Part shown: in pieces, positions 1 to 64,000 of the stretch
How the letters are laid out: every line of letters begins with the position of its first letter
How positions within the stretch are numbered: position 1 is the stretch's first letter
Assembly: GCA_965224085.1 (NCBI GenBank)
Contig: CBDCYI010000005.1
Location: forward strand, 2,112,001-2,176,000
DNA: 64,000 bases
Reading direction: 5' to 3'
DNA from: Candidatus Marinacidobacterales bacterium
Lineage (GTDB): Bacteria; Acidobacteriota; Vicinamibacteria; Marinacidobacterales; SMYC01
Translations under genes and position numbers: made by a program
Notes under the pieces: model-generated
What the model was told of the DNA's origin: nothing
Seen by the model: the letters and a program-made list of their open reading frames with translations, nothing else
Databases searched by the model: none

Positions 1-1218
1 GCAGCGAAATCGCCGTAGGCGTTGATAGACCCAGGAACTCTTGACCATATCGGTCACCGCGAAGTGAGCCTTGGTAAAGGCAACATCTTCAACTCCCTTG
101 CCTTTGATGGCTTCCAAGTTTGCCTTTGAAGAAAACGCGCCATCGTAGGCAACCTGGCGCGGGGCCCGTTCGTAGAGTTCGACTTGACGGTCGATCATGG
201 TTTCCGCGAGAGTTGAATCGGACGGATTCCCATCCAAGATCACGCAATCCAAAATCATCGAGGACGAGCCACCAGTCAAACACACCTTGTGACCGTAGAG
301 AGTCTCGCGCCGGTCTTTGCGAATAATGTCGGTGTGTTCTTCGAAGATCGAAACGACCTTTTCCTCCGCAGGCACACGCTCTTCATCAATCACTCTACGC
401 CGAGTTTGGTTGATGACTTTTTCGGTGAGGACGAGAAAGTGCTTAAAATCCGCGGCGATCTTCTCCGCACTCGCTCGCTTCACCGGCTCGGTCAAGCCGG
501 ACTCGTCCAACTGGTCTGCAACGCGTTGAGCGGAGCGATAGGTTTCTTCCGACACCTTCAGTAGATCTCGATAGACGCGACGCCTTTGTTCCTTATCCTT
601 CGCGTTTAGAACTCCCAGTCGACGTCTCTTCGCTCGACGCGTTCGATTGCCGAAGACCACTACTGTACCCAGCAGTTCGCGAGTTCGGCACATGAGGCGA
701 GTGAGAACTCGGACGCAGTCATAAAGAAGCTCGGAGTCCGTAGGAGAATGAATATTCGACTCCACTACCGTGCAGTCCACTCGTACTTTTCTTCCTTTTT
801 CGATCGCGGTCTTCTCGGCAACACTCACCAACTCTCGGTTGATTTTCTCCAGCGTTTCGAACTTCACGGCTTTGATGTTTGCTGCTAGGGTCGACTTCGA
901 CGGGCTCGGCTCTATGATGCCGAGCTGGCAAAACGTCCGATAGCTTCGAGAGTCTGCCAAGTGAAACGCCAGCTCCCGATAGGTGAACTGATTCAGCTGC
1001 TTGACCAACAACGCCCGGAGAACCTGCTCCGCGCTCATTCCCCCACGACCAACATCGCTCCCTGCCGATGGGGTGACCGACCTCAGGTCTTGCAGTACCA
1101 GCTCATTGAGCTTAGGATGGGCATCGAGCACCGACGAGATCGCTTCGAGCTCGCGCGCGTGCTCCACCTCCAGCCAGGGCTCGCATAGGCTTGGTTGTGG
1201 AATGATTGTTTTTCGCAT
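1..1218 (-). CDS. IS transposase (ISNCY/IS5-like DDE), runs off the left edge of the window
   Basis: Manual translation from the ATG at 1218: MRKTIIPQPSL...RELAFHLADSRSYRTF...KVRVDCTVVESNIHSPTDS...EKVVSIFEEHTDIIRKDRRETLYGHKVCLTGG...GNPSDS. It is missing from the ORF track because there is no stop inside the window. Confidence 0.85.
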   Translation of the reverse strand, partial: MRKTIIPQPSLCEPWLEVEHARELEAISSVLDAHPKLNELVLQDLRSVTPSAGSDVGRGGMSAEQVLRALLVKQLNQFTYRELAFHLADSRSYRTFCQLGIIEPSPSKSTLAANIKAVKFETLEKINRELVSVAEKTAIEKGRKVRVDCTVVESNIHSPTDSELLYDCVRVLTRLMCRTRELLGTVVVFGNRTRRAKRRRLGVLNAKDKEQRRRVYRDLLKVSEETYRSAQRVADQLDESGLTEPVKRASAEKIAADFKHFLVLTEKVINQTRRRVIDEERVPAEEKVVSIFEEHTDIIRKDRRETLYGHKVCLTGGSSSMILDCVILDGNPSDSTLAETMIDRQVELYERAPRQVAYDGAFSSKANLEAIKGKGVEDVAFTKAHFAVTDMVKSSWVYQRLRRFRC

Positions 1219-1366
1219 TTAGGGCTGGTCTCCTTTGGAGTTAAGTCGTTTAGACTCTTGTTTTTGACGACTTCGATTCTAAGCGACAACCCCTCAGAAG
1301 ACTAGCCCTAAATTTGCGATTACTCCCTTTTTCTCAACCTCTTACGTCCGCCAGGACGGGTACTAG
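1..1366 (-). mobile_element. ISNCY/IS5-like insertion sequence (partial); end near GGACGGGTACTAG|CTAG
   Basis: Transposase plus a non-coding leader ending at TACTAGCTAG (1361-1370), where the neighbouring gene's reading frame stops abruptly. The end position is approximate. Confidence 0.6.
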
Positions 1367-4366
1367 CTAGGTTTTCAAATCGCGCGTCACGATGTCGACG
1401 ATCTCCAAAATGCGAAAGCGCTGCTCCGAAGTCACTTCGAGAACCACATCGCGCTTGAGACGCTCGGCGCCTTCGGGGCCGGTCTTCGCCAAAGGCCTGC
1501 GGCGAGATGGCGTGTCCGGAAGTCTTTCTCCTGCTTGATGACTTCGATGAGAAGGGGGATACCCGGCTCACCCATGCTCTCGAGGACCTGCGCCGCTTGA
1601 TGCTGGCGCGAGGGCTCTTTCGACTGAAGCTCGTTCATCAGTAGCGCTTTCGTCGCCACGTCCATCTTACGATTCAGGACGGCGAAGCCTCGACCCGATG
1701 CGTTGGGGTGTTCGAGCAGAGGGCGTTGGCGCTCGCGGAGCTCCGAGAAGATGCGGCTCGCGAGCGCATAGTCCCCAAATTGGAGAGCACCTTTCGTCAT
1801 CTCGTGCAGCAGATTGGCGATCTCGGCGACAAGTCGCTCGTCGTCTTCCTCCTTGAAGGCGAGAATCAAGTAGTCGATGGAGAGCACGGCAAACTGATGT
1901 TGGAGAGCGTGGATGAGCGTGTCCAGGAGCTCGCGGCAGCTACGAACGAGTCTCGACCGCGCTGGACTTTCATGGCTCGTGTAGGAGCCGAAGAGCTTGT
2001 GTAGAACTTTTCTCAACAGGTCTCGATCGCCCTTCATGAGAAGCTCTTTCGCGACCGTCGGCAAGTTCTCCAGGAGTACATCGGTCGCCACGAGCTCGGC
2101 CGTCGTGGCATCGTCCAGCTCAGCCGAAAGACTCTCGTCCGCCTCGACGGACTGGAGCACGTCACCGACCGATACCCCGTAATGACGATCGCTGAATACG
2201 ATGCCCTCGATCCCCTTCTCTTTGGCGAGCTGCTGCCAAAAGGAGGGCTCCAAATCCGGTGGAAGGTCTTTGAGCGCACCGATGAACGCTTCGGAATCCG
2301 CTTCGGTCACGGTCTCCAGAAACTTCAGACTCGTCAGCTCGGTTTCCGTCAAAAAATGGACAAAACTGTCCGAGAGATCTTCAAAGCCCGAACTATTCAC
2401 TCGGTGACCGTTGACGAGAAGGACATCACCTCCGCTCACCGGAATAGTTTTCCGCCTCTTGTCGGCTGAAGGTCTGCTTATCGAAGTCGATGCGGATTTG
2501 CTCGAAGCGTGACGCTTTGTCCCGATCGGAGGAGAGTTTGTAGTGATAGGCGAGGATGGCCGCCGATGTCTCCAAGTGGTCCTGGTGCAGGTCCTCCTGA
2601 TAGGTACCCATGCGCCCGTGCAGCTCTTCGCGACGCAACTGATTCATCGAGCCGTAGACAATGTCGAGGACGCGTTTCGAGAGAAAGCGCATCGTCTCGT
2701 CATTGATGTGGAAATTCGAACGCAATAGTCCGAGATCCTCCGCGCGGTCCATGAACTCCAAGACCTTACTCTCGGAGACTTCCGACGCGCCTGTGACCAT
2801 ACTCAGAGGAACGTCCTCGCCGAGAGTCGAGACTTGCTCGAGGAGCCTACGGCCGTCGTCGTCGAGCGCGGCGAGCTTGTGCATCACGATCTCTTCGAGC
2901 GAGCGCGGCAAATATCCTCGCTCGGTGGCCTCGAGCACCCAGCGCTGCCCCTCCAACTTCAGCTTCTGATCGAGAACGAGCTTGCGAATGATCTCGGAAA
3001 GAAAAAGCGGATTCCCTTGCGTAATCTCGACGAGCTCCTCTGAAAGACCGTCGGGAATCTCGAGGCCCGGAAACACGCCCTCGAGGTGGCTCATGATATC
3101 GGAAGCCTGAAGCGCCCCCAACTTCAGATGCTCGACCGAGACCTCGTCCTCACTCTTCTCGATGAATCGTTTGAACGGAAAGTCTTCGTCCTTCTGCTCC
3201 GGAGCGACAGCCTCAGTGACCGCCCCGCAGACGAGAAAGCTGCGCTTCTGCCGACCCAAGGCTCAGAGCAGAACAAGGCTAGCGTCGTCGACATATTGCA
3301 ATTCGTCTACAAGCAGCACGAGAGGTTTCTCGTCGAGGAGCTTTGTCAGCAAGCGGACGAGTGCTTTGAAGAGTCCTTCTCGCTGCAGCTCCGGAGATTC
3401 GGCGTCTTCCGGCGCGTCGCCTTCGAGATGCGGAAGCACCCGAGAGAGATAGAGATGCTCTTTCGCATCGAGCCCATCGAGAACCGAAACGCCATGATCC
3501 TCGAGGGCGTTCAAGAGAGCAACGATCACGTCTCCGATGGCATAGTAGGCGCGAAATCCCTCCTGTGGCCGGCCGGCGATACGAACCACGTGGAGCGCAT
3601 TGTTTGATGCGAGGCTGCGCCGCACGGTTTCGATGAGGGTGCTCTTGCCCATACCGGGAGCGCCTTCGAGAATAACGAAGCACGATTTTCCCAAGCTCAA
3701 GGCCCCCAGAGCCTCCGAGACCGCTGCAAGCTCGCGGCTTCTCCCTGCGATCTCGGCACCTTCTAAGCGATGAAGCGCCGTTTTGCGTGAGGTCTTCTCG
3801 GCGTCGATCTCGGCGGCGATCGAGACACGATTGCGTCCGAGGGCTTTGGATGTATAGAGCGCGGTGTCCGCGATGCGAATGAGATCGCTACTCGTCGCCG
3901 CATCGTCACGCGCCGAAGCAACACCGATGCTAAGCGAGATCTTCAGCTCTTCATTCCGGCCCTCGAGAGTAAGGGTCTTCTCCTTGGTAAGCTGGTTCAA
4001 TCGATGGGCGTGCTGCACGGCAAAATCGGGCGCGGTATTCGGCATGATCACCATGAACTCATCGCCACCGAAGCGAACGGGGAAGAACGTCTCCCCTGCG
4101 ACTTCCTTGAGAAGCCCGGCGACGAAGTTCAGAGCTTCGTCTCCCGCGTCGTGCCCATAGGTGTCGTTAACTTCTTTGAAGAGGTCGACATCTACGACCA
4201 TCAAAGAGAGAGGGAAGCTCTCCTCGCTTTCCCAACGGACCTTGTGCTCGAAGTAGCTGTGAAGGAATCGGCGGTTATGGAGACCGGTGAGCTCGTCTTC
4301 GAAGATCAGACGAGCGGGATCCTTCCCTACGTTTTGAAGGAAATCAATGAGCTCTCCGTACTGCAT
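1367..4366 (-). pseudogene. Fragmented diguanylate cyclase (GGDEF)-AAA ATPase-HEAT-repeat-like protein
   Basis: RFGGDEF motif and Walker A GAPGMGKS. In-frame TGA at 3263-3265, with the frame continuing as ALGRQKRS. Frame break near 2430 and a frameshift near 1492, after which the alternative frame reads LAKTGPEGAERLKRDVVLE and ends at the IS boundary. Confidence 0.75.
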
Positions 4367-4571
4367 CTAGACGGCAGTCTCCCCGCGAGAATTCCGCTGG
4401 CTGTCCCGGGGTGCAGCCGAACGATATCGGTCCGAATGTGTGTTGTATTAACAGGTTAAAGGATAGAAACGGGACAAGCAACCTATCCGTTTTCCGGGGG
4501 GCAACCGTTTCTAGTTCGGAGGCGCCCGCAATTGCATCCCGGCCACCGACTGGGGTAAGTTCCGTAGAATC

Positions 4572-6197
4572 ATGCACCTACGCCGGCTAATCGTAGCTCT
4601 CGCCACCCTGTCTTTTACCGGGCAAAACGCATGTGCCCAGGAACCGACGCCTCGCCTCGTTCTGCTCCTCACGATCGATCAAGGCCGAGGAGACTACCTC
4701 GAGAGGTTTCAGCCAAGCTTCAAGGGCGGCTTCAAGAGGCTGCTCGAGCGCGGCGTTCTCTTTACCGACGCCCATCATTTTCACGCCGGCACGGTGACCG
4801 CTGCCGGCCACGCCTCGCTTTCGACCGGGCGCTATCCAGCACATTCGGGGATGGTCGGAAACGAGTGGTACGACCGCACCGACGGCAAGCGCGTCTATTG
4901 TGTCGAAGACGCGACGACCCAAACCCTGGTGCCCGAGGGCGCCAAACCGGGTTCCGGCGCCGGGCGCTCGCCGGCGCGGCTTCTCACGACCGGGCTTGGC
5001 GACTGGATTCAAGCAAATGACCCGGACTCCAAGGTTTTTTCGATCGGTGCCAAAGATCGTTCGGCCGTTCTCATGGGAGGCAAGAACGCCCACGGCGCTT
5101 TCTGGTTCGACACGTGGAGCGGCCAGTGGGTGACGAGCACCCACTACACTTCCGAATATTCCGCGTGGGCTCGAGAGTTTCATCGAGAGCGCGCCGCCGA
5201 TCGCTATTTCGGGCGCACGTGGACGCCGCTTGCGGTTTCCCACACGCTTCTCGACGAGATGGATATCGTTGGTACGCCAGACTTCATCCATTCGCTCGGG
5301 CGCGCCGATTTCTACCCGACAACACGTTTCTACAGCGCGCTCTATAACTCGCCGTTCATCGAATCCTATTTGCTCGATTTCGCGAAGAAGCTCGTTGTCG
5401 CGCACGAGCTCGGAGCAGACGAGAGCGTCGATGTGTTCGCGTTGAGCTTTGCGAGCGTCGACACCGTCGGTCACACATACGGGCCGAACAGTCCCGAGGT
5501 ACTGGACACCATGCTTCGCCTCGATCGCGAGCTCGGTGAGCTCTTCGATTTTCTCGACGAAACGATAGGCCTCGCGAACGTCGCCATCTCGCTCTCGGCC
5601 GATCACGGGGTCGCGTCACTTCCGGAATATCAGAGCTCGCACAACCTCCCCGGAGGACGCCTATCGGCGGACGACTACGCTTGCTTCCAGAAGGCGGGGC
5701 GCGCGTTCCAGGAACAATTCGGGAACGACGATTGGTTCCACGAGGCGCTCTATTTCAACGATGAAACTTTGAAGCGGCGGGAAGTCGAGCAGTCTAGCCT
5801 CGAATCCATGATCGCCACCGAGCTCGCTCGCTGTGGGAGCGTCGAGCGGGTTTGGACGCGGACCGAGATCGAGACCGCCTCGGAGGGAGGACTCATGGAC
5901 CCGACGCTCGAGCTCTACGTCCACTCGTTCCATCCCGAGCGTAGCCCGGATCTCTACGTGCAACGCAAGGAAGGTCTTATCGGCGGCGTCCGAGGCACGA
6001 CGCACGGCTCGCCTTACCGCTACGACACGCACGTCGTAGCACTCGTGCAGTGGCCGGGGGCTCAACAGGGCACCGTCGACGAGCGCGTCAACACGGTCGA
6101 TCTACCTGTCACGATCGCGGCCTTGCTCGGCATCAACTTCCCTGACGACGTCGACGGCGTAGACCGCTCGGGTCTCATCCGCGACCAAGGGCGCTAA
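4572..6197 (+). CDS. Alkaline phosphatase superfamily protein (PafA/NPP-like), secreted
   Basis: Signal peptide; motifs IDQGRGDYL, TVTAAGHASLSTG, DTVGHTYGP, SADHG and THGSPYRYDTHV. Confidence 0.85.
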   Translation: MHLRRLIVALATLSFTGQNACAQEPTPRLVLLLTIDQGRGDYLERFQPSFKGGFKRLLERGVLFTDAHHFHAGTVTAAGHASLSTGRYPAHSGMVGNEWYDRTDGKRVYCVEDATTQTLVPEGAKPGSGAGRSPARLLTTGLGDWIQANDPDSKVFSIGAKDRSAVLMGGKNAHGAFWFDTWSGQWVTSTHYTSEYSAWAREFHRERAADRYFGRTWTPLAVSHTLLDEMDIVGTPDFIHSLGRADFYPTTRFYSALYNSPFIESYLLDFAKKLVVAHELGADESVDVFALSFASVDTVGHTYGPNSPEVLDTMLRLDRELGELFDFLDETIGLANVAISLSADHGVASLPEYQSSHNLPGGRLSADDYACFQKAGRAFQEQFGNDDWFHEALYFNDETLKRREVEQSSLESMIATELARCGSVERVWTRTEIETASEGGLMDPTLELYVHSFHPERSPDLYVQRKEGLIGGVRGTTHGSPYRYDTHVVALVQWPGAQQGTVDERVNTVDLPVTIAALLGINFPDDVDGVDRSGLIRDQGR

Positions 6198-6203
6198 CGG
6201 ACC

Positions 6204-7346
6204 CTAACGGTCGAAGATCTCTTTCTGAACGATGAGCCGCTGGATCTGGCTCGTACCTTCGTATATTTGGTAGATCTTCGCGTCGCGATAAAGTTTTTCG
6301 ACGGGATATTCCTTGTTGAACCCGTTGCCGCCAAAGACTTGAACGGCGTCGGTGGCCACCTTCACCGCCGTATCCGCGGCAAAGAGCTTCGCGAAGGCAG
6401 CCTGCTTCGTGTTCTGCTTTCCCTGATCGATCGTCCAGGCCGATTCCCACACGAGAAGGCGGGCCGCCTGGATCGCGACCGCCATGTCGGCAATCATGAA
6501 GCCGATCGATTGGTGCTGATAGATCGGCACGCCGAAAGTCTTGCGCTCTTTCGCGTAAGCGACCGCGTGGTCGTAGGCGGATTGCGCGAGACCGATCGCG
6601 GCGGAGGCGACGACGGGGCGCGAGTGGTCGAAGGCCGCCATCGCGGCGCGCCACCCATCCCCTTCCTCACCAAGGCGGTTCGTGGCGGGGACTTTCACGT
6701 CTTGAAAGCTCACCGCGCGCGTGTCTGAGGCACGCTGGCCCATGTTGTTCTCTTTCTTGCCAACGGAGACACCTTCCGAATCTCTGGGAACGATGAAAGC
6801 GCTCATGCCGCGATAGCGTTTCTCGGTATCCGTATAGGCGACGACGAAGTACCACTCGGCGACACCGCCATTCGTGATCCACATCTTGCTGCCGTTGAGG
6901 ACGTAGTCGTCGCCGTGGCGCTTCGCCGTCGTCTTGATGCCCTGGACGTCGCTCCCCGCATCTGGCTCGGTCACGCAATAGGCCGTGAGCAGGAACTCTT
7001 CCGTCAGCGGCGTGAGCCATTTCTTTTTCTGCTCGTCGGTTCCCGCCACGATGACGGGCCCTTCGGCGAGCGTATTGGCCTCCATCGCCGTGCCGATCCC
7101 GCTGCATCCCCAAGCGACCTGCTCAGAGATAAGACAACCTTCGACAACGCCGAGCCCCAAGCCGCCATATTCTTCGGGAATATGGGTGTTCATGAGGCCG
7201 AGCTCCCACGCCTTCCGGCAAATATCTCTCGGATACTCTCCCGTTTCGTCGTGATGCGCGGCGTTGGGCGCGATCTCTTTCTCGGCGAACTCGTGGGCGA
7301 GGTCGCGAAATTGCTGTTGCTCTTCACTCAAACCGAAATCAATCAT
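6204..7346 (-). CDS. Acyl-CoA dehydrogenase (medium-chain type)
   Basis: Motifs [31 protein letters not shown] and [17 protein letters not shown]. Confidence 0.92.
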
Positions 7347-8275
7347 GACGCGTTCCCCTTGAATTGCGGACGCCTCTTCTCCTCGAAAGCCTGGATTCCC
7401 TCGAGGGCGTCATCCGATCGAAAGCAAGCGAGCTGAGCCTCGGCCTCGAAGTCGAGAACCTCGTCGAGAGACCCTCCTTCGGCGAGCGCTACGGCTTTCT
7501 TGGCGTATTGGATGGAGAGAGGGGGCGCGGCGGCGAGCGCCTCCGCGAGCTCCCAGCTGTCCTTCGCGAGCGCCTCCGATTCGACGACGCGGTTCACGAG
7601 ACCGAGACGCGACGCTTCCGCGGCGTCAATGAGGACGGCGCGCTTGATGTGGCCCACGGCTTTCGAGGCTCGGCCGGGCGGAACAAACTGCGTCGCATAG
7701 TCCAGGATCTGTGCACGGAAATCGTCTCCGTCGAAGACCTCGTTCACCATACCGATGGTCTCCGCTTCGTCGAAGCTCATGAGCTTCCCTGTCGCCATGA
7801 GCTCGATAGCGCGGGATCGCCCGACAAGACGCGCGAGGCGCTGGGTGCCGCCCGTCCCTGGAAGCACACCGAGCTGCACTTCCGGAAGTCCAATTTTTCC
7901 GCCGTCCTTTTTCGCCACCCGCAAATCGGCCGCGAGCGCCACTTCGAGCCCGCCGCCTACCGTGTGGCCGTTCAAGGCCGCGATGACGAGCTTGGGCGTT
8001 TGCTCGAATCGGTTCAGCGTTTCGTTCGCGTGGAGACAAAAATAATATTTGAAGCTCGGCGCCGCTTCGTTGAGCATGTTGATATCCGCACCGGCGCAGA
8101 AGAACTTCTCCCCTGCACCGGTGAGCACGATAACGTGCACGCTGTCGTCCAAGCGCGCCGCGAGAAGCGCGCGGTCGAGCTCTTGCATCATCTCGTAGCT
8201 GTAAGTATTGGCGGGCGGAGCTTCGAGCTCGAAGAGCGCGACGCCGTCCTGTCGCGAATCGTTGACGAGCACCAT
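7343..8275 (-). CDS. Enoyl-CoA hydratase/isomerase, apparently a chimera of two crotonase genes
   Basis: FFCAGADI, NGHTVGGGLE and GLPEVQLGVLPGTGGTQRL motifs. The start overlaps the boxB stop. The C-terminal 'GxVNxV...A...K' segment occurs twice. Confidence 0.8.
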   Translation of the reverse strand: MVLVNDSRQDGVALFELEAPPANTYSYEMMQELDRALLAARLDDSVHVIVLTGAGEKFFCAGADINMLNEAAPSFKYYFCLHANETLNRFEQTPKLVIAALNGHTVGGGLEVALAADLRVAKKDGGKIGLPEVQLGVLPGTGGTQRLARLVGRSRAIELMATGKLMSFDEAETIGMVNEVFDGDDFRAQILDYATQFVPPGRASKAVGHIKRAVLIDAAEASRLGLVNRVVESEALAKDSWELAEALAAAPPLSIQYAKKAVALAEGGSLDEVLDFEAEAQLACFRSDDALEGIQAFEEKRRPQFKGNAS

Positions 8276-9678
8276 CAGCCTTTTCTCACATATTCGAACT
8301 CGAATGGTTGACCCTTCACGCCCGATCGCGGGGGCGCTATCCAATTGGCAATTTGCCCCGGCTCGGTGACCGCATGCATCAAGCTTCGGACATAGGCGCG
8401 ATCGTCTTCCACCGGCAGCCAGAGATCCTTCTTCTCGTTCCAGACCTTCGCCGAGATGAGCTCGCCCGCGGGATTGAAGAAATGACCCGCATAGGCGCCG
8501 ATTTGGCGGTGAAAACGCCGATGCGGCATCGTCAAACGATCGGAGATGCCGGCATCTTCGAGAGTCTTGTTCCAGCGCTTGACCCCGCGCTCGCAATCCT
8601 CGATATAGTCGTCGCGCAACACTTCGTTCATGGCATTGCGCATCGGTATCTCTTCCTGCACGATCTTCCCGTCTTTTACGAGCTCCATCTGGTAGCAACT
8701 ATCGAGACATTTATGCTCGTCATAGCCGTCTTCGCGATTGCGCCCTTTGACGCCCGTGGCAAAGTACTGCGCCGCGTTCGTCGAGACTTCACCCCCGAAG
8801 AGATCCGTCGAGACGCTCACCCAGAAATTCAAATATTTCTGGATCGTTTCAAGGTCGACGCCGCCATGCCGGCGCACGTCGTCGCCGTGCTCCCCCATCA
8901 GCTGAGCGGTACGCTCGACGATGCGGCCGACCCCGGTTTCTCCTACCGACATGTGGAACGCTTCTTCCGTCAGCATGAACTTGGTCGTGCGAGAGAGCGG
9001 GTCGAAACCGCTCTCCGCGAGCGCGAGAAGCTGATATTTTCCGTCGCGGTCGGTGAACATGGTGAACATGTAGAAGTTCAGCCAGTCTTCGCATGGCTCG
9101 TTGAACGCACCAAGAATGCGGGGCTTGTCATCGTTGCCGCTCCGGCGCACGAGCAAATCCTCTGCCTCTTCGCGGCCGTCGCGGCCGAAATACGAGTGAA
9201 GGAGGTACACCATCGCCCATAGGTGGCGGCCTTCCTCGACGTTGACTTGAAACAGACTGCGGAGGTCGTAGAGACTCGGCGCCGTCTTTCCGAGCTGGCG
9301 CTGCTGCTCGACGCTCGCGGGCTCGGTATCGCCTTGAGTCACGATGAGTCGGCGCAGTTGGGTGCGGAGTTCACCCGGAACATCCTGCCACACGGGCTCG
9401 CCCTCGTGATCCCCGAAGCCGATCCTGCGATCCTCTTCCGGTGGCGTCAGGAAGATCCCCCAACGATACTCGGGCATCTTGACGTAGTCGTAATGAGCCC
9501 AACCGCCAGCATCGACCGAGATGGCCGTGCGGAGATAGACATCGTCGTTCTGGAAACCGTCGGGGCCCATCTCCATCCACCAATCGACATAGTTGGGCTG
9601 CCACTTCTCGAGCGCACGCTTGAGCTTGGGATCGCTCGACAGGTTTACGTTGTTCGGGATCTTCTCGTGAAGCTCCAT
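8275..9678 (-). CDS. boxB: Benzoyl-CoA 2,3-epoxidase subunit B
   Basis: EKIPNNVNL start, YLRTAISVD, IVTQGDTEPASVEQQ, and di-iron motifs VNVEEGRH and LTEEAFH. Confidence 0.93.
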   Translation of the reverse strand: MELHEKIPNNVNLSSDPKLKRALEKWQPNYVDWWMEMGPDGFQNDDVYLRTAISVDAGGWAHYDYVKMPEYRWGIFLTPPEEDRRIGFGDHEGEPVWQDVPGELRTQLRRLIVTQGDTEPASVEQQRQLGKTAPSLYDLRSLFQVNVEEGRHLWAMVYLLHSYFGRDGREEAEDLLVRRSGNDDKPRILGAFNEPCEDWLNFYMFTMFTDRDGKYQLLALAESGFDPLSRTTKFMLTEEAFHMSVGETGVGRIVERTAQLMGEHGDDVRRHGGVDLETIQKYLNFWVSVSTDLFGGEVSTNAAQYFATGVKGRNREDGYDEHKCLDSCYQMELVKDGKIVQEEIPMRNAMNEVLRDDYIEDCERGVKRWNKTLEDAGISDRLTMPHRRFHRQIGAYAGHFFNPAGELISAKVWNEKKDLWLPVEDDRAYVRSLMHAVTEPGQIANWIAPPRSGVKGQPFEFEYVRKG

Positions 9679-9679
9679 C

Positions 9680-11317
9680 TCAGGTCCTCCTCCAGTCGAA
9701 CTCGGGCATGCTCTGCTTGCCATAGAGCGTGAGCGCCCCTTTTTCGCCAACAGCATTCGGGCGCTGGAATATCCAGTTCTGCCAAGCCGTCAAGCGACCA
9801 AATATTTTCGTCTCCATCGTCTCCGGACCCGCGAAGCGCAGAGAGGCCTCCATGCCGGTCATGGCGTCCGGCGAGAAACCACAACGTTCCTCGATCGCGA
9901 TGCGTACTTCATCCTCCCAATCGAGATCGTCGGGCGCGAAAGTCACGAGACCGAGCTCCATTGCCGCGGTTGGGTCGATGAGCCCGTCATGGGCAAGTAC
10001 TTTTGCGAGCGTTTCCGGCTCGCCGAGAAACCGGGTCTCGAGGCGGGAAAGCCCGTTGCCCTTCGGAAACCATTCTTTGTTGAGAGGCCCGAGACCAATA
10101 CGCACGGGGTTTTTGGGATCGTCCAGCATGTAGCTGCGATCGGCGGCGAGGGCGATTTCGAGAAGGCTTCCCACGAAGCACGAGCCGGGTTCGATGAGGG
10201 CGAAGAGGCTTCGCGCCGTCTGGTCGAGACGTTTGAACGTGCGCCGCATCTTCAGAAGGATCTCCTTCACGAGCCAATCAGAAGCGTAGTCGCAGAGCGT
10301 TTTGTCGATAGCGAGCGCCGCGTCCGCATCGCCCTGGGTCTTCAAGAGTACGAGACCGCAGGTCGCGTAGTTGAAGCGAAGCTGGCAGAGCGCGTCATCG
10401 AGCTCACGCGCCATCGCGAGCGGCCAGTAATCGACACCAAGCGCGTGAATCGCTTCGGGCGTCTGAGGCTGCTCGCCTGCGGGACCACGCACGAGGATCT
10501 CGACGCGCCGCGACGCCTGGTCGATCCTAACACTGACGGTGCGATATTCGAGAGCACTCTCCGAGCGCTTGGCGTCGAGCGACTTCAGCTCGATGCCGGG
10601 ACCGTTCGCATTTCTCGTGGAAGTCGCCGCGAGTGCTTCCGCGCGCTCGCGAACAGCCTCGTCGAACCTGCTCCGAGCCGCGATGCCGTCGACCAGCCTC
10701 CACGCAACAGCACGCTTGCCTTTGATGCCTTCGACGAGCGTCGAGAAAACGTCGGCGCGATCGCGGCGCACCATGCGTTTGTCGACGAGCCGCGTGAGCC
10801 CACCTGTACCTGGCAGCACCGCGAGAAGCGGCGCTTCCGGAAGCGCGACCGCCGCGTTGCCGTCGTCGACGAGAAGAATCTCATCCGCGGCGAGCGCGAG
10901 CTCATAGCCGCCCCCCGATGTGACGCCGTTGAGCGCAGCGAGAAATTTCTGCCCGCCGTCGCGGCTCGACTCCTCCATCCCGAGCCGAGTCTCGTTGGTG
11001 AACTTGCAGAAGTTCACTTTGAAGCTGTGCGCCGAGCTGGCGAGCATATAGATGTTGGCGCCGGCCGAAAAGACCCGATCCTTCCCGCTCGTGATGACGC
11101 AGCACTTCACCTCCGGATGCTCGAAGCGAAGCCGCTCAATCGCGTCCGCGAGCTCGATATCGACGCTCAAGTCGTAGCTGTTCAGCTTCAGCTGATAGCC
11201 CGGCGTCAAGCCGCCGTCTTCCTGAACGTCGAGCGTCAACGTCGCCAGGGGACCATCGACGGACAACTTGAAATGCCGGTAGCGGCCCGGATCCGTCTCG
11301 AACTGAATGGGTTCCAT
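9680..11317 (-). CDS. boxC: 2,3-epoxybenzoyl-CoA dihydrolase
   Basis: LKLNSYDLSVDIEL, KVNFCKFTNETR and ETMETKIFGRLTAWQNWIFQRPNA; adjacent to boxB. Confidence 0.93.
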   Translation of the reverse strand: MEPIQFETDPGRYRHFKLSVDGPLATLTLDVQEDGGLTPGYQLKLNSYDLSVDIELADAIERLRFEHPEVKCCVITSGKDRVFSAGANIYMLASSAHSFKVNFCKFTNETRLGMEESSRDGGQKFLAALNGVTSGGGYELALAADEILLVDDGNAAVALPEAPLLAVLPGTGGLTRLVDKRMVRRDRADVFSTLVEGIKGKRAVAWRLVDGIAARSRFDEAVRERAEALAATSTRNANGPGIELKSLDAKRSESALEYRTVSVRIDQASRRVEILVRGPAGEQPQTPEAIHALGVDYWPLAMARELDDALCQLRFNYATCGLVLLKTQGDADAALAIDKTLCDYASDWLVKEILLKMRRTFKRLDQTARSLFALIEPGSCFVGSLLEIALAADRSYMLDDPKNPVRIGLGPLNKEWFPKGNGLSRLETRFLGEPETLAKVLAHDGLIDPTAAMELGLVTFAPDDLDWEDEVRIAIEERCGFSPDAMTGMEASLRFAGPETMETKIFGRLTAWQNWIFQRPNAVGEKGALTLYGKQSMPEFDWRRT

Positions 11318-11337
11318 CAATCCCTCCGCGAAACAAG

Positions 11338-11382
11338 CATTATACTACTTGATCGATAACAATTATATGTATTATACTGCTT
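11338..11382. promoter_or_regulatory. Divergent boxC/boxR promoter with two ATTATACT(A/G)CTT boxes, a candidate BoxR operator
   Basis: AT-rich gap carrying a 12-bp direct repeat at about 11339-11350 and at 11371-11382. It resembles a degenerate TGCA-N6-TGCA BzdR/BoxR site. Confidence 0.5.
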
Positions 11383-11384
11383 CT

Positions 11385-12131
11385 ATGAACGCTGGGCATA
11401 TCCTGCAGGAGCTCGGGAAACAGATTCGAACGCGGCGCGTTCGAAAAGGGTTTAGCCAGCAACGACTTGCAGAGTTCGCCGGGCTCTCGCCGCGATACAT
11501 CTCGCAGCTCGAATCGGGCCAAGGCAACATCTCTATCCTGAAGCTGCACGAGCTTGGTCGGGTGCTCGGAGCTCCTCTTCACGAGCTCGTACGGGTTGGA
11601 GACCACCGCCACATCATAGCGATCGTCGGCCTGCGAGGCGCTGGAAAGAGCCTTGTCGGCGCCCAGCTCGCCGCCGAGCTCGGCACGTCTTTCGTCGAGC
11701 TCGACCAGCTCATCGAGGAGGAGGCAGGCCTCAGGCTGGCCGAGATCTTCGCGCTCCACGGCGAAAGTTACTATCGGCGTCTCCAGCACGACGTACTGTC
11801 ACGATTCGTCGCGACCCATACGGACACGGTGATCGCGACCGGCGGTAGCCTCGTCCACGGCCGCGCAACCTACGAGCTTCTAAAAGCCCATGCTCGAACC
11901 GTTTGGCTGAAAGCGCGGCCGGAACAACACCTCGAGCGCGTCGCCGCTCAAGGCGACCAGCGGCCCATGGCCGGGCGTTCGGATCCACTCGCCGAGCTTC
12001 GCACACTCCTGCTCGAGCGTGAGCCGCTCTACGCGGAGGCGGACGTCACGGTCGATACGAGCGCCCTTTCACCGGAAGGCGTGACGAAGAAAGTCATCGA
12101 GAAACTCGAAAGAAGTACAATCGGCGCATGA
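11385..12131 (+). CDS. boxR: XRE-HTH plus shikimate-kinase-like regulator (BzdR/BoxR family)
   Basis: N-terminal HTH (SQQRLAEFAGLSPRYISQLESG) and P-loop GLRGAGKS; divergent from boxC. Confidence 0.85.
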   Translation: MNAGHILQELGKQIRTRRVRKGFSQQRLAEFAGLSPRYISQLESGQGNISILKLHELGRVLGAPLHELVRVGDHRHIIAIVGLRGAGKSLVGAQLAAELGTSFVELDQLIEEEAGLRLAEIFALHGESYYRRLQHDVLSRFVATHTDTVIATGGSLVHGRATYELLKAHARTVWLKARPEQHLERVAAQGDQRPMAGRSDPLAELRTLLLEREPLYAEADVTVDTSALSPEGVTKKVIEKLERSTIGA

Positions 12132-14029
12132 AGCGCGTGGTGCTTACGCTTTGGCTCGCGAGCCGGGCCGCGCTCGCTCAAGATCCAATCGAGCCGATCG
12201 TTCCCGACGAGCTCCTCACGATTCCCCATATCCTCAAGACGCCGGTGATCTCGGATTTCGCGGTGGCGCCTGACGGCGGGACCGTGACACTCAGCTTGTC
12301 CAGCATCGGCAAGCAAACGCTGTGGATGATGCCAAAGGGCGACCCGGCCGGATCGCCCATCGCAACGAGCCGAGGCATGGGAGAGCGCGACGTCGATTGG
12401 TCTCCAGACGGCGAGCGCATCGCGTTCATCGGTCGCCGCGCAGACCAATGGCACGTCTTTATCTCGGATCCAAAAGGCGAGAACGCGCGGCAGTTAACAA
12501 GGCATCGGGGACAGGACCGAAAGCCGAGGTGGTCTCCTGACGGGTCGTACATCGCCTTCTTGACCGAACGAGTGGGTAGCGAGACCGGATGGGATCTGTG
12601 GGTGACGACCGTAGCTGAAGGCCGTGCACGCCAGCTGACGGAGCATCCTTTCGACGAAGCCGATCACCGATGGTCTCCCGACGGTACGCGCTTAGCACTC
12701 ACGTTCCGCGGCGGTCGTCACGTCGAGCGCGCCGTCGGCGTCGTCGGCCTCGAAGACGGCGAGCTCGACATCACCAGTCTTCTGCCCGCCGATTGGCAAG
12801 GCGACAGCTTCGGACCGCGTTGGTCGCCCGACGGTGCTCGGATTACGTTCGTATCGGACACTTCCGAACGAAAAGCCATCTACATCGTTTCTTCGAATAA
12901 AGGGAATAGAGGGGATGGAGGCACGCCCGAGCTCCTCGTCGATTCCGAGTTCGAGCTCACCGAGCCCGCTTTTAGCCCGGACGGAAACTATCTCGCGTAC
13001 CTCGAGAACCGCGACGGGAACCTCCGGCTCAAGCTGCACGATTTCGAGAAGGACGCGGAGAGAACGCTCACGATGCGCGCCGGCGTACACTCGCAGCCGG
13101 TTTGGCGCCCCGACGGAAAGGCTGTGCTCAGTCTCTTCGAAGCCTACAACTACCCGCGAGACGTCTGGGCCTATCCCATCGAAGGCGGGCGCGAGCGCCA
13201 GAGCGACACCTTGCCTCCCGATCTCGACGTGCGGCGGATGGCGCGGCCAGAGCTCGTTCGTTTCAAGAGCTTCGACGATCGCGAGGTCACGGGCTTTCTC
13301 TATCTTCCGGAGAGCGCCACGCCCGAGAGTCCCGTGCCCGTTCTCGTACGACCCCATGGCGGCCCGACCTCGCAGTGGACGAATCGCTGGCATCCGTTCG
13401 CGCAGCTTCTCACGCAGCGCGGCTACGCGGTCTTCGCGCCCAATGTCCGCGGGAGCACGGGCTACGGCGCCCTGTTCGAGAACTTGAACGACCGCGCGTG
13501 GGGCCAAGGAGATCTGGAAGACTTAATAGCGGGAACGCGCGCGGTGACAGCGCGGCCGGAAGTGCGAAACGATCGCATCGGCATTTGGGGCGTGAGCTAT
13601 GGCGGCTTTCTTACGCTCGCTGCCATCACCCGTTACCCGGAATTTTTTGCCTGCGCTGTCGAAGCGGTCGGGATGCCGGACTTGGAAGCACTGTACCGCC
13701 AGACGAACATCGAAGGCCAGAGCTACCTCGATCGCGAGCTCGGCCCGCTCCGAGGCAATCTCGAGCTCTATCGTCAACTGTCGCCGCTGAGCGATGTCGC
13801 TGCCACCCAGACGCCCCTTCTTTCGTTCCACGGACAGCACTACCCGCTCGTGCCCTACGAAACGAAGCGGCCGTTCTTCGATGCGCTCCGCGCGCGGCCG
13901 CAATATCCTCTGCTCGAGTACATCTTTCGGGGCGAGGAGGTACGAGGGACCTATCGCCACGATCTTCATCCGGAAGCGGCCTGGGCCTATGTCGAAAAAA
14001 TCCTCGAGTTTCTGGACATCTACTTGTGA
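12128..14029 (+). CDS. S9 prolyl oligopeptidase family protein with TolB/PD40 propeller
   Basis: Repeated WSPDG motifs, HGGP, and nucleophile motif GVSYGG. Confidence 0.88.
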   Translation: MKRVVLTLWLASRAALAQDPIEPIVPDELLTIPHILKTPVISDFAVAPDGGTVTLSLSSIGKQTLWMMPKGDPAGSPIATSRGMGERDVDWSPDGERIAFIGRRADQWHVFISDPKGENARQLTRHRGQDRKPRWSPDGSYIAFLTERVGSETGWDLWVTTVAEGRARQLTEHPFDEADHRWSPDGTRLALTFRGGRHVERAVGVVGLEDGELDITSLLPADWQGDSFGPRWSPDGARITFVSDTSERKAIYIVSSNKGNRGDGGTPELLVDSEFELTEPAFSPDGNYLAYLENRDGNLRLKLHDFEKDAERTLTMRAGVHSQPVWRPDGKAVLSLFEAYNYPRDVWAYPIEGGRERQSDTLPPDLDVRRMARPELVRFKSFDDREVTGFLYLPESATPESPVPVLVRPHGGPTSQWTNRWHPFAQLLTQRGYAVFAPNVRGSTGYGALFENLNDRAWGQGDLEDLIAGTRAVTARPEVRNDRIGIWGVSYGGFLTLAAITRYPEFFACAVEAVGMPDLEALYRQTNIEGQSYLDRELGPLRGNLELYRQLSPLSDVAATQTPLLSFHGQHYPLVPYETKRPFFDALRARPQYPLLEYIFRGEEVRGTYRHDLHPEAAWAYVEKILEFLDIYL

Positions 14030-15921
14030 CACGCGACCGGCGACATTACGTTTTCGATTTCGATAGCACGCTCGTTACAGTGGAGTCTTTTCCCGAACTC
14101 GCACGTCTTTCTCTCAAATCGCATCCCGAGCGCTCTGACCGACTCGGCGAAGTCGAGCGCATCACCGAGCTGACAGCTACGGGCGGCATGTCGATGGCGG
14201 AGGGGATTGCACTTCGCATCGAGCTACTCGACGCGCACAGAAAGCATATCGAGGCGCTCGTCCGCGTCTTGAAGCGCGCGATCTCTCCTTCGGTGAAGCG
14301 CAACAAAGCTTTCTTCAAGAAGTACAAGAGTCACATCTACGTTCTCTCGAACGGGTTTCGCGAATTCATCACCCCGGTCGTCGAGAGCCTGGGTATCTCG
14401 GATGCGCATGTCTTCGCGAATGTGTTTCTCTTCGACGCCAAGGACCACATCGTCGGCTTCGACTCCCGGAGCCCACTAATCCATCAAGACGGCAAAGCAC
14501 GCGTACTCCGTCAACTGCAGCTCGATGGCGAGATTTACGTGATCGGGGACGGTTATAGCGACGTCAAGATGCGCGAGGCCGGGCTCGCCACGCGCTTTTA
14601 TGCCTTTACCGAGAGCGCGCGGCGCGAGCCCATCGTCGAGATCGCCGACCACGTGCTGCCGAGCCTCGACGAGTTTCTCTACATCCACAAATTTCCGATG
14701 TCGATCTCTTACCCCAAAACGCGGATTCGCGTCTTGTTGGTGGAAGACATCCACAACGCCGCACAGAAACATTTCGACAAAGAAGGCTACGAAGTGCGCA
14801 CGCTGCCCGCTGGGTTGAGCGAAGACGAGCTCATTCGGGAGCTGGACGACGTCACGCTGCTCGGCATTCGGTCAGGCACGCGAATCACACGGCGCGTTCT
14901 CGAATCCACCGAGAAGCTCAAAGGCATCGGCGCTTTTTGCATCGGAACGAATCGAATCGACCTCCACGCCTGCTCGGAACGCGGCGTCATCGTGTTCAAC
15001 GCTCCTTATGCGAACACACGGAGCGTCGTGGAGCTCGCGATTGGCGAAATTATCATGCTGGCGCGGAAAGTTTTCGAAAAGTCTTCCGGCATTCATCGCG
15101 GTGTTTGGGACAAGAGTGCTCCCGGTGCCTTCGAGATCCGCGGCAAGAAGCTCGGGGTCGTGGGCTACGGCAACATCGGCTCCCAGCTCTCCGTCCTCGC
15201 GGAAGGTATGGGCCTCGACGTCTATTACTACGACATCGTCGAACGGCTCCCACTCGGAAACGCGACCAAATGTCGCTCGCTCAAGGATCTCTTGAAGCGG
15301 GCCGACATCGTCAGCATCCATGTCGACGGCCGCGCACACAACCACGAGCTCTTCGGCGAGCGCGAGCTCCGAATGATGAAGAAAGGCGCGCTCCTTCTGA
15401 ATCTGTCGCGCGGCTTTGTCGTCGATATCGACGCCCTCAAAAAAGCTCTTGGGAGCGGACACCTCGCCGGCGCCGGCTTGGACGTGTTTCCGGAAGAGCC
15501 GGCCGGGAACGACAGTCCCTTTTCGTCGCCGCTTCAAGGGCTCGAGAACGTGATCTTGACGCCCCATATCGGCGGAAACACCCGTGAAGCCCAAGAGAAC
15601 ATTGCCGATTTCGTCTCCGGTGCGCTCATCTCTTTTGTTAATTCGGGAAACTCCTTCGGAAGCGTCAACTTTCCCAGCGTGCAGCTACCCGATTTACGGC
15701 GTGCTCATCGCTTCATCCACATTCACCGAAACGAGCCCGGCGTCCTCGCCGCCATCAACCAGGTCATGGCGCAGCACAAGATCAACATTCTGGGACAGTA
15801 CTTGAAGACCAACGAGCGCATGGGTTACGTCATCACCGACGTGAGCAAGAGATACCAAACACGGGTGATCGAAGAGCTCAAGAAAGTACCCCACACGATC
15901 CACTTCCGTGTCTTGTATTGA
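14026..15921 (+). CDS. serA: D-3-phosphoglycerate dehydrogenase with N-terminal HAD (SerB-like) domain and C-terminal ACT
   Basis: GTG start overlaps the upstream stop. FDFDSTL and IGDGYSD are HAD motifs; GYGNIGSQ, LTPHIGG and HIHRNEPGVL match SerA and ACT. Confidence 0.88.
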   Translation: MTRDRRHYVFDFDSTLVTVESFPELARLSLKSHPERSDRLGEVERITELTATGGMSMAEGIALRIELLDAHRKHIEALVRVLKRAISPSVKRNKAFFKKYKSHIYVLSNGFREFITPVVESLGISDAHVFANVFLFDAKDHIVGFDSRSPLIHQDGKARVLRQLQLDGEIYVIGDGYSDVKMREAGLATRFYAFTESARREPIVEIADHVLPSLDEFLYIHKFPMSISYPKTRIRVLLVEDIHNAAQKHFDKEGYEVRTLPAGLSEDELIRELDDVTLLGIRSGTRITRRVLESTEKLKGIGAFCIGTNRIDLHACSERGVIVFNAPYANTRSVVELAIGEIIMLARKVFEKSSGIHRGVWDKSAPGAFEIRGKKLGVVGYGNIGSQLSVLAEGMGLDVYYYDIVERLPLGNATKCRSLKDLLKRADIVSIHVDGRAHNHELFGERELRMMKKGALLLNLSRGFVVDIDALKKALGSGHLAGAGLDVFPEEPAGNDSPFSSPLQGLENVILTPHIGGNTREAQENIADFVSGALISFVNSGNSFGSVNFPSVQLPDLRRAHRFIHIHRNEPGVLAAINQVMAQHKINILGQYLKTNERMGYVITDVSKRYQTRVIEELKKVPHTIHFRVLY

Positions 15922-15968
15922 GCCGACGAACACCAGAGCGGTGTCGCTGTCTGGTAACCTGTTAATGG

Positions 15969-16385
15969 ATGAAGAAAACGCTTTTCTATCGGCTCTTCGG
16001 ATGGGGGCAGCTCCCCAAAGCGATGCGCCCGATACTGGAGAGCGAGGGGATAGCGCTCTTCGACGAGGGCGTCGGCGGCACCGTCACGCTTCGGAACTAT
16101 CGCTCACCGACACGGCGCTCGGGCTATCGCTGCAGCTGGTTCACGGGGTCCGTCGTCGTGACCGGGATCCGCTTCGCCGCCTTCTCGTTCAGCCGGCCGA
16201 TCATCAACGTCCCGCTCGACGAGGAACGGCTAGGTCTGCTCGACTGCTCCATCGAAAAAGGGACGAAGCTCAAAGTCGCGTACGATGCCGCCGACTTCGA
16301 CGACAATGCGACGGGAAAGGTCGAGCTCCGCTTTCGAACGGCGAAAGCGCGGCTGTTTCTCGAGCGGATCCAGCAGACTCGCTGA
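15969..16385 (+). CDS. Hypothetical protein
   Basis: 138-aa ORF in operon orientation with protein-like composition. Confidence 0.6.
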   Translation: MKKTLFYRLFGWGQLPKAMRPILESEGIALFDEGVGGTVTLRNYRSPTRRSGYRCSWFTGSVVVTGIRFAAFSFSRPIINVPLDEERLGLLDCSIEKGTKLKVAYDAADFDDNATGKVELRFRTAKARLFLERIQQTR

Positions 16386-16410
16386 CGAACTGGCCAAGGG
16401 CGGAAGCCCT

Positions 16411-17229
16411 ATGAAGCTCGCCTGGGCCACCGACATCCACCTTGACCATGCGTCCGAGGCGGTCGACGAAGCCTTCTGTGCCGACATCGCCGATTCGGGA
16501 GCGGAGGCGTTGCTGATCGGAGGCGATATCGGTGAAGCCAGCAACCTCGTCAGGTGGCTGCATTTCGTCTCCGAGCGTGTACGACTGCCAGTCTATTTCG
16601 TCCTGGGAAACCACGACTACTACGGAAGTGACATCGCCACGGTGCGTGCACGGATGCGAACGCTCGACTCAGCCTGGGCCAAGTGGCTTCCCCATGCTGA
16701 GCTCGTCGAGCTCAGCGAGCACACCGCGCTGGTGGGCCATGGAGGGTGGGGGGACGCGCGCTTTGGGAACTTCGAAGCGCCTGCTCTCTTGAGCGACTAC
16801 TTCGTGATCCAGGACCTTCGTGAGTCCACGGGAGGCGGCAACGCTCTCGCCGTCCTGAACAACCTGCCCGCGCTCGAGCGCAAGCTCGGCGAGCTCGGAG
16901 GCGATGCGGCGGCCACGCTCTTGCCCTTCTATCGAGACGCTCTCGAGCGATTCGACGAAGTCCTCGTGCTGACCCATGTGCCGCCCTTTCGAGAAGCTTG
17001 CTGGCATGAGGGACGTATCTCGGATGACGCGTGGCTCCCGGGTTTCACGTGCAAGGCGATGGGACAGATGTTGATCGAGGGCGCGCGGGATCATCCGGAT
17101 AGGGAAGTTACCGTCTTGTGTGGACACACGCATGGAAGCGGCGAAGCTCGCATCTTGAAGAACCTGGTCGCCATCACAGGCGAAGCTCGATACGGCGCGC
17201 CCGGCTTTCGCGTTCTGGAAGTGAAGTGA
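16411..17229 (+). CDS. Calcineurin-like metallophosphoesterase
   Basis: TDIHL, GGDI, LGNHD, THVPP and CGHTH motifs. Confidence 0.88.
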   Translation: MKLAWATDIHLDHASEAVDEAFCADIADSGAEALLIGGDIGEASNLVRWLHFVSERVRLPVYFVLGNHDYYGSDIATVRARMRTLDSAWAKWLPHAELVELSEHTALVGHGGWGDARFGNFEAPALLSDYFVIQDLRESTGGGNALAVLNNLPALERKLGELGGDAAATLLPFYRDALERFDEVLVLTHVPPFREACWHEGRISDDAWLPGFTCKAMGQMLIEGARDHPDREVTVLCGHTHGSGEARILKNLVAITGEARYGAPGFRVLEVK

Positions 17230-17804
17230 AGTGACGGTACGCGTACTTGTTATCCTACCTATTGAACCGCTAGATTGCTTTTCAAGCTAGGGAAAGATAT
17301 GGCACTTATTCGCGGGAGTTCCAAGTGCTCATGAGCAAGATACGGGACCGTTGGGAACGGTTCGAGACCTGATTCGGGCGCGACAGCGGACGTCGTGAAA
17401 GAGCATCTGGTCGGTACCGCGCTCGAGAAGCAGCCAGTACTCCGCGTGTGTGCGGCATCGGCGACGTCCGCTGCGCTCGCGAAAGATGTGGGAGGGCGTT
17501 CGCGTTGCTGACGCCTTCGTCGCGGAATCAAACCGTGGGAAATCACGGCGATTGCGGCAAAGTAGAGCTCCGTCACCCGTCGATATCGTGACATGCGATC
17601 TATCCACCGTCCCGCGCGGTTGCTTGCGCCCTCTCGTTGGACACGGCGTCGAGGAGCGGCGTCAGCGCGGCTCGCCATCCAACGAGAGGTCGATGAAGTT
17701 GAGTTGAGACTCCGAACCGCCGGCACCGCGCCCAGCTCCGGTGAAGCCCGCACTCGTGCGCCACAATCCGGTATCGGTTCGTAGTTCGCTACGAACCGTT
17801 ACAG

Positions 17805-18121
17805 CTAGTGAAACGCATAACCCAACGTTCGCGCCGCATTGCGAATGATGGACAGCATGGCGGGGTCAGCGAGCGCCCGGTGAAAGCGCGGAACCTCCGG
17901 CAGCACACCGACAGCTTCAGCACGATCCGTCAAGACCACGGCGTTTGCATTCGCGTGCATCGACGATGGATAGCACAAACCATGCAAGCTCTCGTATGCC
18001 TCGTAGTAACCCTGTGCCCAGCGTCTCGCGACCGAACGCGCACATGACATAAGACCCATTGAGGCGCCGCTTCGCGTGGCACTGGTGGCCGGCACCTGGC
18101 TGATTCTGCGAATCTAGCCAC
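17805..18121 (-). pseudogene. RES-domain protein remnant
   Basis: The C-terminal ARRWAQGYYEAY...HGLCYPSSMH...AVVLTDRA resembles RES proteins. The N-terminal part is short and out of frame. Confidence 0.5.
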
Positions 18122-18470
18122 AGAGCATCTCTCCTGGAACCTCGCCGATAAGAAAGACCCGAAAAAGAAGCTCGAGAGGCGGAGAAAGAAGCACAAAGCA
18201 GACGGCGCGCCATCTCGTTCAGATACGAGATGGCGATAAAGACGAGCCGGCCAAGCTCGATACGTTGCCTCCGAGGTTAGAGAACGCGTCCACGAGCGTG
18301 ATGGCTATCAGTGTCTGTATTTTAGCCGCGACGGCACGCGATGCACCGCGCACAAGGACCTCCACCTCGACCGTAGGTCGCCGTTTGTTTGACGGCGACC
18401 AATTCGTTCTGGACCAACGTTCCCTTTTCAAGAACGAGGCGCAAACAACCCCGGTGATAAACTCGCTCGA

Positions 18471-19211
18471 ATGGAGCACGATGAGTATCGAAAACTCCAC
18501 GAGCTCGAAGACCACATGTGGTGGTTCCGCGGTATGGAGCGCATTTCCTTGGCACTCGTCGAGCGCTTTGTCGCCAACGCCTCCGAGCTCGCGATCCTCG
18601 ATGCCGGTTGCGGCACTGGAGGCATGCTCCAACCACTGAGCCGTTTCGGAACCGTAACCGCCCTCGATCGTTCCGCCGAAGCGCTTCGGCTCGCCAACAC
18701 ACGCGGAACGGGAGCGCTCGTCCAAGCATCCGTCGAGCGCGTGCCGCTCGCCGAGAAGAGCTTCCATCTCGTGACATCCTTCGACGTGCTTTACCATCTC
18801 GACGTCCGCAACGATACCGAAGCGCTCGCCGAGATCACGCGTGTGCTTCGGCCCGGCGGGACTTTTCTCGTCCGGGTACCGGCGCACGAGGCGCTTCGCA
18901 GCCAGCACGACGAGGCTGTCCACACGCGCCAACGTTACGGGAGAAACGAGCTGACCAAAAAACTTCAGAGCGCCGGGCTCGAGCCGATCTTCGTGTCTTA
19001 CGCGAATTGTCTGCTCTTTCCCCTCGCTCTTTTGCGCCGGCGCGCTGAAAAGCTCACGCGCGGAAAGCGCGAGGGCTCCGAAGTCGAAGCCTACCATCCG
19101 GTCCTCAACCAACTGCTCTCGATCCCGCTTGCGATCGAAGCTTGGCTTCTTCGCCGAACATCTCTCCCCTTCGGCCTTTCGCTCGTCGCGGTCGCGAGAA
19201 AACCCACATGA
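18471..19211 (+). CDS. Class I SAM-dependent methyltransferase
   Basis: ILDAGCGTG, DVLYHL and RVLRPGG motifs. Confidence 0.88.
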   Translation: MEHDEYRKLHELEDHMWWFRGMERISLALVERFVANASELAILDAGCGTGGMLQPLSRFGTVTALDRSAEALRLANTRGTGALVQASVERVPLAEKSFHLVTSFDVLYHLDVRNDTEALAEITRVLRPGGTFLVRVPAHEALRSQHDEAVHTRQRYGRNELTKKLQSAGLEPIFVSYANCLLFPLALLRRRAEKLTRGKREGSEVEAYHPVLNQLLSIPLAIEAWLLRRTSLPFGLSLVAVARKPT

Positions 19212-19336
19212 CGGATTGGGACGAGATCCGCACGCACTTTCCCGCTCTTCAGGGTCGTGTCGACTTGAATACCACTGTCGGCGGTCCGATGTGCCGTGAG
19301 GCGGTCGAGCCTGTGCGCAAGTATTTTGACGAGTGA
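19208..19336 (+). pseudogene. N-terminal stub of a class V aminotransferase/cysteine desulfurase
   Basis: MTDWDEIRTHFPALQGRVDLNT..GGP resembles the family start (IR..FP.L...YLN). It stops after 42 aa. Confidence 0.6.
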
Positions 19337-19656
19337 GCCTGGACGCTCTCACCGGACGTCGCGCGGCGCCAAACATCCTTCAAATCGACGCGGTCGTCTG
19401 TCAGCTCCTGCATGGGCAGCGGCATCAACGGGTAGGCGCCACCGGGGCGAAAGCGCACGGCAACGGTTGGGCCAATGTCACCGCGCGGGATGAAGAGAGC
19501 ACGGTTCATCGTTCCTACGACGTAGGGAGCCTCTCCCTCCGGGAACAAGATGTCCACAGAACCGTCGGGGAGCACGGGCATCGGACCCGCTCCCCGTGTG
19601 CAGTAGCACTCCACGTAGCGGCGAAGCGCCTGAGACGGGAGGTATTCGCGATACAT
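19330..19656 (-). pseudogene. AraC-family regulator N-terminal domain, HTH missing
   Basis: MYREYLPSQALRRYVECY...VLPDGSVDILF...AVRFRPGG; collides with the convergent stub. Confidence 0.6.
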
Positions 19657-19658
19657 GT

Positions 19659-20531
19659 TCAGGGGATCTGATTCGCCGCGTGGTACGAACTGCGCACGAG
19701 CGGCCCAGCTTCGACATGGCGGAAGCCAATCTCGCGGCCTTTCCGGGCGAGAGCGACGAACTCGTCCGGATGCACGTAGCGATCGATGGGCAAGTGATCG
19801 CGCGTCGGCTGCAGGTATTGCCCGATGGTAAACACGTCGACGCGGGCTTTGACGACGAGTTCCCGCATAACCTCTTCCACTTCGTTGAGGCTTTCGCCGA
19901 GGCCGACCATAAGCCCCGTCTTACTAATAACGTCAGGAGCGATGGTTTTCGCGCGCTCGAGAAGCTCCACGGATTGCGCAAAGCGCGCGCCCGACCGCAC
20001 ATGCTTATAGAGCCTCGGTACCGTCTCGATATTGTGGTTCAGGATCTGTGGTTTCGCGGCGAGAACGGCTTCGAGCGAGGCCCGAGAGCCTTTGAAGTCC
20101 GGGATCAACACCTCGATGTTCGTTTCGGGATTGCGGCGGCGGACAGCCTCGATGGTCTCGGCGAAAATAGCAGCGCCCCCGTCGGGAAGCTCGTCGCGAT
20201 TGACCGATGTGATCACAGCGTGGCTCAGGCCCATCGCCTCGACCGCCTTGGCCACCCGCTCCGGTTCCTCTCGATCGAGGATCTGAGGAAGCCCGGTCTT
20301 CACGGCGCAGAACCCGCAGCTGCGGGTGCAAACGTCGCCGAGGATCATGAACGTGGCCGTACCTTGCCCCCAGCACTCGGCGACGTTGGGGCAGCGCGCT
20401 TCCTCGCACACAGTGTGCAGGTTCAGGCTGCGCATCGTGCTCTTCAGCCGGAAATAGTCATCCCCGCTCGGCAGGCGTACCTTCAGCCAATCGGGTCTAG
20501 GAGAACGTGTTATCGTTACCATCGGTGCCAC
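19659..20531 (-). CDS. lipA: Lipoyl synthase
   Basis: CEEARCPNVAEC and CTRSCGFC clusters; RSSYHA. Confidence 0.96.
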   Translation of the reverse strand: MAPMVTITRSPRPDWLKVRLPSGDDYFRLKSTMRSLNLHTVCEEARCPNVAECWGQGTATFMILGDVCTRSCGFCAVKTGLPQILDREEPERVAKAVEAMGLSHAVITSVNRDELPDGGAAIFAETIEAVRRRNPETNIEVLIPDFKGSRASLEAVLAAKPQILNHNIETVPRLYKHVRSGARFAQSVELLERAKTIAPDVISKTGLMVGLGESLNEVEEVMRELVVKARVDVFTIGQYLQPTRDHLPIDRYVHPDEFVALARKGREIGFRHVEAGPLVRSSYHAANQIP

Positions 20532-21826
20532 TATAGTATTTTTTCGTCCCAGCCTTCGAGCCGGCGTTTGACGTCGGCCATGAACTGGTCCCCGAGCGCG
20601 CCGTCTATGAGGCGATGGTCGAAAGAGAGAGCGAGATACACCATCGAGCGCACCGCGATGCCTTCGTTGACGACAACCGGACGCTTGTGGATGCCGCCGA
20701 TCCCCAGGATGGCGACTTGAGGCTGGTTGATGATCGGTGTTCCGAAGAGGCCGCCAAAAGGGCCCGGGTTCGTGAGTGTGAACGTCCCGCCCTGCACGTC
20801 TGCGGGCATCAACTTTTTCGTGCGCGCGCGCTCGCCGACATCGTTCACGGCCCGCGTGAGCCCGAGGAAGCTCTTTTCGTCGACATGTTGGATCACGGGG
20901 ACGATGAGCCCGCCCTCGAGAGCGACGGCGATACCGATGTTGTAATCGCGGTGGTAAACGATCTTGTCGCCATCGATCGAAGCGTTGACCAGCGGAAACG
21001 TTTTGAGAGCACCGAGCACGGCGGCGACGAAAAACGGGGTGTAGGTGAGCCGGACGCCGTCTCGCTCGAAGATGGGCTTGTGCTCATTCCTAAGCGCCAC
21101 GATCCGGCTGACATCGGCTTCGAACACCGTCGTCACGTGCGCGGAGGTCTGCCGTGAGATCACCATGTGCTCGGCAATGGACTTCCGCATTTTGCTCATC
21201 GGCTCGACATCGACGCGGCTCTGTTGAACCGGCGGTGGCGAGGCCGCCGTCGCAGGAAGGGCCGCCGTAGGCGGGGTCGCACCAGGCGTCGGCGCTAACA
21301 GTGGTTTCGGTGTCGCTTCGGCCGCCGTGGGTGATGCTAGAAAACTCTCGATGTCCTGCTTCGTCACACGGCCGCCCCGCCCCGTTCCGGTGAGCTGGCT
21401 CAAGTCCAAATTGTGCTCGCGAGCCATCTTGCGGACGAGCGGAGAGCTGCGTAGTCCAGGCTCGGACGCCTCCGGCTCAGGACTCGCCGGCGTTGGGGCG
21501 ACGCTCACGCGGGGGATGGGTTGCGTTGAGACGGTTGCAGGCGTGCTCTCTGCTTCGGTAGTAGGAGCGGTCGGCGCCGCCTCCTGTTGGACCTCCCCAC
21601 CGATTACACCGATGACGGTCATGATGGCGACGGTCTCGCCTTCTTGAACCTTGATCTCCGACAAGATGCCCGCGACGGGGGCCGGGATCTCCGTGTCGAC
21701 CTTATCGGTCGAGATCTCGAGCAGCGGCTCGTCGCGCTCGACCAGCTCCCCAACCTTCTTGTACCACTTCGTGATAGTGCCTTCGGCGATGCTCTCGCCC
21801 ATTTGCGGCATGATGACGTCAGTCAT
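20531..21826 (-). CDS. 2-oxoacid dehydrogenase E2 dihydrolipoamide acyltransferase
   Basis: Lipoyl domain ISTDKVDTE, E3-binding SPLVRKMA...GTGRGGRVTK, and catalytic SFDHRLIDG. Confidence 0.93.
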   Translation of the reverse strand: MTDVIMPQMGESIAEGTITKWYKKVGELVERDEPLLEISTDKVDTEIPAPVAGILSEIKVQEGETVAIMTVIGVIGGEVQQEAAPTAPTTEAESTPATVSTQPIPRVSVAPTPASPEPEASEPGLRSSPLVRKMAREHNLDLSQLTGTGRGGRVTKQDIESFLASPTAAEATPKPLLAPTPGATPPTAALPATAASPPPVQQSRVDVEPMSKMRKSIAEHMVISRQTSAHVTTVFEADVSRIVALRNEHKPIFERDGVRLTYTPFFVAAVLGALKTFPLVNASIDGDKIVYHRDYNIGIAVALEGGLIVPVIQHVDEKSFLGLTRAVNDVGERARTKKLMPADVQGGTFTLTNPGPFGGLFGTPIINQPQVAILGIGGIHKRPVVVNEGIAVRSMVYLALSFDHRLIDGALGDQFMADVKRRLEGWDEKIL

Positions 21827-21864
21827 GGGTTCCCTTCTTACTGCGGCGGCTCGTAACTCACCCT

Positions 21865-22848
21865 TCAGTACGCAAAGAGGTCCCGGGCGGCGCGCACGAT
21901 GTCCTCGACTTGTGGTATGAAGGCATCTTCGAGAGACGCCGCATAGGGGACGGGCGTATCCGGCGCCGTAACGCGAACGATCGGACCGTCCAAGTCGTCG
22001 AACGCCTCCTCGACGATGATGGCAGCAATTTCGCCCCCCATGCCGCCCGTCCTGGTGTCTTCGTGAAGCAATATCACTTTGTTGATCCGCCCAACGGCTT
22101 CGAGAATACACTCCTTGTCCAAAGGCACGAGACTCCGAAGGTCAATCACTTCGAGCTCAATGCTTTCACCAGCGAGCACTTCGGCCGCATCGAGCGCCGT
22201 ATAGAGCATCGCACCATAAGTCACGAGCACGATGTGCTTGCCCCGTCGGCGGATCGCTGCCTTTCCGATCGGAACGAGCTCCTCTTGCCCGTCGAGCTCC
22301 TCGGCCGCCACTTTGATGTGGCGATACAACTTCTTGTGCTCTAAATAGAGAACCGGGTCCTCGTCGCGTATGGCAGACTTCATCAAGCCACGCGCATCCG
22401 CGACGGTCGCCGGCACAACGACTTTGATACCCGGGGTGTGCACGAAATGCATTTCTGGATTTTGCGAATGGAACGGTCCTGCGCGCACGCCGCCGCCGGT
22501 AGGCCCGCGCATGACGATCGGGACAACCGCGCCCCAACGATAGCGGCTCTTCGCGGCGAAATTCGTGATCATGTTGAACGCGTTGGCAATGAAGTCGATG
22601 AACTGAAACTCGACGATGGGCCGCAAGCCGTTGAAGGCCGCTCCAATCGCCACCCCCGTATAGCCCTCCTCGCTGATCGGCGTATCGATGACTCTCTCCG
22701 TGCCAAATTTATCGACAAAGCCAGCCGTGACCTTGAAAGCTCCTCCGTAGAGCCCGACATCTTCACCCAATAGCACGACGCTTTCATCGCGCTCCATCTC
22801 ATCCCACATCGCTTGGCGGATGGCTTCGAGATAGGTGATTTCGCTCAT
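21865..22848 (-). CDS. 2-oxoacid dehydrogenase E1 beta subunit
   Basis: GEDVG, DTPISE, EFQFIDF and GPFHSQ motifs. Confidence 0.93.
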   Translation of the reverse strand: MSEITYLEAIRQAMWDEMERDESVVLLGEDVGLYGGAFKVTAGFVDKFGTERVIDTPISEEGYTGVAIGAAFNGLRPIVEFQFIDFIANAFNMITNFAAKSRYRWGAVVPIVMRGPTGGGVRAGPFHSQNPEMHFVHTPGIKVVVPATVADARGLMKSAIRDEDPVLYLEHKKLYRHIKVAAEELDGQEELVPIGKAAIRRRGKHIVLVTYGAMLYTALDAAEVLAGESIELEVIDLRSLVPLDKECILEAVGRINKVILLHEDTRTGGMGGEIAAIIVEEAFDDLDGPIVRVTAPDTPVPYAASLEDAFIPQVEDIVRAARDLFAY

Positions 22849-22851
22849 GAA

Positions 22852-23829
22852 TCAGCTCGAAGCGAAAAGAGCGCTCTCAAAATATTGCGCCTTCGGCGCG
22901 GGGGCAGCGTCGGCCGTGCGCAGAGCGTCAGAGACGGCCTCTTCCGCACGCGCTACGAGCGTCGATCGATCGGCTTCCGAAAGCCAATCCTGCTGCAATA
23001 GAAATTTCTCGAACCGCCAAGCCGGATCGTTATCGACGTCTTTCGCGCCCTCGTCGTCATCGATGTCGTGCGCGCCGGCAGAGAAAGGCGCGGGAGAGGC
23101 ACTCTCATTGCCGAAGTAGCGGCGCGAGCTTCGAAGCACCGCCTCGATGAGCGTCGGACCATCCTGTGCGCGCGCCCTCTCCATGGCGGTCTCCACCACC
23201 TGAACGACTTGGAGCAAATCGCTGCCATCGACCGGCAGAGAGGCCACGCCATAGGCTTTGGCTCGCTCGTAGAGCTGCGCAACGCCCGAGCCCACCTCGT
23301 GGGACGGATAGCGCACGACGACGATAATGAGCGGCAGCTTCTGCACCGCGGCGAAGTTGACGCCTTCATGAAAGTCACCCGTCGCGACCGCCTCTTCAGG
23401 TATGAGCGCAAGCGCGACGCGTTCTTGTTGATGAGAGCGGTACCCAAAAGCCATCCCTGCCATTACACTCACATGCGTGGCAGGATGCCCCGTGGTCGAA
23501 ACGAGGCCTCGCGACAAGTCTCCAAAATAGCCCAAGCCGTCTCGCCCTTGACTCGGCGAAGTCTCCTTCCCGAGAAACTGAAGCACGATCTCTTCTGGTT
23601 TGACCCCTCGAAGCAAGAGCGTCCCGACGGTGGGCAGCGACGATGCGATCGCATCTTTCGGGGTCGGCGCAAAGGACGCACCCACGCTTACAGCCTCGAG
23701 GCCAGTCCGCAGAGCGAGCGGCGTTGTGAGCTCCTGTTCTCGGTGAAGCCGAGCGAGAGCCTCCTCGAGACGGCGCGTGAGCACCATGTAGTACAGAAGC
23801 TCTTGCAACTGCCGCTTGCCTAGGCGCAT
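22852..23829 (-). CDS. E1 alpha-like subunit with degenerate TPP-binding motif
   Basis: Operon position and TGDFHEGVNFAAVQKLP, AKAYG..VDGSDL, DGPTLIEA. The GDG...NN motif is replaced by PEE...RY. Confidence 0.8.
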   Translation of the reverse strand: MRLGKRQLQELLYYMVLTRRLEEALARLHREQELTTPLALRTGLEAVSVGASFAPTPKDAIASSLPTVGTLLLRGVKPEEIVLQFLGKETSPSQGRDGLGYFGDLSRGLVSTTGHPATHVSVMAGMAFGYRSHQQERVALALIPEEAVATGDFHEGVNFAAVQKLPLIIVVVRYPSHEVGSGVAQLYERAKAYGVASLPVDGSDLLQVVQVVETAMERARAQDGPTLIEAVLRSSRRYFGNESASPAPFSAGAHDIDDDEGAKDVDNDPAWRFEKFLLQQDWLSEADRSTLVARAEEAVSDALRTADAAPAPKAQYFESALFASS

Positions 23830-24512
23830 TAGTGGAGGCTCATCTCGAGCGCGCCTTTTGGGGCTCGAAACATCTCGCGATCGAAGGTACGTCCAAAGGC
23901 CAGCGCCAGATCATCTCTCACGGGACTACACGCAACTTGAGTGTCTAGAACATTTTCCATCGAGGTGACTGCGCGATCGAAGATACCACACGGAACGATA
24001 TGTTTGAAATGTTCGAGATTCGTCGAAACGTTCAGCGCCAAACCGTGCGAGCTCACCCAACGGGAAACGCGCACGCCAATGGCGGCGAGCTTTTCGCCGT
24101 CGTGCCAAACGCCGGTAAGCCCCGGCTCGCGCCTGGCGGTAATGCCGTGGGCTTTTAGAGCGATGAGGATCGTTTCCTCCAGCGCTCTCAGATAAGCGCG
24201 CAGATCTGTTTTCCAGCGCCTCAAATCGACGATGGGATAGACGACTATTTGCCCTGGGCCGTGATACGTGATGTCGCCGCCCCGCTCCGTTTCCACGAAG
24301 GTAGCGCCGATACGGGCGAGAAGCGCCGGATCCGCGAGAAGATGCTCCGGGTTCCCACTGGGCCCGAGCGTATAGACCGGAGGATGCTCGACGAACACGA
24401 GCACGTCCGGGATCCGCCCGGCTTGGCGCTCGACCACGAGCTCGCGCTGCAGCGCAAGCACGTCGCTATATTCCCGGCGCCCAAGATCCATGCGCCAGCA
24501 AGGATCAGACAT
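23829..24512 (-). CDS. lipB: Lipoyl(octanoyl) transferase
   Basis: EHPPVYTLG, RGGDITYHGPGQ, KLAAIG and IVPCG motifs. Confidence 0.94.
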   Translation of the reverse strand: MSDPCWRMDLGRREYSDVLALQRELVVERQAGRIPDVLVFVEHPPVYTLGPSGNPEHLLADPALLARIGATFVETERGGDITYHGPGQIVVYPIVDLRRWKTDLRAYLRALEETILIALKAHGITARREPGLTGVWHDGEKLAAIGVRVSRWVSSHGLALNVSTNLEHFKHIVPCGIFDRAVTSMENVLDTQVACSPVRDDLALAFGRTFDREMFRAPKGALEMSLH

Positions 24513-25911
24513 GGATGGGCATCTCGACGGCACCGTGCGCGGCTTCGGCGACGGCCTCCGAGAGTGTTGGGTGCGCGTGTACGGCGCGCATCAAAGACTC
24601 GGCGGTCGCCTCGTGCTCGAGCGCGACAACAGCCTCGGCAATGAGGTCGGTCGCGTGCGGGCCGATAATGTGGACCCCGAGGAGCTCGTCGTACCTCACC
24701 TCGCTCACGATCTTCACGAAGCCTTCATTGTCACCGAGAATCGTCGCTTTGGCGTTCGCGGCAAAGGGAAAGCGACCGACCTTCACGTCATAGCCCTTGT
24801 CTTTAGCGGCCGCCTCGGTGAGGCCCACGCTACCGACCTCCGGACGGCAATAGGTAGCCCCCGGCATGTGGGAGTAGTTCAAGGGACGCGCGGCGGCGTG
24901 GCCAGCGATACGCTCGACGGCGAGGATCGCTTCCGCGGAAGCGACGTGGGCGAGCTGTTGCGTGGCGACAACATCGCCGATCGCGTAGATCCCCTTGGCC
25001 GCCGTCTCCATATATTCGTCGACGACGACGTTGCCGCGATCGAGCTCGACGGCGGTCTGCTCGAGCCCGATCCCGTCGGTCCTCGACTTCCGCCCGACCG
25101 CGACGAGAAGCTTCGACACGGTGCGCTGGTCCGTCGTCCCGTCCGCCCGGGTGAAGCGGACGGAAACACCCTCCTCGGTCTTCGAGACGCCGTCGACACG
25201 CGTCGGGACCATCGTCTCGATCCCGCGCTTTTGAAAGGATTTGAGGAGGACCTCCGAGAGTTCCTCGTCTTCCACCGGCACGAGCCGAGGAAGAACCTCG
25301 AAAAGAGCTACTTTCGTGCCGAAGCTATGGAACATCGACGCGAACTCGACCCCTACCGCCCCGGCTCCAATGACCCCGAGGCTCTCGGGCTGAGAGGGCA
25401 GATCGAGCATTTCCGTGTTCGTCACGATGTGGCGCCGGTCGATCTCGACGCCCGGGATGGAGCGCGGATCGGAACCCGTCGCAACAATGATGGCTTTTGC
25501 CGATACCGGCTGGGCGCCTTCGGCCGTTTCCACTTCCAGCTTGCCCGGTGCGAGGATGCGGCCAAAGCCCGTGAGGGTCTCGACGTTGTTCTTTCGGAGC
25601 AGGAAGGCTACCCCGCCAGCGTTCTTCTTGATGATGCGCGCCTTACGCTTGAGAAGCGCCGGCCAATCCAGCCGGAGCCCCTCGACGACCACGCCGTGCG
25701 CGCCCGCCTGGCGCACTTGATCGAGAAGTTCCGCGGTGTGGAGAAAAACTTTGCTCGGGATGCAGCCTACATGGAGGCACGTGCCCCCGAAATGCGGGTC
25801 TTTTTCGATAACGAGCGTTTTCAGCCCGAGCTGACCCGCACGAATGGCCGCAACATAGCCGCCGGGTCCACTGCCCAGAATCGCCACATCGTAATGGGTC
25901 GCGTTTGCCAT
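24505..25911 (-). CDS. lpdA: Dihydrolipoyl dehydrogenase
   Basis: GSGPGG, GGTCLHVGCIPSK and HAHPTLSE motifs. Confidence 0.96.
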   Translation of the reverse strand: MANATHYDVAILGSGPGGYVAAIRAGQLGLKTLVIEKDPHFGGTCLHVGCIPSKVFLHTAELLDQVRQAGAHGVVVEGLRLDWPALLKRKARIIKKNAGGVAFLLRKNNVETLTGFGRILAPGKLEVETAEGAQPVSAKAIIVATGSDPRSIPGVEIDRRHIVTNTEMLDLPSQPESLGVIGAGAVGVEFASMFHSFGTKVALFEVLPRLVPVEDEELSEVLLKSFQKRGIETMVPTRVDGVSKTEEGVSVRFTRADGTTDQRTVSKLLVAVGRKSRTDGIGLEQTAVELDRGNVVVDEYMETAAKGIYAIGDVVATQQLAHVASAEAILAVERIAGHAAARPLNYSHMPGATYCRPEVGSVGLTEAAAKDKGYDVKVGRFPFAANAKATILGDNEGFVKIVSEVRYDELLGVHIIGPHATDLIAEAVVALEHEATAESLMRAVHAHPTLSEAVAEAAHGAVEMPIHV

Positions 25912-26315
25912 AATGTCCTTCGGCTGTTCCGTTTTTTGTTCGTACGCGTCTTTCGCGACGAGAAAACATCAATTCGAGTATAACGTATTTAGAAACAATT
26001 GTTTACAACAGTACCCTTCGGTTCCGGCCGCAAAGTGTATCGCGGTGGAACGAGACGAGGCAAATAAATCGTTGCGATAAGGCCATATACTTATATATTT
26101 ATTTAGAGTCTTTCGGTTGGTCGCGTGTGATAAACTGACGAAGTATGGCTCGCCCAGTGGCATCTATTGAGTTTTACTAGGCTTATACGGATCGCTCGTC
26201 AGACCATCCCCAAGAACAGTGCTGAAGTTTCAAGATACAGTTGAGTCGATCCGCATGAGTCGAAATGTGTCGGGCCGCATTCGGGAACGCCCCGACCATC
26301 TATACCAGTTCAGTG

Positions 26316-27041
26316 ATGGCCAAACCTAAAAGAAGCAAGAAAAAACCCGCTCGCGCCCAAGCGAAGAAGAAGAAGGCCGCTTCCACGAGGAAGTTCGCCT
26401 CGAAGCCGAAGAAGAAGAACAAGAAGAAGAACAAGAAGAACAAGAAGAAAACTGCCAAAAAGGCACGAGCCGCGTCCAAACCGAAGAGGAAAACGGCGAG
26501 CAAATCGGCTGCGAAGCGGAAATCATCTCCGCGCTCAGTCAAACGCGCCGTACCGGCCCTGGAGCCCGCGCCCCCAACCCTCGTCCCCGTACCGCTCCCT
26601 GGCGGCGTCCGCGCTCGGCGTCCAGACGAGCTCAACGAGCGCTCCGCACACTTAGACAAGATCAAACAGCTGTTCGAGTCTGCGCCCATCAGCCGCTATC
26701 TGGGTATGTCGCTGGGATATTGCGAGAACGGCGTGGCGCGCGTCCGGCTCCCTTTCCGTAAGGACTTCGAAGAAGGTCACGGAGTCATCCACGGCGGTCT
26801 CGTCGGACTGGTCGGTGACACCGCGGGCAATTTTGCCGTCGGCTCGGTCTCACCCGGCTCCACCGTAAAGACGGTCGAGTTCAAGCTGAGTCTTCTGACC
26901 GGAGTGCAAGGCGATTTGCTCGCAATCGGCGAAGTCGTGCGCAAAGGCCGCACCCTCGCAACCTGCCGTCTCGAAATCGTAGAAGGCAACGATCGCGTAG
27001 TAGCAATCGGGCTCGCCACCTACGCACTCCAAGCGATCTAA
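26316..27041 (+). CDS. PaaI-family thioesterase with Lys/Ala-rich N-terminal extension
   Basis: Hotdog motif GVIHGG...DTAG and VVRKGRTL; the first ~75 aa are highly basic. Confidence 0.8.
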   Translation: MAKPKRSKKKPARAQAKKKKAASTRKFASKPKKKNKKKNKKNKKKTAKKARAASKPKRKTASKSAAKRKSSPRSVKRAVPALEPAPPTLVPVPLPGGVRARRPDELNERSAHLDKIKQLFESAPISRYLGMSLGYCENGVARVRLPFRKDFEEGHGVIHGGLVGLVGDTAGNFAVGSVSPGSTVKTVEFKLSLLTGVQGDLLAIGEVVRKGRTLATCRLEIVEGNDRVVAIGLATYALQAI

Positions 27042-27120
27042 CGGCCAAACCATCGCGATCAATAATAAGAAAAGCGCAAAGGCGCTAGAAATGACGATCG
27101 TCTTTTTATTTGATCGCTTT

Positions 27121-28029
27121 TTACGCTTGGCGCGGCTCGGCTTCCACGAAGACACGTTTCACGCGGGGCAGCGTTTGTTTTAGCTGACGGTCCACGTCCG
27201 CTATCACCTTTTCGATGTCGTCGGCGGAAGCGGAATCGACGAACTCCACGCTCAAGTTGACGAGAATGAAGTCCGGCCCCATGTGCATCGTCAAGACTTC
27301 GTTCACATGCTGGATTTGTGGCGCGCTCACGGCGATCCGTCGGATGCACGCCACGACCTCGGGATTGGCGCTCTCTCCAATCAAAAGACTCTTCGTCTCG
27401 GCCGCGAGCCAAACCGCTGTCCCCGCGAGGATGAGCCCAATGACGATCGAGGCCCCGCCGTCGAAATAGGGGATGCCCGTGAGTTGGTTCAAGAGCACGC
27501 CCAAAAAAGCGACGATGAGACCGGCCATGGCCGCGGTGTCCTCGAACAGCACGACGAACAGCGTTGGGTCTTTCCCTTCGTGGACGGCACGGATGTAGCC
27601 TCGGCGGCCCTTGTGTACTTTGAATTCTCTCCATGCGTATAACCACGCCGCGCCTTCGATGAGCATCGCGAGACCGAGAACGATGTAGTTGACGTAGGGG
27701 CTTTCGATGGGCTCGGGGTGGCGGAGGTGCAAGATACCTTCATAGATGGAGACGCCCGCGCCGACAGCGAAGATCAGCATCGCTACGATGAAGCTCCAGA
27801 AGTAGAGCTCCTTGCCGTGGCCGAACGGGAACTCCCGGTCCGCAGGACGCTTCGCGCGCTTCATTCCGTAGAGCAGAAGCACTTGATTCCCGGTATCCAC
27901 GAGCGAGTGGATGCCCTCGGACAGCATCGCCGAGCTTCCCGTCACCGTCGCCGCGACGAACTTCGTCACCGCGATCAAACTGTTGCCGAGCAGCGCGGCA
28001 TAAATGACTTTCTTGGACGATGCGGCCAT
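27121..28029 (-). CDS. Cation diffusion facilitator transporter
   Basis: SSAMLSEGIHSLVDTGNQ, FPFGHGKE and LFED motifs; multiple TM segments. Confidence 0.9.
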   Translation of the reverse strand: MAASSKKVIYAALLGNSLIAVTKFVAATVTGSSAMLSEGIHSLVDTGNQVLLLYGMKRAKRPADREFPFGHGKELYFWSFIVAMLIFAVGAGVSIYEGILHLRHPEPIESPYVNYIVLGLAMLIEGAAWLYAWREFKVHKGRRGYIRAVHEGKDPTLFVVLFEDTAAMAGLIVAFLGVLLNQLTGIPYFDGGASIVIGLILAGTAVWLAAETKSLLIGESANPEVVACIRRIAVSAPQIQHVNEVLTMHMGPDFILVNLSVEFVDSASADDIEKVIADVDRQLKQTLPRVKRVFVEAEPRQA

Positions 28030-28030
28030 G

Positions 28031-28816
28031 TCAGATGGGGGCGTTTGGACCGACGAATCTCCACATATCGTCGAAGAGCACTTCCTTGCTGGCCGTCAAG
28101 CGGTGGTCCCCGCCGGCGATCTCGATGAGCTCCACTCCTTCGACCCTTTCAGCGAAAGAACGTGACAACTGGCAAGGCACGACAGCGTCGTCCGAGCCGT
28201 GGAGGATCAAGCTCGGCGTTTTCAGCTTGCGGACCAAACCTATCATTGGATAGCGCGACTCGTCTTCCACGAGACCATATCCTAATTCGATAACCGCGTG
28301 GCCGATGTCCAAGTGGATTTTACCCTCGCTTCGCCACTTCTGGGCTCTCCCGCGCCCGAGCGACAACATAAGGCGGCCCGCCATCTCGAAAGCCGGCGCG
28401 ATGACGAGGTTGCGGGTGACGATTCCCGGCTTCTGCGCCAAGAACCAAAGCGCGGTGAGACCGCCCATGGACGAGCCGATCAAATGCACCGCTGCAAACG
28501 GTCCGTGCTGCTCTTCGACATGACGCAGTCCACGTTCGAGATCCCTTAGGTTGCGCGTCAAGGAGAGCTCCAGCAATTCTCCCTCCGAGTCCCCGTGACC
28601 CGTCATGTCGAGGCTCGCGAAGGCTTCCCCGCGACGCGCGATCTGTCGCGCGAAATAGAGCGCCTTCTCTCCGCGGCGGTTCGAGCTCAACCCATGGAGA
28701 AAAACCCACAAGCGTGAGCCCTTGCGCGCCGCCGGCACGAAATCCAGCGCGAGTCTCGACTCACCTTCGGCGCTCGGCTCGACCCACTGGGGGGGCTCTC
28801 ACTCATTAGGCCGCAT
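28031..28816 (-). CDS. Alpha/beta hydrolase
   Basis: HGLSS, GSSMGG, HGSDDAVVP and GGDH. The frame is open up to an ATG at 28816. Confidence 0.85.
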
Positions 28817-28830
28817 ACGTGTTGGGCTAG

Positions 28831-30832
28831 CCCATGTTTCCCTTTTAGGTCTCTAAGTCATCATAAACAAAGGACTGAGATCCGCGGTTTGTCTCTACGC
28901 TGACAGCACCTCCTCGGAGAAGGCTGGCGGGTCGCGTTCAACGATTCCGAGTGCAGTCAGGATCGAGTTGGCGCGAGCGGTGCCGCGCGTGACGACGCGC
29001 TTGGTCCGCCCAGAACCCAGCTGTAAGTCGACGAGCCGGACCGAGCGTAGCGCTTGTAGTGCCTCGGTTGCGGACAGGTCGAGTTCGGCGACCTTGAGCT
29101 TTTTCTCAAGAGCCCGATGCACAAGGAAGGCCAGCGTAGCTACGAAAAGATGTGCCTCCACACGCTCATCGGTCTGGTGGTAAACGGGACGCATCTCAAT
29201 GACATCCTTAAGGCATGAGAAGGCTCGCTCGACCTCGTTTAGGTCCTTGTAAAGGCGCACGGCGTCGACCGGAGAGAGGTTTTGCTCCTCGGTTTGAATA
29301 ACGTACTTACCCTCGTAGGCTTGCTCGCGCTTGAGGTTGACCGGGTGCTCGAAGAAGCGGAAGCGAGCGTTTTTGTACTCCCAGTCGTAGTAACGGTGAC
29401 CGTGGTGGCGTGCCTGTATGCGCGCGGCGGCGGCACCGATTTTCTCGGGGGCTTTCAATCGTCCCTCGCGCACGCGGCGCTCGAGGGCCTCGAATGCCGC
29501 ACGGGCACGTCCCATGGCCCGCAGCCTCTGCCCGCGCTCGTAGGCGAGCCTTTCGTCGCTGTGAACGACGAAGATGCGCACGCCAGACTGCTCGGAGCGG
29601 ACTTCTTGCACACGAGTCTTAGGTGGCTCGGCTTTTTCGCTCACCGTGATGCCACCAGGGCAGTCGATCCACTCTCCGCTGGCGCGCTCGATGTAACGAT
29701 AGACCTCCTCGCGCCGTCGTCTTTGCAGCCCGACGAGATAGCCCTGCTTGCGCGAGCGCACCACCGCCAGGCTGTCGCTCGTTACCATCCCTCGGTCGCC
29801 GACAAAAACCACGCGGTGCAAACCGAATCGTTCGTTGAGATCGTTGAGCACCTGCGGCACCGTTTTCGCGTCACGCCAGTTGCCGGCGAAAACATGGTGG
29901 GCGATCGGCCAACCGTCCACCATCACCAGACCGACAAGCACTTGCCGGTTACGCGGTCTGCGGTCGCGACTGTAGCCGTGGGCGCCGAGCCCCGGAGGGC
30001 CTTGACCTTCGAAGTACGTCGACGTCAGGTCGTAAAACACCATGTCAACCTCAAGCGAAAACAGATCCCGCAAGCGCAAAAACAGCTCTTTCTCGATCTG
30101 TTCTTTGCGGGCATGCAGCTGGTCGAGCGTTCGGTACCATTGCTTGAGTTGGCGAAACTCCACGCGAACCCGCGGGGAGCGACTCGCTCGCCGCTCCCCA
30201 TCATCGCGCCACTGCGGCACCCACCGCCGCCCCTGCCGGTCGCAGACGAAGTCGGTCTCGAGCCAGCGCGCCAGACCGTGCTCGCTTGACGGAGCACATA
30301 GCCGGTTGGCGACCAGCACCAAAGCTCGCTCGCTTAGCGCCACTCCGTCGCGCTTGCCGCGGCCTCCGAGCCGGTCGAGAATCTGCTCCAGTCCGAGCTC
30401 GCGCCACAGCGTCGCCGTCACCACCATCGGACCCCAATCCCACGCGTCTGCCCCCGCGATCTGCTCGGCTGCTCGCTCGGTGTCGGCCGGTTCACCGGCC
30501 CCAAGCAACCGATTGAGGGAGTCGAGATTGGCAACTAGGAGATCCTTGCGCCCCAAGTTGCACACTACGCGTTGCCTCGGCTTGCCGTGCTCCCGATACG
30601 ACTCGACCAGGCGGACATACTCATGTTGAACCCCTTTGCCGCCTGCGGCCCGAACGATGCGGAAGAACATAACCTGTCCTCACGCATACTACATATCATT
30701 GTCCACGATTACAACGTATTAATGGCGCTCAAAGCACAATATCTGTCTCTACGTTTTGGGCAAATTCAACCCCCGTTCCTTTGAATTCAGTCACTTACGA
30801 GCGTTAGGGTGCCCATAAAGGGTAAACATGGG
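28831..30832 (-). mobile_element. IS1634-family insertion sequence with CTAG direct repeat
   Basis: Imperfect terminal IRs CCCATGTTTCCCTTTTA and TAAAGGGTAAACATGGG, flanked by CTAG at 28827-28830 and 30833-30836. Confidence 0.88.
28895..30670 (-). CDS. IS1634-family transposase
   Basis: YVRLVESYR, FYDLTSTYFEG, GYSRD, VGDRGM, VERAFSCLK and RPVYH motifs. Confidence 0.92.
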   Translation of the reverse strand: MFFRIVRAAGGKGVQHEYVRLVESYREHGKPRQRVVCNLGRKDLLVANLDSLNRLLGAGEPADTERAAEQIAGADAWDWGPMVVTATLWRELGLEQILDRLGGRGKRDGVALSERALVLVANRLCAPSSEHGLARWLETDFVCDRQGRRWVPQWRDDGERRASRSPRVRVEFRQLKQWYRTLDQLHARKEQIEKELFLRLRDLFSLEVDMVFYDLTSTYFEGQGPPGLGAHGYSRDRRPRNRQVLVGLVMVDGWPIAHHVFAGNWRDAKTVPQVLNDLNERFGLHRVVFVGDRGMVTSDSLAVVRSRKQGYLVGLQRRRREEVYRYIERASGEWIDCPGGITVSEKAEPPKTRVQEVRSEQSGVRIFVVHSDERLAYERGQRLRAMGRARAAFEALERRVREGRLKAPEKIGAAAARIQARHHGHRYYDWEYKNARFRFFEHPVNLKREQAYEGKYVIQTEEQNLSPVDAVRLYKDLNEVERAFSCLKDVIEMRPVYHQTDERVEAHLFVATLAFLVHRALEKKLKVAELDLSATEALQALRSVRLVDLQLGSGRTKRVVTRGTARANSILTALGIVERDPPAFSEEVLSA

Positions 30833-30914
30833 CTAGGATATAGCCTTGCGCGAGCGCGGTCTAATTGCTGACAACTTCAAACTGACACCTGAACAAGTCT
30901 AGCGTCGCGAGCAC

Positions 30915-31610
30915 TCAGCTGTCCACGAGAGCTCGGGCTTTCTTGAATACGCGGTGGAACATCGAGCGCGTGAGCCTCCCAGTGAACGTGTTCTGCTGGC
31001 TCGGATGGTAGCTTCCGAGAAGGCGCAACCCGCCGGACAACGTGGCGTCCGAGCCGTGCGCAAACTTGGGCTTCGGGTTCGGGAGCTCGCGCCCCGAATC
31101 ACGCCACGCCGCGACAAAACCGTCGAATCCTATACGGCCGAGTGCGAGCACCACTCTCAATTCGGTCATCGCTTCGAACTCGAGCAAAAGAAACGGGCGA
31201 CAACGCAGGATCTCCTCGCGCGTCGGCTTGTTGTCTGGCGGCGCACAGTGGGCGATTGCGGTGATGTAGGCGGAGTCGAGGCGAAGCCCGTCATCGCGCC
31301 CTTTCGATTCCGCCTGGTTCGCGAAACCGTAGCGACAGAGCGCGCCGTACAACCAATCGCCGCTGCGGTCCCCGGTAAACATCCGCCCGGTGCGATTCGC
31401 CCCATGGGCCGCGGGTGCGAGGCCGACAATGAGAAGGCGCGCGTCAAGATCGCCAAAAGACGGTACCGCTCTTCCCCAGTATTCTTCATTGGCGAAGCGT
31501 TTGATCTTCACCGAGGCGACCCGTTCGCGGTGTGCGACTAGGCGGGGGCACTGCCGACACTGAACGATATTGCTCTGGATGCGATCGAGCTTCTCTGGGG
31601 CTTCGGACAT
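30915..31610 (-). CDS. Uracil-DNA glycosylase, family 5 (UdgB-like)
   Basis: CRQCPRL, GLAPAAHGANRTGRMFTGD, CAPPDNKP and YHPSQQNT motifs. Confidence 0.9.
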   Translation of the reverse strand: MSEAPEKLDRIQSNIVQCRQCPRLVAHRERVASVKIKRFANEEYWGRAVPSFGDLDARLLIVGLAPAAHGANRTGRMFTGDRSGDWLYGALCRYGFANQAESKGRDDGLRLDSAYITAIAHCAPPDNKPTREEILRCRPFLLLEFEAMTELRVVLALGRIGFDGFVAAWRDSGRELPNPKPKFAHGSDATLSGGLRLLGSYHPSQQNTFTGRLTRSMFHRVFKKARALVDS

Positions 31611-31627
31611 GGTTAGAATGACGGAGC

Positions 31628-31909
31628 ATAACAAGAAAGACCTGGGCAACGTTCGCGCCGCCTCGCATCCGAGAATGGTCGGGGTTTCTGACGGACGCCG
31701 ATTGCGGGGCCACCGGCGGCAAACAAGGCGCTTTGCACGTTCGATGTGCCGAACGGTGCATCCGCGCAGGACAGCAGCCGATGTTGTATACACGAGGGAA
31801 GCTCTATCGCCTCGACGGCTACCAGCACCTTGCGATCGTTCGCGGCGAGCCGCTCCGATTCAAAGGCTGGTTGGAAGCCGATACGATCCACGTCTTGGAT
31901 GGCGAGTAG
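31628..31909 (+). pseudogene. Small Cys/His protein lacking a canonical start codon
   Basis: Open frame ITRKTW...EWSGFLTDADCGATGGKQGALHVRCAERCIRAGQQPMLY...FKGWLEADTIHVLDGE*, beginning with ATA just after GGAG. Confidence 0.5.
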
Positions 31910-32284
31910 AATACCGCTCTCTTAACAACAACCCGCCGAAGCAAAAGCAACGTACGGCGCCCCTGCCCTTGCTCCGGCGCAACGGACGGCGGCCCAGGAG
32001 AAACGCTTACGCCACAATTCGGCTCAAAACGCGCTCTTCCCGGACCGCCATCACGCTGCATGCCCATCGACCAACCAGGGGCTATTGCAACGGCGATGCC
32101 AGCGCGCGCGTTCACGGTGAAAGCACACTAACCCGTCTGATAACAAGCCTTTAGCTCGGGAGCGCAAATCGGCGGTGGTGTAGCCTGAACAGCCACACTT
32201 CGAAGCGCGCGTAGTGGATCGTAGCGGCCGGCGACGAATCGGTGGAGTCGAGGCAAGCTTTCCCCGACCGGCAACGACAACACT

Positions 32285-32584
32285 CTACCCATGAGGACTT
32301 TTAGGGTTGAGAAGACTCGAGCGCGATGACGCGCGTGCACGGCGGATAAACCGATGAGAGTTAACGAATACACGAAAACAGTATTGGCACTGGTCGAGAT
32401 GAGATATTAACCGCTCACGGTCGCTCGCATCTCCAAGGTTCCAACCGTCCCAACCATCAATGAGCTGGGCGAGCGCTTCCGCGTCAGGGCAGCGCGTGGG
32501 TTCGAGGATTGTGCGCCGCCGTGTCACGCTAGCTCGCGAGGTCTTTCGTGCCGTGCCACAATGTTCATCGGGACATCCTCCCAA
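32285..32584 (-). CDS. Short zf-HC2 anti-sigma-like protein
   Basis: CPDAEALAQLIDG...HLDQCQYC; lies directly downstream of the sigma factor. Confidence 0.6.
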   Translation of the reverse strand: MGGCPDEHCGTARKTSRASVTRRRTILEPTRCPDAEALAQLIDGWDGWNLGDASDRERLISHLDQCQYCFRVFVNSHRFIRRARASSRSSLLNPKSPHG

Positions 32585-32621
32585 TTTTCACGTCCAATAG
32601 GCCTTTCAGGTATCGTCTCGG

Positions 32622-33455
32622 TTAGACGGACAACGGCGCGCGATTCGGCACGTCTGGGAAAATGGTCTCCAGATCTATCGCTAGCTCAGAGCGGCCTATC
32701 AAGGACTCGAGCGTCTCCCAACGGACCCCGGCTTGCTCCAGCCGGCAACGGATCCGCTTCAGCAACCTGGTGATGCGGGCGTAGATGGTCTTCGGTTTGA
32801 GGTTCACCAAGTTCGCGATTTCCGGCACGCTCAGCCCTTCATCGAAACGCATCTTGAGGAGCAATCGGTCCTCCGAGGAGAGATCCCCGGTCGCGTCTTT
32901 GAGTTGCGACTCCAGCTCACCGAGGAGGCCTGCGGCCTCGTGGCGATCGCAATCGTCTACGTAGCGCGTGGTTGCCAGCCGGGCCAGCACTTCTTCGTCA
33001 ACGCAAAAGAATCGCTCACGACGGGGAAGCTTTCCCGCGAGCTCCCATAGCTCGTCTTTTGTGCGGTCGCATTCGGTGCTCGTCAAGAGAATTTCCCGCG
33101 CTTGGTGGAAGTCGAAACCGTCCCGGTACAAGAGGGTCTCGAGCTTCATCGCGACCGTCCCGAGCTTCCGTGCCACCGTCGAGGGGCGCCATTTTCCCCA
33201 CTTCTGTGTGCGGAAATCTAGAAAGAGACGCTGCACAACGACCGTTAAATAGGTCTTGAACTGGCTCTCGCCCCGGAACTTCCTGATCCGGGCATAGTCG
33301 TTCTCGACGAGCTTGAACATCGTGAACGACGCGAAATCCTCCCGATCCTCGGACGTCAGGCGATGACGCCGCGAGATATAGCCGAGAATTTCTCCGACAC
33401 ACAAGTAGTGTGTTTCGAATAGTTTGCGACCTCCGCCGCGTTTATTCCTCTGCAT
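32622..33455 (-). CDS. ECF-type sigma-70 factor
   Basis: Region 2 (EDFAS..FKLVENDYARIRKFRG..FKTYL) and region 4 (LSSEDRLLLKMRFDEGLSVPEIA). Confidence 0.85.
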   Translation of the reverse strand: MQRNKRGGGRKLFETHYLCVGEILGYISRRHRLTSEDREDFASFTMFKLVENDYARIRKFRGESQFKTYLTVVVQRLFLDFRTQKWGKWRPSTVARKLGTVAMKLETLLYRDGFDFHQAREILLTSTECDRTKDELWELAGKLPRRERFFCVDEEVLARLATTRYVDDCDRHEAAGLLGELESQLKDATGDLSSEDRLLLKMRFDEGLSVPEIANLVNLKPKTIYARITRLLKRIRCRLEQAGVRWETLESLIGRSELAIDLETIFPDVPNRAPLSV

Positions 33456-33626
33456 ATCGACGCCTCCGCACTCCCGAAACTATGGCCTTTTACTGGTGTC
33501 AACGCTGGGGGGGCTGAAACCGAACAGCTAAAAGCTTTTTTTTCCAAAAAAAAAGCGCCGGAGCGCGGCCAGGTCGAGGTTGAGCGAAGCCAAGCTAGGG
33601 GCCCTGACCCTAGACAGTTGTATTGT

Positions 33627-34736
33627 TTAGAGCAGTCTTTGATAGAGGGATTCGTATTGCGGGATGATTTTCTGGCGATCGAACTCGGAGCCGGCGCGCT
33701 CGCGAGAAGCCTCGGCGAAACGTGCATGTTTGGCGTCGTCCGCAAGCAGCTCGATGGCGGCATCAGCCATCGCACGGACTTCGCCGACCGGGAGCAGATA
33801 GCCCGTTTCACCGTGAAGGACCACTTCGGGAAGCCCGCCCACGCGAGCGCCCACGACGGGCACATTGCAGTTCATCGCCTCGAGCGCCACGAGGCCAAAG
33901 CTCTCCTGCTCGCTCGGAAGAAGAAAGAGGTCCACCGCGGTCAGAAGAGTCTCCAAGTATTGCTGCTCGCCGAGAAAGTGAACGTGCTCGGTGAGGCCGA
34001 GCTCTTTGACGAGCTGGCGAACGAAGAGCCGCTCCGGCCCTTCGCCCACGAGCAGAAGCTTGGCCGGAAGCTCGCGGCAGACGAGCTCGAAAACACGAAC
34101 AACGTCGCTGACGCGCTTCACGGGGCGGAAGTTCGAAGCGTGCATCAAGATCTTCTCGCCGTTCGGCGCCCAACGTTCGCGACCGCAATCCGGACCATTC
34201 CCGCGGGTGGTGTCGATGAAGTTGTAAATGACGTCGATGGATCGTTCGAGAGAAAATTCCTTGATCGTTCTCCTTTTGAGATATTGCGAAACGGCCGTCA
34301 CCGCATCGGAGACTTGCATCGCGAAACGCGTGACGCGATGAAACGATTCGTCCGTACCGACGAGCGTGATGTCCGTCCCGTGGAGGGTCGTCACGATCTT
34401 GGGCGCCCCGTCGCCAATAATCTCCCTCGCGAGGAAAGCACTCACCGCGTGCGGCACGGCGTAATGCGCGTGGATCACGTCGAGGTGCTCGTCCGAAGCG
34501 ACCTCGGCCAGCTTCGTCGCGAGGCCGAGCGTGTAAGGCGGGTATTTGAATAGTGGATAGCTCGCGACCTCGACTTCGTGGACAACCACGTTCGGGTTGA
34601 AAGCCCGCAGCCGAAAGGGAACGGAGTAGCTGACAATATGCACGGTGTGGTCCCGCTCGGCGAGGCCGAGCGCGAGCTCTGAGGCGACGACACCGCTTCC
34701 GCCTTGTGAGGGATAGCAAACAATAGCGATGCGCAT
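33627..34736 (-). CDS. bshA: N-acetyl-alpha-D-glucosaminyl L-malate synthase (GT4)
   Basis: [45 protein letters not shown] and [11 protein letters not shown]. Confidence 0.9.
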
Positions 34737-35461
34737 CACGTGATCCGCGTGAAAGGCCGGTCGAAAAACGCGACCGGATCCGCGACCTTCATGGCTTCGC
34801 GTAGGTAGAAACCTTCGCCGAAATCGGTGTCGATGAGCGCGCCGTGATAGCGATCCAGCGCTTCGACACGATCGAGAAAGCTCGGGTGACTGATATAGGT
34901 CGTTGGGGCCGCCTCGTCCTCGTTGTGAAGCTGCGAGGCATAGGCGCGCACGGCGCGCATCTTGTCCTCATGGTACGGCGTGATATCCACAATGAAAGAA
35001 GGCGCTATCTTGTGAGGCACGAGGTAGTAAATCACACAATGCGGACGGTGCGGCTCTCCATCCGCTTCGAGCTTCTGAAGCCCCGCAAGGTAGGCCCCCT
35101 CGGCGACCAGAGTACCGGACGCCGTATGATCCGGATGATTGTTCTCGGGGTAGTTTGTAAATACAAGCTTGGGTCGATGTTCGCGAATCGCCTCCGCGAC
35201 GGCGCGCTTCGTCTCGTCGTTCACGGTGAGACGACCGTCTCCAAGATCGAGCGATCGCCGCAGCGAGACGTTGAGAACCTCCGCGGCCTGGCGCGCTTCC
35301 GCAGCCCGAAGCTCGGGAGTCCCGCGCGTACCCATCTCTCCAGAGGTGAGATCGATAATCCCCGTCCGATAACCAAGCGCCGCCAACTTGAGCATCGTCC
35401 CCCCCATACAAAGCTCGACATCGTCGGGATGCGGCCCAAAAGCTAGAACATCAAGAGGCAT
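34736..35461 (-). CDS. bshB1: Bacillithiol biosynthesis deacetylase (LmbE/PIG-L)
   Basis: PHPDDVEL, GEMGTRGT, HPDH and AYASQ motifs; coupled to bshA. Confidence 0.88.
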   Translation of the reverse strand: MPLDVLAFGPHPDDVELCMGGTMLKLAALGYRTGIIDLTSGEMGTRGTPELRAAEARQAAEVLNVSLRRSLDLGDGRLTVNDETKRAVAEAIREHRPKLVFTNYPENNHPDHTASGTLVAEGAYLAGLQKLEADGEPHRPHCVIYYLVPHKIAPSFIVDITPYHEDKMRAVRAYASQLHNEDEAAPTTYISHPSFLDRVEALDRYHGALIDTDFGEGFYLREAMKVADPVAFFDRPFTRIT

Positions 35462-35625
35462 GTCCGCAGTGTACTTCAGGCGGCGGCGAAGGGGCGTTGT
35501 CGGACCTACGGCGGGTGATGGAGAACAGAGAGAACTCTTCCACTCCGATCGCCGCTGGCCAGACGTCGCCAATAAAGCGCGCTCCCCAAAGCTTCTCGAA
35601 AGGGCGCCTATACTGCCACAATATT

Positions 35626-35639
35626 ATGATATATATCAT
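35626..35639. promoter_or_regulatory. Perfect 14-bp palindrome, candidate TA operator
   Basis: ATGATATATATCAT lies just upstream of the antitoxin start. Confidence 0.5.
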
Positions 35640-35653
35640 GGTAGAATTCAGTG

Positions 35654-35917
35654 ATGGTTACTATGACAAACAATCTGCACGTGCCGTTGCCTGCCGATTT
35701 GAACGACGAGCTACGGACAGAAGCCGAGCGCTCCGGTCGGCCGGCGACCGAGATTGCGAGAGAGGCAATTCGGCTATTTCTGCGTCAGTGTCGCCGCCAG
35801 GCTCTGCACGAAGAGATCGCTGCCTACGCACGGAGCGTCGCCGGCACCGCGGCTGATCTAGATCCCGCGCTCGAGGATTCCGCGCTCGAGGTTATCGACT
35901 CACTAGACGAGACGTGA
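35654..35917 (+). CDS. RHH-type antitoxin
   Basis: LHVPLP..L..EL..EAERSG...TEIAREAI; acidic C-terminus; overlaps the toxin start. Confidence 0.75.
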   Translation: MVTMTNNLHVPLPADLNDELRTEAERSGRPATEIAREAIRLFLRQCRRQALHEEIAAYARSVAGTAADLDPALEDSALEVIDSLDET

Positions 35918-36261
35918 GGCGCGGAGAGGTTTATCGAGCGGAGCTCCGCCCGCGGTCGGGATCAGAACAGCGAGGCACGCGTCCAGTGATCGTGGTTTCT
36001 CACGACGGTTTCAACGAAGTCGATACGTGGCGCTCGATCATCATTGTTCCCGTGTCCACCTCGGCAAAGCAAGCCGTACGGAGTGCAACCGCTGTGCCGC
36101 TGCCAAAAGGCGCCGGGGGCCTCTCCCAGGATAGTGTTGCGCTTTGTCACCAAGTCACCACCCTCGACCGAGCGAAGTTAGTCAAGAGGCTTGGCTCATT
36201 GGCATCCGACGATTTGACCCGCGTCGCGCTCGGCCTGAAAGCCTCGCTCGATCTGGACTAA
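35914..36261 (+). CDS. mazF: PemK/MazF-family toxin
   Basis: RRGEVY, GSEQRGTRPVIVVS, VPVST and CHQVTTLD motifs. Confidence 0.9.
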   Translation: MRRGEVYRAELRPRSGSEQRGTRPVIVVSHDGFNEVDTWRSIIIVPVSTSAKQAVRSATAVPLPKGAGGLSQDSVALCHQVTTLDRAKLVKRLGSLASDDLTRVALGLKASLDLD

Positions 36262-36290
36262 AGGGATCGGTGGGCCGCGCGCTGGGGATG

Positions 36291-38183
36291 GTCGAGTAGC
36301 TCAGCCATTCGGCTTTCGCCCTCACAGATCCGAGCGTGCGGCTTTCCCGCACTCGGCTCCTCCTGAAGGTATACCCGAAATCAGACAAGGCAAGGTAGTC
36401 GGGACGGAGTGAGGTGAGGGACTGGTAGGGGAAAGCGCTCCAACAACAAGTGAAAACGAGGCCAGGTCATTCGGCGCTGACTCCGCCGACGAAGGCTTCG
36501 AAACCACAACCGTGTCACCTCCTCAGAAAAGGATTGGAGAGAGCGGATGTTGCTGGGAAGTCCGTAGTACGCGTAGTGACCGCGCAGCACCTGGCAAAGC
36601 CAGCGATGCTGGACGGCGACTGGAGCATGCATACGTTGCTTCGCGCGAAGCCGTAGCGACTTGAGTTTGGCTCGTAGCCGCTGGCTCTGCGTTTTGCGCT
36701 TCACGACGAAACGGCCATCGCGGGTTCTCCCACAATAATGAGTGAAACCCAGGAAAGCGAACGTCGCACACCGCCAAAGGCCCCGTTGCTCGCGTGACAA
36801 GGAAGGTAATCTCCCGAACTCGAGCAAACGGGTCTTGTTCTCGTGGAGCGCAAGCCCGAATCGGGCTAGTCGCTCCTTGAGCGCTCTCATCATCCTGCTG
36901 GCATCGGTCCGATGCTGGAAGCCCATGACGAAGTCGTCAGCGTATCGCACGATGGAAATACGGCCTTGTGCTTCGAGCCGGCGCCATCGATGAACCCACA
37001 GATCTAGAACGTAGTGCAGAAAGACGTTAGCCAAGAGCGGGCTCACACCTGCCCCTTGCGGTGTCCCTTCAGTTGTCTCGCTCCACTCTCCTTTCTCCAG
37101 CACGCCGGCTCGCAACCACTGACGGATGAGTCGAAGGATGCGTTTGTCGGCGACCCGGTGCGAAAGCATCCGCATCAACCACTCGTGGTCCACCGAGTCG
37201 AAGAACTTGCGGATGTCCGCGTCGAGAACCCAGTTCACGCGTTGCGTCATGAGCGCGGTGTGGAGCGCGTGCAACGCTTGGTGCGGGCTCCGTCCGGGCC
37301 GAAACCCGTACGAGAACCCGATGAAATCGACTTCGTAGACGGCGCTCAAAACCTCGGCTACCGCTCCTTGGACAATCTTGTCTTCCAGTGCGGGGATGCC
37401 AAGAGGGCGCTTTCCGCCATCCGACTTAGGAATGTACACGCGCCGCACCGGTAGTGGTCGGTAGCGACCGGCGTGTACCCGCGAGCAAAGATCCTTGATG
37501 TTGCTCACGAAGTTCTTCTCGTAATCGGCGACAGTCTCTCCGTCGACACCAGCGCTTGCGCTGCGCTTCAACCGACGAAACGCTCGATAGAGCGCTTCGT
37601 GATCCACGTGATGCAGCAACGCAGTGAACCGAGCCTTTCTATCTCGCTTCGCTGCTTCGTTCACCCGCGTGAGATTTGGCGGTAAGGCGACCCGGCGCTG
37701 TGTCCGGACCTTAGCCCTCTCCCGTGGGTTCCCTCCAGGCCGATCCCTTCCCTCCACCATCTCGTTGCCTTCGATAGCTTCCTCAGTACTATGAATCGGT
37801 CCGACTTCCGGCCTCAGCTCAGCACCGCGCTTCGGTTTTCCCTTGCGCGACGCCCCCATCGGTGACCATTCCGATGGACCCGGCCGGACCTCCTGGGTCC
37901 CGAAAGGAACTCTTCGTACGTGATGTGGTCCACGACCCCGGCGGAGCGTAACCATCTCGCGATAGCGATGGCCCACATGCTGCCTTCATTGACGGGAATC
38001 AACTCGGCCTTCCGCGATATTCAGCATTTCGAGGCTACATTCACACACCCTGCACGACCCCTGTCTACGCTTCGGACCCCGCGTTGCCACGACGCCCGCA
38101 AGACTCGGTCCCGACCTGTCCGCTACGACTTTTGGTCGGATTGGACTTCCACCCATAGGCTCCTTTCAGTTAGCCCAGCGCAC
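36291..38183 (-). mobile_element. Group II intron A, copy 1 (complete, 1893 nt)
   Basis: 5' GTGCG at 38183; DV GAGCCGAGTGCGGGAAAGCCGCACGCTCGGATC; DVI ending CTACTCGAC at 36291; RT ORF inside. Confidence 0.92.
36381..37760 (-). CDS. ltrA: Group II intron reverse transcriptase/maturase, no endonuclease domain
   Basis: RPLGIP, SYGFRPGR, GTPQG, RYADD, FLGF and maturase VLRGHYAYY. The start codon is uncertain. Confidence 0.92.
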   Translation of the reverse strand: MVEGRDRPGGNPRERAKVRTQRRVALPPNLTRVNEAAKRDRKARFTALLHHVDHEALYRAFRRLKRSASAGVDGETVADYEKNFVSNIKDLCSRVHAGRYRPLPVRRVYIPKSDGGKRPLGIPALEDKIVQGAVAEVLSAVYEVDFIGFSYGFRPGRSPHQALHALHTALMTQRVNWVLDADIRKFFDSVDHEWLMRMLSHRVADKRILRLIRQWLRAGVLEKGEWSETTEGTPQGAGVSPLLANVFLHYVLDLWVHRWRRLEAQGRISIVRYADDFVMGFQHRTDASRMMRALKERLARFGLALHENKTRLLEFGRLPSLSREQRGLWRCATFAFLGFTHYCGRTRDGRFVVKRKTQSQRLRAKLKSLRLRAKQRMHAPVAVQHRWLCQVLRGHYAYYGLPSNIRSLQSFSEEVTRLWFRSLRRRSQRRMTWPRFHLLLERFPLPVPHLTPSRLPCLV

Positions 38184-39629
38184 TCCCGGCCGCTGTTGAA
38201 TTTGGTCGGGTAGCGGCGGCACCTGTGAATACTCTTAGGCAGCAAACTCATCGCTGTCAAGAGATTTCTGTTTGCTTCTAAGCGCGTGAACGAGAGCGCC
38301 CATATGGCGATAGCCTTTGATACGCCGGAACTTCTTCTCCGCCGTGACGACGCCGAGAGCGGTCCATCGGCGAACCATCGAAGGACTCTTCCAACGCTTG
38401 ACGTTTCTCGATACTCTTCGAATGGTTCCGTTGAGATTCTCAATGGCGTTCGTCGTGGCAAGAGACTGGCGAAGTAACTCGGGCAGAGCGAGCTTCACGA
38501 CCGTGAGCGTCTCTTCCATCCCTTCGCGAAGGCTTCCGGCAGCTTCATCGTGGCTGTTTCGCTCGAGCCACGACACCAATGCCTGAAGTCGCTTGCGCGC
38601 CTTGTCGGCACTCTTGCACTTGTAGGCTTTCTTCATCGTCTGGAGCACGTAGGCGTGACGAGACTTGGGAAGGTACGAGCGAAGATTTCGGAGTTTATGG
38701 ATCTGGCACCTTTGGATGACCGCGAGATCCCCCAACACGTCGACGAGTGCCTTGCGGATACCTTTGCCTCCGTCCACTACACAGAGAATCGACTCATCGA
38801 CGCGCAAGCCTCGCTCGAGAAGGTCCTGCAACATCGCGGTGCACACCCGAGAGTTTTCCGTCGAGCCCAGCCATATACCCAGGGGCACCTTCGTTCCATC
38901 TATTGTGATACCGAGAGTTACGACGACGGTCTGGCCGGCCACCTCAAGGCCATCCATCATCAGTGCCGCAAGTTCGTACTCCTCTAGCCGCCGAGACAGG
39001 TATTGCTCGAGCTTCTTCGTCGTCTGGCTCACGAGGTGACGGCTGGCGGCACTCTTGCTCGTGCCACGAGACTTCAACTTGGCCGCGGGTTTGTCCAGAC
39101 TCCGTTCGTAATTTCGGGTCGATACCCCCACCAAGATCTGATTCAACACTCGCTCTGGAAGCGGGTCTTCTTCGCGGAAGGCTTCGAAGTGTGGAAGCGA
39201 CGCCTCCTCACCAGACTTCGAACGCACTCGAGGTCGCGACACTTGGATGCGACGACCACCGAAGCTCAGCTCTCCGTTCGTGCTCCCCCAGTGGTTATGA
39301 GTTCGCTCCTTCTCGTGCTTGCCCTTGAGCCCCGCGACCTCCTCGGCGTCCTCTCTGAGCAGTAGGTGCAGAGCTGTCAGTCCTTGCTCGTACACCCATT
39401 CCGTCAGATCCGCCTTCGTGGCCGCGATCCCAGCTATCATCGGTAGCAGTATCTGACCGGCTTGGCCAACTACCTTGCCCGTAGGCGAGTGCGTTTGCTT
39501 TCTTACTGGCTTCTTTGATTTCCTAGGCATTGGTGGCTCCTTGTCCCCCTCTGGAGACGGTTGTTTGGCAGACCTATTCTTAGGCCGGCCAAGGAGCCGC
39601 CGCTACCCCAAATTCAACAGCGGCCGGGA
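38184..39629 (-). mobile_element. IS256-family element core; both IR tips cut off by intron insertions
   Basis: IRs 38184-38220 and 39596-39629 (GCCGCCGCTACCC[GAC]CAAATTCAACAGCGGCCGGGA). The displaced left tip GGGGATG is at 36284-36290. Confidence 0.88.
38235..39530 (-). CDS. IS256-family (Mutator) transposase
   Basis: RPRVR, GVSTR, MDG, VVDGGKG, QRCQIHKLRN and TTNAIENLN motifs. Confidence 0.93.
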   Translation of the reverse strand: MPRKSKKPVRKQTHSPTGKVVGQAGQILLPMIAGIAATKADLTEWVYEQGLTALHLLLREDAEEVAGLKGKHEKERTHNHWGSTNGELSFGGRRIQVSRPRVRSKSGEEASLPHFEAFREEDPLPERVLNQILVGVSTRNYERSLDKPAAKLKSRGTSKSAASRHLVSQTTKKLEQYLSRRLEEYELAALMMDGLEVAGQTVVVTLGITIDGTKVPLGIWLGSTENSRVCTAMLQDLLERGLRVDESILCVVDGGKGIRKALVDVLGDLAVIQRCQIHKLRNLRSYLPKSRHAYVLQTMKKAYKCKSADKARKRLQALVSWLERNSHDEAAGSLREGMEETLTVVKLALPELLRQSLATTNAIENLNGTIRRVSRNVKRWKSPSMVRRWTALGVVTAEKKFRRIKGYRHMGALVHALRSKQKSLDSDEFAA

Positions 39630-40025
39630 GTGCGCTGGGCTAACTGAAAGGAGCCTATGGGTGGAAGTCCAATCCGACCAAAAGTCGTAGCGGACAGGTC
39701 GGGACCGAGTCTTGCGGGCGTCGTGGCAACGCGGGGTCCGAAGCGTAGACAGGGGTCGTGCAGGGTGTGTGAATGTAGCCTCGAAATGCTGAATATCGCG
39801 GAAGGCCGAGTTGATTCCCGTCAATGAAGGCAGCATGTGGGCCATCGCTATCGCGAGATGGTTACGCTCCGCCGGGGTCGTGGACCACATCACGTACGAA
39901 GAGTTCCTTTCGGGACCCAGGAGGTCCGGCCGGGTCCATCGGAATGGTCACCGATGGGGGCGTCGCGCAAGGGAAAACCGAAGCGCGGTGCTGAGCTGAG
40001 GCCGGAAGTCGGACCGATTCATAGT

Positions 40026-42058
40026 GTGTGCTGGGCAGCGTCCAGATCAGGAAGGTTGAAGTCCCTCTGGTGCTCGGATGAGGAGCGCCATATCCAAAAG
40101 CGGGGGTAACGCCTCGCTGGCCGGGGAACGCGGATAAGGAGAACCCTAAACGGGCACGAAGTTGGAAACGATGGCTACTGCCAAGGGGATGTACCTAAGT
40201 TCGGGTTCTGTCCACTGGACAACTGGAGGACAGGGTGTCCACCGCGAGGTGGAATCTGAAGGGTATGCGGAGCAGTACCGGGCCGTAATCGAGGGGGCGA
40301 CCCCGTTGATGAACCGGTCGGCCAAAGGTGGGGCAAGGTCGAGCCTGCACTATGGAGGCGAAGGCGTTCTCATTCACCCACCGAATCAAGGTGTTTGCGG
40401 ACGGCACGGTACGGAAGATCTGGACGTGACCCCAGGAGGGCTCATTGGGTTCCCGAGTGGCGTCGGGATAAGCGACCCTATAAGCGAGAGCGAAATGGGA
40501 AGTGAAGCCGGGTGAGTCGTCGGACAGCCCAATAGTACCTGAAGCGCGGTGAAAGTCGTGTGATCGAGAGATCGGCAGCCGAGTGGGCTGGGGAAGGGGG
40601 CTGGCAAAGGTGGTTGGTGACAACAAGGATGACAGACGAGTAAGGGCGATGACGCGGATAAGTTCCTTTAGTGAAAGACCCAGAAGTGATCGTCCGAGGA
40701 AACTGTCGGCCTGGTTGAACCCAACGGGTGAGAGGAAGGTCCACTCTCTGGTGGACAAGATATACAAGCGGAAGAACTTGGAGCTGGCCTGGAACCGAGT
40801 GAAGCGGAACAAGGGTGCCGGTGGCATCGATGGACAAACTCTGGACGAGTTTGAGGAGCAGCTTGATGCGCACCTCAACCGACTCCATGAGGAGCTCAAG
40901 ACCGATGCCTATCGTCCACTACCTGTTCGGCAGAAACTCATTCCCAAGGCTGGACAACCGGGAAAGTTCCGCCCGCTCGGCATTCCGGCCGTTTATGACC
41001 GCGTGTGTCAGCAGGCACTGCAGAACCGGTTGGAACCGATCTTCGAGCAGGTGTTCGATGCCGCCAGCTTCGGATATCGACGAGGAAGATCGACAAAGGA
41101 TGCTTTACGCAAGATCTGGCAAGAGATCGAAGAGGGTTACGAGTGGATCGTGGATGCGGATCTTTCCAATTTCTTTGGGACTGTGGACCATGAGAAGCTC
41201 CTCGCTCTTGTTGCCAAGCGAGTGTCGGATGGTCGCGTCCTTCGTCTTATTCGCAGCATGCTCAAAGCAGGCTGCATGGCGGAGGGGAGACGGCTCCCGA
41301 CCGAGCAAGGTGCACCGCAAGGCGGTGTGGTCTCACCGATCTTAAGTAACGTCCTTTTGACTCCGTTTGATCGGGAGATGCGCCATCGTGGCTATCGCCT
41401 GACGCGGTATGCCGACGACTGGGTCGTGACATGCTGCACCAAGGCAGAGGCCCAGAAGGTGCTGGCCGAAGCCCGGATGATCCTTACGACGTTGGGTGTA
41501 ACCTTGAACGTGGAGAAGACTCGTATCGTTCACGTTGCACACGGCTTCGAGTTCTTGGGATACAAGATCAAGCGGGGTAGTCGCCCTTTGGCCCTACCCT
41601 CACACAAGATCCGTACGGGTGTCCGCAAGGGTGACCTGTACGCGTACCCTCGACAGAAGTCGCTCCAGCACTTCAAGGATCAGATTCGGCGACGGACCTG
41701 TCGCAAAGCTCCTGTGAGTACGCAGCAGCTAATCGACGAGATCAACCCGGTTATTCGCGGTTGGGGTCTTTACTATCATAAAGCTCACGTCCGCAAGCTC
41801 TTCGCGCGTCTCGATCGTTGGATCCTGCGACGTATCTGGTCGCATCGGTTCAAACGCTGGCGCTGTCGGGGGTGGAAGCAGCTCCCGGAGCGTCAGCTCT
41901 ACGATGAGATGGGCCTCGTACGCTTTGTCTTCCTGATTCCTTCCATCAAGCCGCGATGAATAATCCAACCTTTGTGAAAGCCGGATACGGGAAAACTGTA
42001 TGTCCGGTTTGAGCGGCGGACGGGGGTCAGCGCTGCGGTGCGCCCCCTCCGACCCGAC
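40026..42058 (+). mobile_element. Group II intron B (complete, 2033 nt), nested in intron A
   Basis: 5' GTGTG; DV AAAGCCGGATACGGGAAAACTGTATGTCCGGTTT; 3' CCGACCCGAC. Removing it restores copy 1's CATAGT|ACTGAGG exactly. Confidence 0.92.
40583..41959 (+). CDS. ltrA: Group II intron reverse transcriptase/maturase (intron B)
   Basis: HSLVDKIY, NKGAGGIDG, RPLGIP, GAPQGG, RYADD and INPVIRGWGLYY. The true start may be downstream. Confidence 0.92.
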   Translation: MGWGRGLAKVVGDNKDDRRVRAMTRISSFSERPRSDRPRKLSAWLNPTGERKVHSLVDKIYKRKNLELAWNRVKRNKGAGGIDGQTLDEFEEQLDAHLNRLHEELKTDAYRPLPVRQKLIPKAGQPGKFRPLGIPAVYDRVCQQALQNRLEPIFEQVFDAASFGYRRGRSTKDALRKIWQEIEEGYEWIVDADLSNFFGTVDHEKLLALVAKRVSDGRVLRLIRSMLKAGCMAEGRRLPTEQGAPQGGVVSPILSNVLLTPFDREMRHRGYRLTRYADDWVVTCCTKAEAQKVLAEARMILTTLGVTLNVEKTRIVHVAHGFEFLGYKIKRGSRPLALPSHKIRTGVRKGDLYAYPRQKSLQHFKDQIRRRTCRKAPVSTQQLIDEINPVIRGWGLYYHKAHVRKLFARLDRWILRRIWSHRFKRWRCRGWKQLPERQLYDEMGLVRFVFLIPSIKPR

Positions 42059-42084
42059 ACTGAGGAAGCTATCGAAGGCAACGA

Positions 42085-43231
42085 GATGGTGGAGGGAAGG
42101 GATCGGCCTGGAGGGAACCCACGGGAGAGGGCTAAGGTCCGGACACAGCGCCGGGTCGCCTTACCGCCAAATCTCACGCGGGTGAACGAAGCAGCGAAGC
42201 GAGATAGAAAGGCTCGGTTCACTGCGTTGCTGCATCACGTGGATCACGAAGCGCTCTATCGAGCGTTTCGTCGGTTGAAGCGCAGCGCAAGCGCTGGTGT
42301 CGACGGAGAGACTGTCGCCGATTACGAGAAGAACTTCGTGAGCAACATCAAGGATCTTTGCTCGCGGGTACACGCCGGTCGCTACCGACCACTACCGGTG
42401 CGGCGCGTGTACATTCCTAAGTCGGATGGCGGAAAGCGCCCTCTTGGCATCCCCGCACTGGAAGACAAGATTGTCCAAGGAGCGGTAGCCGAGGTTTTGA
42501 GCGCCGTCTACGAAGTCGATTTCATCGGGTTCTCGTACGGGTTTCGGCCCGGACGGAGCCCGCACCAAGCGTTGCACGCGCTCCACACCGCGCTCATGAC
42601 GCAACGCGTGAACTGGGTTCTCGACGCGGACATCCGCAAGTTCTTCGACTCGGTGGACCACGAGTGGTTGATGCGGATGCTTTCGCACCGGGTCGCCGAC
42701 AAACGCATCCTTCGACTCATCCGTCAGTGGTTGCGAGCCGGCGTACTGGAGAAAGGAGAGTGGAGCGAGACAACTGAAGGGACACCGCAAGGGGCAGGTG
42801 TGAGCCCGCTCTTGGCTAACGTCTTTCTGCACTACGTTCTAGATCTGTGGGTTCATCGATGGCGCCGGCTCGAAGCACAAGGCCGTATTTCCATCGTGCG
42901 ATACGCTGACGACTTCGTCATGGGCTTCCAGCATCGGACCGATGCCAGCAGGATGATGAGAGCGCTCAAGGAGCGACTAGCCCGATTCGGGCTTGCGCTC
43001 CACGAGAACAAGACCCGTTTGCTCGAGTTCGGGAGATTACCTTCCTTGTCACGCGAGCAACGGGGCCTTCGGCGGTGTGCGACGTTCGCTTTCCTGGGTT
43101 TCACTCATTATTGTGGGAGAACCCGCGATGGCCGTTTCGTCGTGAAGCGCAAAACGCAGAGCCAGCGGCTACGAGCCAAACTCAAGTCGCTACGGCTTCG
43201 CGCGAAGCAACGTATGCATGCTCCAGTCGCC
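42085..43231 (+). pseudogene. Truncated intron A RT (C-terminal maturase lost)
   Basis: Matches the copy 1 protein up to KQRMHAPVA, then reads into foreign sequence. Confidence 0.85.
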
Positions 43232-44039
43232 ATCGGGCTCGACGAAGAGGGCACCAATCTAGTTCTCTCCCGACCGATCGATACGATCTCGGCGCCCGGG
43301 CGTTGCGGGCGGTGTGTCGGCGGCGCGCCGACCTTGTAATTGAAAACCTTGCTCTGCGGCAGCAGGTGACGGCGCTCAAGAAGGAGCGCCCCAGGCCACC
43401 GCTCGACGACACGGACCGCGCATTCTGGGTTGCGCTCCGAAGCTCGTGGCCGGCGTGGGCGAGCCGCTTGGTCATCGTCAACGCAGACACAGTCGCCCGG
43501 TGGAATCGGGATCGATTCCGACGATTGGACTCGGAATCTCGCGCAGACGCTATCCAGGCCGACCTCGGATTGATGCCGAGACCCGCCACCTCATCCGCAC
43601 GATGTCGCAAGACGGCTGGGGCGCACCTCGTATCCACGCCGAGCTCAAGAAGCTCGCGGCGGCAGTTTCCGACCTAGCGCTCAGCGGTACCTCGCTTGTA
43701 TATCAGCTACCCACGAGGATCGTTGCCACTTGGGGCTCGAAAAAGACACGCCGAACGAGAGACTCATTACGCCGCGACCGTCACCCACGGCGAAAGTTGT
43801 CGCGCTGCCGAGAGTTGGTGGACTGCACCACCGCTACGCGTGGAGCGACGCAGCGTAGGGCAGTTTTATCGTCGCGAAACTCGCACCGCGGGAGCAGTCG
43901 TAGCTTGTGTTCTCCAGTTCGTGAAACCACAGGCCGCGTGTTCCTGGCAGCGTTTCGCCTACGTCGAGTCCGCCATCGTCCTCATCGCCGAGCCCCATGG
44001 GCCCAACTGTACCAGCGGACTAATAATGATGACGGACAG
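43232..44039 (+). mobile_element. Degenerate integrase-core (rve) IS remnant
   Basis: ENLALRQQ...DTVARW...WGAPRIHAELKKL is joined by a deletion to YHEDRCHLGLEKDTP...VGGLHHRY. Boundaries are approximate. Confidence 0.7.
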
Positions 44040-44287
44040 GTGTGATTGTTGGTCCTTCGCCATGATCGTGATATGGTCTGTGTGCGGTAGTGTATCGAAC
44101 GCCGTTCGCCAATGTTGAGTTGCGCGTCGGGTAGCGCAGGGAATCGTTGAATCGCCACGATAGTCGTCCTCAACGGGCTGTTCTCGGAGGCTGAGCACGG
44201 TGACCATTCTTACGGGCTGCGCGCCCAGCCCGTATGGGCTTTCGTTGTAGTCCGCAGCGGAGCGGGACCTTCGTAAGGAGAGAATGG

Positions 44288-46801
44288 ATGATCAGGACAC
44301 TCGCTCTTGGTGCCGTGATCGCGGGGATCGGGCTGGCAATAGGTAGCAGCCCGGTAGGCGCCTTGCCGTCCCCCGGGCAAGAAACAGGGGCCGTATCCGC
44401 TGCGTCGTTCGCGCGCGAGACCCCGACCGAGCCCGCAGCGCCCTCTCCTTCCCCTTCCGTTACGTCCGAAGCCCTGACCGAGGTGGTTCAGAGCTACTGC
44501 CTGGTCTGCCACGACGACCAGCAGATGACCGGGAACGTCTCGCTCCAGAACTTCGACGTCGAAAGAGCGGCGGAGCAGGCCGAGACGGCCGAGCGGATGA
44601 TCCGGAAACTGCGCTTGGGGATGATGCCGCCTGCAGGCATGCCCCGCCCCGAAGCGGACACCCTCCTGGCGCTGGTGGAGACCCTGGAGTCGAATGTCGA
44701 CGAGGCGGCCCGGACCGCTCCCGATCCAGGCGGGCGTCGGTTCCAGCGGCTCAGTCGGGTCGAATACGAGCGTGTGATCCACGACCTGCTGGCCCTGGAG
44801 GTGGACGCGGGCAAGTGGCTCCCTGTCGACCTTCTCATGGGCGCCTTCGACAACCAGTCGGCCGCCCAGCCGTTATCGCCGACCGTCCTGGATTCGTTTC
44901 TGAGGGCCGCCAGCGAGGTCGCTCGGCTGGCGGTGGGGAACCCCAAGGCCGCCCCCACCACGACGAAGCACGTGAATCCGGAGCGGGTTTCGCAGCACGC
45001 CTGGGATCGGCTCGAAGGCGCTCCGTTCGGAACCCGGGGAGGCATGGTGGTGACCCACGACTTCCCGGCGGACGGAGAATACGTCTTCCAGGTGAAGACC
45101 AAACAGGGGAGTGGGAATCAGACGGCGGTAGAGGATCTTGACATTTCCATCGACGGCGAGGGGGTCGCGCTCCTGATGCTCGAGCACAACGCAGGGGGGC
45201 GCAAGCGTGATGGCGTCGGCATTTTGCTGGCCGACCTGGAGGCGCGGGTCGGCATCCAGACCGAGCCGATCTTCGTCCGCGCGGGCCAGCACACGGTGTC
45301 GGCGGCGTTCGTCAACCTCATCGACGGTCCGTACGAGGATCGGTTCAGTCCTGTCGGATGGTCGGCCACCCATCCAATTACGAGCCAGCAGTACGGAATC
45401 ACCGGGCTGACGCACCTCAGCGAGCTGTGGATCACGGGCCCCAGCAATGTGTCCGGAGTGTCCGAGACGGCGAGTCGCCGAAAGATCTTCACCTGCCACC
45501 CGGCCTCGTCCGCCGAAGAGCGGCCCTGCGCCGAGTCGATCCTCACCGAACTGGCGACGCAGGCCTATCGGCGACCGGTGACGCAGCAAGACGTGGCGGA
45601 CCTGCTGTACTTCTACGACGAGGGAGCCGCCGAAGAGGGATTTGAACGCGGGGTTCGGATGGGGTTGCAGTCCATCCTCATGTCGCCCGATTTCCTGTTC
45701 CGGCTGGAGCGGGAGCCCGCCAGCGCCCGGCCGGGTGAGAGCTATCGACTGAGCGACGTCGAGCTCGCGACACGGCTCTCCTTCTTTCTGTGGGCCACGG
45801 CCCCGGACGAGGAACTCCTCGAGGTCGCCGCGAGCGGCCGGCTTTCGAACCCTGTCGTCCTCGAGCAGCAGGTCGAGCGGATGCTCGAGGATCCCCGGTC
45901 CGAGACGCTCGCCACCCGTTTCGCGCACCAGTGGTTGAGGCTGGAGGACGTCGGGGAGATCTGGCCGCAAGCGTATCTGTATCCGGATTTCACCGGACAG
46001 CTCGCCGACGCGTTGGTGCGGGAGACCGAGCTGTTCTTCCAGTCCCTTGTCGACGAGGACCGGAGCCTGCTCGAGCTCTTGGACGCCGACTACACTTTCG
46101 TCAACGAGCGTCTGGCCCGGCACTACCAGATCGAAGGAATCTACGGGGATGGATTCCGCCGTATCCAGTACCTGGACGACGGGCGCCGTGGAGTCCTCAG
46201 CCACGCGAGCGTGCTGCATCTGACCTCCATGGCGGACCGGACGTCTCCGGTGCTGCGCGGGAAGTGGGTCATGGAGGTGCTGCTCGGGTCGCCGCCGCCG
46301 CCGCCGCCGGAGAACGTGCCGGCTTTCGAGGAAACTCCGGCCGTCGACGAAGGCCGCCCTCTAAACACGCGCGAGCGGATGGAAGCACACCGCGCCAGCC
46401 CGGCGTGTAACTCCTGCCACCGCTTCATGGACCCGATCGGTCTGGCGCTCGACAGCTTCGACGCCACCGGCAGGTGGCGGATCCGTGAGAACATGGTGCC
46501 GCTCGACACGCGGGGCGACTTCTACGACGGTACGCCGATCGCCACGCCCACCGAGCTTGTCGGCGCGCTCCTGAAGCGCCCGATCCCGCTCGTACGGAAC
46601 TTCACCGAAAACCTGCTGTCATACTCGCTCGGCCGTCCCGTGGAGCACTTCGACCAGCCGACGATCCGCGCGATCGTCCGAGAGGCTGAAGCCAACAATT
46701 ATCACATGTCGTCCTTCATCTTCGGAGTGGTGAAGAGCTATGCTTTCCATATGAAACGGATGGAGCCGGCCGTCACCGCCGACGCTGGGGCCGGCCATTA
46801 A
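44288..46801 (+). CDS. DUF1592/DUF1588-type (PSD/PSCyt) cytochrome c domain protein
   Basis: AAGGAG RBS; signal peptide; CLVCH and CNSCH; RLSRVEY, LATRLSFFLW and TSPVLRGKWV. Confidence 0.85.
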   Translation: MIRTLALGAVIAGIGLAIGSSPVGALPSPGQETGAVSAASFARETPTEPAAPSPSPSVTSEALTEVVQSYCLVCHDDQQMTGNVSLQNFDVERAAEQAETAERMIRKLRLGMMPPAGMPRPEADTLLALVETLESNVDEAARTAPDPGGRRFQRLSRVEYERVIHDLLALEVDAGKWLPVDLLMGAFDNQSAAQPLSPTVLDSFLRAASEVARLAVGNPKAAPTTTKHVNPERVSQHAWDRLEGAPFGTRGGMVVTHDFPADGEYVFQVKTKQGSGNQTAVEDLDISIDGEGVALLMLEHNAGGRKRDGVGILLADLEARVGIQTEPIFVRAGQHTVSAAFVNLIDGPYEDRFSPVGWSATHPITSQQYGITGLTHLSELWITGPSNVSGVSETASRRKIFTCHPASSAEERPCAESILTELATQAYRRPVTQQDVADLLYFYDEGAAEEGFERGVRMGLQSILMSPDFLFRLEREPASARPGESYRLSDVELATRLSFFLWATAPDEELLEVAASGRLSNPVVLEQQVERMLEDPRSETLATRFAHQWLRLEDVGEIWPQAYLYPDFTGQLADALVRETELFFQSLVDEDRSLLELLDADYTFVNERLARHYQIEGIYGDGFRRIQYLDDGRRGVLSHASVLHLTSMADRTSPVLRGKWVMEVLLGSPPPPPPENVPAFEETPAVDEGRPLNTRERMEAHRASPACNSCHRFMDPIGLALDSFDATGRWRIRENMVPLDTRGDFYDGTPIATPTELVGALLKRPIPLVRNFTENLLSYSLGRPVEHFDQPTIRAIVREAEANNYHMSSFIFGVVKSYAFHMKRMEPAVTADAGAGH

Positions 46802-46836
46802 ATAAATATTACCCAACAGTTGAGGAGACTCAGACC

Positions 46837-48237
46837 ATGTCCTACGTCACGGGCAAACACATACCTCGACGGACCTTTCTCCGGGGTGCCGGCGCCATGG
46901 TGGCGCTGCCGTTCATGGAGGCGATGGTACCGGCCGGGCGAGCCTGGCAAGACCCCGCGTCGGAGCGGTTCACGCGCTTCATCGGCGTTGAAGAATCGAT
47001 GGGCTGTGCCGGCGGCAGCGACTGGGGCGACCAGAAGCACCTCTTCGCGCCGGCGAAGGTCGGTCGCGACTTCGATTTCATAGAGGACAGCCATCTGAAG
47101 CACCTCGAGGCGTTCCGGGACTATCTGACGGTCGTCAGCCAGACCGATGTGAGAATGGCGAGCTCCCTGACGCCCGACGAGATCGGTGGCGGCCACGATC
47201 GCGCGTCTGCGGTGTTCCTGACCCAGGCCCATCCGCTGCGCAAATCGGGCGTGGTCTACCTCGGCAAATCGCTGGACCAGTACCATGCCGACCGCTTCGG
47301 ACAGGATACCGTGCTGCCCTCGCTGGAGCTTACCACCGAGCTGGGGGGTCCCGGCGGGTGCGAATACAGCTATCACTGCGCGTATGGAACGACGATCGCC
47401 TGGGCGAGTCCCATCTCGCCGCTTCAGCCGATCGCCGATCCGAGGACCGTGTTCGAGCAGCTCTTCGGCGTCGGTGACTCGGCGGCGGATCGTGCTGCCC
47501 GGCGGCAGACGAACGGGAGCCTGCTCGACTGGGTCGGTACCAAACTGGCCGAGCTGAAGCGGGAGCTGGGAGCGGTGGACCGCCAGACCCTGGACCAGTA
47601 TACGACCCACATCCGCGAGATGGAGCGGCGGATCCAGCTGGTCGAGGCGAAGAACGCGAGCGGCGAGGAGCGCGCGATGCCGGAGGCGCCGTCGGGTGTT
47701 CCCGACCGGTGGGAGGATCATCTGCAGTTGATGTTCGACCTCCAGGTGGTGGCGTTGCAGGCGGACCTCACGCGCGTGATCACCCTCAAGCCCGGGGCCG
47801 ACCGATCGAGCATGACCTTCCCGGAGTGTGGAACGAGCAAGCCGTGGCACTCGGCCTCGCACCACGGAAACACGCCCGAAGGCATCATGGACTACAACAA
47901 GATCAACCGGTACCGCCTGGGTCAGTTCGCGTACTTCCTGGAGAAGCTGAAGAACACCATCGAGGGTGACGCTTCCCTGCTGGACAAGACCGTCATCGTC
48001 TGGGGCTCCGCGATGGGGGATGGGAACGTGCACAACAACGTTCGCTGCCCGCTGCTCCTGATGGGGCACGCGAACGGAGCGCTGGAGGGCAACCTCCACC
48101 TGAGGGCCGAGAAAGGGACGCCGATGGCGAATGTCTTCCTGAGCCTGATGCATCGAATCGGACACGACGACATGGAGTTCTTCGGCGACAGCACAGGCGA
48201 ATTCCCGCTGAGCTTTCCCGGAGAGTCTGTGGATTAA
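46837..48237 (+). CDS. DUF1552 family protein (Tat-like RRTFLRG)
   Basis: RRTFLRGAGAMVALPFMEAM, HSASHH and GSAMGDGNVH; standard partner of the upstream family. Confidence 0.85.
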   Translation: MSYVTGKHIPRRTFLRGAGAMVALPFMEAMVPAGRAWQDPASERFTRFIGVEESMGCAGGSDWGDQKHLFAPAKVGRDFDFIEDSHLKHLEAFRDYLTVVSQTDVRMASSLTPDEIGGGHDRASAVFLTQAHPLRKSGVVYLGKSLDQYHADRFGQDTVLPSLELTTELGGPGGCEYSYHCAYGTTIAWASPISPLQPIADPRTVFEQLFGVGDSAADRAARRQTNGSLLDWVGTKLAELKRELGAVDRQTLDQYTTHIREMERRIQLVEAKNASGEERAMPEAPSGVPDRWEDHLQLMFDLQVVALQADLTRVITLKPGADRSSMTFPECGTSKPWHSASHHGNTPEGIMDYNKINRYRLGQFAYFLEKLKNTIEGDASLLDKTVIVWGSAMGDGNVHNNVRCPLLLMGHANGALEGNLHLRAEKGTPMANVFLSLMHRIGHDDMEFFGDSTGEFPLSFPGESVD

Positions 48238-48250
48238 AGGGGGGCAAGCA

Positions 48251-50173
48251 ATGAAACCGAGAGCAGGGGCGTGCCTGATCGCTGTCGTCCTCGCAATCGC
48301 GCTAGTGAGTGGGACGGCCGCCGCTGAAGATCGGGCGCTGCTGGACGCGACGAAGCGCGGTGACGTGGGGGCCGTCCGGTCGCTGCTCGCCGATGGCGCG
48401 GATCCGAACGCGGCCCAGGGGGACGGTTTGACGGCGCTGCACCTGGCCGCCCAGGCTGGGAACATAGAGATCGCCCAACTTCTGATCGATGCGGGGGCCC
48501 GGGTCGCGGCGACGACGCGGATCGGCGGCTACATGCCGATACACCTCGCCAGCGGGGCCGCTCAGGCATCCCTCGTCAGCGCGCTCATCGAGGCCGGCGC
48601 CGAACCGGGGGTGGCGACGACGGGTAGCGGCGTGACGACGCTCCACCTCGCCGCGAAAGCGTTCAACGGCGAGAGCACGGTCCGTGTGCTGCTGGAGCGC
48701 GGCGCACCCGTGGACGCGCTGGAGGCCTCCGCCGGGCAGACGCCGTTGATGTTCGCGGCGTCGTACGGCCGCACGGCAGCGGTCCGCGAGCTCCTCGGTC
48801 ACGGCGCGGATCCAGCGATCCACACCGAAGTCGTCGATGTGTTGAAGAGAATGGTCATCGACCAAGCAGCGCAGACACGCCTCCAGGAGGCGCAGAAGGA
48901 GATCCTCGAGAGCTCGCCGGAGGGAACCGGCCGGGGTTTGACCCCTGCGGAGGCGCAGGCGGCCGTCGCCGTCCAGCGCGAGTTCCTGCGCTCGGATGAG
49001 GCCATCGAGAAGTTGCTCGTGGACTTCCATCCGGGCGATCTGGCGAACCGAAGGCTTTACATGGCGACGGAAGTCGAGTACCTGGCGCGACCGTGGTTTG
49101 AGACGCTGGTCGGCAAAACAGGCGGGTTGACGGCGTTGCTGCACGCGGCCCGCGAAGGCCATATCGAAGCGGCGGAGGCGCTCCTGGACGGCGGAGCCGA
49201 CATCGACCAGGTCAGCGGCGGCGACGGAAGCAGTCCCCTCGTCAGCGCCGTGCAGAATGGTCACTTCGATCTGGCGCTGGTTCTGATCGAGCGCGGCGCG
49301 AATCCGAACCTGGCGACCCACACCGACCGGGTCGCACCGCTCTTTGGTGTGCTGCAGACCCAGTGGGCGAACTTTACCAGTCACCCGGTGCCCAGAGCGC
49401 ATGAGCACCAGCAGAGCACGTACTTGGACGTGCTGCGTGCGCTGCTGGCGGCGGGCGCCGACCCGAACGTGCCCATCAAGAGGCACCTGTGGTACTGGGA
49501 ATTCGTCGTCGGACGGGTGGGGCTCGACGTCAACGGTGCCACCCCGTTCTGGCGGGCCGCGTTCGCGCTGGACATCGAGGCGATGAAGCTGCTGGCGGCC
49601 TCCGGCGCCGACCCGAACGTTCCGACCAGGTGGGACGAGGTCGGCATGAGAGGTTCACGGCAAGAGGACGGGCGAAGCGGGGATGACTCGGGGTTGCCGC
49701 CGTTTCCCAAGGGCACGGCCAACATGTATCCCATACACGCTGCGGCGGGGGGTGGTTGGCTGGGGTTTGTAGCCGTCGACTTGCGCCAGGTGCCGAACAA
49801 CTTCTTCTATGCTGTGAAGTACCTGGTCGAGGAGCATGGCGCGGACGTCAACGTGCCCAACTCGTGGGGTTACACGCCGCTCCACTATGCGGCGGCCAGG
49901 GGCGACAACCGCCTCATCGATTACCTGCTGGCGAAGGGCGCCGACCTGCACGCAATCAGCCGGCTTGGCCAGTCGGCGGTCGATATGGCCCGTGGCGGCG
50001 GAGCCGGATACCACCGTCGGTCGCCGTTCCCGGAGACCGTGAAGTACATGTTGCGCCTCGGCGCCGAGTTCAAGTGTATCGACACCCACTTCCGGGGCAC
50101 CGGGGCCTGGTGCCCGGGTGCTGGCGTGCCGCCGTTCGAGGGAGCGATAATAACGCTACCACCACCCCAATAG
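48251..50173 (+). CDS. Secreted ankyrin-repeat protein
   Basis: Signal peptide; many G.TALH.AA and GADPN repeats. Confidence 0.88.
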   Translation: MKPRAGACLIAVVLAIALVSGTAAAEDRALLDATKRGDVGAVRSLLADGADPNAAQGDGLTALHLAAQAGNIEIAQLLIDAGARVAATTRIGGYMPIHLASGAAQASLVSALIEAGAEPGVATTGSGVTTLHLAAKAFNGESTVRVLLERGAPVDALEASAGQTPLMFAASYGRTAAVRELLGHGADPAIHTEVVDVLKRMVIDQAAQTRLQEAQKEILESSPEGTGRGLTPAEAQAAVAVQREFLRSDEAIEKLLVDFHPGDLANRRLYMATEVEYLARPWFETLVGKTGGLTALLHAAREGHIEAAEALLDGGADIDQVSGGDGSSPLVSAVQNGHFDLALVLIERGANPNLATHTDRVAPLFGVLQTQWANFTSHPVPRAHEHQQSTYLDVLRALLAAGADPNVPIKRHLWYWEFVVGRVGLDVNGATPFWRAAFALDIEAMKLLAASGADPNVPTRWDEVGMRGSRQEDGRSGDDSGLPPFPKGTANMYPIHAAAGGGWLGFVAVDLRQVPNNFFYAVKYLVEEHGADVNVPNSWGYTPLHYAAARGDNRLIDYLLAKGADLHAISRLGQSAVDMARGGGAGYHRRSPFPETVKYMLRLGAEFKCIDTHFRGTGAWCPGAGVPPFEGAIITLPPPQ

Positions 50174-50302
50174 CGCCGTTCGAAACCCGGTTGGCTTACC
50201 AATACCACTGGCGAGCCCTGCGGGGCATACGTTTGCCTCCCCTCGGCGCCGTCGAAGCCCTCGTCGGGGCCGAATCTTCAAGAGACTCCGACGCCGCTCG
50301 AC

Positions 50303-50714
50303 TTGGAAATACTCCCCTGCGAAGACAACCCCGTGAATCAATTGGTCGTCACGGAATTTCTCGACGTGCTCGGCTGCAAAGTGGACGCGGTAGCGAAGGG
50401 ACTGGAAGCGCTCGAGGCCATTGCCTCGAAATCGTACGACCTCGTGCTAATGGATTGCCACATGCCAAAACTTGACGGGTACGAAACGACGCGGCGGATC
50501 CGAAGAGCGGAGTCGAAGCGTGCGTCAATCGATGACGATGAATCGTGGACGTCACTTACACTCCCGTCTGACGATCGTCGCCTTGACGGCGGACGCCGTG
50601 GAAGACGCCCGGCAATCGTGCCTTGACGTCGGAATGGACGACTACTTGTCGAAACCCTTCACTCAGACACAGCTGAACGACATATTGTCCACTTGGAGCG
50701 TCCGAGCGAGATGA
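50303..50714 (+). pseudogene. Frameshifted receiver domain (hybrid kinase C-terminus remnant)
   Basis: EDNPVNQ...DLVLMDCHMPKLDGYE in one frame and IVALTADA...GMDDYLSKPF in another. Confidence 0.75.
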
Positions 50715-50733
50715 AATCGAATTCGAGTGCCGC

Positions 50734-52572
50734 TCAGCAGGAGACGCAGTTGTGATTGTTGACCGAGCCGAGCTGCTCCAATAACGCCAAGGCCTCCGGA
50801 AATGGCTGCACGCGCTGCACGGGACCGTTCGCCATGTCAGCCGTCGACTGCCCGCGACGGCTTATCGCGTTGACATCGCAACCTTTATCGTAAAGATACT
50901 GGACCATCTCCGCGTCGCCGCGACTGGCGGCGTGGTGTAGCGCGTTATAGGCATCATGATCCCGGGCGTTCACGTCTGCGCCCAACTCTTCGACGAGGTA
51001 GCGTACCGCCGCCATCGAGCCCGCGGGGTGATGGCGATGTGAGTTCGCCGCGAAGCCTCTACCATAGCCCACCCCCGCCGCGGCGAGGAGAGGACTGACG
51101 GCATCGCCGCCCGGTGGCACCGGGACCACGCCCGAGACGTCTTCTTTTTCCTCTTGCGGGCCAATGCCATCGCTTGGATCGACTTCCGGTTTCAAAGTAG
51201 GAAAATTCGGGTCGGCGCCGTAGGCCACGAGAAGCTTCATGGCGTCGACATCCGTACCATAGGCGGCGCGCCAGAAGGCGGTCGCGCCGTTCTCGTTCAC
51301 GCCGGAGAGGTCGAAGTTATAGCCGGAGTACCACAATTTCTTTTTCAGTCGGGCGTTGGGATCGGCGCCGGCCTCGAGCACCAATTTCATGAGCTCGAGA
51401 TAGGAGACTTCCTGCTGCCGGTAAGCCTGTGGCTGCGGGTAGAGGGCTTTGGGCGACCACTGCAAATTGATTGCGCCGTAGAGGGGTGTCGCTCCCGCTT
51501 CGCTCGCTAGGCTCGGGTCCGCTCCCCGGTCGAGCAGAGACTTGGCGAGATCGAAGTGGCCGTTGATGGTCGCGATGAGAAGGGGGCTCGTGTGATCACC
51601 GCCGCTCGCGACGTTGACGTCCGAGCCCGCGGCGACGAGCGCCTCGACGGCTTCCCGATTGCCTTGACGCGAAGCGAGAAGGAGCGCGGTCATCCCGCCT
51701 TGATTGCCGACGAGCTCGCCAAAAGGGCTACGGCGGAAGCGGCGCCGTTGCTCGGTTTTCTTTTCGCCTCCGACACCCGGAACCCATCCGAAGACTTTGG
51801 CGAAAACGCTCTTTCCCTCGTCCTTGGAAGGTGGGGTCTCTTCGACGCCCTTGGGCGGCTCCACACCTTTGGCTTCGGCCGCCGCAGCGGCCTTGGCGGC
51901 GGCTTCGCGTTCGTTGCGGCGCTCGCGGTCGGCTTCGGACCACTTCTTCTCGATCGCGGCGGTCTCGACGATTTTGGTTGCCATCGTGATGTCGGCGCCG
52001 TTTTCGACGAGCACGTCTATCACATCACCCCGGTTGTAAGCGGCCGCGAACATGAGCGCCGCTTGTCCCCGGGACGGCTCGACGGCGTTCACTTCTGCGC
52101 CGTGCTCCAAGAGAATGGACACCGCGTCGGGATTTCCCGAGGCCGCCGCAAGCATGAGAGGCGTCGCGCCCATCGACGTCGAGACGTTGACGTCCGCCGA
52201 AGCGTTCACGAGGGTTTCCACCACGGCCGCGTCGCCGGTCTTCGCGGCGAGGAAGAGCGGTGTGAACGCGCCGAGCCGGGTTGCGGCCTTCACGTTGGCG
52301 CCCGCGTAGAGAAGCATTTCCGCCATCTCGACATCCGCTTTCACCGCGGCCCAGTGAAGAGCGGTCATGCCGTCGCCTTGAGCCGCGTTCACGTCGACGC
52401 CTTGTTTCAACAAGGCGCGCACGGTCTCCCCGTCGCCTTGCCTCGCGGCGTCCGCCACCGGTGACGCACCCATTTTCGGAATATCTTTGGGTGCTGCCGC
52501 AATGAGGGCGACGCAGCACAAAGCGGCTGAAGCGCTAAGTCCTAGCTTGTTTGCCAACATTGGTGACTCCAT
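50734..52572 (-). CDS. Secreted ankyrin-repeat protein (paralog)
   Basis: Ankyrin repeats, GATAFWRAAY and terminal CVSC. Confidence 0.88.
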   Translation of the reverse strand: MESPMLANKLGLSASAALCCVALIAAAPKDIPKMGASPVADAARQGDGETVRALLKQGVDVNAAQGDGMTALHWAAVKADVEMAEMLLYAGANVKAATRLGAFTPLFLAAKTGDAAVVETLVNASADVNVSTSMGATPLMLAAASGNPDAVSILLEHGAEVNAVEPSRGQAALMFAAAYNRGDVIDVLVENGADITMATKIVETAAIEKKWSEADRERRNEREAAAKAAAAAEAKGVEPPKGVEETPPSKDEGKSVFAKVFGWVPGVGGEKKTEQRRRFRRSPFGELVGNQGGMTALLLASRQGNREAVEALVAAGSDVNVASGGDHTSPLLIATINGHFDLAKSLLDRGADPSLASEAGATPLYGAINLQWSPKALYPQPQAYRQQEVSYLELMKLVLEAGADPNARLKKKLWYSGYNFDLSGVNENGATAFWRAAYGTDVDAMKLLVAYGADPNFPTLKPEVDPSDGIGPQEEKEDVSGVVPVPPGGDAVSPLLAAAGVGYGRGFAANSHRHHPAGSMAAVRYLVEELGADVNARDHDAYNALHHAASRGDAEMVQYLYDKGCDVNAISRRGQSTADMANGPVQRVQPFPEALALLEQLGSVNNHNCVSC

Positions 52573-52582
52573 CAAACGTCGT

Positions 52583-53950
52583 TCAGATCGCCATCTCGCC
52601 CGTACTGTCGCCGAAGGTCTCGATGTCCATCCCCATTCGGCGGAGGACCGTCAACATCGCGTTCGCCATCGGGGTGCCGTCCTCCGCCTTGTGGTGGAGG
52701 TTCCCCTCGAGTTGTCCGTTCGCGTGTCCGGCAAAGAATAACGGGCATCTCTTGTGATTGTGTATGTTGGAGTTGGCCATCGGCGAGCCGTAGATGATAA
52801 GCGTCTTCTCGAGCAAGTTGGACTCGCCGTCCATCGTGTTTTCCAGCTTCTCGAGGAAGTAGGGAATCATGCTGATGTGATAGGTGTTGATCTTCGCGAA
52901 CTCTTTGATCCGCTTCTCCTGGTCGCGATGATGCGAGGCTGAATGGAATCCGGTGTTGATACCGCTATCCGGATAAACGCGTCCCGAGGCGTCGCGGCCG
53001 AGCTTGAACGAGAACACCCGCGTCACGTCCGACATGAAGGCCGCCGCCTGCAAATCGAACATGAGCTTCATGTGCTCTTCGAACGAGTCCGGAACGCCGA
53101 TGGGCGCATCGGGTAGCTCACGCTGCTCGCCACTCGTATTCTGGGCCTCGGTTTTCTGAATCCTGCGCTCGATCTCGCGCACGTTCTCGAGGTAGTTGTC
53201 GAGCCGGCGCCGATCTGTCGGGCCGAGGTCTCTTTTCACCAGTGCGACCTCGTTCGTGATCCAGTCGAGGATGCTGCTGTTGGTGCGCCGGCGCTCGGCG
53301 CGCTCTTCGGGCGTCGCGCCCTCGCCAAACATTTGATCGAAGACCACGCGGGGGTTCCGGATCATCGGCAGGGGAGCGGTGGGCGAGGCCCAGCTGATCG
53401 TGTCGGTGTAGATGCAGGAATAGCCGTAGGTGCAGCCGCCGGCCTGGTCGACGTTCTCGATCGAAAGCTGCATCGAAGGGATGGCCGTGTCCTGCCCGAA
53501 CTGCTTCGCATACAACTGATCCATCGACGTACCCGCGTATACGTCGTTGCCTTCGGTCTGCTTCGGGTGGGACTGAGTCAGGAAGACGGCGCTGGAGCGG
53601 AAATGGTCGCCGCCGATCTCGGGAAGCGAGAAGGCTTCGGCGTTGCGCACATCGGTGTTGCTTACGATGGTGAGGTATTTGCGGAACGGCTCGAGCGGCT
53701 TCAAGCTGCTCGGCGAAAGATCGAAGTCGCTCCCGACAGCCGCCGGCGCCCACATGTTCTGCTCGATACCGATCTTCGTGCTGCCGGCGGCGCCGTGGAC
53801 CATTTCTATGCACACCAGGCGCGACGGTGTCGACGTGCCATCGGCCCATGAACGGGCGGGCACCATGGCCTCGAGAAACGGCAGCGCCACCGTTGCGCCC
53901 ATGCCGCGAAGAGCTGCCCGGCGGGACATGTGCTTGTTGGTGATGTACAT
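52583..53950 (-). CDS. DUF1552 family protein (paralog)
   Basis: SRRAALRGMGATVALPFLEAM, HSASHH and GSPMANSNIHNH. Confidence 0.85.
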   Translation of the reverse strand: MYITNKHMSRRAALRGMGATVALPFLEAMVPARSWADGTSTPSRLVCIEMVHGAAGSTKIGIEQNMWAPAAVGSDFDLSPSSLKPLEPFRKYLTIVSNTDVRNAEAFSLPEIGGDHFRSSAVFLTQSHPKQTEGNDVYAGTSMDQLYAKQFGQDTAIPSMQLSIENVDQAGGCTYGYSCIYTDTISWASPTAPLPMIRNPRVVFDQMFGEGATPEERAERRRTNSSILDWITNEVALVKRDLGPTDRRRLDNYLENVREIERRIQKTEAQNTSGEQRELPDAPIGVPDSFEEHMKLMFDLQAAAFMSDVTRVFSFKLGRDASGRVYPDSGINTGFHSASHHRDQEKRIKEFAKINTYHISMIPYFLEKLENTMDGESNLLEKTLIIYGSPMANSNIHNHKRCPLFFAGHANGQLEGNLHHKAEDGTPMANAMLTVLRRMGMDIETFGDSTGEMAI

Positions 53951-53991
53951 CTCGTGTGCCTCCTAATGCAGGATCGTATCTTAGAAAATTT

Positions 53992-56427
53992 CTAAGGTTC
54001 TACCGAGCTTGTGTGCTCGTCGCGCTCCACTCGACTCGATTGAAAAGCGGCGCTATTGATGACGCCGCGAATGAAAGTGGACATGCGATAGTCTTTCGTC
54101 TTCGCTTCGCGCGCGATGGCACGCACCGTCGGCATGTCGTAATACTCGACGCGGCGGCCGAGGCCGTAAGTCAGGAGGCTCTCGGTGAAACTCATGATCA
54201 CCGCGTCCGAGTGCTTCAAGAGCGCGTCCCGGAGCCCGGCAGGCCCGTCCATGGGCGTGCCGTCATAGAGCTCGCCCGAGGGGTCGATGGGGTTCCCGGC
54301 GTCTTTGATGCGCCAGGCGCCCGTGACGTCGAAATTCTCGAGCGCGAGCCCGAGGGGATCGATGACGCGGTGGCACGACGTGCAAGCGGGGTTCGCCCGA
54401 TGAGCTTCCATCGCTTCGCGCACCGACAAAACTCTGCCCTCCGCGAGGTCTTGCGTTTCCGCGAGATCGGGAATGTTCGGTGGCGGTGGCGGCGGGGGGC
54501 TACCGAGAAGCACTTCCATGACCCATTTCCCGCGCTGCACCGGTGACGTGCGGTCCGCAATCGAAGTCAAGGTCAAGATGCTTCCGTGGCCGAGGATGCC
54601 GCGTCGCTCGGTCCCTTCGAGCGAGACGCGCCGGAACTCCGGGCCGGTGACATTCGGGAGGCCGTAATGTTTCGCGAGGCGCTCGTTGGCAAACGTGTAG
54701 TTCGCGGTCAGAAGATCGAGAGCGCTTCGATCCTCGCGTATCAAGTAGTCGAAGAACAGCTCCGTCTCGCGCTTCAAAGCCTCCGAGAGCTTCTGGTCGT
54801 ATTGCGGGTAGTGGAGGTAATCCGGATGCAACCGGTCCAGGTCTTGAAGGCGCAGCCATTGAGTGGCGAATCGCGTGGCGAGTGCATCCGCTTTTGGATC
54901 CGCCAGCATTCGGTCGACTTGATCCGAGAGCAACGCGGGGTCGGCGAGAGCGCCCTGGCTGCCGAGCATCCGGAGCTCGTCGTCCGGCGCAGAGCCCCAA
55001 AGAAAGAACGACAAGCGTGACGCTAGCTCGACGCCACCGACCCGGTAGTTTGGGCTGTCCTCGGTGGCGTCCGGCATTTGTTCGAGGCGGAAGACGAAAT
55101 GCGGGCTTGCCAAGATGGCTTGGAGGGCCGTTCGTATGCCCGCTTCGAAACCGGCTTCGTCCGCGCCTGTCTGGTAGAAGAACATCAGACCTTCCACGTC
55201 GTTCTCGTCAACGGGTCGGCGATAGGCTTGGCTCGTGAGACGCGAAACGATTTCGGTAGCGCAAGGCGCTTCGTCCCGCGCGGAGACGGGACGGCACGTG
55301 AAGATGCGGCGGCGGCTCGGCGTCTCGGAGATGCCGGTCACGTCGTGCGGGCCGTTGATGCTGAAAAAGCGCAAGTGTGGCACAGTCGTGACGCCATGCG
55401 CTTTTCCGATCGTCGTATCCGCGAGCGTGTGCTCGACGGGACGGATCAAGTCGTCGACGGGCCCTTGATAGCGCTCTATGAAGGCGGCGGAAACTCTGTG
55501 CGGACCTGCGCTTATGTGCACTGGATCGCTCTCGATCACTACGCCGTTGAGATCCGATTCGTGCATCAACGGGTCGATGTCGATAAGCGCGACGCGCACG
55601 CCGTTCACGGAAACTTCGAGCTGCTCGTTGTCACCGGCCGTCAAACCATAAAGAAAACCTGTAGGGGTGCTGTGGAGCTGGGCTTTGAAAATATAGTCGC
55701 CATCGGCGGGGAAGTTGTGCACGACGGAAAGTCCCCCGCGTGTTCCCATGGGCGCTCCTTCGACGTGCTCGACTTGAGATTCGCGTCTCGAAATCTTGTA
55801 GGTCTCTTCGGTAGCGCTCGCGAGAGGATCGCCCACGGCGTCGCGGCTGATCCGGCCCGCCGCGCGCAGGTAGCCCTCCATGAGGGTAGCTGACATCGTC
55901 TGCACGTCGGCGATGTTGTCGAAGCCGTCGCTGATCGTGTCGGGCGGCAAGAACGCCGACACGTCGACCTCGAGCGACAGCATGTCTCGAACCGCGCGTG
56001 CATATTCGGCGCGGTTGAGTCGTTGGAACGTTCTTCGTCCGGGGTTCGGATGCTCCGCGGCGTAAAGGTCGATGCCTGTTTCGAGGGACAAAGCGAAGGC
56101 TTGCGAATCCGCAGTCTCGGGTTGCGGCGCTATCGGCGGCGGCATCATCCCGAGGCGCAGCTTGCGGATGACCTTTTCGGCGACCTCCGCACTCTCTTCG
56201 GGGCGAGAAACGTCGAAAGATTCGAGCGTCAATCCCCCGGTCTGCGCGGCGTCGCTATGGCACATGAGGCAGTAATCCTCGGCCATCGCGTTCATCGCTT
56301 CCGTCGACATCATCGCGGGGGCGGTAGGGCTTTCTTTCTCGGGCTCGGCGGCTCGGGCTGCGCCGCCATCCGCAAAAAAGGCAAGGCATAAAGCTGCCGT
56401 GGCGAACGCCAAGCCAAACTTTCTCAT
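53992..56427 (-). CDS. DUF1592/DUF1588-type cytochrome c domain protein (paralog)
   Basis: CLMCH and CTSCH; RLNRAEY, LASRLSFFLW and TSPVQRGKWV. Confidence 0.85.
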   Translation of the reverse strand: MRKFGLAFATAALCLAFFADGGAARAAEPEKESPTAPAMMSTEAMNAMAEDYCLMCHSDAAQTGGLTLESFDVSRPEESAEVAEKVIRKLRLGMMPPPIAPQPETADSQAFALSLETGIDLYAAEHPNPGRRTFQRLNRAEYARAVRDMLSLEVDVSAFLPPDTISDGFDNIADVQTMSATLMEGYLRAAGRISRDAVGDPLASATEETYKISRRESQVEHVEGAPMGTRGGLSVVHNFPADGDYIFKAQLHSTPTGFLYGLTAGDNEQLEVSVNGVRVALIDIDPLMHESDLNGVVIESDPVHISAGPHRVSAAFIERYQGPVDDLIRPVEHTLADTTIGKAHGVTTVPHLRFFSINGPHDVTGISETPSRRRIFTCRPVSARDEAPCATEIVSRLTSQAYRRPVDENDVEGLMFFYQTGADEAGFEAGIRTALQAILASPHFVFRLEQMPDATEDSPNYRVGGVELASRLSFFLWGSAPDDELRMLGSQGALADPALLSDQVDRMLADPKADALATRFATQWLRLQDLDRLHPDYLHYPQYDQKLSEALKRETELFFDYLIREDRSALDLLTANYTFANERLAKHYGLPNVTGPEFRRVSLEGTERRGILGHGSILTLTSIADRTSPVQRGKWVMEVLLGSPPPPPPPNIPDLAETQDLAEGRVLSVREAMEAHRANPACTSCHRVIDPLGLALENFDVTGAWRIKDAGNPIDPSGELYDGTPMDGPAGLRDALLKHSDAVIMSFTESLLTYGLGRRVEYYDMPTVRAIAREAKTKDYRMSTFIRGVINSAAFQSSRVERDEHTSSVEP

Positions 56428-56753
56428 TCTCTGACTCCCGTCACCCGTGGCAGCCGACTCCCAAACGCGAGCATTATCATTTCGACCAGAAAACGCCCAC
56501 ACGAGGATAGAGGCTTCGGCGGCGTGGACCCTCCGTGGCCATTATCCCGCGACCATGGGTAGGTTTGTCAATCGTTGCGCGGCCGGAACCCCTTCTAAGA
56601 GAGTCAAAACTTTGTTAAATCGTTTAATTGGTATCTTTTAGAGACACTCTGCCGGCCACACGGGGTTTCTGGCTAACATTAATTGTAGGCATGGCGTGTG
56701 CGACACGTGTATATGATGGTTTCGGCTCTTCGAGCATGAAAGGAAATCTCACG

Positions 56754-57560
56754 ATGATGACAGCGAAGCGACTCGCAATAACCCTTTGCGCGGCGGTGAT
56801 TCTCTCGGCAGGTACGCTGGCGTCCGAATCTCCAGTCCTCGAGCGGATCGTCGCAAGCGGGAAGATCCGCATCGGCATGTCCGGCGACCAGGCACCTTTC
56901 AACGTCAAGAACAAGGCGGGGGAGCTCATTGGCTTTGAAGTCGACTTGGCCAATTTTGTCGCCGATGCGCTCGGCGTCGAGGTCGAGTTCGTGACGAGAG
57001 CGTTTCCTGATCTTCTGGATGCCTTGAAGGATGGGGAGGTCGACATCGTCATGTCGGGGATGACCATCACCGCGGCACGAAGTCTTGACGCGGTGTTCGT
57101 GGGGCCATACATCGTGTCGGGGAAATCCGTTCTCGCGAAATCGCGAGCGCTCGCGGGTGGCGAAACGGCTCAGGACCTCAATCGCTCCGGTATCACGGTG
57201 GCGGCGATCCGTAACTCGACGAGCGAGGCCTTTGTCAAGAAGAGGCTCGCGAATGCGAAGCTCGTCACTGTCGAGCACTACGACGACGCGATCCAAATGG
57301 TCATCAAAGACGAGATCGACGCGCTCGTCGCCGACGTGCCGGCGTGTAACCTCGCGGTGTTTCGCTATCCGGACGAAGATCTCGCTACGCTCTCCGCGCC
57401 TCTTACGGTGGAGCCCATCGGGATTGCGGTGTCGGCGAGCGAGCTGCCCCTGCAAATGCTCCTCGACAATTACGTCAGCGCCTACGAGGCTTCGGGCCTC
57501 CTCGAGATGCTGCGCGTTCAGTGGCTGGAAAAAGGCGACTGGGTAGAGTCGCTTCCGTAA
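56754..57560 (+). CDS. Amino-acid ABC transporter substrate-binding protein (family 3)
   Basis: Signal peptide; GKIRIGMSGDQAPF, GFEVDLA and DIVMSGMTITAAR. Confidence 0.85.
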   Translation: MMTAKRLAITLCAAVILSAGTLASESPVLERIVASGKIRIGMSGDQAPFNVKNKAGELIGFEVDLANFVADALGVEVEFVTRAFPDLLDALKDGEVDIVMSGMTITAARSLDAVFVGPYIVSGKSVLAKSRALAGGETAQDLNRSGITVAAIRNSTSEAFVKKRLANAKLVTVEHYDDAIQMVIKDEIDALVADVPACNLAVFRYPDEDLATLSAPLTVEPIGIAVSASELPLQMLLDNYVSAYEASGLLEMLRVQWLEKGDWVESLP

Positions 57561-57635
57561 ACCCCTTTCGAGGCAACCTTCGTTGCGGCGCCACCGTCCA
57601 AAGAACATCGGATTAGTGCGCTCAGGAGGCCTCGA

Positions 57636-57812
57636 TGTTCTCGGTTCTCATTCACGATCTACGCTACGCGATTCGCTCGCTCGCTCGCTAAAGGGCCGCT
57701 CCTTACCGGGGTGGCCATCCTCTCGCTCGCCCTCGGCATCGGTGCGAATACCGCGATCTTCACGTTGTTCGATCAAGTGCTGCTTCGGAGGCTCCCCGTC
57801 GAGGATCCGTAT
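57636..57812 (+). pseudogene. N-terminal fragment of an ADOP/MacB-type permease
   Basis: [12 protein letters not shown], then frameshifted [28 protein letters not shown]. Confidence 0.7.
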
Positions 57813-57890
57813 TCTTCGGTTCATCGCGACGCTCCTGAAAGAAGAACCACGATGCTAACTCAAAAAGCGATGTTGCCTCAATGGGCTTTG

Positions 57891-59138
57891 CTATCGCTTG
57901 GCGAAGTCCGTCTTCGTCGCCGCCAAGATATCGGATATCGCGGCGCGATCGGTCTCGGATAGGTGGGCGAAGTTTTCGCTCATGTCCTCGCCCTCGAGCA
58001 CTTCCCTAAAGCGTTGGTAGATGTAAGCCTTGACCTCGCCAGGTAGCGCGTCGAACGCCTCGGAGTAAATGAGATAGCTGCACGGATAGCGGAAAAGGCG
58101 CGTCGCGAGATCGAGCTGGCGCAGCGATCGGCCTTTCGCATCGCGCGGACCCTTTTTTACGAATGTCTCGGAAAAGTTGGAGCTGCCGGCGATGGGTGCT
58201 TCGAGCTCCGCTTCGTGGGCGAACAGCATCGCATCGACGAGCGGTTCGGCAATCTCGGCAATCTCCTTTGGGGGCTTGGACGTCGCCGCGGAGCGCGCCT
58301 GCCAGCTCACGCGCGTGATGAGATTCTGGATGTGTATCTGATGCTCGATCACCATCAAAGCTACGATGTCGCTGTGATCGCCAAGATAGGGTCCGGTATC
58401 GATGAGCTCGCTCAGGTCCGTCCGATTCGCGCCCGCCGCGAAATCCGTGCTCGCCGCGTCGCCGGGGGCGGCCGTCACGAATACGTTTCCGAGGTGCGAC
58501 TGGCTTCCGTGGGTCCCGGTGACATAGAAGCCGCCCCATCGTTTTTCGATGGGCGTCTCCTCGGTCGTGAGATACCACCCTTCGTGATAAGCCGCTCGGC
58601 CGCTCGCGTCGGGAAGGCCCGAGCCGATAATGTGGCGGGGAACGCCGCCTCCCGTCATCGAGTAGGAATCGTGACAGCGAAGGCAAAGAAACGTTTGCCG
58701 CTCGAACGCGGGACGTGCGCCCTGCGCCTGCTCGAGTGTGTAGAAGACGGCGCCGAGCTCCGGCGCCATCGTAGAGATCTCGAGACTCGGGCTTTCCTGG
58801 ACCCATGCGACATAGACGTCGTCTTTGAAGTAGATCGCGCGCGGCGTCTCGGGTGCGATGAGGCCTTTTTGAAAGCTGGTCTTCGAGAAGACGAGTATCT
58901 GCGAGTCGACGTCGATGTCGAGCTCGCGTAGGACGGAGGAAAGATAGCCGTTCGGCGCCTCGAATTTCAGTTGCGCATCGCCGGCGTCAATTCTCTGTTG
59001 CAGGCGCGCAATCGCATCCCGTGGCGCCGAAGACGCATAGCCAATCTCCGGAAATTCCTTGTCATACCGAAGCTGCGCTACCGTCGACGTCGCTGCGAGC
59101 GTGACCAAAGTGAGGGAAATAGGGAGCCGTGACGCCAT
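57891..59138 (-). CDS. Secreted protein with a single CxxCH (putative c-type cytochrome)
   Basis: Signal peptide; [20 protein letters not shown] and RWGG.YVTG. Confidence 0.75.
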
Positions 59139-59159
59139 CCTCGTATCCTACTACCACGG

Positions 59160-59348
59160 CTAGGTGCCGTGGCCGGCCCAGAAAGCGGTAACGTCGTATG
59201 CCGCGACTCTCTTGGCCTTCGATGGACTAAAACGTACAAGCTGGGCCACCGGCCGGCCAGCTTTAGAGATGATGATCTCCTCCCCCGCAGCCACCCGGGC
59301 TAACAGCTTCGACAGATGTGTCTTGGCCTCGTGGATGTTGACTTCCAT
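59160..59348 (-). CDS. Phd/YefM antitoxin, probably fused by deletion to the last residues of a PIN toxin
   Basis: VNIHEAKTHLSKLL..V.AGEEIII.KAGRPVA followed by AAYDVTAFW. A GACTAAGTT direct repeat lies upstream (59360, 59372). Confidence 0.75.
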   Translation of the reverse strand: MEVNIHEAKTHLSKLLARVAAGEEIIISKAGRPVAQLVRFSPSKAKRVAAYDVTAFWAGHGT

Positions 59349-59449
59349 GTCTCATACTAGACTAAGTTTAGGACTAAGTTAAATCTAGTTTAAAAAGTAG
59401 TCGCTGCGAACGTCTCCTGGCGATGTGACCTTTTGAAGGCGGGCCGACG

Positions 59450-59798
59450 ATTCTTCGGCGTCGTGTTGTACTCGACGACGAAACGGGTAAGGGAAATCGG
59501 CATCCGGGTGGCGCTCGGTGCTCGCGCCGCCTCGGTAAGCGCTTTGATCTTGCGAAGCGGGCTCGAGCCGGTGTTGTCGGGGATCGTCGTCGGCGCGGTC
59601 GCTGCGCTCCTGCTGGCGCGAGCGATGTCGAGTCTTCTCTTCGGGGTCGCGCCTTTCGACCTTCCGACTTTCGGCTCCGTCGTCGCGCTCGTTCTCGTCG
59701 TGGCCGCCCTCGCTTGCGCGCTACCGGCGCGCTGGGTAACCCGCGTCGATCCGACGAGCGCCTCCGCACCGACTGAGCGCTTGCCAGGACCTCGGTAG
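59450..59798 (+). pseudogene. C-terminal FtsX fragment of an ADOP/MacB-type permease
   Basis: R.REIGIRVALGA...SLLFGVAPFD...ALPAR..RVDP, with no upstream gene body. Confidence 0.7.
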
Positions 59799-59823
59799 TG
59801 AACGTTGCTGCGATCGGCAACGG

Positions 59824-60098
59824 TTACCGGCGGGCCTCCCTAAGCTCTAGGTCATCGAACCAGGCGCGACCACGCGCACCTGTGTTATCGGTATCGACCA
59901 TTAGCGCCAGTGCCGTCACCATCTCCGGCGTTTCTCCAAAGAACCGCTCGAAATCTTTGATGAAATCGCGCTCCTCGTTCACCCATTGACCCGCATCCCG
60001 ATCGCCGCTCCGTAGGACCACCGTCGCGATATTGCTGGAGTAGGGGCTCGGGTACACGCGCCGACGGGCTCCTTGGCCGCCCAAACGTAGCAGACCGC
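59824..60098 (-). pseudogene. DUF3047-like C-terminal remnant cut by an IS
   Basis: YVWA...SPY...VVLRSG...GQWVNEERD...MVDTDNTG...AWFDDL. Confidence 0.6.
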
Positions 60099-61185
60099 TG
60101 CCTTGGTGCACAACTCCGATAGAGGCCGAGAGCTCGCTTGGCCCCGACTCCCATCATCCGATCATCTCGCTATCAGGCATCCCGAGCGCCGTCATGGTGT
60201 TGAGAATCTTGCACCCGATCCTTGCCTCGACTCTCTGTGCCGCCAACCCTCTCGCTCGCATCGCTGAGCCCACGATAGCCTTGTAGCGATGGAACGTTGT
60301 CTCGACTTTGCTCCGTTTGCTGTAGCCCGATTCTGTGTGCCACTTTCGTTTGCCGAGCCGAGCTTGTGCTGCAATGTTGCGATTGCGCTGTCGGCTGCTC
60401 GCCGGCCCCGATGCGAGCTGGGCGCCCTTGCGCGGCGGTATCAGCACCCTCGGCGAGCGATGAGCGCTGTGATTCTCGATTGCCTCATAGACGCCGCTGG
60501 CGTCGTATGCGGTGTCAGCTCTGGCCGATGAGATGGGACTGTCGCTCTGTCTGACAAGCGATGCAACCCGCGATGAATCGCGGGCTCTTTTGCTCGTCAG
60601 CTCGCCGGCGACGACTTCGCCAGTCTGCTCGTCGACACACAGATGGAGCTTGCGATAGTCCCTGCTATTTGGTGCTCTGCGCAGCTGGCCGGCGTGGACA
60701 GCGAGACCGCTGCTGTCGATCAAGATGTGCAACGGCGTCTTCTGCTTGTCTTGGTAGAAGGGGACCTTACCCAGCTTCGCCTTGCGCCTCGAAATCGTGG
60801 TGTGATCGGGCACATCATTGTCTAGCTTCATCAGAGCGAACAACGACCGCAGCAATCCCTCGCTCTGTCTAGATGACAGATGAAACACCATGCCCAGGGT
60901 GACAGCCGTCTCGATGGCGTGGTTCGAGTACTTGCGTTGACGGCCCGGTTTCCTCCTCCTCGGCCGGGGCGCGTCCCAGTTCACAAGCTTGCCGGCGGTG
61001 AGCGAGATCCAGACGGTCAGGCTCCCACGGTTGCGTAGACCCGCCTCATATTCACGCCAATTCCTCACGCGATAGGCCTTCTTCACATACTTCCGCTGAG
61101 TGCGTTTGAAAATGCTCATGGGGAACCTCGTATCCGCGAGTACAGGACAATTGTGGACCGAGATCGCGAGTTGTGCACCAAGGCA
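60099..61185 (-). mobile_element. IS5-family (IS903-group) element
   Basis: Perfect 18-bp IRs TGCCTTGGTGCACAACTC (60099-60116) and its complement (61168-61185). No flanking direct repeat. Confidence 0.88.
60154..61119 (-). CDS. IS5/IS903-type transposase
   Basis: YRVRNWREYEAGLRNRGSLTVW, PDHTTISRR, IDSSGL, ADTAYD and GYSKRSKVET motifs. Confidence 0.92.
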   Translation of the reverse strand: MSIFKRTQRKYVKKAYRVRNWREYEAGLRNRGSLTVWISLTAGKLVNWDAPRPRRRKPGRQRKYSNHAIETAVTLGMVFHLSSRQSEGLLRSLFALMKLDNDVPDHTTISRRKAKLGKVPFYQDKQKTPLHILIDSSGLAVHAGQLRRAPNSRDYRKLHLCVDEQTGEVVAGELTSKRARDSSRVASLVRQSDSPISSARADTAYDASGVYEAIENHSAHRSPRVLIPPRKGAQLASGPASSRQRNRNIAAQARLGKRKWHTESGYSKRSKVETTFHRYKAIVGSAMRARGLAAQRVEARIGCKILNTMTALGMPDSEMIG

Positions 61186-62161
61186 AATAGTTGACGGCAA
61201 ACGCGATGCAAAGGAACAGGGCCAAGCCGAGGCGCAACGCCTCGACACGGAGGCGAAGCAGACCATTACCGAGGCCGAGGGGCTTCTTGCGGCAACCCTT
61301 GCGGTTGACGATCGCCTCGATTGGGACGCGGAGCGCGATACGCGACAATTTAAGGCGTTCTCGTTCCCAGATCGTCCGCAGAGGCCAGCATCCAGAGACC
61401 TTGTCCTTCCACCTAAGCCCGGTCTTGGGTGGTTACTGCGAGGTCGCCTTCGAAAGTGGGAGGATGCGTGCGAGAAGCAGGAAAGCCTTCACATAGACGC
61501 GGAAGCGAAGGCGCAGGAAGACTGGAAGGAGGCCGTACGCCAATACGAAAAGGCACGGGAAGACGCTCGACAACAATACGAGAGCGACAAGGCGCAGTTC
61601 CTTAATGGACAGGAGCGTTCAAACAAGGCGCTTGCCGAGTTTAGACGGGCTTTCGAAGCTGGAGAGGTATCTGCAATCGTCGAGTACTGCTCCCGCGTTC
61701 TCGAGAGGTCGCATTATCCGGACTGGGTGGTGATGAGCAACAAGGTCGAGTTCGATGAGGACTCAGGGTTCGTAGTCGTTGATCTTGAGCTTCCCGCTGT
61801 CGAGACAACCCCTACAACAGCGGGGTACAAGTTCGTCTCCCGTGACAATAGCGCAGAACCAATCCCGCTCAAGAAGAAGGAAGCCGACGCGCTTTATGAA
61901 TCGATTCTCGACCAACTCGTCCTGAGGACGATCCATGAAATTATCGAGGCCTGCTATATTGACACGGTTAAGGGAGTACTTCTCAATGGCTGGGTGACCA
62001 GCGTCGATAGTGCAACTGGAAACGATTCCCGCCAACGCCTTCGTTCAGTTCTTGCAAACAGAGTTACCTTTGAAGCTTTCGACCTGAATCGTATCGACCC
62101 CGCCGCCTGTATTCAGCGCCTTAGTGAAGGGGTGGGTCAAGTCGAACAGGCGGACAGATGA
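61186..62161 (+). CDS. 5'-truncated protein resembling the N-terminal region of long Mrr-type 'restriction system proteins', without an Mrr catalytic domain
   Basis: Coiled coil, then VLERS.YP...LYESIL.Q.VLRTIHEI...NGWV..VD.ATG...DP.AC. The 5' end abuts the IS IR. Confidence 0.55.
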
Positions 62162-63381
62162 TTCACTGCTGCGAGAACTGTGGTGCGAAACAAGAATCTG
62201 ATGCTCGGTTCTGTGCTCAGTGCGGGAGAGAACTACCACAGGTTGCTCCTGTACAAGAAGTTGAAGCCGAAGCCCTACGCGCAGAAATTGCTAGTTTGCG
62301 TGTGGAGCTAGAGTCGGTCGAGGACGCGGTCGAGATTCAGTCTTTCGGATTCTATGAACCGCGGTATGGTTTCGAAACTTCCAAGGAGTATGTTGACCGC
62401 CTCAATGCTATTCGAGACGAACAGAAGGCCATGATTCGAGACAAGTCTGCCACAGTCTGCCCGAGAGACTGGGTGGTGGATGGCAGCCTCGCGAAAGGCC
62501 GACAGATGATGGCCGAACACTCCCAACTGATGTTGCGCGCGTTCAATGGCGATTGCGATGCGGCAATCGGCAGGGTTAAGTACGACAACGTTGCAAGGGT
62601 CGAAAAGCGAATCAGTAAGGCTTTCGAGGCTATCAACAAGCTAGGAGCGACGAAGAGAATCGCTATTGCTGAAGAGTACCTCCAGAAGAAGCTGGCGGAG
62701 CTACATCTCGTGCACGAACACCGAGAGAAACTTTACGAAGAGAAAGAGGAACAGAGAGAAATCCGAGAGCGGATGCGTGAAGAACAAAGGGCAGAGAAAG
62801 AAATCGAGAAGGCGTGCCGTGACGCAGAAGAAGAGGAGCAACGCTACGTCAAGTCGTTTGAGGAGGCACGGGCCCAATTAGACAAAGCCACGGGTGCTCA
62901 GGTTGACAAGCTTGAAGGCCTCGTACAGAAGCTGGAGCAAGAGCTTGCGACGGCGATCGACAGGAAGTCCAAGAGCATGGCACGCGCCCAGCTCACGAGA
63001 TCAGGGCACGTCTACGTGCTGTCGAACGTCGGTTCCTTCGGCGAGGGCATCTACAAGATCGGAATGACAAGAAGACTCGAACCACTTGAGCGGGTGAATG
63101 AGTTAGGCGATGCTTCGGTTCCGTTTCGGTTTGACGTTCACGCAATGATTTACTCCGAAGATGCTCCAAGACTTGAGAGTGCCCTGCACGAGGTGTTCGC
63201 CGCTCGTAGGGTTAATCGCATTAACCTCCGACGTGAGTACTTCCGCGTCACTATTGACAAAATCATGGCGGCAGTCGAAAGGCATCACGGCACCGTGACT
63301 TTTGTGACCAAGCCGGAGGCAGATGAGTTCCGCAAGTCCAGCGCCATCCGCGCCGATGAAGAACCAAGCACCAGATCATGA
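62158..63381 (+). CDS. Zinc-ribbon + DUF4041 + T5orf172 (GIY-YIG-like) nuclease
   Basis: CENCG..FCAQCG; QSFGFYEP; LRAFNGDCDAAI; GHVYVLSNVGSFGEGIYKIGMTRRLEP..RVNELGDASVPF.FDVHA; REYF. Confidence 0.85.
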   Translation: MIHCCENCGAKQESDARFCAQCGRELPQVAPVQEVEAEALRAEIASLRVELESVEDAVEIQSFGFYEPRYGFETSKEYVDRLNAIRDEQKAMIRDKSATVCPRDWVVDGSLAKGRQMMAEHSQLMLRAFNGDCDAAIGRVKYDNVARVEKRISKAFEAINKLGATKRIAIAEEYLQKKLAELHLVHEHREKLYEEKEEQREIRERMREEQRAEKEIEKACRDAEEEEQRYVKSFEEARAQLDKATGAQVDKLEGLVQKLEQELATAIDRKSKSMARAQLTRSGHVYVLSNVGSFGEGIYKIGMTRRLEPLERVNELGDASVPFRFDVHAMIYSEDAPRLESALHEVFAARRVNRINLRREYFRVTIDKIMAAVERHHGTVTFVTKPEADEFRKSSAIRADEEPSTRS

Positions 63382-63726
63382 GATACTGTCGCGTTCTCCA
63401 CAGCCTGACGGCCACCCCGAATGAATGAAACGCGGTAGTCTCTGGAGGTGGCACCAGCTCAGAGGTCGGCTCAACGTTGGTGCGACTGAGCCCGTCCCGT
63501 CCTGTGCCAAAACTCGGCCCTTTTGAAATAGGCCATAAATCAGCAACTTAGTGTCTGTGTTTGCGACCGGGCCAAGGGCCGTGGGCTTTACAATCGTCTT
63601 GGGCGGGCGGGTCGTCACCATGCAGATGACCACCTAGTCGAGAGCGAATATCGAAGCATGTTCCTGAAGCTGTTTCCACGCTACGCCGGTCGAGCCCGCC
63701 GAGGGGCTACCGTCGCCGGCGACCAT

Positions 63727-63960
63727 CTACGCGGCACGGCAGTAGTAGTTGAGAATGCCCCCAAGTCGCTCTCGCGACACGATGGGGCCAGCGTCATTCG
63801 CGCTTGCCGGCAGAGGTGTGATGAGCTCGTTGCCGAGACCTTGGTGGTTCCGTTCTGTGTGATAGTGCACTACGTATTCGGTTACCGCTGTGCGCAGGTG
63901 TCGCTCACTGAGAGGTACGAAGCCGTCGAGACACTCTCGACGTATGGAGAGAACGAAGCT
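63727..63960 (-). pseudogene. C-terminal remnant of an integrase-core (rve) transposase
   Basis: Manual translation: SIRRECLD...RHLR...[17 protein letters not shown]...[15 protein letters not shown]. Confidence 0.7.
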
Positions 63961-64000
63961 GGAGAAGATAAGGGCGAGAGACCGCGACGTTGATCTTTAC

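What the first reader, a model, noticed from the sequence alone, without database searches (positions are those of the whole stretch)
36284..43231. Group II intron inserted in both terminal inverted repeats of an IS256 element
Seen: the IS256 core (38184-39629) ends on both sides in AAATTCAACAGCGGCCGGGA, followed immediately by the intron start GTGCG. The two intron copies therefore point outward in opposite directions. Beyond the 3' end of complete copy 1 the sequence resumes CATCCCC (36290-36284), so splicing rebuilds ...CGGGA|CATCCCC. Known: this resembles a typical IS256 terminus, and introns often sit inside IS coding regions. Inference: this intron homes to the conserved IR 6-7 nt from the tip. 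It gains two sites per IS copy and probably immobilises the host element, acting as a retroelement parasite of transposon ends.
Basis: partly seen in the sequence, partly recalled or inferred. Interest (0 to 1): 0.9.

Follow-up and report, generated by a model that had tools for sequence, protein, structure and literature searches.

The report
Group II intron homing into IS256 ends
A self-splicing retroelement (group II intron) has inserted itself seven bases inside both ends of a jumping gene of the IS256 family, in this window and at almost every other copy in the genome, which probably disables the jumping gene; the same trick is already published for another intron and insertion sequence.

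Summary
An IS256-family element (core 38184-39629, intact transposase) carries the same group II intron ("A", 1893 nt) just outside both inverted repeats, pointing outward. Copy 1 (36291-38183, minus) is complete. Copy 2 (39630-43234, plus) holds a second, nested intron ("B", 40026-42058) and is cut off at A position 1572.

Across the genome, all 11 intron A 5' junctions follow the IS end ...GGGA, and all 12 3' ends are followed by CATCCCC. Two intron-free ends here, and 37 ends in ten related genomes, read ...GGGA|CATCCCC with 8-bp target duplications. The intron therefore sits 7 nt inside the IS tip.

The EBS1 loop pairs with CGGGA and covaries with the exon in relatives. Relatives of the intron in other phyla sit beside different IS256-family transposases (5 of 8 testable).

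The principle is not new: RmInt2 homes into both inverted repeats of ISRm17 in Sinorhizobium meliloti (PMC4615759). What is new here:
- a different, compact intron lineage
- the IS256 link across phyla
- near-saturation of the ends in this genome
- twintrons
- base exchange between the two repeats at occupied ends

Verdict: new member of a known kind, of moderate interest.

The parts
36284..36290 (.). 7-nt tip of the IS (GGGGATG on +; CATCCCC on -). It is cut off from the rest of the IS by intron A copy 1 and serves as that intron's 3' exon.
   Evidence: all intron-free ends read ...GGGA|CATCCCC
36291..38183 (-). Intron A copy 1, complete, 1893 nt (5' GTGCG ... 3' CTCGAC)
36291..36361 (-). Domains 5-6 of intron A
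   Evidence: Rfam RF00029, 53.2 bits
36381..37760 (-). Intron-encoded reverse transcriptase/maturase of A (459 aa from the ATG at 37760; the start codon was chosen by eye). No endonuclease domain was detected.
   Evidence: Pfam RVT_1 6e-39; TIGR04416 365 bits against a cutoff of 300
37926..38149 (-). Domains 1 to 4 (5' part) of intron A
   Evidence: Rfam RF02005, 140.9 bits
37991..37998 (-). EBS1 loop AUUCCCGU (intron positions 186-193). UCCCG pairs with CGGGA at exon positions -5 to -1.
   Evidence: hairpin in the Rfam alignment; only perfect 5-mer match; covariation in relatives
38184..39629 (-). IS256-family element without its two 7-nt tips (1446 nt). Imperfect IRs of about 40 nt at 38184-38224 and 39590-39629.
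38235..39530 (-). Transposase, 431 aa, intact
   Evidence: Pfam Transposase_mut 4.5e-42; NCBIfam IS256 family transposase 224.9 bits against a cutoff of 150
39630..40025 (+). Intron A copy 2, positions 1-396
40026..42058 (+). Intron B (2033 nt) nested in intron A copy 2 (a twintron). RT/maturase ORF at 40583-41959; D5-D6 at 41976-42058.
42059..43234 (+). Intron A copy 2, positions 397-1572, truncated. It lacks the last 321 nt, including D5-D6 and the end of the RT gene.
43235..43680 (+). Degraded remnant of a different, integrase-type IS that ends intron A copy 2
   Evidence: 94% aa identity to residues 11-89 of a 349-aa ORF at C9 (borderline rve_3/HTH_21); repeated in the genome

Best explanation
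Intron A is a recently active mobile group II intron. It encodes a reverse transcriptase/maturase with no detected endonuclease domain, and it retrohomes site-specifically into the terminal inverted repeats of a 1460-bp IS256-family insertion sequence, between ...CGGGA and CATCCCC, 7 nt inside the tip.

Both IRs carry this sequence in inverted orientation. Each IS therefore offers two targets on opposite strands, and the two introns point outward.

Recognition uses at least a 5-bp EBS1-IBS1 pairing (UCCCG with CGGGA). It probably also uses position +1 (C) and protein contacts to the conserved CAAC at -15 to -12, because the short pairing alone occurs thousands of times in the genome.

Once inserted, 1.9-3.9 kb of intron DNA separates the cleavage site (the tip) from the transposase-binding part of the IR. 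RNA splicing cannot repair this at the DNA level, so the occupied end, and hence the IS, should no longer transpose.

A second intron (B) then homed into intron A at position 396/397, just upstream of the RT start codon, giving twintrons.

Shown here: the anatomy, the target, its occupancy, the intron-free reference sites, EBS1 covariation, and recency (near-identical copies). Inferred: the retrohoming mechanism, the extra determinants of specificity, and immobilisation of the IS.
For: Anatomy and family membership.

Target:
- 11 of 11 5' junctions and 12 of 12 3' junctions in the genome lie in the IS end.
- Intron-free ends read GGGA|CATCCCC in 2 of 2 ends here and 37 of 37 ends in 10 related genomes, with 8-bp duplications.

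Specificity:
- Of 58 genomic sites matching CAAC[AT]N5[CT]GGGA, 15 are IS ends: 11 occupied, 1 with a 4-nt intron remnant, 3 free.
- None of the 43 non-IS sites is occupied.
- CGGGAC occurs 5141 times in the genome.

EBS1:
- The loop of a conserved D1 hairpin.
- Exon position -5 is T where the loop has A (L052, L055, L058, L059).
- Shifted or altered exons in L053, L128 and L066 are matched by altered loops.
- One mismatch (L056).

Retrohoming rather than recombination: only 7 nt of shared sequence lies beyond the intron's 3' end, and the flanks beyond are unique.

Recency: 14 copies or fragments of A differ at 4 of 1893 positions, and 7 copies of B are identical.

Insertion after IS transposition:
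- Intact 8-bp duplications around two IS copies with introns at both ends.
- Four full IS copies show four different configurations: A / A+B truncated; A+B / A+B; A+B / A; A+B truncated / free.

Consistent with IS shutdown:
- None of the 4 full-length IS copies here has two free ends, although the transposase ORFs are intact.
- In one search, G033, G021, G023, G002 and G016 list 9-11 full-length copies each, G003 eight, and G012, G010, G025 and G001 one to five. No full intron A was found in any of them.

Lineage:
- Close relatives of the RT (63-77% aa) in other phyla have 5' exons ending CAAC-N7-GGGA or similar.
- 5 of 8 relatives with at least 1.1 kb of upstream DNA have an IS256-family transposase abutting the intron, in either orientation.
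- L057 and L128 have an intron-free opposite IR that matches the spliced junction.

Other runs: contigs of X2 and X3 bridge flank-tip-intron 3' end, and contigs of X1-X3 bridge intron 5' end-IS.

Precedent: RmInt2 retrohomes experimentally into both IRs of ISRm17 (PMC4615759).
Against: - No RNA evidence of splicing and no mobility assay.
- No EBS2 or other determinant was found that explains the high specificity.
- 13 non-IS sites with the motif followed by C are unoccupied, so the real target definition is unknown.
- One copy (C11:195321) has only about 19 nt of IS end upstream and no transposase nearby. It is either a deletion remnant or an ectopic event.
- L055 and L066 are not next to an IS256 transposase.
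- Both IRs are occupied in 3 full IS copies. An endonuclease-less intron with a strict lagging-strand bias would not be expected to fill both, and GC skew was too weak to test orientation.
- Immobilisation is not shown. Low IS copy number here could have other causes.
- The long-range mirror structure of this locus rests on the assembly alone. The laid contigs are short and break at repeat branch points.
Confidence: 0.85

Rival explanations
1. The whole block tip-intron-IS-intron-tip is itself the mobile unit. The transposase still uses the 7-nt tips, and the introns are passengers that were acquired once and then copied by transposition.
For: 8-bp target duplications flank the whole composite at C11:1214110-1223407 and C4:252508-259772. 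The transposase ORFs are intact.
Against: - The four full IS copies have four different intron configurations, and one has a free end.
- Intron-free ends exist here and in all 10 related genomes inspected.
- Truncated and solo intron copies exist.
- The same duplications are expected if the introns entered after the IS did.
- In the composite the tip is 1.9-3.9 kb from the rest of the IR. That IS256-type transposases need a contiguous IR is established knowledge, not tested here.
Confidence: 0.06
2. The intron spread among IS ends by DNA-level homologous recombination or gene conversion between IS copies, not by reverse splicing.
For: Bases at -6, -8 and -10 of the IR are exchanged between the two end types at 4 of 11 occupied ends. 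This shows that DNA-level or exon-carrying exchange happens near the junction. Several rearranged copies exist, for example C11:486076-487611.
Against: - Beyond the intron's 3' end only 7 nt are shared between loci, too little for a double crossover.
- EBS1-IBS1 covariation across relatives is the signature of RNA-guided insertion.
- Relatives occupy different IS256-family members (34-42% transposase identity).
Confidence: 0.05
3. The mirror arrangement in the window is an assembly artefact of collapsed or mis-joined repeats.
For: The arms are near-identical repeats of 1.6 kb. No long read was inspected. Laid contigs break at 37787/37788 and near 38187-38213.
Against: - The same arrangement occurs at two other loci with matching 8-bp duplications.
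- Contigs are megabase-sized.
- Each junction is bridged by contigs from runs of other studies.
- The two arms differ in content (nested intron B, truncation), which a simple collapse would not create.
Confidence: 0.03

Closest known systems
RmInt2 (class D group II intron) in the inverted repeats of ISRm17, Sinorhizobium meliloti GR4 (PMC4615759; PMC5894124; passages read)
   Same: - The intron copies lie within the IRs of an IS.
- There are two target sites per IS on opposite replication strands.
- The RT lacks an endonuclease domain.
- The authors state that this doubles the targets and guarantees one on the lagging-strand template.
- Retrohoming to the IR target was shown experimentally.
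   Different: - RmInt2 uses EBS2-IBS2, and its EBS3-IBS3 pair is U-A. Here no EBS2 was found and position +1 is C.
- The RT here is not close to a known class D protein by any test I could run; its best solved relatives are IIC-type RTs.
- The host IS here is IS256 family. The family of ISRm17 and the distance of RmInt2 from the tip are not in the text I read (Fig. S1 is a supplement, which is closed).
- Here almost all ends are occupied and many copies are twintrons.
RmInt1 in ISRm2011-2 and E.c.I4-type introns in IS elements (PMC1802570 listing; PMC3522654 passages; PMC5894124 passages)
   Same: The intron uses a multicopy IS as homing site. Insertion is said to block spread of the IS (RmInt1 splices poorly in vivo). 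IS-targeting is discussed as a general strategy, and target saturation is seen in some genomes.
   Different: PMC5894124 attributes the block on IS spread to RmInt1's very low splicing in vivo. Here the target is the non-coding IR, 7 nt from the tip, so splicing cannot restore function of the DNA end.
Group IIC introns at terminator or attC stem-loops (recalled; mentioned in PMC3753933 and PMC7923331)
   Same: Compact ribozyme (about 516 nt outside the ORF here), short EBS1 pairing, no EBS2 found, and an RT most similar to IIC RTs among solved structures.
   Different: No consistent stem-loop lies upstream of the insertion site (z about 0 for most of 11 exons). Insertion is highly sequence-specific rather than motif-specific. 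D5 carries AGC; that IIC introns usually have CGC there is recalled, not tested.
Nested group II introns (twintrons); introns homing into other introns (c-Ha.de.I1 copies inside other copies, PMC3522654 passage; archaeal cases recalled)
   Same: Intron B sits at one fixed position of intron A in 6 of 7 copies.
   Different: B is only 34% identical in RT to A. It lies upstream of the RT start, not in the ORF.

Membership tests
Mobile bacterial group II intron | Domain 5/6 with catalytic AGC and a bulged branch A near the 3' end | tested here: met
   Rfam RF00029 at 36291-36361, 53.2 bits against a gathering score of 40. The alignment shows GAGCCG...GAAA...CGG and CUAC before the 3' end.
Mobile bacterial group II intron | Domain 1-4 ribozyme structure | tested here: met
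   RF02005, 140.9 bits against 49, full model 1-225, in both copies.
Mobile bacterial group II intron | RT/maturase ORF in domain 4 | tested here: met
   TIGR04416: 365.4 bits (A) and 393 bits (B) against a cutoff of 300. Pfam RVT_1 for both; GIIM detected only for B.
Mobile bacterial group II intron | 5' GUGYG and 3' AY boundaries; EBS1-IBS1 pairing with the 5' exon | tested here: met
   GTGCG...CGAC. UCCCG pairs with CGGGA, with covariation in 7 relatives and 1 mismatch.
Mobile bacterial group II intron | Splicing and retrohoming activity | not testable with these tools
   Only indirect: near-identical copies at many IS ends. The laid RNA run gave no spliced-junction evidence specific to this locus.
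IS256 family insertion sequence | Mutator/IS256-type DDE transposase | tested here: met
   NF033543, 224.9 bits against a cutoff of 150; PF00872, 4.5e-42.
IS256 family insertion sequence | Length about 1.3-1.5 kb, imperfect terminal IRs, 8-9 bp target duplication (family traits recalled) | tested here: met
   1460 bp, IRs of about 40 nt, and 8-bp duplications in most of 18 intron-free copies and at 2 occupied copies.
Class D introns (RmInt1/RmInt2-like) | EBS2-IBS2 pairing at about -8 to -13 | tested here: inconclusive
   No convincing complement was found. Positions -6, -8 and -10 differ between the two natural IRs, yet both are invaded. The search was not exhaustive.
Group IIC introns | Insertion just after a DNA stem-loop (terminator/attC) | tested here: not met
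   DNA folds of 11 5' exons: z from -2.1 to +0.5, most near 0, with no shared hairpin.
Group II intron homing into IS inverted repeats (RmInt2 type of behaviour) | Copies in both IRs of the same IS family, and intron-free IRs carry the intact target | tested here: met

The most novel reading that the evidence does not exclude
A phylum-spanning lineage of compact, apparently EBS2-less group II introns is specialised on the conserved last ~25 bp of IS256-family elements (CAAC-N7-GGGA|CA..., 7 nt from the tip). It acts as a natural killer of these transposons. In this genome it has occupied 12 of 14 ends and left no IS copy with two free ends, while sister genomes without the intron keep up to 11 listed full-length copies. 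The exchange of IR bases between the two ends, seen only at occupied ends, would then record exon co-conversion or arm-to-arm gene conversion accompanying bacterial intron mobility.
Probability: 0.35. Interest if true: 0.6.

Novelty: new member of a known kind. Interest (0 to 1): 0.45.

Why it matters
This is a clear natural case of one selfish element parasitising, and probably silencing, another. The intron's target lies wholly inside the transposon's terminal repeat, so every transposition makes two new homing sites, and every homing event should disable an end.

The genome offers a useful contrast. Here the ends are nearly saturated and the transposase genes are intact. Close relatives carry many intron-free copies. 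That contrast could be used to test whether such introns limit IS256 expansion.

Relatives of this intron sit beside different IS256-family members in several phyla. That suggests a long-standing specialisation that, in the literature I could search, has not been described for IS256.

The general principle is already published for RmInt2/ISRm17, so this extends known biology rather than changing it.

Tried and rejected
- Hairpin target (IIC-like): DNA folds of the 5' exons of this IS and 9 relatives gave no shared stem-loop, with z mostly near 0. Rejected.
- EBS2: GTTGA next to EBS1 is complementary to TCAAC at -16 to -12. However, it forms the stem of the EBS1 hairpin and does not stay complementary in L057, L059, L060 and L128, whose exons keep CAAC. 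Rejected. No other EBS2 candidate stood out.
- Replication-strand bias: local and cumulative GC skew is too weak (200-kb skews of 0.0003-0.025). Inconclusive.
- Intron class: Rfam, Pfam, NCBIfam and PDB hits do not assign a class. The best PDB relatives are IIC-type RTs (1.8e-48 to 1.8e-46), against IIB (4e-39) and IIA (1e-38). Class left open.
- Other group II introns as home of the solo copy of B (C9:853583): tblastn found none there.
- Read laying: only short contigs were available. No contig spans the whole stretch and no spliced-exon joint for this locus was seen. One 679-nt skip (36834-37514) in one contig of X1 at depth 3.4 was not followed. The X1 flank contig leaves the window sequence at 36284; a 20-nt piece of its continuation is not in this genome, so no empty site could be reconstructed.
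- Pfam on ORFs at 43237-44118 gave nothing. The region was identified only by comparison with an intact copy.
- Literature: searches were run. 'group II introns' + 'IS256 family' + 'homing site' gave 0 papers. Subscription journals and supplements (for example Fig. S1 of PMC4615759 and the tables of PMC7306698) were not visible and may hold relevant cases.
- G027 is flagged unpublished.

Full report
**What is in the window**

ORF listing, repeat finding and Rfam and direct reading give the following order on the plus strand:
- Unique DNA ending in a PemK/MazF-type gene (35914-36261).
- The 7-nt IS tip GGGGATG (36284-36290).
- Intron A copy 1 on the minus strand (36291-38183, 1893 nt).
- The IS core (38184-39629), with an intact 431-aa transposase on the minus strand (38235-39530).
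- Intron A copy 2 on the plus strand, positions 1-396 (39630-40025).
- A different, complete group II intron B (40026-42058, 2033 nt).
- Intron A positions 397-1572 (42059-43234).
- A degraded integrase-type IS (from 43235).

The transposase is an IS256-family protein: NCBIfam NF033543, 224.9 bits against a cutoff of 150, and Pfam Transposase_mut, 4.5e-42. Both intron ORFs pass the group II RT/maturase model TIGR04416. Both introns have Rfam D5-D6 hits, and A has a full D1-D4 hit. It omitted the nested intron, and the true end of copy 2 is 43234.

**Is the IR really the target?**

I laid the whole genome (6.87 Mb, 12 contigs; the window is C5:2112001-2176000) and searched it with BLAST.
- Intron A occurs as 14 copies or fragments.
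- All 11 copies that keep their 5' end are preceded by the IS end ...CAAC-N6-GGGA. Ten have at least 60 nt of the IS. One (C11:195321) has only about 19 nt and no transposase nearby.
- All 12 copies that keep their 3' end are followed by CATCCCC and then unrelated DNA.
- Two ends of this IS are intron-free (C4:895340, C7:319) and read ...GGCCGGGA|CATCCCC. So does a 72%-identical relative of the IS (C9:650051).
- One further end (C4:1360216) is followed by only the first 4 nt of the intron.
- In total, 12 of 14 ends of this IS in the genome carry the intron or its remnant.

In 40 related genomes the IS is common, with matches in 15 of 40. I inspected 18 full-length copies (91-97% identical) plus one partial copy from 10 genomes.
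- All 37 ends are intron-free.
- The stop-side end reads GGGGATG|TCCCGGCCGCTGTTG, with the tip GGAGATG in two copies.
- The start-side end reads CAACATCCGGCGGGA|CATCCCC, with TCCGAC in one copy and CATTTCC in one.
- Most copies are flanked by clear 8-bp duplications.

The IS is therefore 1460 bp, and the intron sits exactly 7 nt inside each tip.

**Order of events and mechanism**

Two IS copies with introns at both ends are bounded by perfect 8-bp duplications: C11:1214110-1223407 (CTCACGGA) and C4:252508-259772 (CCCGGCAG). The four full IS copies have four different intron configurations. Beyond the intron's 3' end only 7 nt are shared between loci, so homologous recombination cannot explain the spread. 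Insertion by reverse splicing into resident IS copies is the economical reading.

Intron copies differ at 4 of 1893 positions, and all 7 copies of B are identical, so the burst is recent.

The Rfam alignment places AUUCCCGU (intron positions 186-193) in the loop of a conserved D1 hairpin. UCCCG is the only perfect complement of CGGGA in the first 600 nt.

I tested this pairing in relatives.
- Exon position -5 is T where the loop has A (L052, L055, L058, L059).
- Exon position -5 is C where the loop has G (A, L057, L060).
- The differently ending exons of L053, L128 and L066 are matched by changed loops.
- L056 has one mismatch.

That is covariation support for EBS1-IBS1.

This pairing is too short to explain the specificity.
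- CGGGAC occurs 5141 times in the genome.
- The motif CAAC[AT]N5[CT]GGGA occurs 58 times.
- None of the 43 non-IS sites is occupied, including 13 that are followed by C.

The two natural IRs differ at -6, -8 and -10 and both are invaded, so these positions are not read. CAAC at -15 to -12 is constant in 8 of 9 relatives' exons with an IS-like end and reads CCAC in L056. It does not covary with any intron segment I could find. It may be read by the protein, or it may simply be conserved in IS256 ends. A IIC-like hairpin target was tested and rejected.

**Does it disable the IS?**

This is inference. The insertion puts 1.9-3.9 kb between the tip and the rest of the IR, and splicing acts on RNA, not on the DNA end.

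Observations consistent with shutdown:
- None of the 4 full IS copies here has two free ends, though the transposase ORFs are intact (100%, 100%, 100% and 98.8% identical).
- Related genomes list up to 11 full-length copies each (9-11 in five of the ten inspected), and no full intron A was found in them.
- The only close trace elsewhere is a 534-nt 3' fragment in G002, again followed by CATCCCC.

Copy number differences between genomes have many possible causes, so this is weak support.

**A wider lineage**

The RT of A has relatives at 49-77% identity in MAGs and genomes of many phyla. For 13 of the closest I could place the 5' junction, and for 13 the 3' end.
- 9 of these 5' exons end in CAAC (CCAC in one)-N7-GGGA or -CGGG.
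- All 13 3' exons start with C (excluding L064 and L066, whose ends were not placed cleanly).
- Of 8 loci with at least 1.1 kb upstream, 5 have an IS256-family transposase directly upstream. L053, L057, L058 and L128 are 34-42% identical to the window's transposase. L062 has Pfam Transposase_mut at 8.7e-46.
- Both relative orientations occur.
- L057 and L128 show an intron-free opposite IR that equals the spliced junction.
- L055 (Nramp-like neighbour) and L066 (aldo/keto reductase) are not next to such a gene. L054 has unclear boundaries.

Association with IS256 ends is therefore frequent in this lineage, but not universal.

**Independent sequence support**

Twenty public runs hold part of the stretch. 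I laid X1, X2, X3 (three studies) and an RNA run, X15, on 35800-39660.
- Contigs of X2 and X3 run without a difference from the unique left flank through the tip into the intron's 3' end (35800-36313).
- Contigs of X1-X3 run from intron position 396 through the 5' end into the IS (to 38187 or 38213).
- Contigs branch at 37787/37788 into the two ends of intron B, so forms with and without B coexist.
- X2 and X15 also hold intron-free IS ends (...GGGGATG before 38184).

These are short contigs. Some runs may be the source sample, and they cannot show the long-range mirror structure or transcription.

**What is known**

The closest precedent is RmInt2. All of its copies lie in the inverted repeats of ISRm17. 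The authors note two sites per IS on opposite replication strands, and they showed retrohoming (PMC4615759, passages read; PMC5894124). IS-targeting as a strategy, target saturation and introns nested in introns are discussed for enterobacterial introns (PMC3522654, passages). MGE neighbourhoods are discussed in general terms (PMC7306698, one passage).

I found no paper linking group II introns to IS256-family termini. The library lacks subscription journals, and supplements were closed.

Intron A differs from RmInt2 in several ways:
- No EBS2 was detected.
- Position +1 is C.
- The ribozyme is compact, about 516 nt.
- The RT is nearest to IIC-type RTs among solved structures. It nevertheless fails the IIC stem-loop criterion.

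**Verdict**

It is a new, well-documented member of a known kind of behaviour. The added points of interest are the cross-phylum IS256 association, near-saturation, twintrons, and exchange of IR bases at occupied ends.

Noticed in passing
window 40026-42058; genome C11:1215607-1217639, C11:1219878-1221910, C9:391983-394015, C4:254005-256037, C4:891466-893498, C9:853583-855615: Intron B (RT + GIIM, 34% RT identity to A) is nested at the same place in intron A (between A positions 396 and 397, 27 nt upstream of the RT start) in 6 of its 7 copies. All 7 copies are identical. The seventh sits alone, in non-intron DNA, at a site that shares TAGT|A with the nested target.
   Followed up: partly
window 39615-39624 versus 38189-38198; genome C11:1218035, C11:1219482, C4:256433: The two natural IRs differ at -10, -8 and -6: GCGGC on the transposase-stop side and TCCGG on the start side. 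At 4 of 11 intron-occupied ends these bases are swapped or chimeric, and the window's right end carries the full stop-side type. None of 2 free ends here and none of 37 ends in relatives shows this. All 3 full IS copies with introns at both ends are affected, which makes their two ends more alike. By hand, C(11,4)/C(50,4) is about 0.0014, but the ends are not independent. This suggests arm-to-arm gene conversion or 5'-exon co-conversion.
   Followed up: partly
window 35651-36261: A PemK/MazF-type toxin ORF (35914-36261, Pfam 6.7e-27) is preceded by an overlapping 88-aa ORF with no Pfam hit, which looks like a toxin-antitoxin pair. The IS tip lies 22 nt after its stop.
   Followed up: no
window 43235-44200: Intron A copy 2 is cut at position 1572 by a degraded copy of another repeated element. 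Intact copies on C9 encode a 349-aa protein with borderline rve_3/HTH_21 matches. The window copy matches its residues 11-89 at 94% and then loses the frame.
   Followed up: partly
genome C11:193429-195321: A complete intron A whose 5' exon shares only about 19 nt with the IS end (GGTTCAACATCCGGCGGGA), with no IS256 transposase upstream. Its 3' exon is still CATCCCC. It is either a deletion remnant of an IS end or an insertion into a solo end.
   Followed up: partly
genome C11:484183-487611: An IS copy with introns at both ends has lost IS positions 1-978 and intron positions 1-825 in one deletion. Its two outer flanks share no 8-bp duplication, so recombination between copies has also occurred. 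C5:1938342 and C5:2298277 are 5'-truncated intron copies with identical flanks, which indicates a duplicated segment.
   Followed up: no
L002 (G002:C1:852315-852848): A same-genus genome with at least 10 intact intron-free IS copies holds only a 534-nt 3' fragment of intron A, followed by CATCCCC. This looks like a fossil of a past invasion.
   Followed up: partly
window 36284 (run X1); window 38184-38224 (run X15): In run X1 the contig carrying the window's left flank departs at 36284 into sequence that is absent from this genome. This may be a different arrangement or an empty site in a related strain. In the RNA run X15, low-depth contigs show an intron-free IS end with both flanks carrying TGGAAGAG.
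   Followed up: partly
window 44234-46801: An 855-aa protein with the PSD2-5/PSCyt3 domain set (weaker PSCyt1 and cytochrome c matches) typical of planctomycete-type proteins. This hints at the kind of organism.
   Followed up: no
genome C5:204996-206108, C5:214175-215287, C5:2286071-2287183, C9:2167-3279, C9:100085-101197, C11:879856-880968: Six copies of another IS256-family transposase (about 29% identical to the window's) are present. None of the 11 intron A 5' junctions lies at these coordinates, but their ends were not inspected.
   Followed up: no

What the first reader, a model, noticed from the sequence alone, without database searches (positions are those of the whole stretch)
40020..42066. 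Twintron: intron B targets a conserved ribozyme motif of intron A
Seen: intron B (40026-42058) is inserted precisely, without duplication, at CATAGT|ACTGAGG. It carries a hairpin GCCT-GCACTATGG-AGGC whose loop ACTATG (40349-40354) is the perfect complement of CATAGT. Known: a CATAGTAC-like motif is conserved in domain III of many group II introns, and twintrons have been described. Inference: B specialises in other introns, giving a three-level nest of IS256, intron A and intron B. A could only splice after B is excised.
Basis: partly seen in the sequence, partly recalled or inferred. Interest (0 to 1): 0.75.

Follow-up and report, generated by a model that had tools for sequence, protein, structure and literature searches.

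The report
Intron that homes into other introns
Intron B is a mobile group II intron from a widespread bacterial lineage that inserts almost only into one conserved ribozyme motif of other group II introns, and here it sits inside an intron that itself sits inside a transposable element.

Summary
Intron B (40026-42058) is a complete group II intron that encodes a reverse transcriptase. It is inserted without duplication at CATAGT|A of intron A; the uninterrupted copy A1 lies 2 kb away.

The genome holds 7 identical B copies. Six sit at this same site, out of 11 A copies that carry it. The seventh sits in an unrelated group II intron, at GGTAGT|A.

B relatives elsewhere show the same junction:
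- 9 of 9 with a readable 5' junction in other genomes, from Planctomycetota, Myxococcales and alpha-, beta- and gamma-proteobacteria
- 3 of 3 plasmid records inspected
- 85 of 104 distinct metagenome flanks by a strict motif test, against 1.2% of control windows

Covariation places the site in the internal loop of domain III, just above its basal stem.

ACTATG (40349-40354) is EBS1. Its hairpin stem covaries, its loop is conserved, and 6 of 10 variant loops match the change in their 5' flank.

Intron A itself sits 7 bp inside the terminal repeats of an IS256-family element, so the three-level nest is real.

Homing into other introns is known, but I found no described lineage aimed at domain III. 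Sequential splicing is inferred, not shown.

The parts
36284..36290 (.). Outer 7-bp tip (GGGGATG on the + strand) of the IS256-family terminal repeat, cut off from the IS body by intron A1
   Evidence: All 12 A 3' ends in the genome are followed by CATCCCC and then diverge. The empty IS end C4:895340 reads ...GGCCGGGA|CATCCCC (window letters).
36291..38183 (-). Intron A1: complete, uninterrupted group II intron (1893 nt). It is the empty-site reference for B.
   Evidence: Rfam RF02005 at 37926-38149 (140.9 bits) and RF00029 at 36291-36361 (53.2 bits). Alignment. Other copies at 99.9% identity.
36381..37760 (-). Reverse transcriptase ORF of A1 (459 aa from the ATG). The ATG lies inside the 3' half of domain III, so the true start is uncertain.
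   Evidence: Pfam RVT_1 6e-39 on the longer ORF. PDB hits to group II RTs. YADD read.
38184..39629 (.). Body of the IS256-family element between the two intron A copies. The transposase gene is 38235-39530 on the minus strand.
   Evidence: Pfam Transposase_mut 4.5e-42. Four full-length copies in the genome, with A in 7 of their 8 ends.
39630..40025 (+). Intron A2, 5' segment: D1, D2, J2/3, the 5' strand of the D3 basal stem, and AUAGU
   Evidence: Identical to A1 nt 1-396. Rfam RF02005 at 39664-39887.
40004..40013 (+). GGAAGUCGGA of A2: 3' strand of the D2 basal helix plus J2/3. Conserved in host introns at -21..-13.
   Evidence: Position table of 104 distinct flanks. Homologous GAGUCGUC|GGA in B relatives is the D2 3' strand plus J2/3 in RNAalifold.
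40014..40025 (+). CCGAUUC (5' strand of the D3 basal stem of A, 40014-40020) overlapping IBS1 CATAGT (40020-40025)
   Evidence: CCGAUUC pairs with GGGAUCGG at 42099-42106 (7 bp, one G-U; read, coordinates). The same arrangement is seen in other hosts.
40026..42058 (+). Intron B: complete group II intron, 2033 nt
   Evidence: Starts GTGTG and ends ...GAC. D5/D6 by Rfam. Seven identical genomic copies. D1-D3 fold with covariation.
40343..40359 (+). EBS1 hairpin of B. EBS1 ACUAUG is at 40349-40354.
   Evidence: Stem covaries (CCU/AGG, CCC/GGG, CUG/CAG) and is 100% paired. 6 of 10 variant loops match their 5' flank.
40514..40603 (+). B's own D2 3' strand and J2/3 (GAGUCGUCGGA, 40514-40524) and domain III (40525-40603), with loop AAUAGUA. 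This is one base away from B's own target.
   Evidence: RNAalifold. D3 basal stem 6 of 6 pairs kept, 4 of them with changes on both sides. Coordinates.
40649..41959 (+). Reverse transcriptase/maturase ORF of B (436 aa from the ATG). No endonuclease domain detected.
   Evidence: Pfam RVT_1 1e-42 and GIIM 1.4e-15, nothing else. Best PDB relative is GsI-IIC RT, 1.4e-68. YADD read.
41976..42058 (+). Domains V and VI of B
   Evidence: Rfam RF00029, 41.3 bits, threshold 40. The same hit occurs in all 7 copies.
42059..43234 (+). Intron A2, 3' segment: the rest of D3 (3' basal strand GGGAUCGG at 42099-42106) and the RT ORF. Truncated at 43234, so D5/D6 are missing.
   Evidence: 99.7% identical to A1 nt 397-1572. 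Alignment.

Best explanation
Intron B is an active, or very recently active, mobile group II intron. It belongs to a lineage whose natural homing site is domain III of other group II introns.

The site is the 5' strand of the internal loop just above the D3 basal stem, consensus C-R-U-A-G-U|A. In the host it is preceded by the D2 3' strand and J2/3 (G-R-A-G-U-C-R-G-A).

Shown here:
- the precise, repeated insertions
- the lineage-wide junction
- the position of the site in domain III
- the pairing of the EBS1 loop ACUAUG with the last six bases of the 5' flank

Inferred:
- The B ribonucleoprotein reverse-splices into the DNA of host introns. Its RT has no detected endonuclease domain, so cDNA synthesis would be primed at replication forks, as established for other endonuclease-less group II introns.
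- The A at +1 is read by an EBS3-type contact.
- No EBS2 pairing with the variable -7..-12 stretch is needed. This would explain why host introns of several types are hit.

In this window the chain has three levels. An IS256-family element carries intron A 7 bp inside each terminal repeat, and the right-hand copy of A carries B.
For: Precise insertion and the empty site are shown.

In this genome:
- 7 B copies at 100% identity; 6 of the 11 A copies with the site are occupied and 5 are empty.
- The 7th B copy lies in intron C, a different family (Rfam RF02003, 120 bits).
- A 99%-identical copy of C is empty.

In other genomes:
- 9 of 9 readable 5' junctions are C(A/G)TAGT|.
- Hosts carry Rfam D1D4-6 or D1D4-1 hits upstream, or D5/D6 plus RVT_1 ORFs downstream.
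- Host RTs are only 32-43% identical to each other.

In plasmids: 3 of 3 inspected records show the same junction.

In metagenomes:
- 119 loci were found with a pattern that lies wholly inside the intron.
- Of 104 distinct flanks, 74 end in C[AG]TAGT (control 0.035%) and 85 carry the strict D2/J2-3 motif (control 1.2%).
- +1 is A in 32 of 33 loci.
- A host D1-D4 hit lies just upstream on the same strand in 12 of 20 loci scanned, of three Rfam types, and a host D5 lies downstream in 2 more.

Structure:
- 19 pairs are 98.2% paired, 11 with changes on both sides, and 0 of 500 shuffles reach this.
- RNAalifold independently gives D1, D2, J2/3 and D3.
- D3 stem complementarity across the insertion is 4.48 bp against 3.32 bp for permuted pairs, 0 of 10000 permutations.

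EBS1/IBS1 covariation: AGTACG with CGTACT (2 loci), AGTATG with CATACT, ACTACG with CGTAGT, ACTGTG with CGCAGT, and ACTATT with AATAGT.

RT: RVT_1 and GIIM with an intact YADD.
Against: - No RNA or mobility data were examined. Splicing, its order and the DNA-target route are all inferred.
- 19 of 104 distinct flanks fail the strict motif. A few look like ordinary DNA (for example L085 and L126), so the specialisation is strong but not absolute.
- 4 of 10 variant EBS1 loops do not match their flank.
- Only 13 of 33 complete junction pairs give 5 or more contiguous stem pairs. Some loci look chimeric, with 5' and 3' flanks from different hosts.
- No EBS2 or EBS3 was located.
- The conserved -21..-13 block may simply reflect constraints on the host ribozyme, not recognition by B.
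- The metagenome pattern needed 26 exact bases plus one Y position, so it samples only fairly close relatives. The depth of the lineage is unknown.
- The domain III assignment rests on comparative folding, not on a solved structure.
Confidence: 0.85

Rival explanations
1. Passive copying. B entered intron A once by a chance ectopic event, and the several A::B copies arose because the composite (IS + A + B, or A::B as a unit) was duplicated. B would then have no preference for introns.
For: A and B copies are nearly identical within the genome. IS-A-B modules recur at C11, C4 and C9. Homologous recombination between repeats is plausible, and chimeric flanks are seen in metagenomes.
Against: - One B copy lies in the unrelated intron C.
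- Within single IS modules, one A copy is occupied and the other is empty (the window, and C4:256433 against C4:257880).
- Unrelated hosts in other phyla carry B relatives at the homologous site.
Confidence: 0.03
2. The conserved upstream block (GARGUCRGA...CAUAGU) is not a target. It is a 5' extension that belongs to B-type elements and travels with them.
For: The block is conserved next to nearly every B relative.
Against: - Empty sites with the block but without B exist in A1, in 4 further A copies and in intron C.
- Sequence between and around the conserved positions differs freely between loci: 104 distinct flanks.
- The 5' strand next to the block pairs with sequence on the far side of B.
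- Upstream Rfam hits are of three different D1-D4 families.
Confidence: 0.02
3. Same specialisation, different route. B reverse-splices into host intron RNA (transcripts or excised lariats), and the product reaches DNA by reverse transcription and recombination. B would not invade intron DNA directly.
For: The target is single-stranded and exposed in a folded, abundant RNA. Group II introns can reverse-splice into RNA (established knowledge, recalled). No call here addresses the route.
Against: Retrohoming of every bacterial group II intron studied so far goes through DNA targets (reviewed in PMC4424553, passages read). The truncated A2, which lacks D5/D6 and cannot splice, is also occupied. 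It could, however, have been truncated after B arrived.
Confidence: 0.08
4. The insertion site lies in domain IV (the RT-binding region near the start codon), as in the Thermosynechococcus twintrons, and not in domain III.
For: In intron A the site is 61 nt upstream of the first in-frame ATG (42086), and that ATG lies inside the stem-enclosed region. This was my first reading.
Against: - In B relatives the homologous AAUAGUA sits in the third domain after D1 and D2, upstream of the D4/ORF region.
- In host L012 the ORF starts after the 3' strand of the enclosing stem.
- The enclosing stem covaries between hosts: CCGAUUC/GGGAUCGG, GUGCCCC/GGGGCAC, CUGGUCC/GGGGCCAG.
Confidence: 0.07

Closest known systems
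Thermosynechococcus elongatus twintrons (TeI3 inside TeI4; Mohr, Ghanem and Lambowitz 2010, PMC2882425, passages read)
   Same: [quoted passage not shown] Some introns of the same genome target an insertion sequence.
   Different: There the site is in domain IV between the first two ATGs of the host ORF. The inner introns have no ORF and borrow the host's RT. Inner and outer introns are close relatives in one species. Here the site is the domain III internal loop, the inner intron brings its own RT, the hosts belong to several distant types, and the lineage spans phyla.
Methanosarcina acetivorans nested introns (Dai and Zimmerly 2003; seen only as summarised in PMC4424553; the paper itself was not held)
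   Same: Repeated site-specific homing of group II introns into other group II introns, giving nests that serve as a perpetual homing site.
   Different: By its title and the review, homing there is into related intron ORFs, within one archaeal genome. It is not into a conserved ribozyme motif shared across intron classes.
Trichodesmium erythraeum twintron T.e.I7/I8 (Pfreundt and Hess 2015, PMC4649490, passages read)
   Same: A bacterial twintron of two distantly related introns that each encode an RT. Sequential splicing was shown in vivo.
   Different: It is a single locus in a protein-coding gene. The inner intron lies in domain I of the host. There is no evidence of a lineage dedicated to introns.
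Group II introns that target insertion sequences (mentioned in PMC2882425; RmInt1 in ISRm2011-2 is recalled, not checked)
   Same: Intron A behaves like these. Its homing site is a conserved sequence of an IS element.
   Different: A's site is 7 bp inside the terminal inverted repeat, so both IS ends are hit in opposite orientation. 7 of 8 ends of full-length copies are occupied.

Membership tests
Mobile group II intron (ribozyme plus intron-encoded RT) | 5' GUGYG and 3' AY boundaries; insertion without target-site duplication | tested here: met
   GTGTG at 40026 and ...GAC at 42058. The junction is exact against the empty copy A1.
Mobile group II intron (ribozyme plus intron-encoded RT) | Domain V/VI | tested here: met
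   Rfam RF00029 at 41976-42058, 41.3 bits. This only just exceeds the threshold of 40.
Mobile group II intron (ribozyme plus intron-encoded RT) | Domains I-III fold supported by covariation | tested here: met
   RNAalifold on 9 relatives: 155 pairs, 47 with compensatory change. The 19 chosen pairs are 98.2% paired, 0 of 500 shuffles.
Mobile group II intron (ribozyme plus intron-encoded RT) | RT/maturase ORF in domain IV with YADD | tested here: met
   RVT_1 1e-42 and GIIM 1.4e-15. YADD read. PDB relatives are group II RTs.
Mobile group II intron (ribozyme plus intron-encoded RT) | Self-splicing and retrohoming activity | not testable with these tools
   The only indirect sign is 7 copies at 100% identity in different contexts.
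Twintron | One group II intron lies inside another, on the same strand | tested here: met
   B lies inside A2, and the A2 halves match A1. Rfam hits of both introns are on the + strand.
Twintron | The inner intron is spliced before the outer one | not tested
   No RNA data were examined. This is inferred from the break in domain III.
T. elongatus-type intron-in-intron homing | The homing site lies in domain IV at the start of the host ORF | tested here: not met
   The site is in the domain III internal loop.
Class C (IIC) group II introns | Small ribozyme, shortened EBS1, no EBS2, insertion after a terminator-like hairpin | tested here: not met
   The RT is closest to GsI-IIC RT among solved structures, and no EBS2 was found. 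However, D1-D3 span about 620 nt, EBS1 is 6 nt, and the targets are intron D3 loops. The class of B stays unassigned.
IS256 family (the outermost element) | Mutator-type transposase flanked by terminal inverted repeats | tested here: met
   Pfam Transposase_mut 4.5e-42. Inverted repeats are reported by BLAST, and one end is read intact at C4:895340.

The most novel reading that the evidence does not exclude
A clade of RT-encoding group II introns found across several phyla lives almost entirely as a parasite of other group II introns. Its homing site is the domain III internal loop (CRUAGU|A), one of the few sequence motifs shared by many intron classes. It appears to need no EBS2 pairing. That gives it a broad range of host introns and makes each host's splicing and mobility depend on prior excision of the parasite. 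This would be a built-in brake on other introns and a generator of self-perpetuating nests (IS > intron > intron). The searches I could run found no description of such a lineage.
Probability: 0.55. Interest if true: 0.8.

Novelty: new variant of a known kind. Interest (0 to 1): 0.72.

Why it matters
Twintrons in bacteria are treated as rare curiosities. The known cases of intron-into-intron homing involve close relatives within one genome, at domain IV or ORF sites.

Here a whole lineage appears to have adopted a conserved catalytic-core motif of other introns as its address. It is found in cultured Singulisphaera, Paraburkholderia, Caballeronia, Cupriavidus and Bradyrhizobium and in more than 100 metagenome contigs. 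This matters in four ways:
- It gives a natural example of parasitism among selfish elements, three levels deep.
- It suggests that intron parasites can gate the splicing and spread of other introns.
- It offers a way to study target recognition with a short EBS1 and no evident EBS2.
- It warns that intron-finding pipelines which discard multi-intron loci (PMC4028801 and PMC8919778, passages read) would systematically miss both this lineage and its hosts.

Cultured strains with named plasmid copies make it directly testable.

Tried and rejected
- EBS2 candidate AAUCG (about 40288). It is complementary to CGAUU just 5' of IBS1 in intron A. Rejected: in 9 relatives it forms a helix with UGAU, with a compensatory AU-to-GC change, and it does not follow the hosts' variable -7..-12 bases.
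- EBS2 candidate AUCYGA, proposed to pair with the host's UCRGA. Rejected: the Y pairs with an invariant G inside B (GC in 5, GU in 4).
- Domain IV placement of the site. This was my first reading and is rejected; see the rival explanations.
- A small hairpin closing GUCRGA (for example GGGG...CCCC in L009). Rejected in favour of the longer stem that spans the insertion.
- Single-sequence MFE folds of script-restored hosts gave inconsistent structures and were not used.
- An unconstrained search for stem complementarity did not discriminate: 5.61 bp true against 5.14 bp permuted. Requiring the 3' strand to follow AA or AAG did discriminate.
- A loose regex scan of the genome for further D3-like sites gave 70 hits, mostly single chance matches.
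- Pfam found nothing in the three ORFs after the A2 truncation point.
- Literature. Six full-text searches and passages of PMC4424553, PMC2882425, PMC4649490, PMC4476101, PMC8919778, PMC4028801, PMC3753933, PMC3552965 and PMC3245105, plus the outline of PMC12584367, gave no domain III-targeting lineage. Simon et al. 2008 and Dai and Zimmerly 2003 were not held, and supplements were not opened. The Zimmerly intron database could not be consulted, so prior description there cannot be excluded.
- No sequencing-run, read-laying, structure-prediction or complex job was run. Empty A copies exist as DNA, so spliced-looking reads would have been ambiguous.
Full report
**What is in the window.** Reading 38000-44500 and scanning the window against Rfam shows two copies of one group II intron, called A here, in inverted orientation around an IS256-family transposase gene.
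- The transposase gene is 38235-39530 on the minus strand (Pfam Transposase_mut, 4.5e-42).
- A1 is 38183..36291 on the minus strand. It has Rfam RF02005 at 140.9 bits and D5/D6 RF00029 at 53.2 bits.
- A2 starts at 39630 on the plus strand.
- A2 is interrupted at 40025/42059 by a 2033-nt element, B. B starts with GTGTG, ends in GAC and has its own D5/D6 (RF00029, 41.3 bits, just above the threshold of 40).
- B carries a 436-aa ORF with RVT_1 (1e-42) and GIIM (1.4e-15) and no other domain.

Aligning A1 with the two halves of A2 shows that B is inserted exactly between CATAGT and ACTGAGG, with no base gained or lost. A2 is cut off at 43234 by unrelated sequence.

**The genome.** BLAST of B, A and the IS against the whole assembly (12 contigs, 6.87 Mb) finds 7 copies of B, all 100% identical over 2033 nt.
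- Six lie at the same position in intron A. Five further A copies carry the uninterrupted site, so 6 of 11 sites are occupied.
- The seventh B copy (C9:853583-855615) has different flanks...GGGTCGGTAGT|AGCGTTGAAACGGGG.
- Rfam finds a group II D1-D4 hit of another family 270 nt upstream of it on the same strand (RF02003, 120 bits). Downstream lies the remnant of an internally deleted RT ORF, followed by a D5-like hairpin that I read by eye.
- I call this host intron C. A copy of it that is 99% identical (C4:1590845-1591737) is empty. Two diverged copies read CGTAAT|A and CATATT|A at the site and are also empty.

B has therefore moved on its own, and into two unrelated introns.

**The outer level of the nest.** Every A copy with a 5' end follows ...CAAATTCAACA-N7-GGGA. 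Every A copy with a 3' end is followed by CATCCCC, after which the sequences diverge. The one IS end without an intron (C4:895340) reads ...GGCCGGGA|CATCCCC and then unique DNA. So A sits 7 bp inside the terminal inverted repeat of the IS. The repeats are inverted, so the two A copies face outwards in opposite orientation.

A scan of one genome for each of 185,579 species gave 13 loci. Of these, 11 hold B-like DNA at 74-77% identity, mostly over the whole 2033 nt. They come from Singulisphaera (4 loci), a Planctomycetota MAG, a Myxococcales MAG, two gammaproteobacterial MAGs, Caballeronia, Paraburkholderia and an Acetobacteraceae MAG.
- Nine loci have a readable 5' junction. All nine read ...GA(A/G)GTC(A/G)GA, then 5-8 bases, then C(A/G)TAGT|. 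Two of the nine (L009 and L012) have identical flanks.
- Around them on the same strand lie parts of other introns: RF02005 or RF01998 hits just upstream (L009, L010, L012, L007) and a second D5/D6 about 1.4 kb downstream (L007, L009, L011, L013, L015).
- ORFs downstream of the B-type intron are group II RTs in L011, L012 and L015.
- These host RTs and the A RT share only 32-43% identity, so the hosts are not one family.
- In L006 and L014 the host looks truncated downstream.

Three plasmid records that I inspected, out of 9 with a match, show the same junction: Paraburkholderia hospita pmHSR1_P, Bradyrhizobium barranii pCC829_3 and Cupriavidus sp. P-10 pMTS2.

**Metagenomes.** I searched with a pattern made only of intron-internal sequence (nt 5-15 and about nt 75-90 of B), so the flank could not bias the result.
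- Six loci with fewer than 30 nt upstream were dropped. The remaining 113 collapse to 104 distinct 30-nt flanks.
- The last six bases are CATAGT in 41, CGTAGT in 33, CATATT in 9 and one-base variants in most of the rest.
- Per position: C 0.92, A 0.60 / G 0.38, T 0.98, A 0.94, G 0.84, T 0.97.
- Positions -21 to -13 read G-R-A-G-T-C-R-G-A, with the conserved letters at 0.65-0.86.
- Against 20,000 random 30-nt windows of the same contigs: C[AG]TAGT occurs in 74 of 104 flanks against 0.035%; a strict upstream motif in 85 of 104 against 1.2%; a loose one in 102 of 104 against 19.5%.
- Both intron ends were found in 39 loci, and 33 of these have usable flanks. The first base after the intron is A in 32 of 33.
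- I chose 20 loci because they had long upstream sequence. In 12 of them Rfam finds a host D1-D4 hit immediately upstream on the same strand (RF02005 in 7, RF02001 in 3, RF02003 in 2). Two more have a host D5/D6 downstream, and six give no independent hit.
- A few flanks, such as L085 and L126, look like ordinary DNA and may be ectopic insertions. I did not resolve them.

**Where the site lies in the ribozyme.** I first thought domain IV, because the first in-frame ATG of A is only 61 nt downstream. Comparative analysis says domain III.
- RNAalifold on the 5' 650 nt of nine B relatives gives a standard layout: D1 (columns 6-420), D2 (421-508, 3' strand GAGUCGUC), a three-base J2/3 (GGA), then a third domain (512-591). 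Its 6-bp basal stem is followed at once by (A/C/G)AUAGUA and closed on the other side by GGGGAAG.
- Counting pairs on the stems I named (EBS1 hairpin, D3 basal stem, two D3 hairpins) gives 98.2% paired cells and 11 of 19 pairs with changes on both sides. None of 500 shuffles reaches this, and slid controls give 29-47% paired.
- The hosts show the same order: D2 3' strand, RGA, a variable 5-8 nt strand, AUAGU|A.
- That variable strand pairs with sequence downstream of the insertion, just after a GGGAA or GCGAA block: CCGAUUC/GGGAUCGG in A, GUGCCCC/GGGGCAC in L009, GGCCC/GGGCC in L014 and CUGGUCC/GGGGCCAG in B. barranii.
- Over the 33 complete metagenomic junction pairs, the longest such helix averages 4.48 bp, against 3.32 bp when 5' and 3' flanks are re-paired between loci. 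None of 10,000 permutations reaches the observed mean. Only 13 of 33 reach 5 contiguous pairs, and some loci appear to be chimeras of two hosts.
- The Rfam model RF01998 carries AGAAgUCAGCAGAgGcCAUAGU in its consensus, with GcC paired across the following segment.

B's own domain III reads AAUAGUA, one base away from its target.

**How the site is recognised.**
- The loop GCACUAUGG sits at the tip of a long arm of D1, where EBS1 is expected. Its 4-bp stem changes in a compensatory way (CCU/AGG, CCC/GGG, CUG/CAG), while the loop stays fixed in 8 of 9 relatives.
- In 59 metagenomic loci both the 5' flank and this loop could be read. These were 59 of 116 loci with at least 8 nt upstream; one further regex match was spurious.
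- Ten of the 59 carry a variant hexamer. Six of those ten match a change in their own flank: AGUACG with CGUACU (2 loci), AGUAUG with CAUACU, ACUACG with CGUAGU, ACUGUG with CGCAGU, and ACUAUU with AAUAGU. Four do not match.
- This identifies ACUAUG as EBS1.
- I found no EBS2. Two candidates proved to be helices inside B, and the bases at -7 to -12 differ freely among hosts.
- Whether the conserved -21..-13 block is read by B or its RT, or is merely constrained by the host's own fold, cannot be told from sequence.
- The RT has no detected endonuclease domain. Among solved structures its nearest relative is GsI-IIC RT (1.4e-68). However, the ribozyme is too large and EBS1 too long for class C, so I leave the class open.

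**Mechanism and its status.**
- Shown: precise, repeated, lineage-wide insertion into the domain III loop of diverse group II introns, and EBS1-IBS1 pairing.
- Inferred from established knowledge of endonuclease-less group II introns: reverse splicing into DNA, with priming at replication forks.
- Inferred from the anatomy: while B is present, the host's domain III is split by 2 kb and its loop bases are bound by B's EBS1. The host should therefore splice and move only after B has been removed. Zimmerly and Semper describe this as usual for twintrons (PMC4424553), and it was shown in Trichodesmium (PMC4649490).
- I examined no RNA data. Empty A copies exist as DNA, so spliced-looking reads would not have been decisive.

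**Comparison with what is known.** Homing of group II introns into other introns is established in two systems. In Thermosynechococcus the site is in domain IV, the inner introns have no ORF and the two introns are close relatives (PMC2882425). In Methanosarcina the homing is into related intron ORFs (known to me only through PMC4424553). Single twintrons are described in Trichodesmium (domain I) and Porphyridium (domain IV; PMC4476101). Six full-text searches and the passages I read did not turn up a lineage directed at domain III or at a ribozyme motif shared across classes. Two key papers and the intron database could not be consulted, so I rate this a new variant of a known kind, not a new category.

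Noticed in passing
window 36284-39629; genome C4:895340, C11:1218034-1219481, C4:256434-257881: Intron A is itself a specialist. It sits 7 bp inside both terminal inverted repeats of an IS256-family element, facing outwards, and occupies 7 of the 8 ends of the full-length copies. This separates the IS tips from the transposase-proximal part of the repeats and probably immobilises the IS.
   Followed up: partly
5' flanks of the A copies, e.g. window 39615-39629 and 38184-38198: The seven bases at -5 to -11 of A's 5' exon differ between copies (AGCGGCC, ATCCGGC, AGCCGGC, AGCCGCC, ATCCGAC), while the rest of the IS repeat is constant. This patch of variation lies exactly where A's IBS would be. 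Unexplained.
   Followed up: no
window 43235-44120: A2 is truncated at 43234 by unrelated sequence. The three ORFs there (43075-43677, 43446-44045, 43696-44118) have no Pfam match. By eye the translation resembles the start of an IS-type integrase, but this was not tested.
   Followed up: partly
L001 4168-7090 (genome C9) and C4:1590845-1591737, C5:970707-971463, C11:1238946-1239513: Intron C is a small family of four copies. Its RT ORF is internally deleted, with the N- and C-terminal ends fused, in the two near-identical copies. Its 5' end does not read GUGYG where the copies begin to align.
   Followed up: partly
L022 2960-4200 (minus strand): A metagenome contig carries a C-type intron with an empty CGTAGT|A domain III site. 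Further along, an A-type intron is inserted in the C-type's 3' part, and that A-type intron carries a B-type intron in its own domain III. This is another multi-level nest.
   Followed up: no
L119, L132, L135: In these loci the 5' and 3' flanks of the B-type intron seem to belong to different host types, and the stem halves do not pair. This suggests recombination between B copies sitting in different hosts.
   Followed up: no
L088; L007 own D3: The 3' flank of the B-type intron in L088 resembles a B-type domain III, so this may be B inside B. The B relative in L007 carries the exact target CAUAGUA in its own domain III.
   Followed up: no
genome, 8 copies: A repeat reading GACAGGTGC(G/A)TCCTTCATAGTAAGCTACTGCTCACATCG... 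occurs 8 times and contains CATAGTA, yet carries no B. I did not check whether it belongs to an intron.
   Followed up: no
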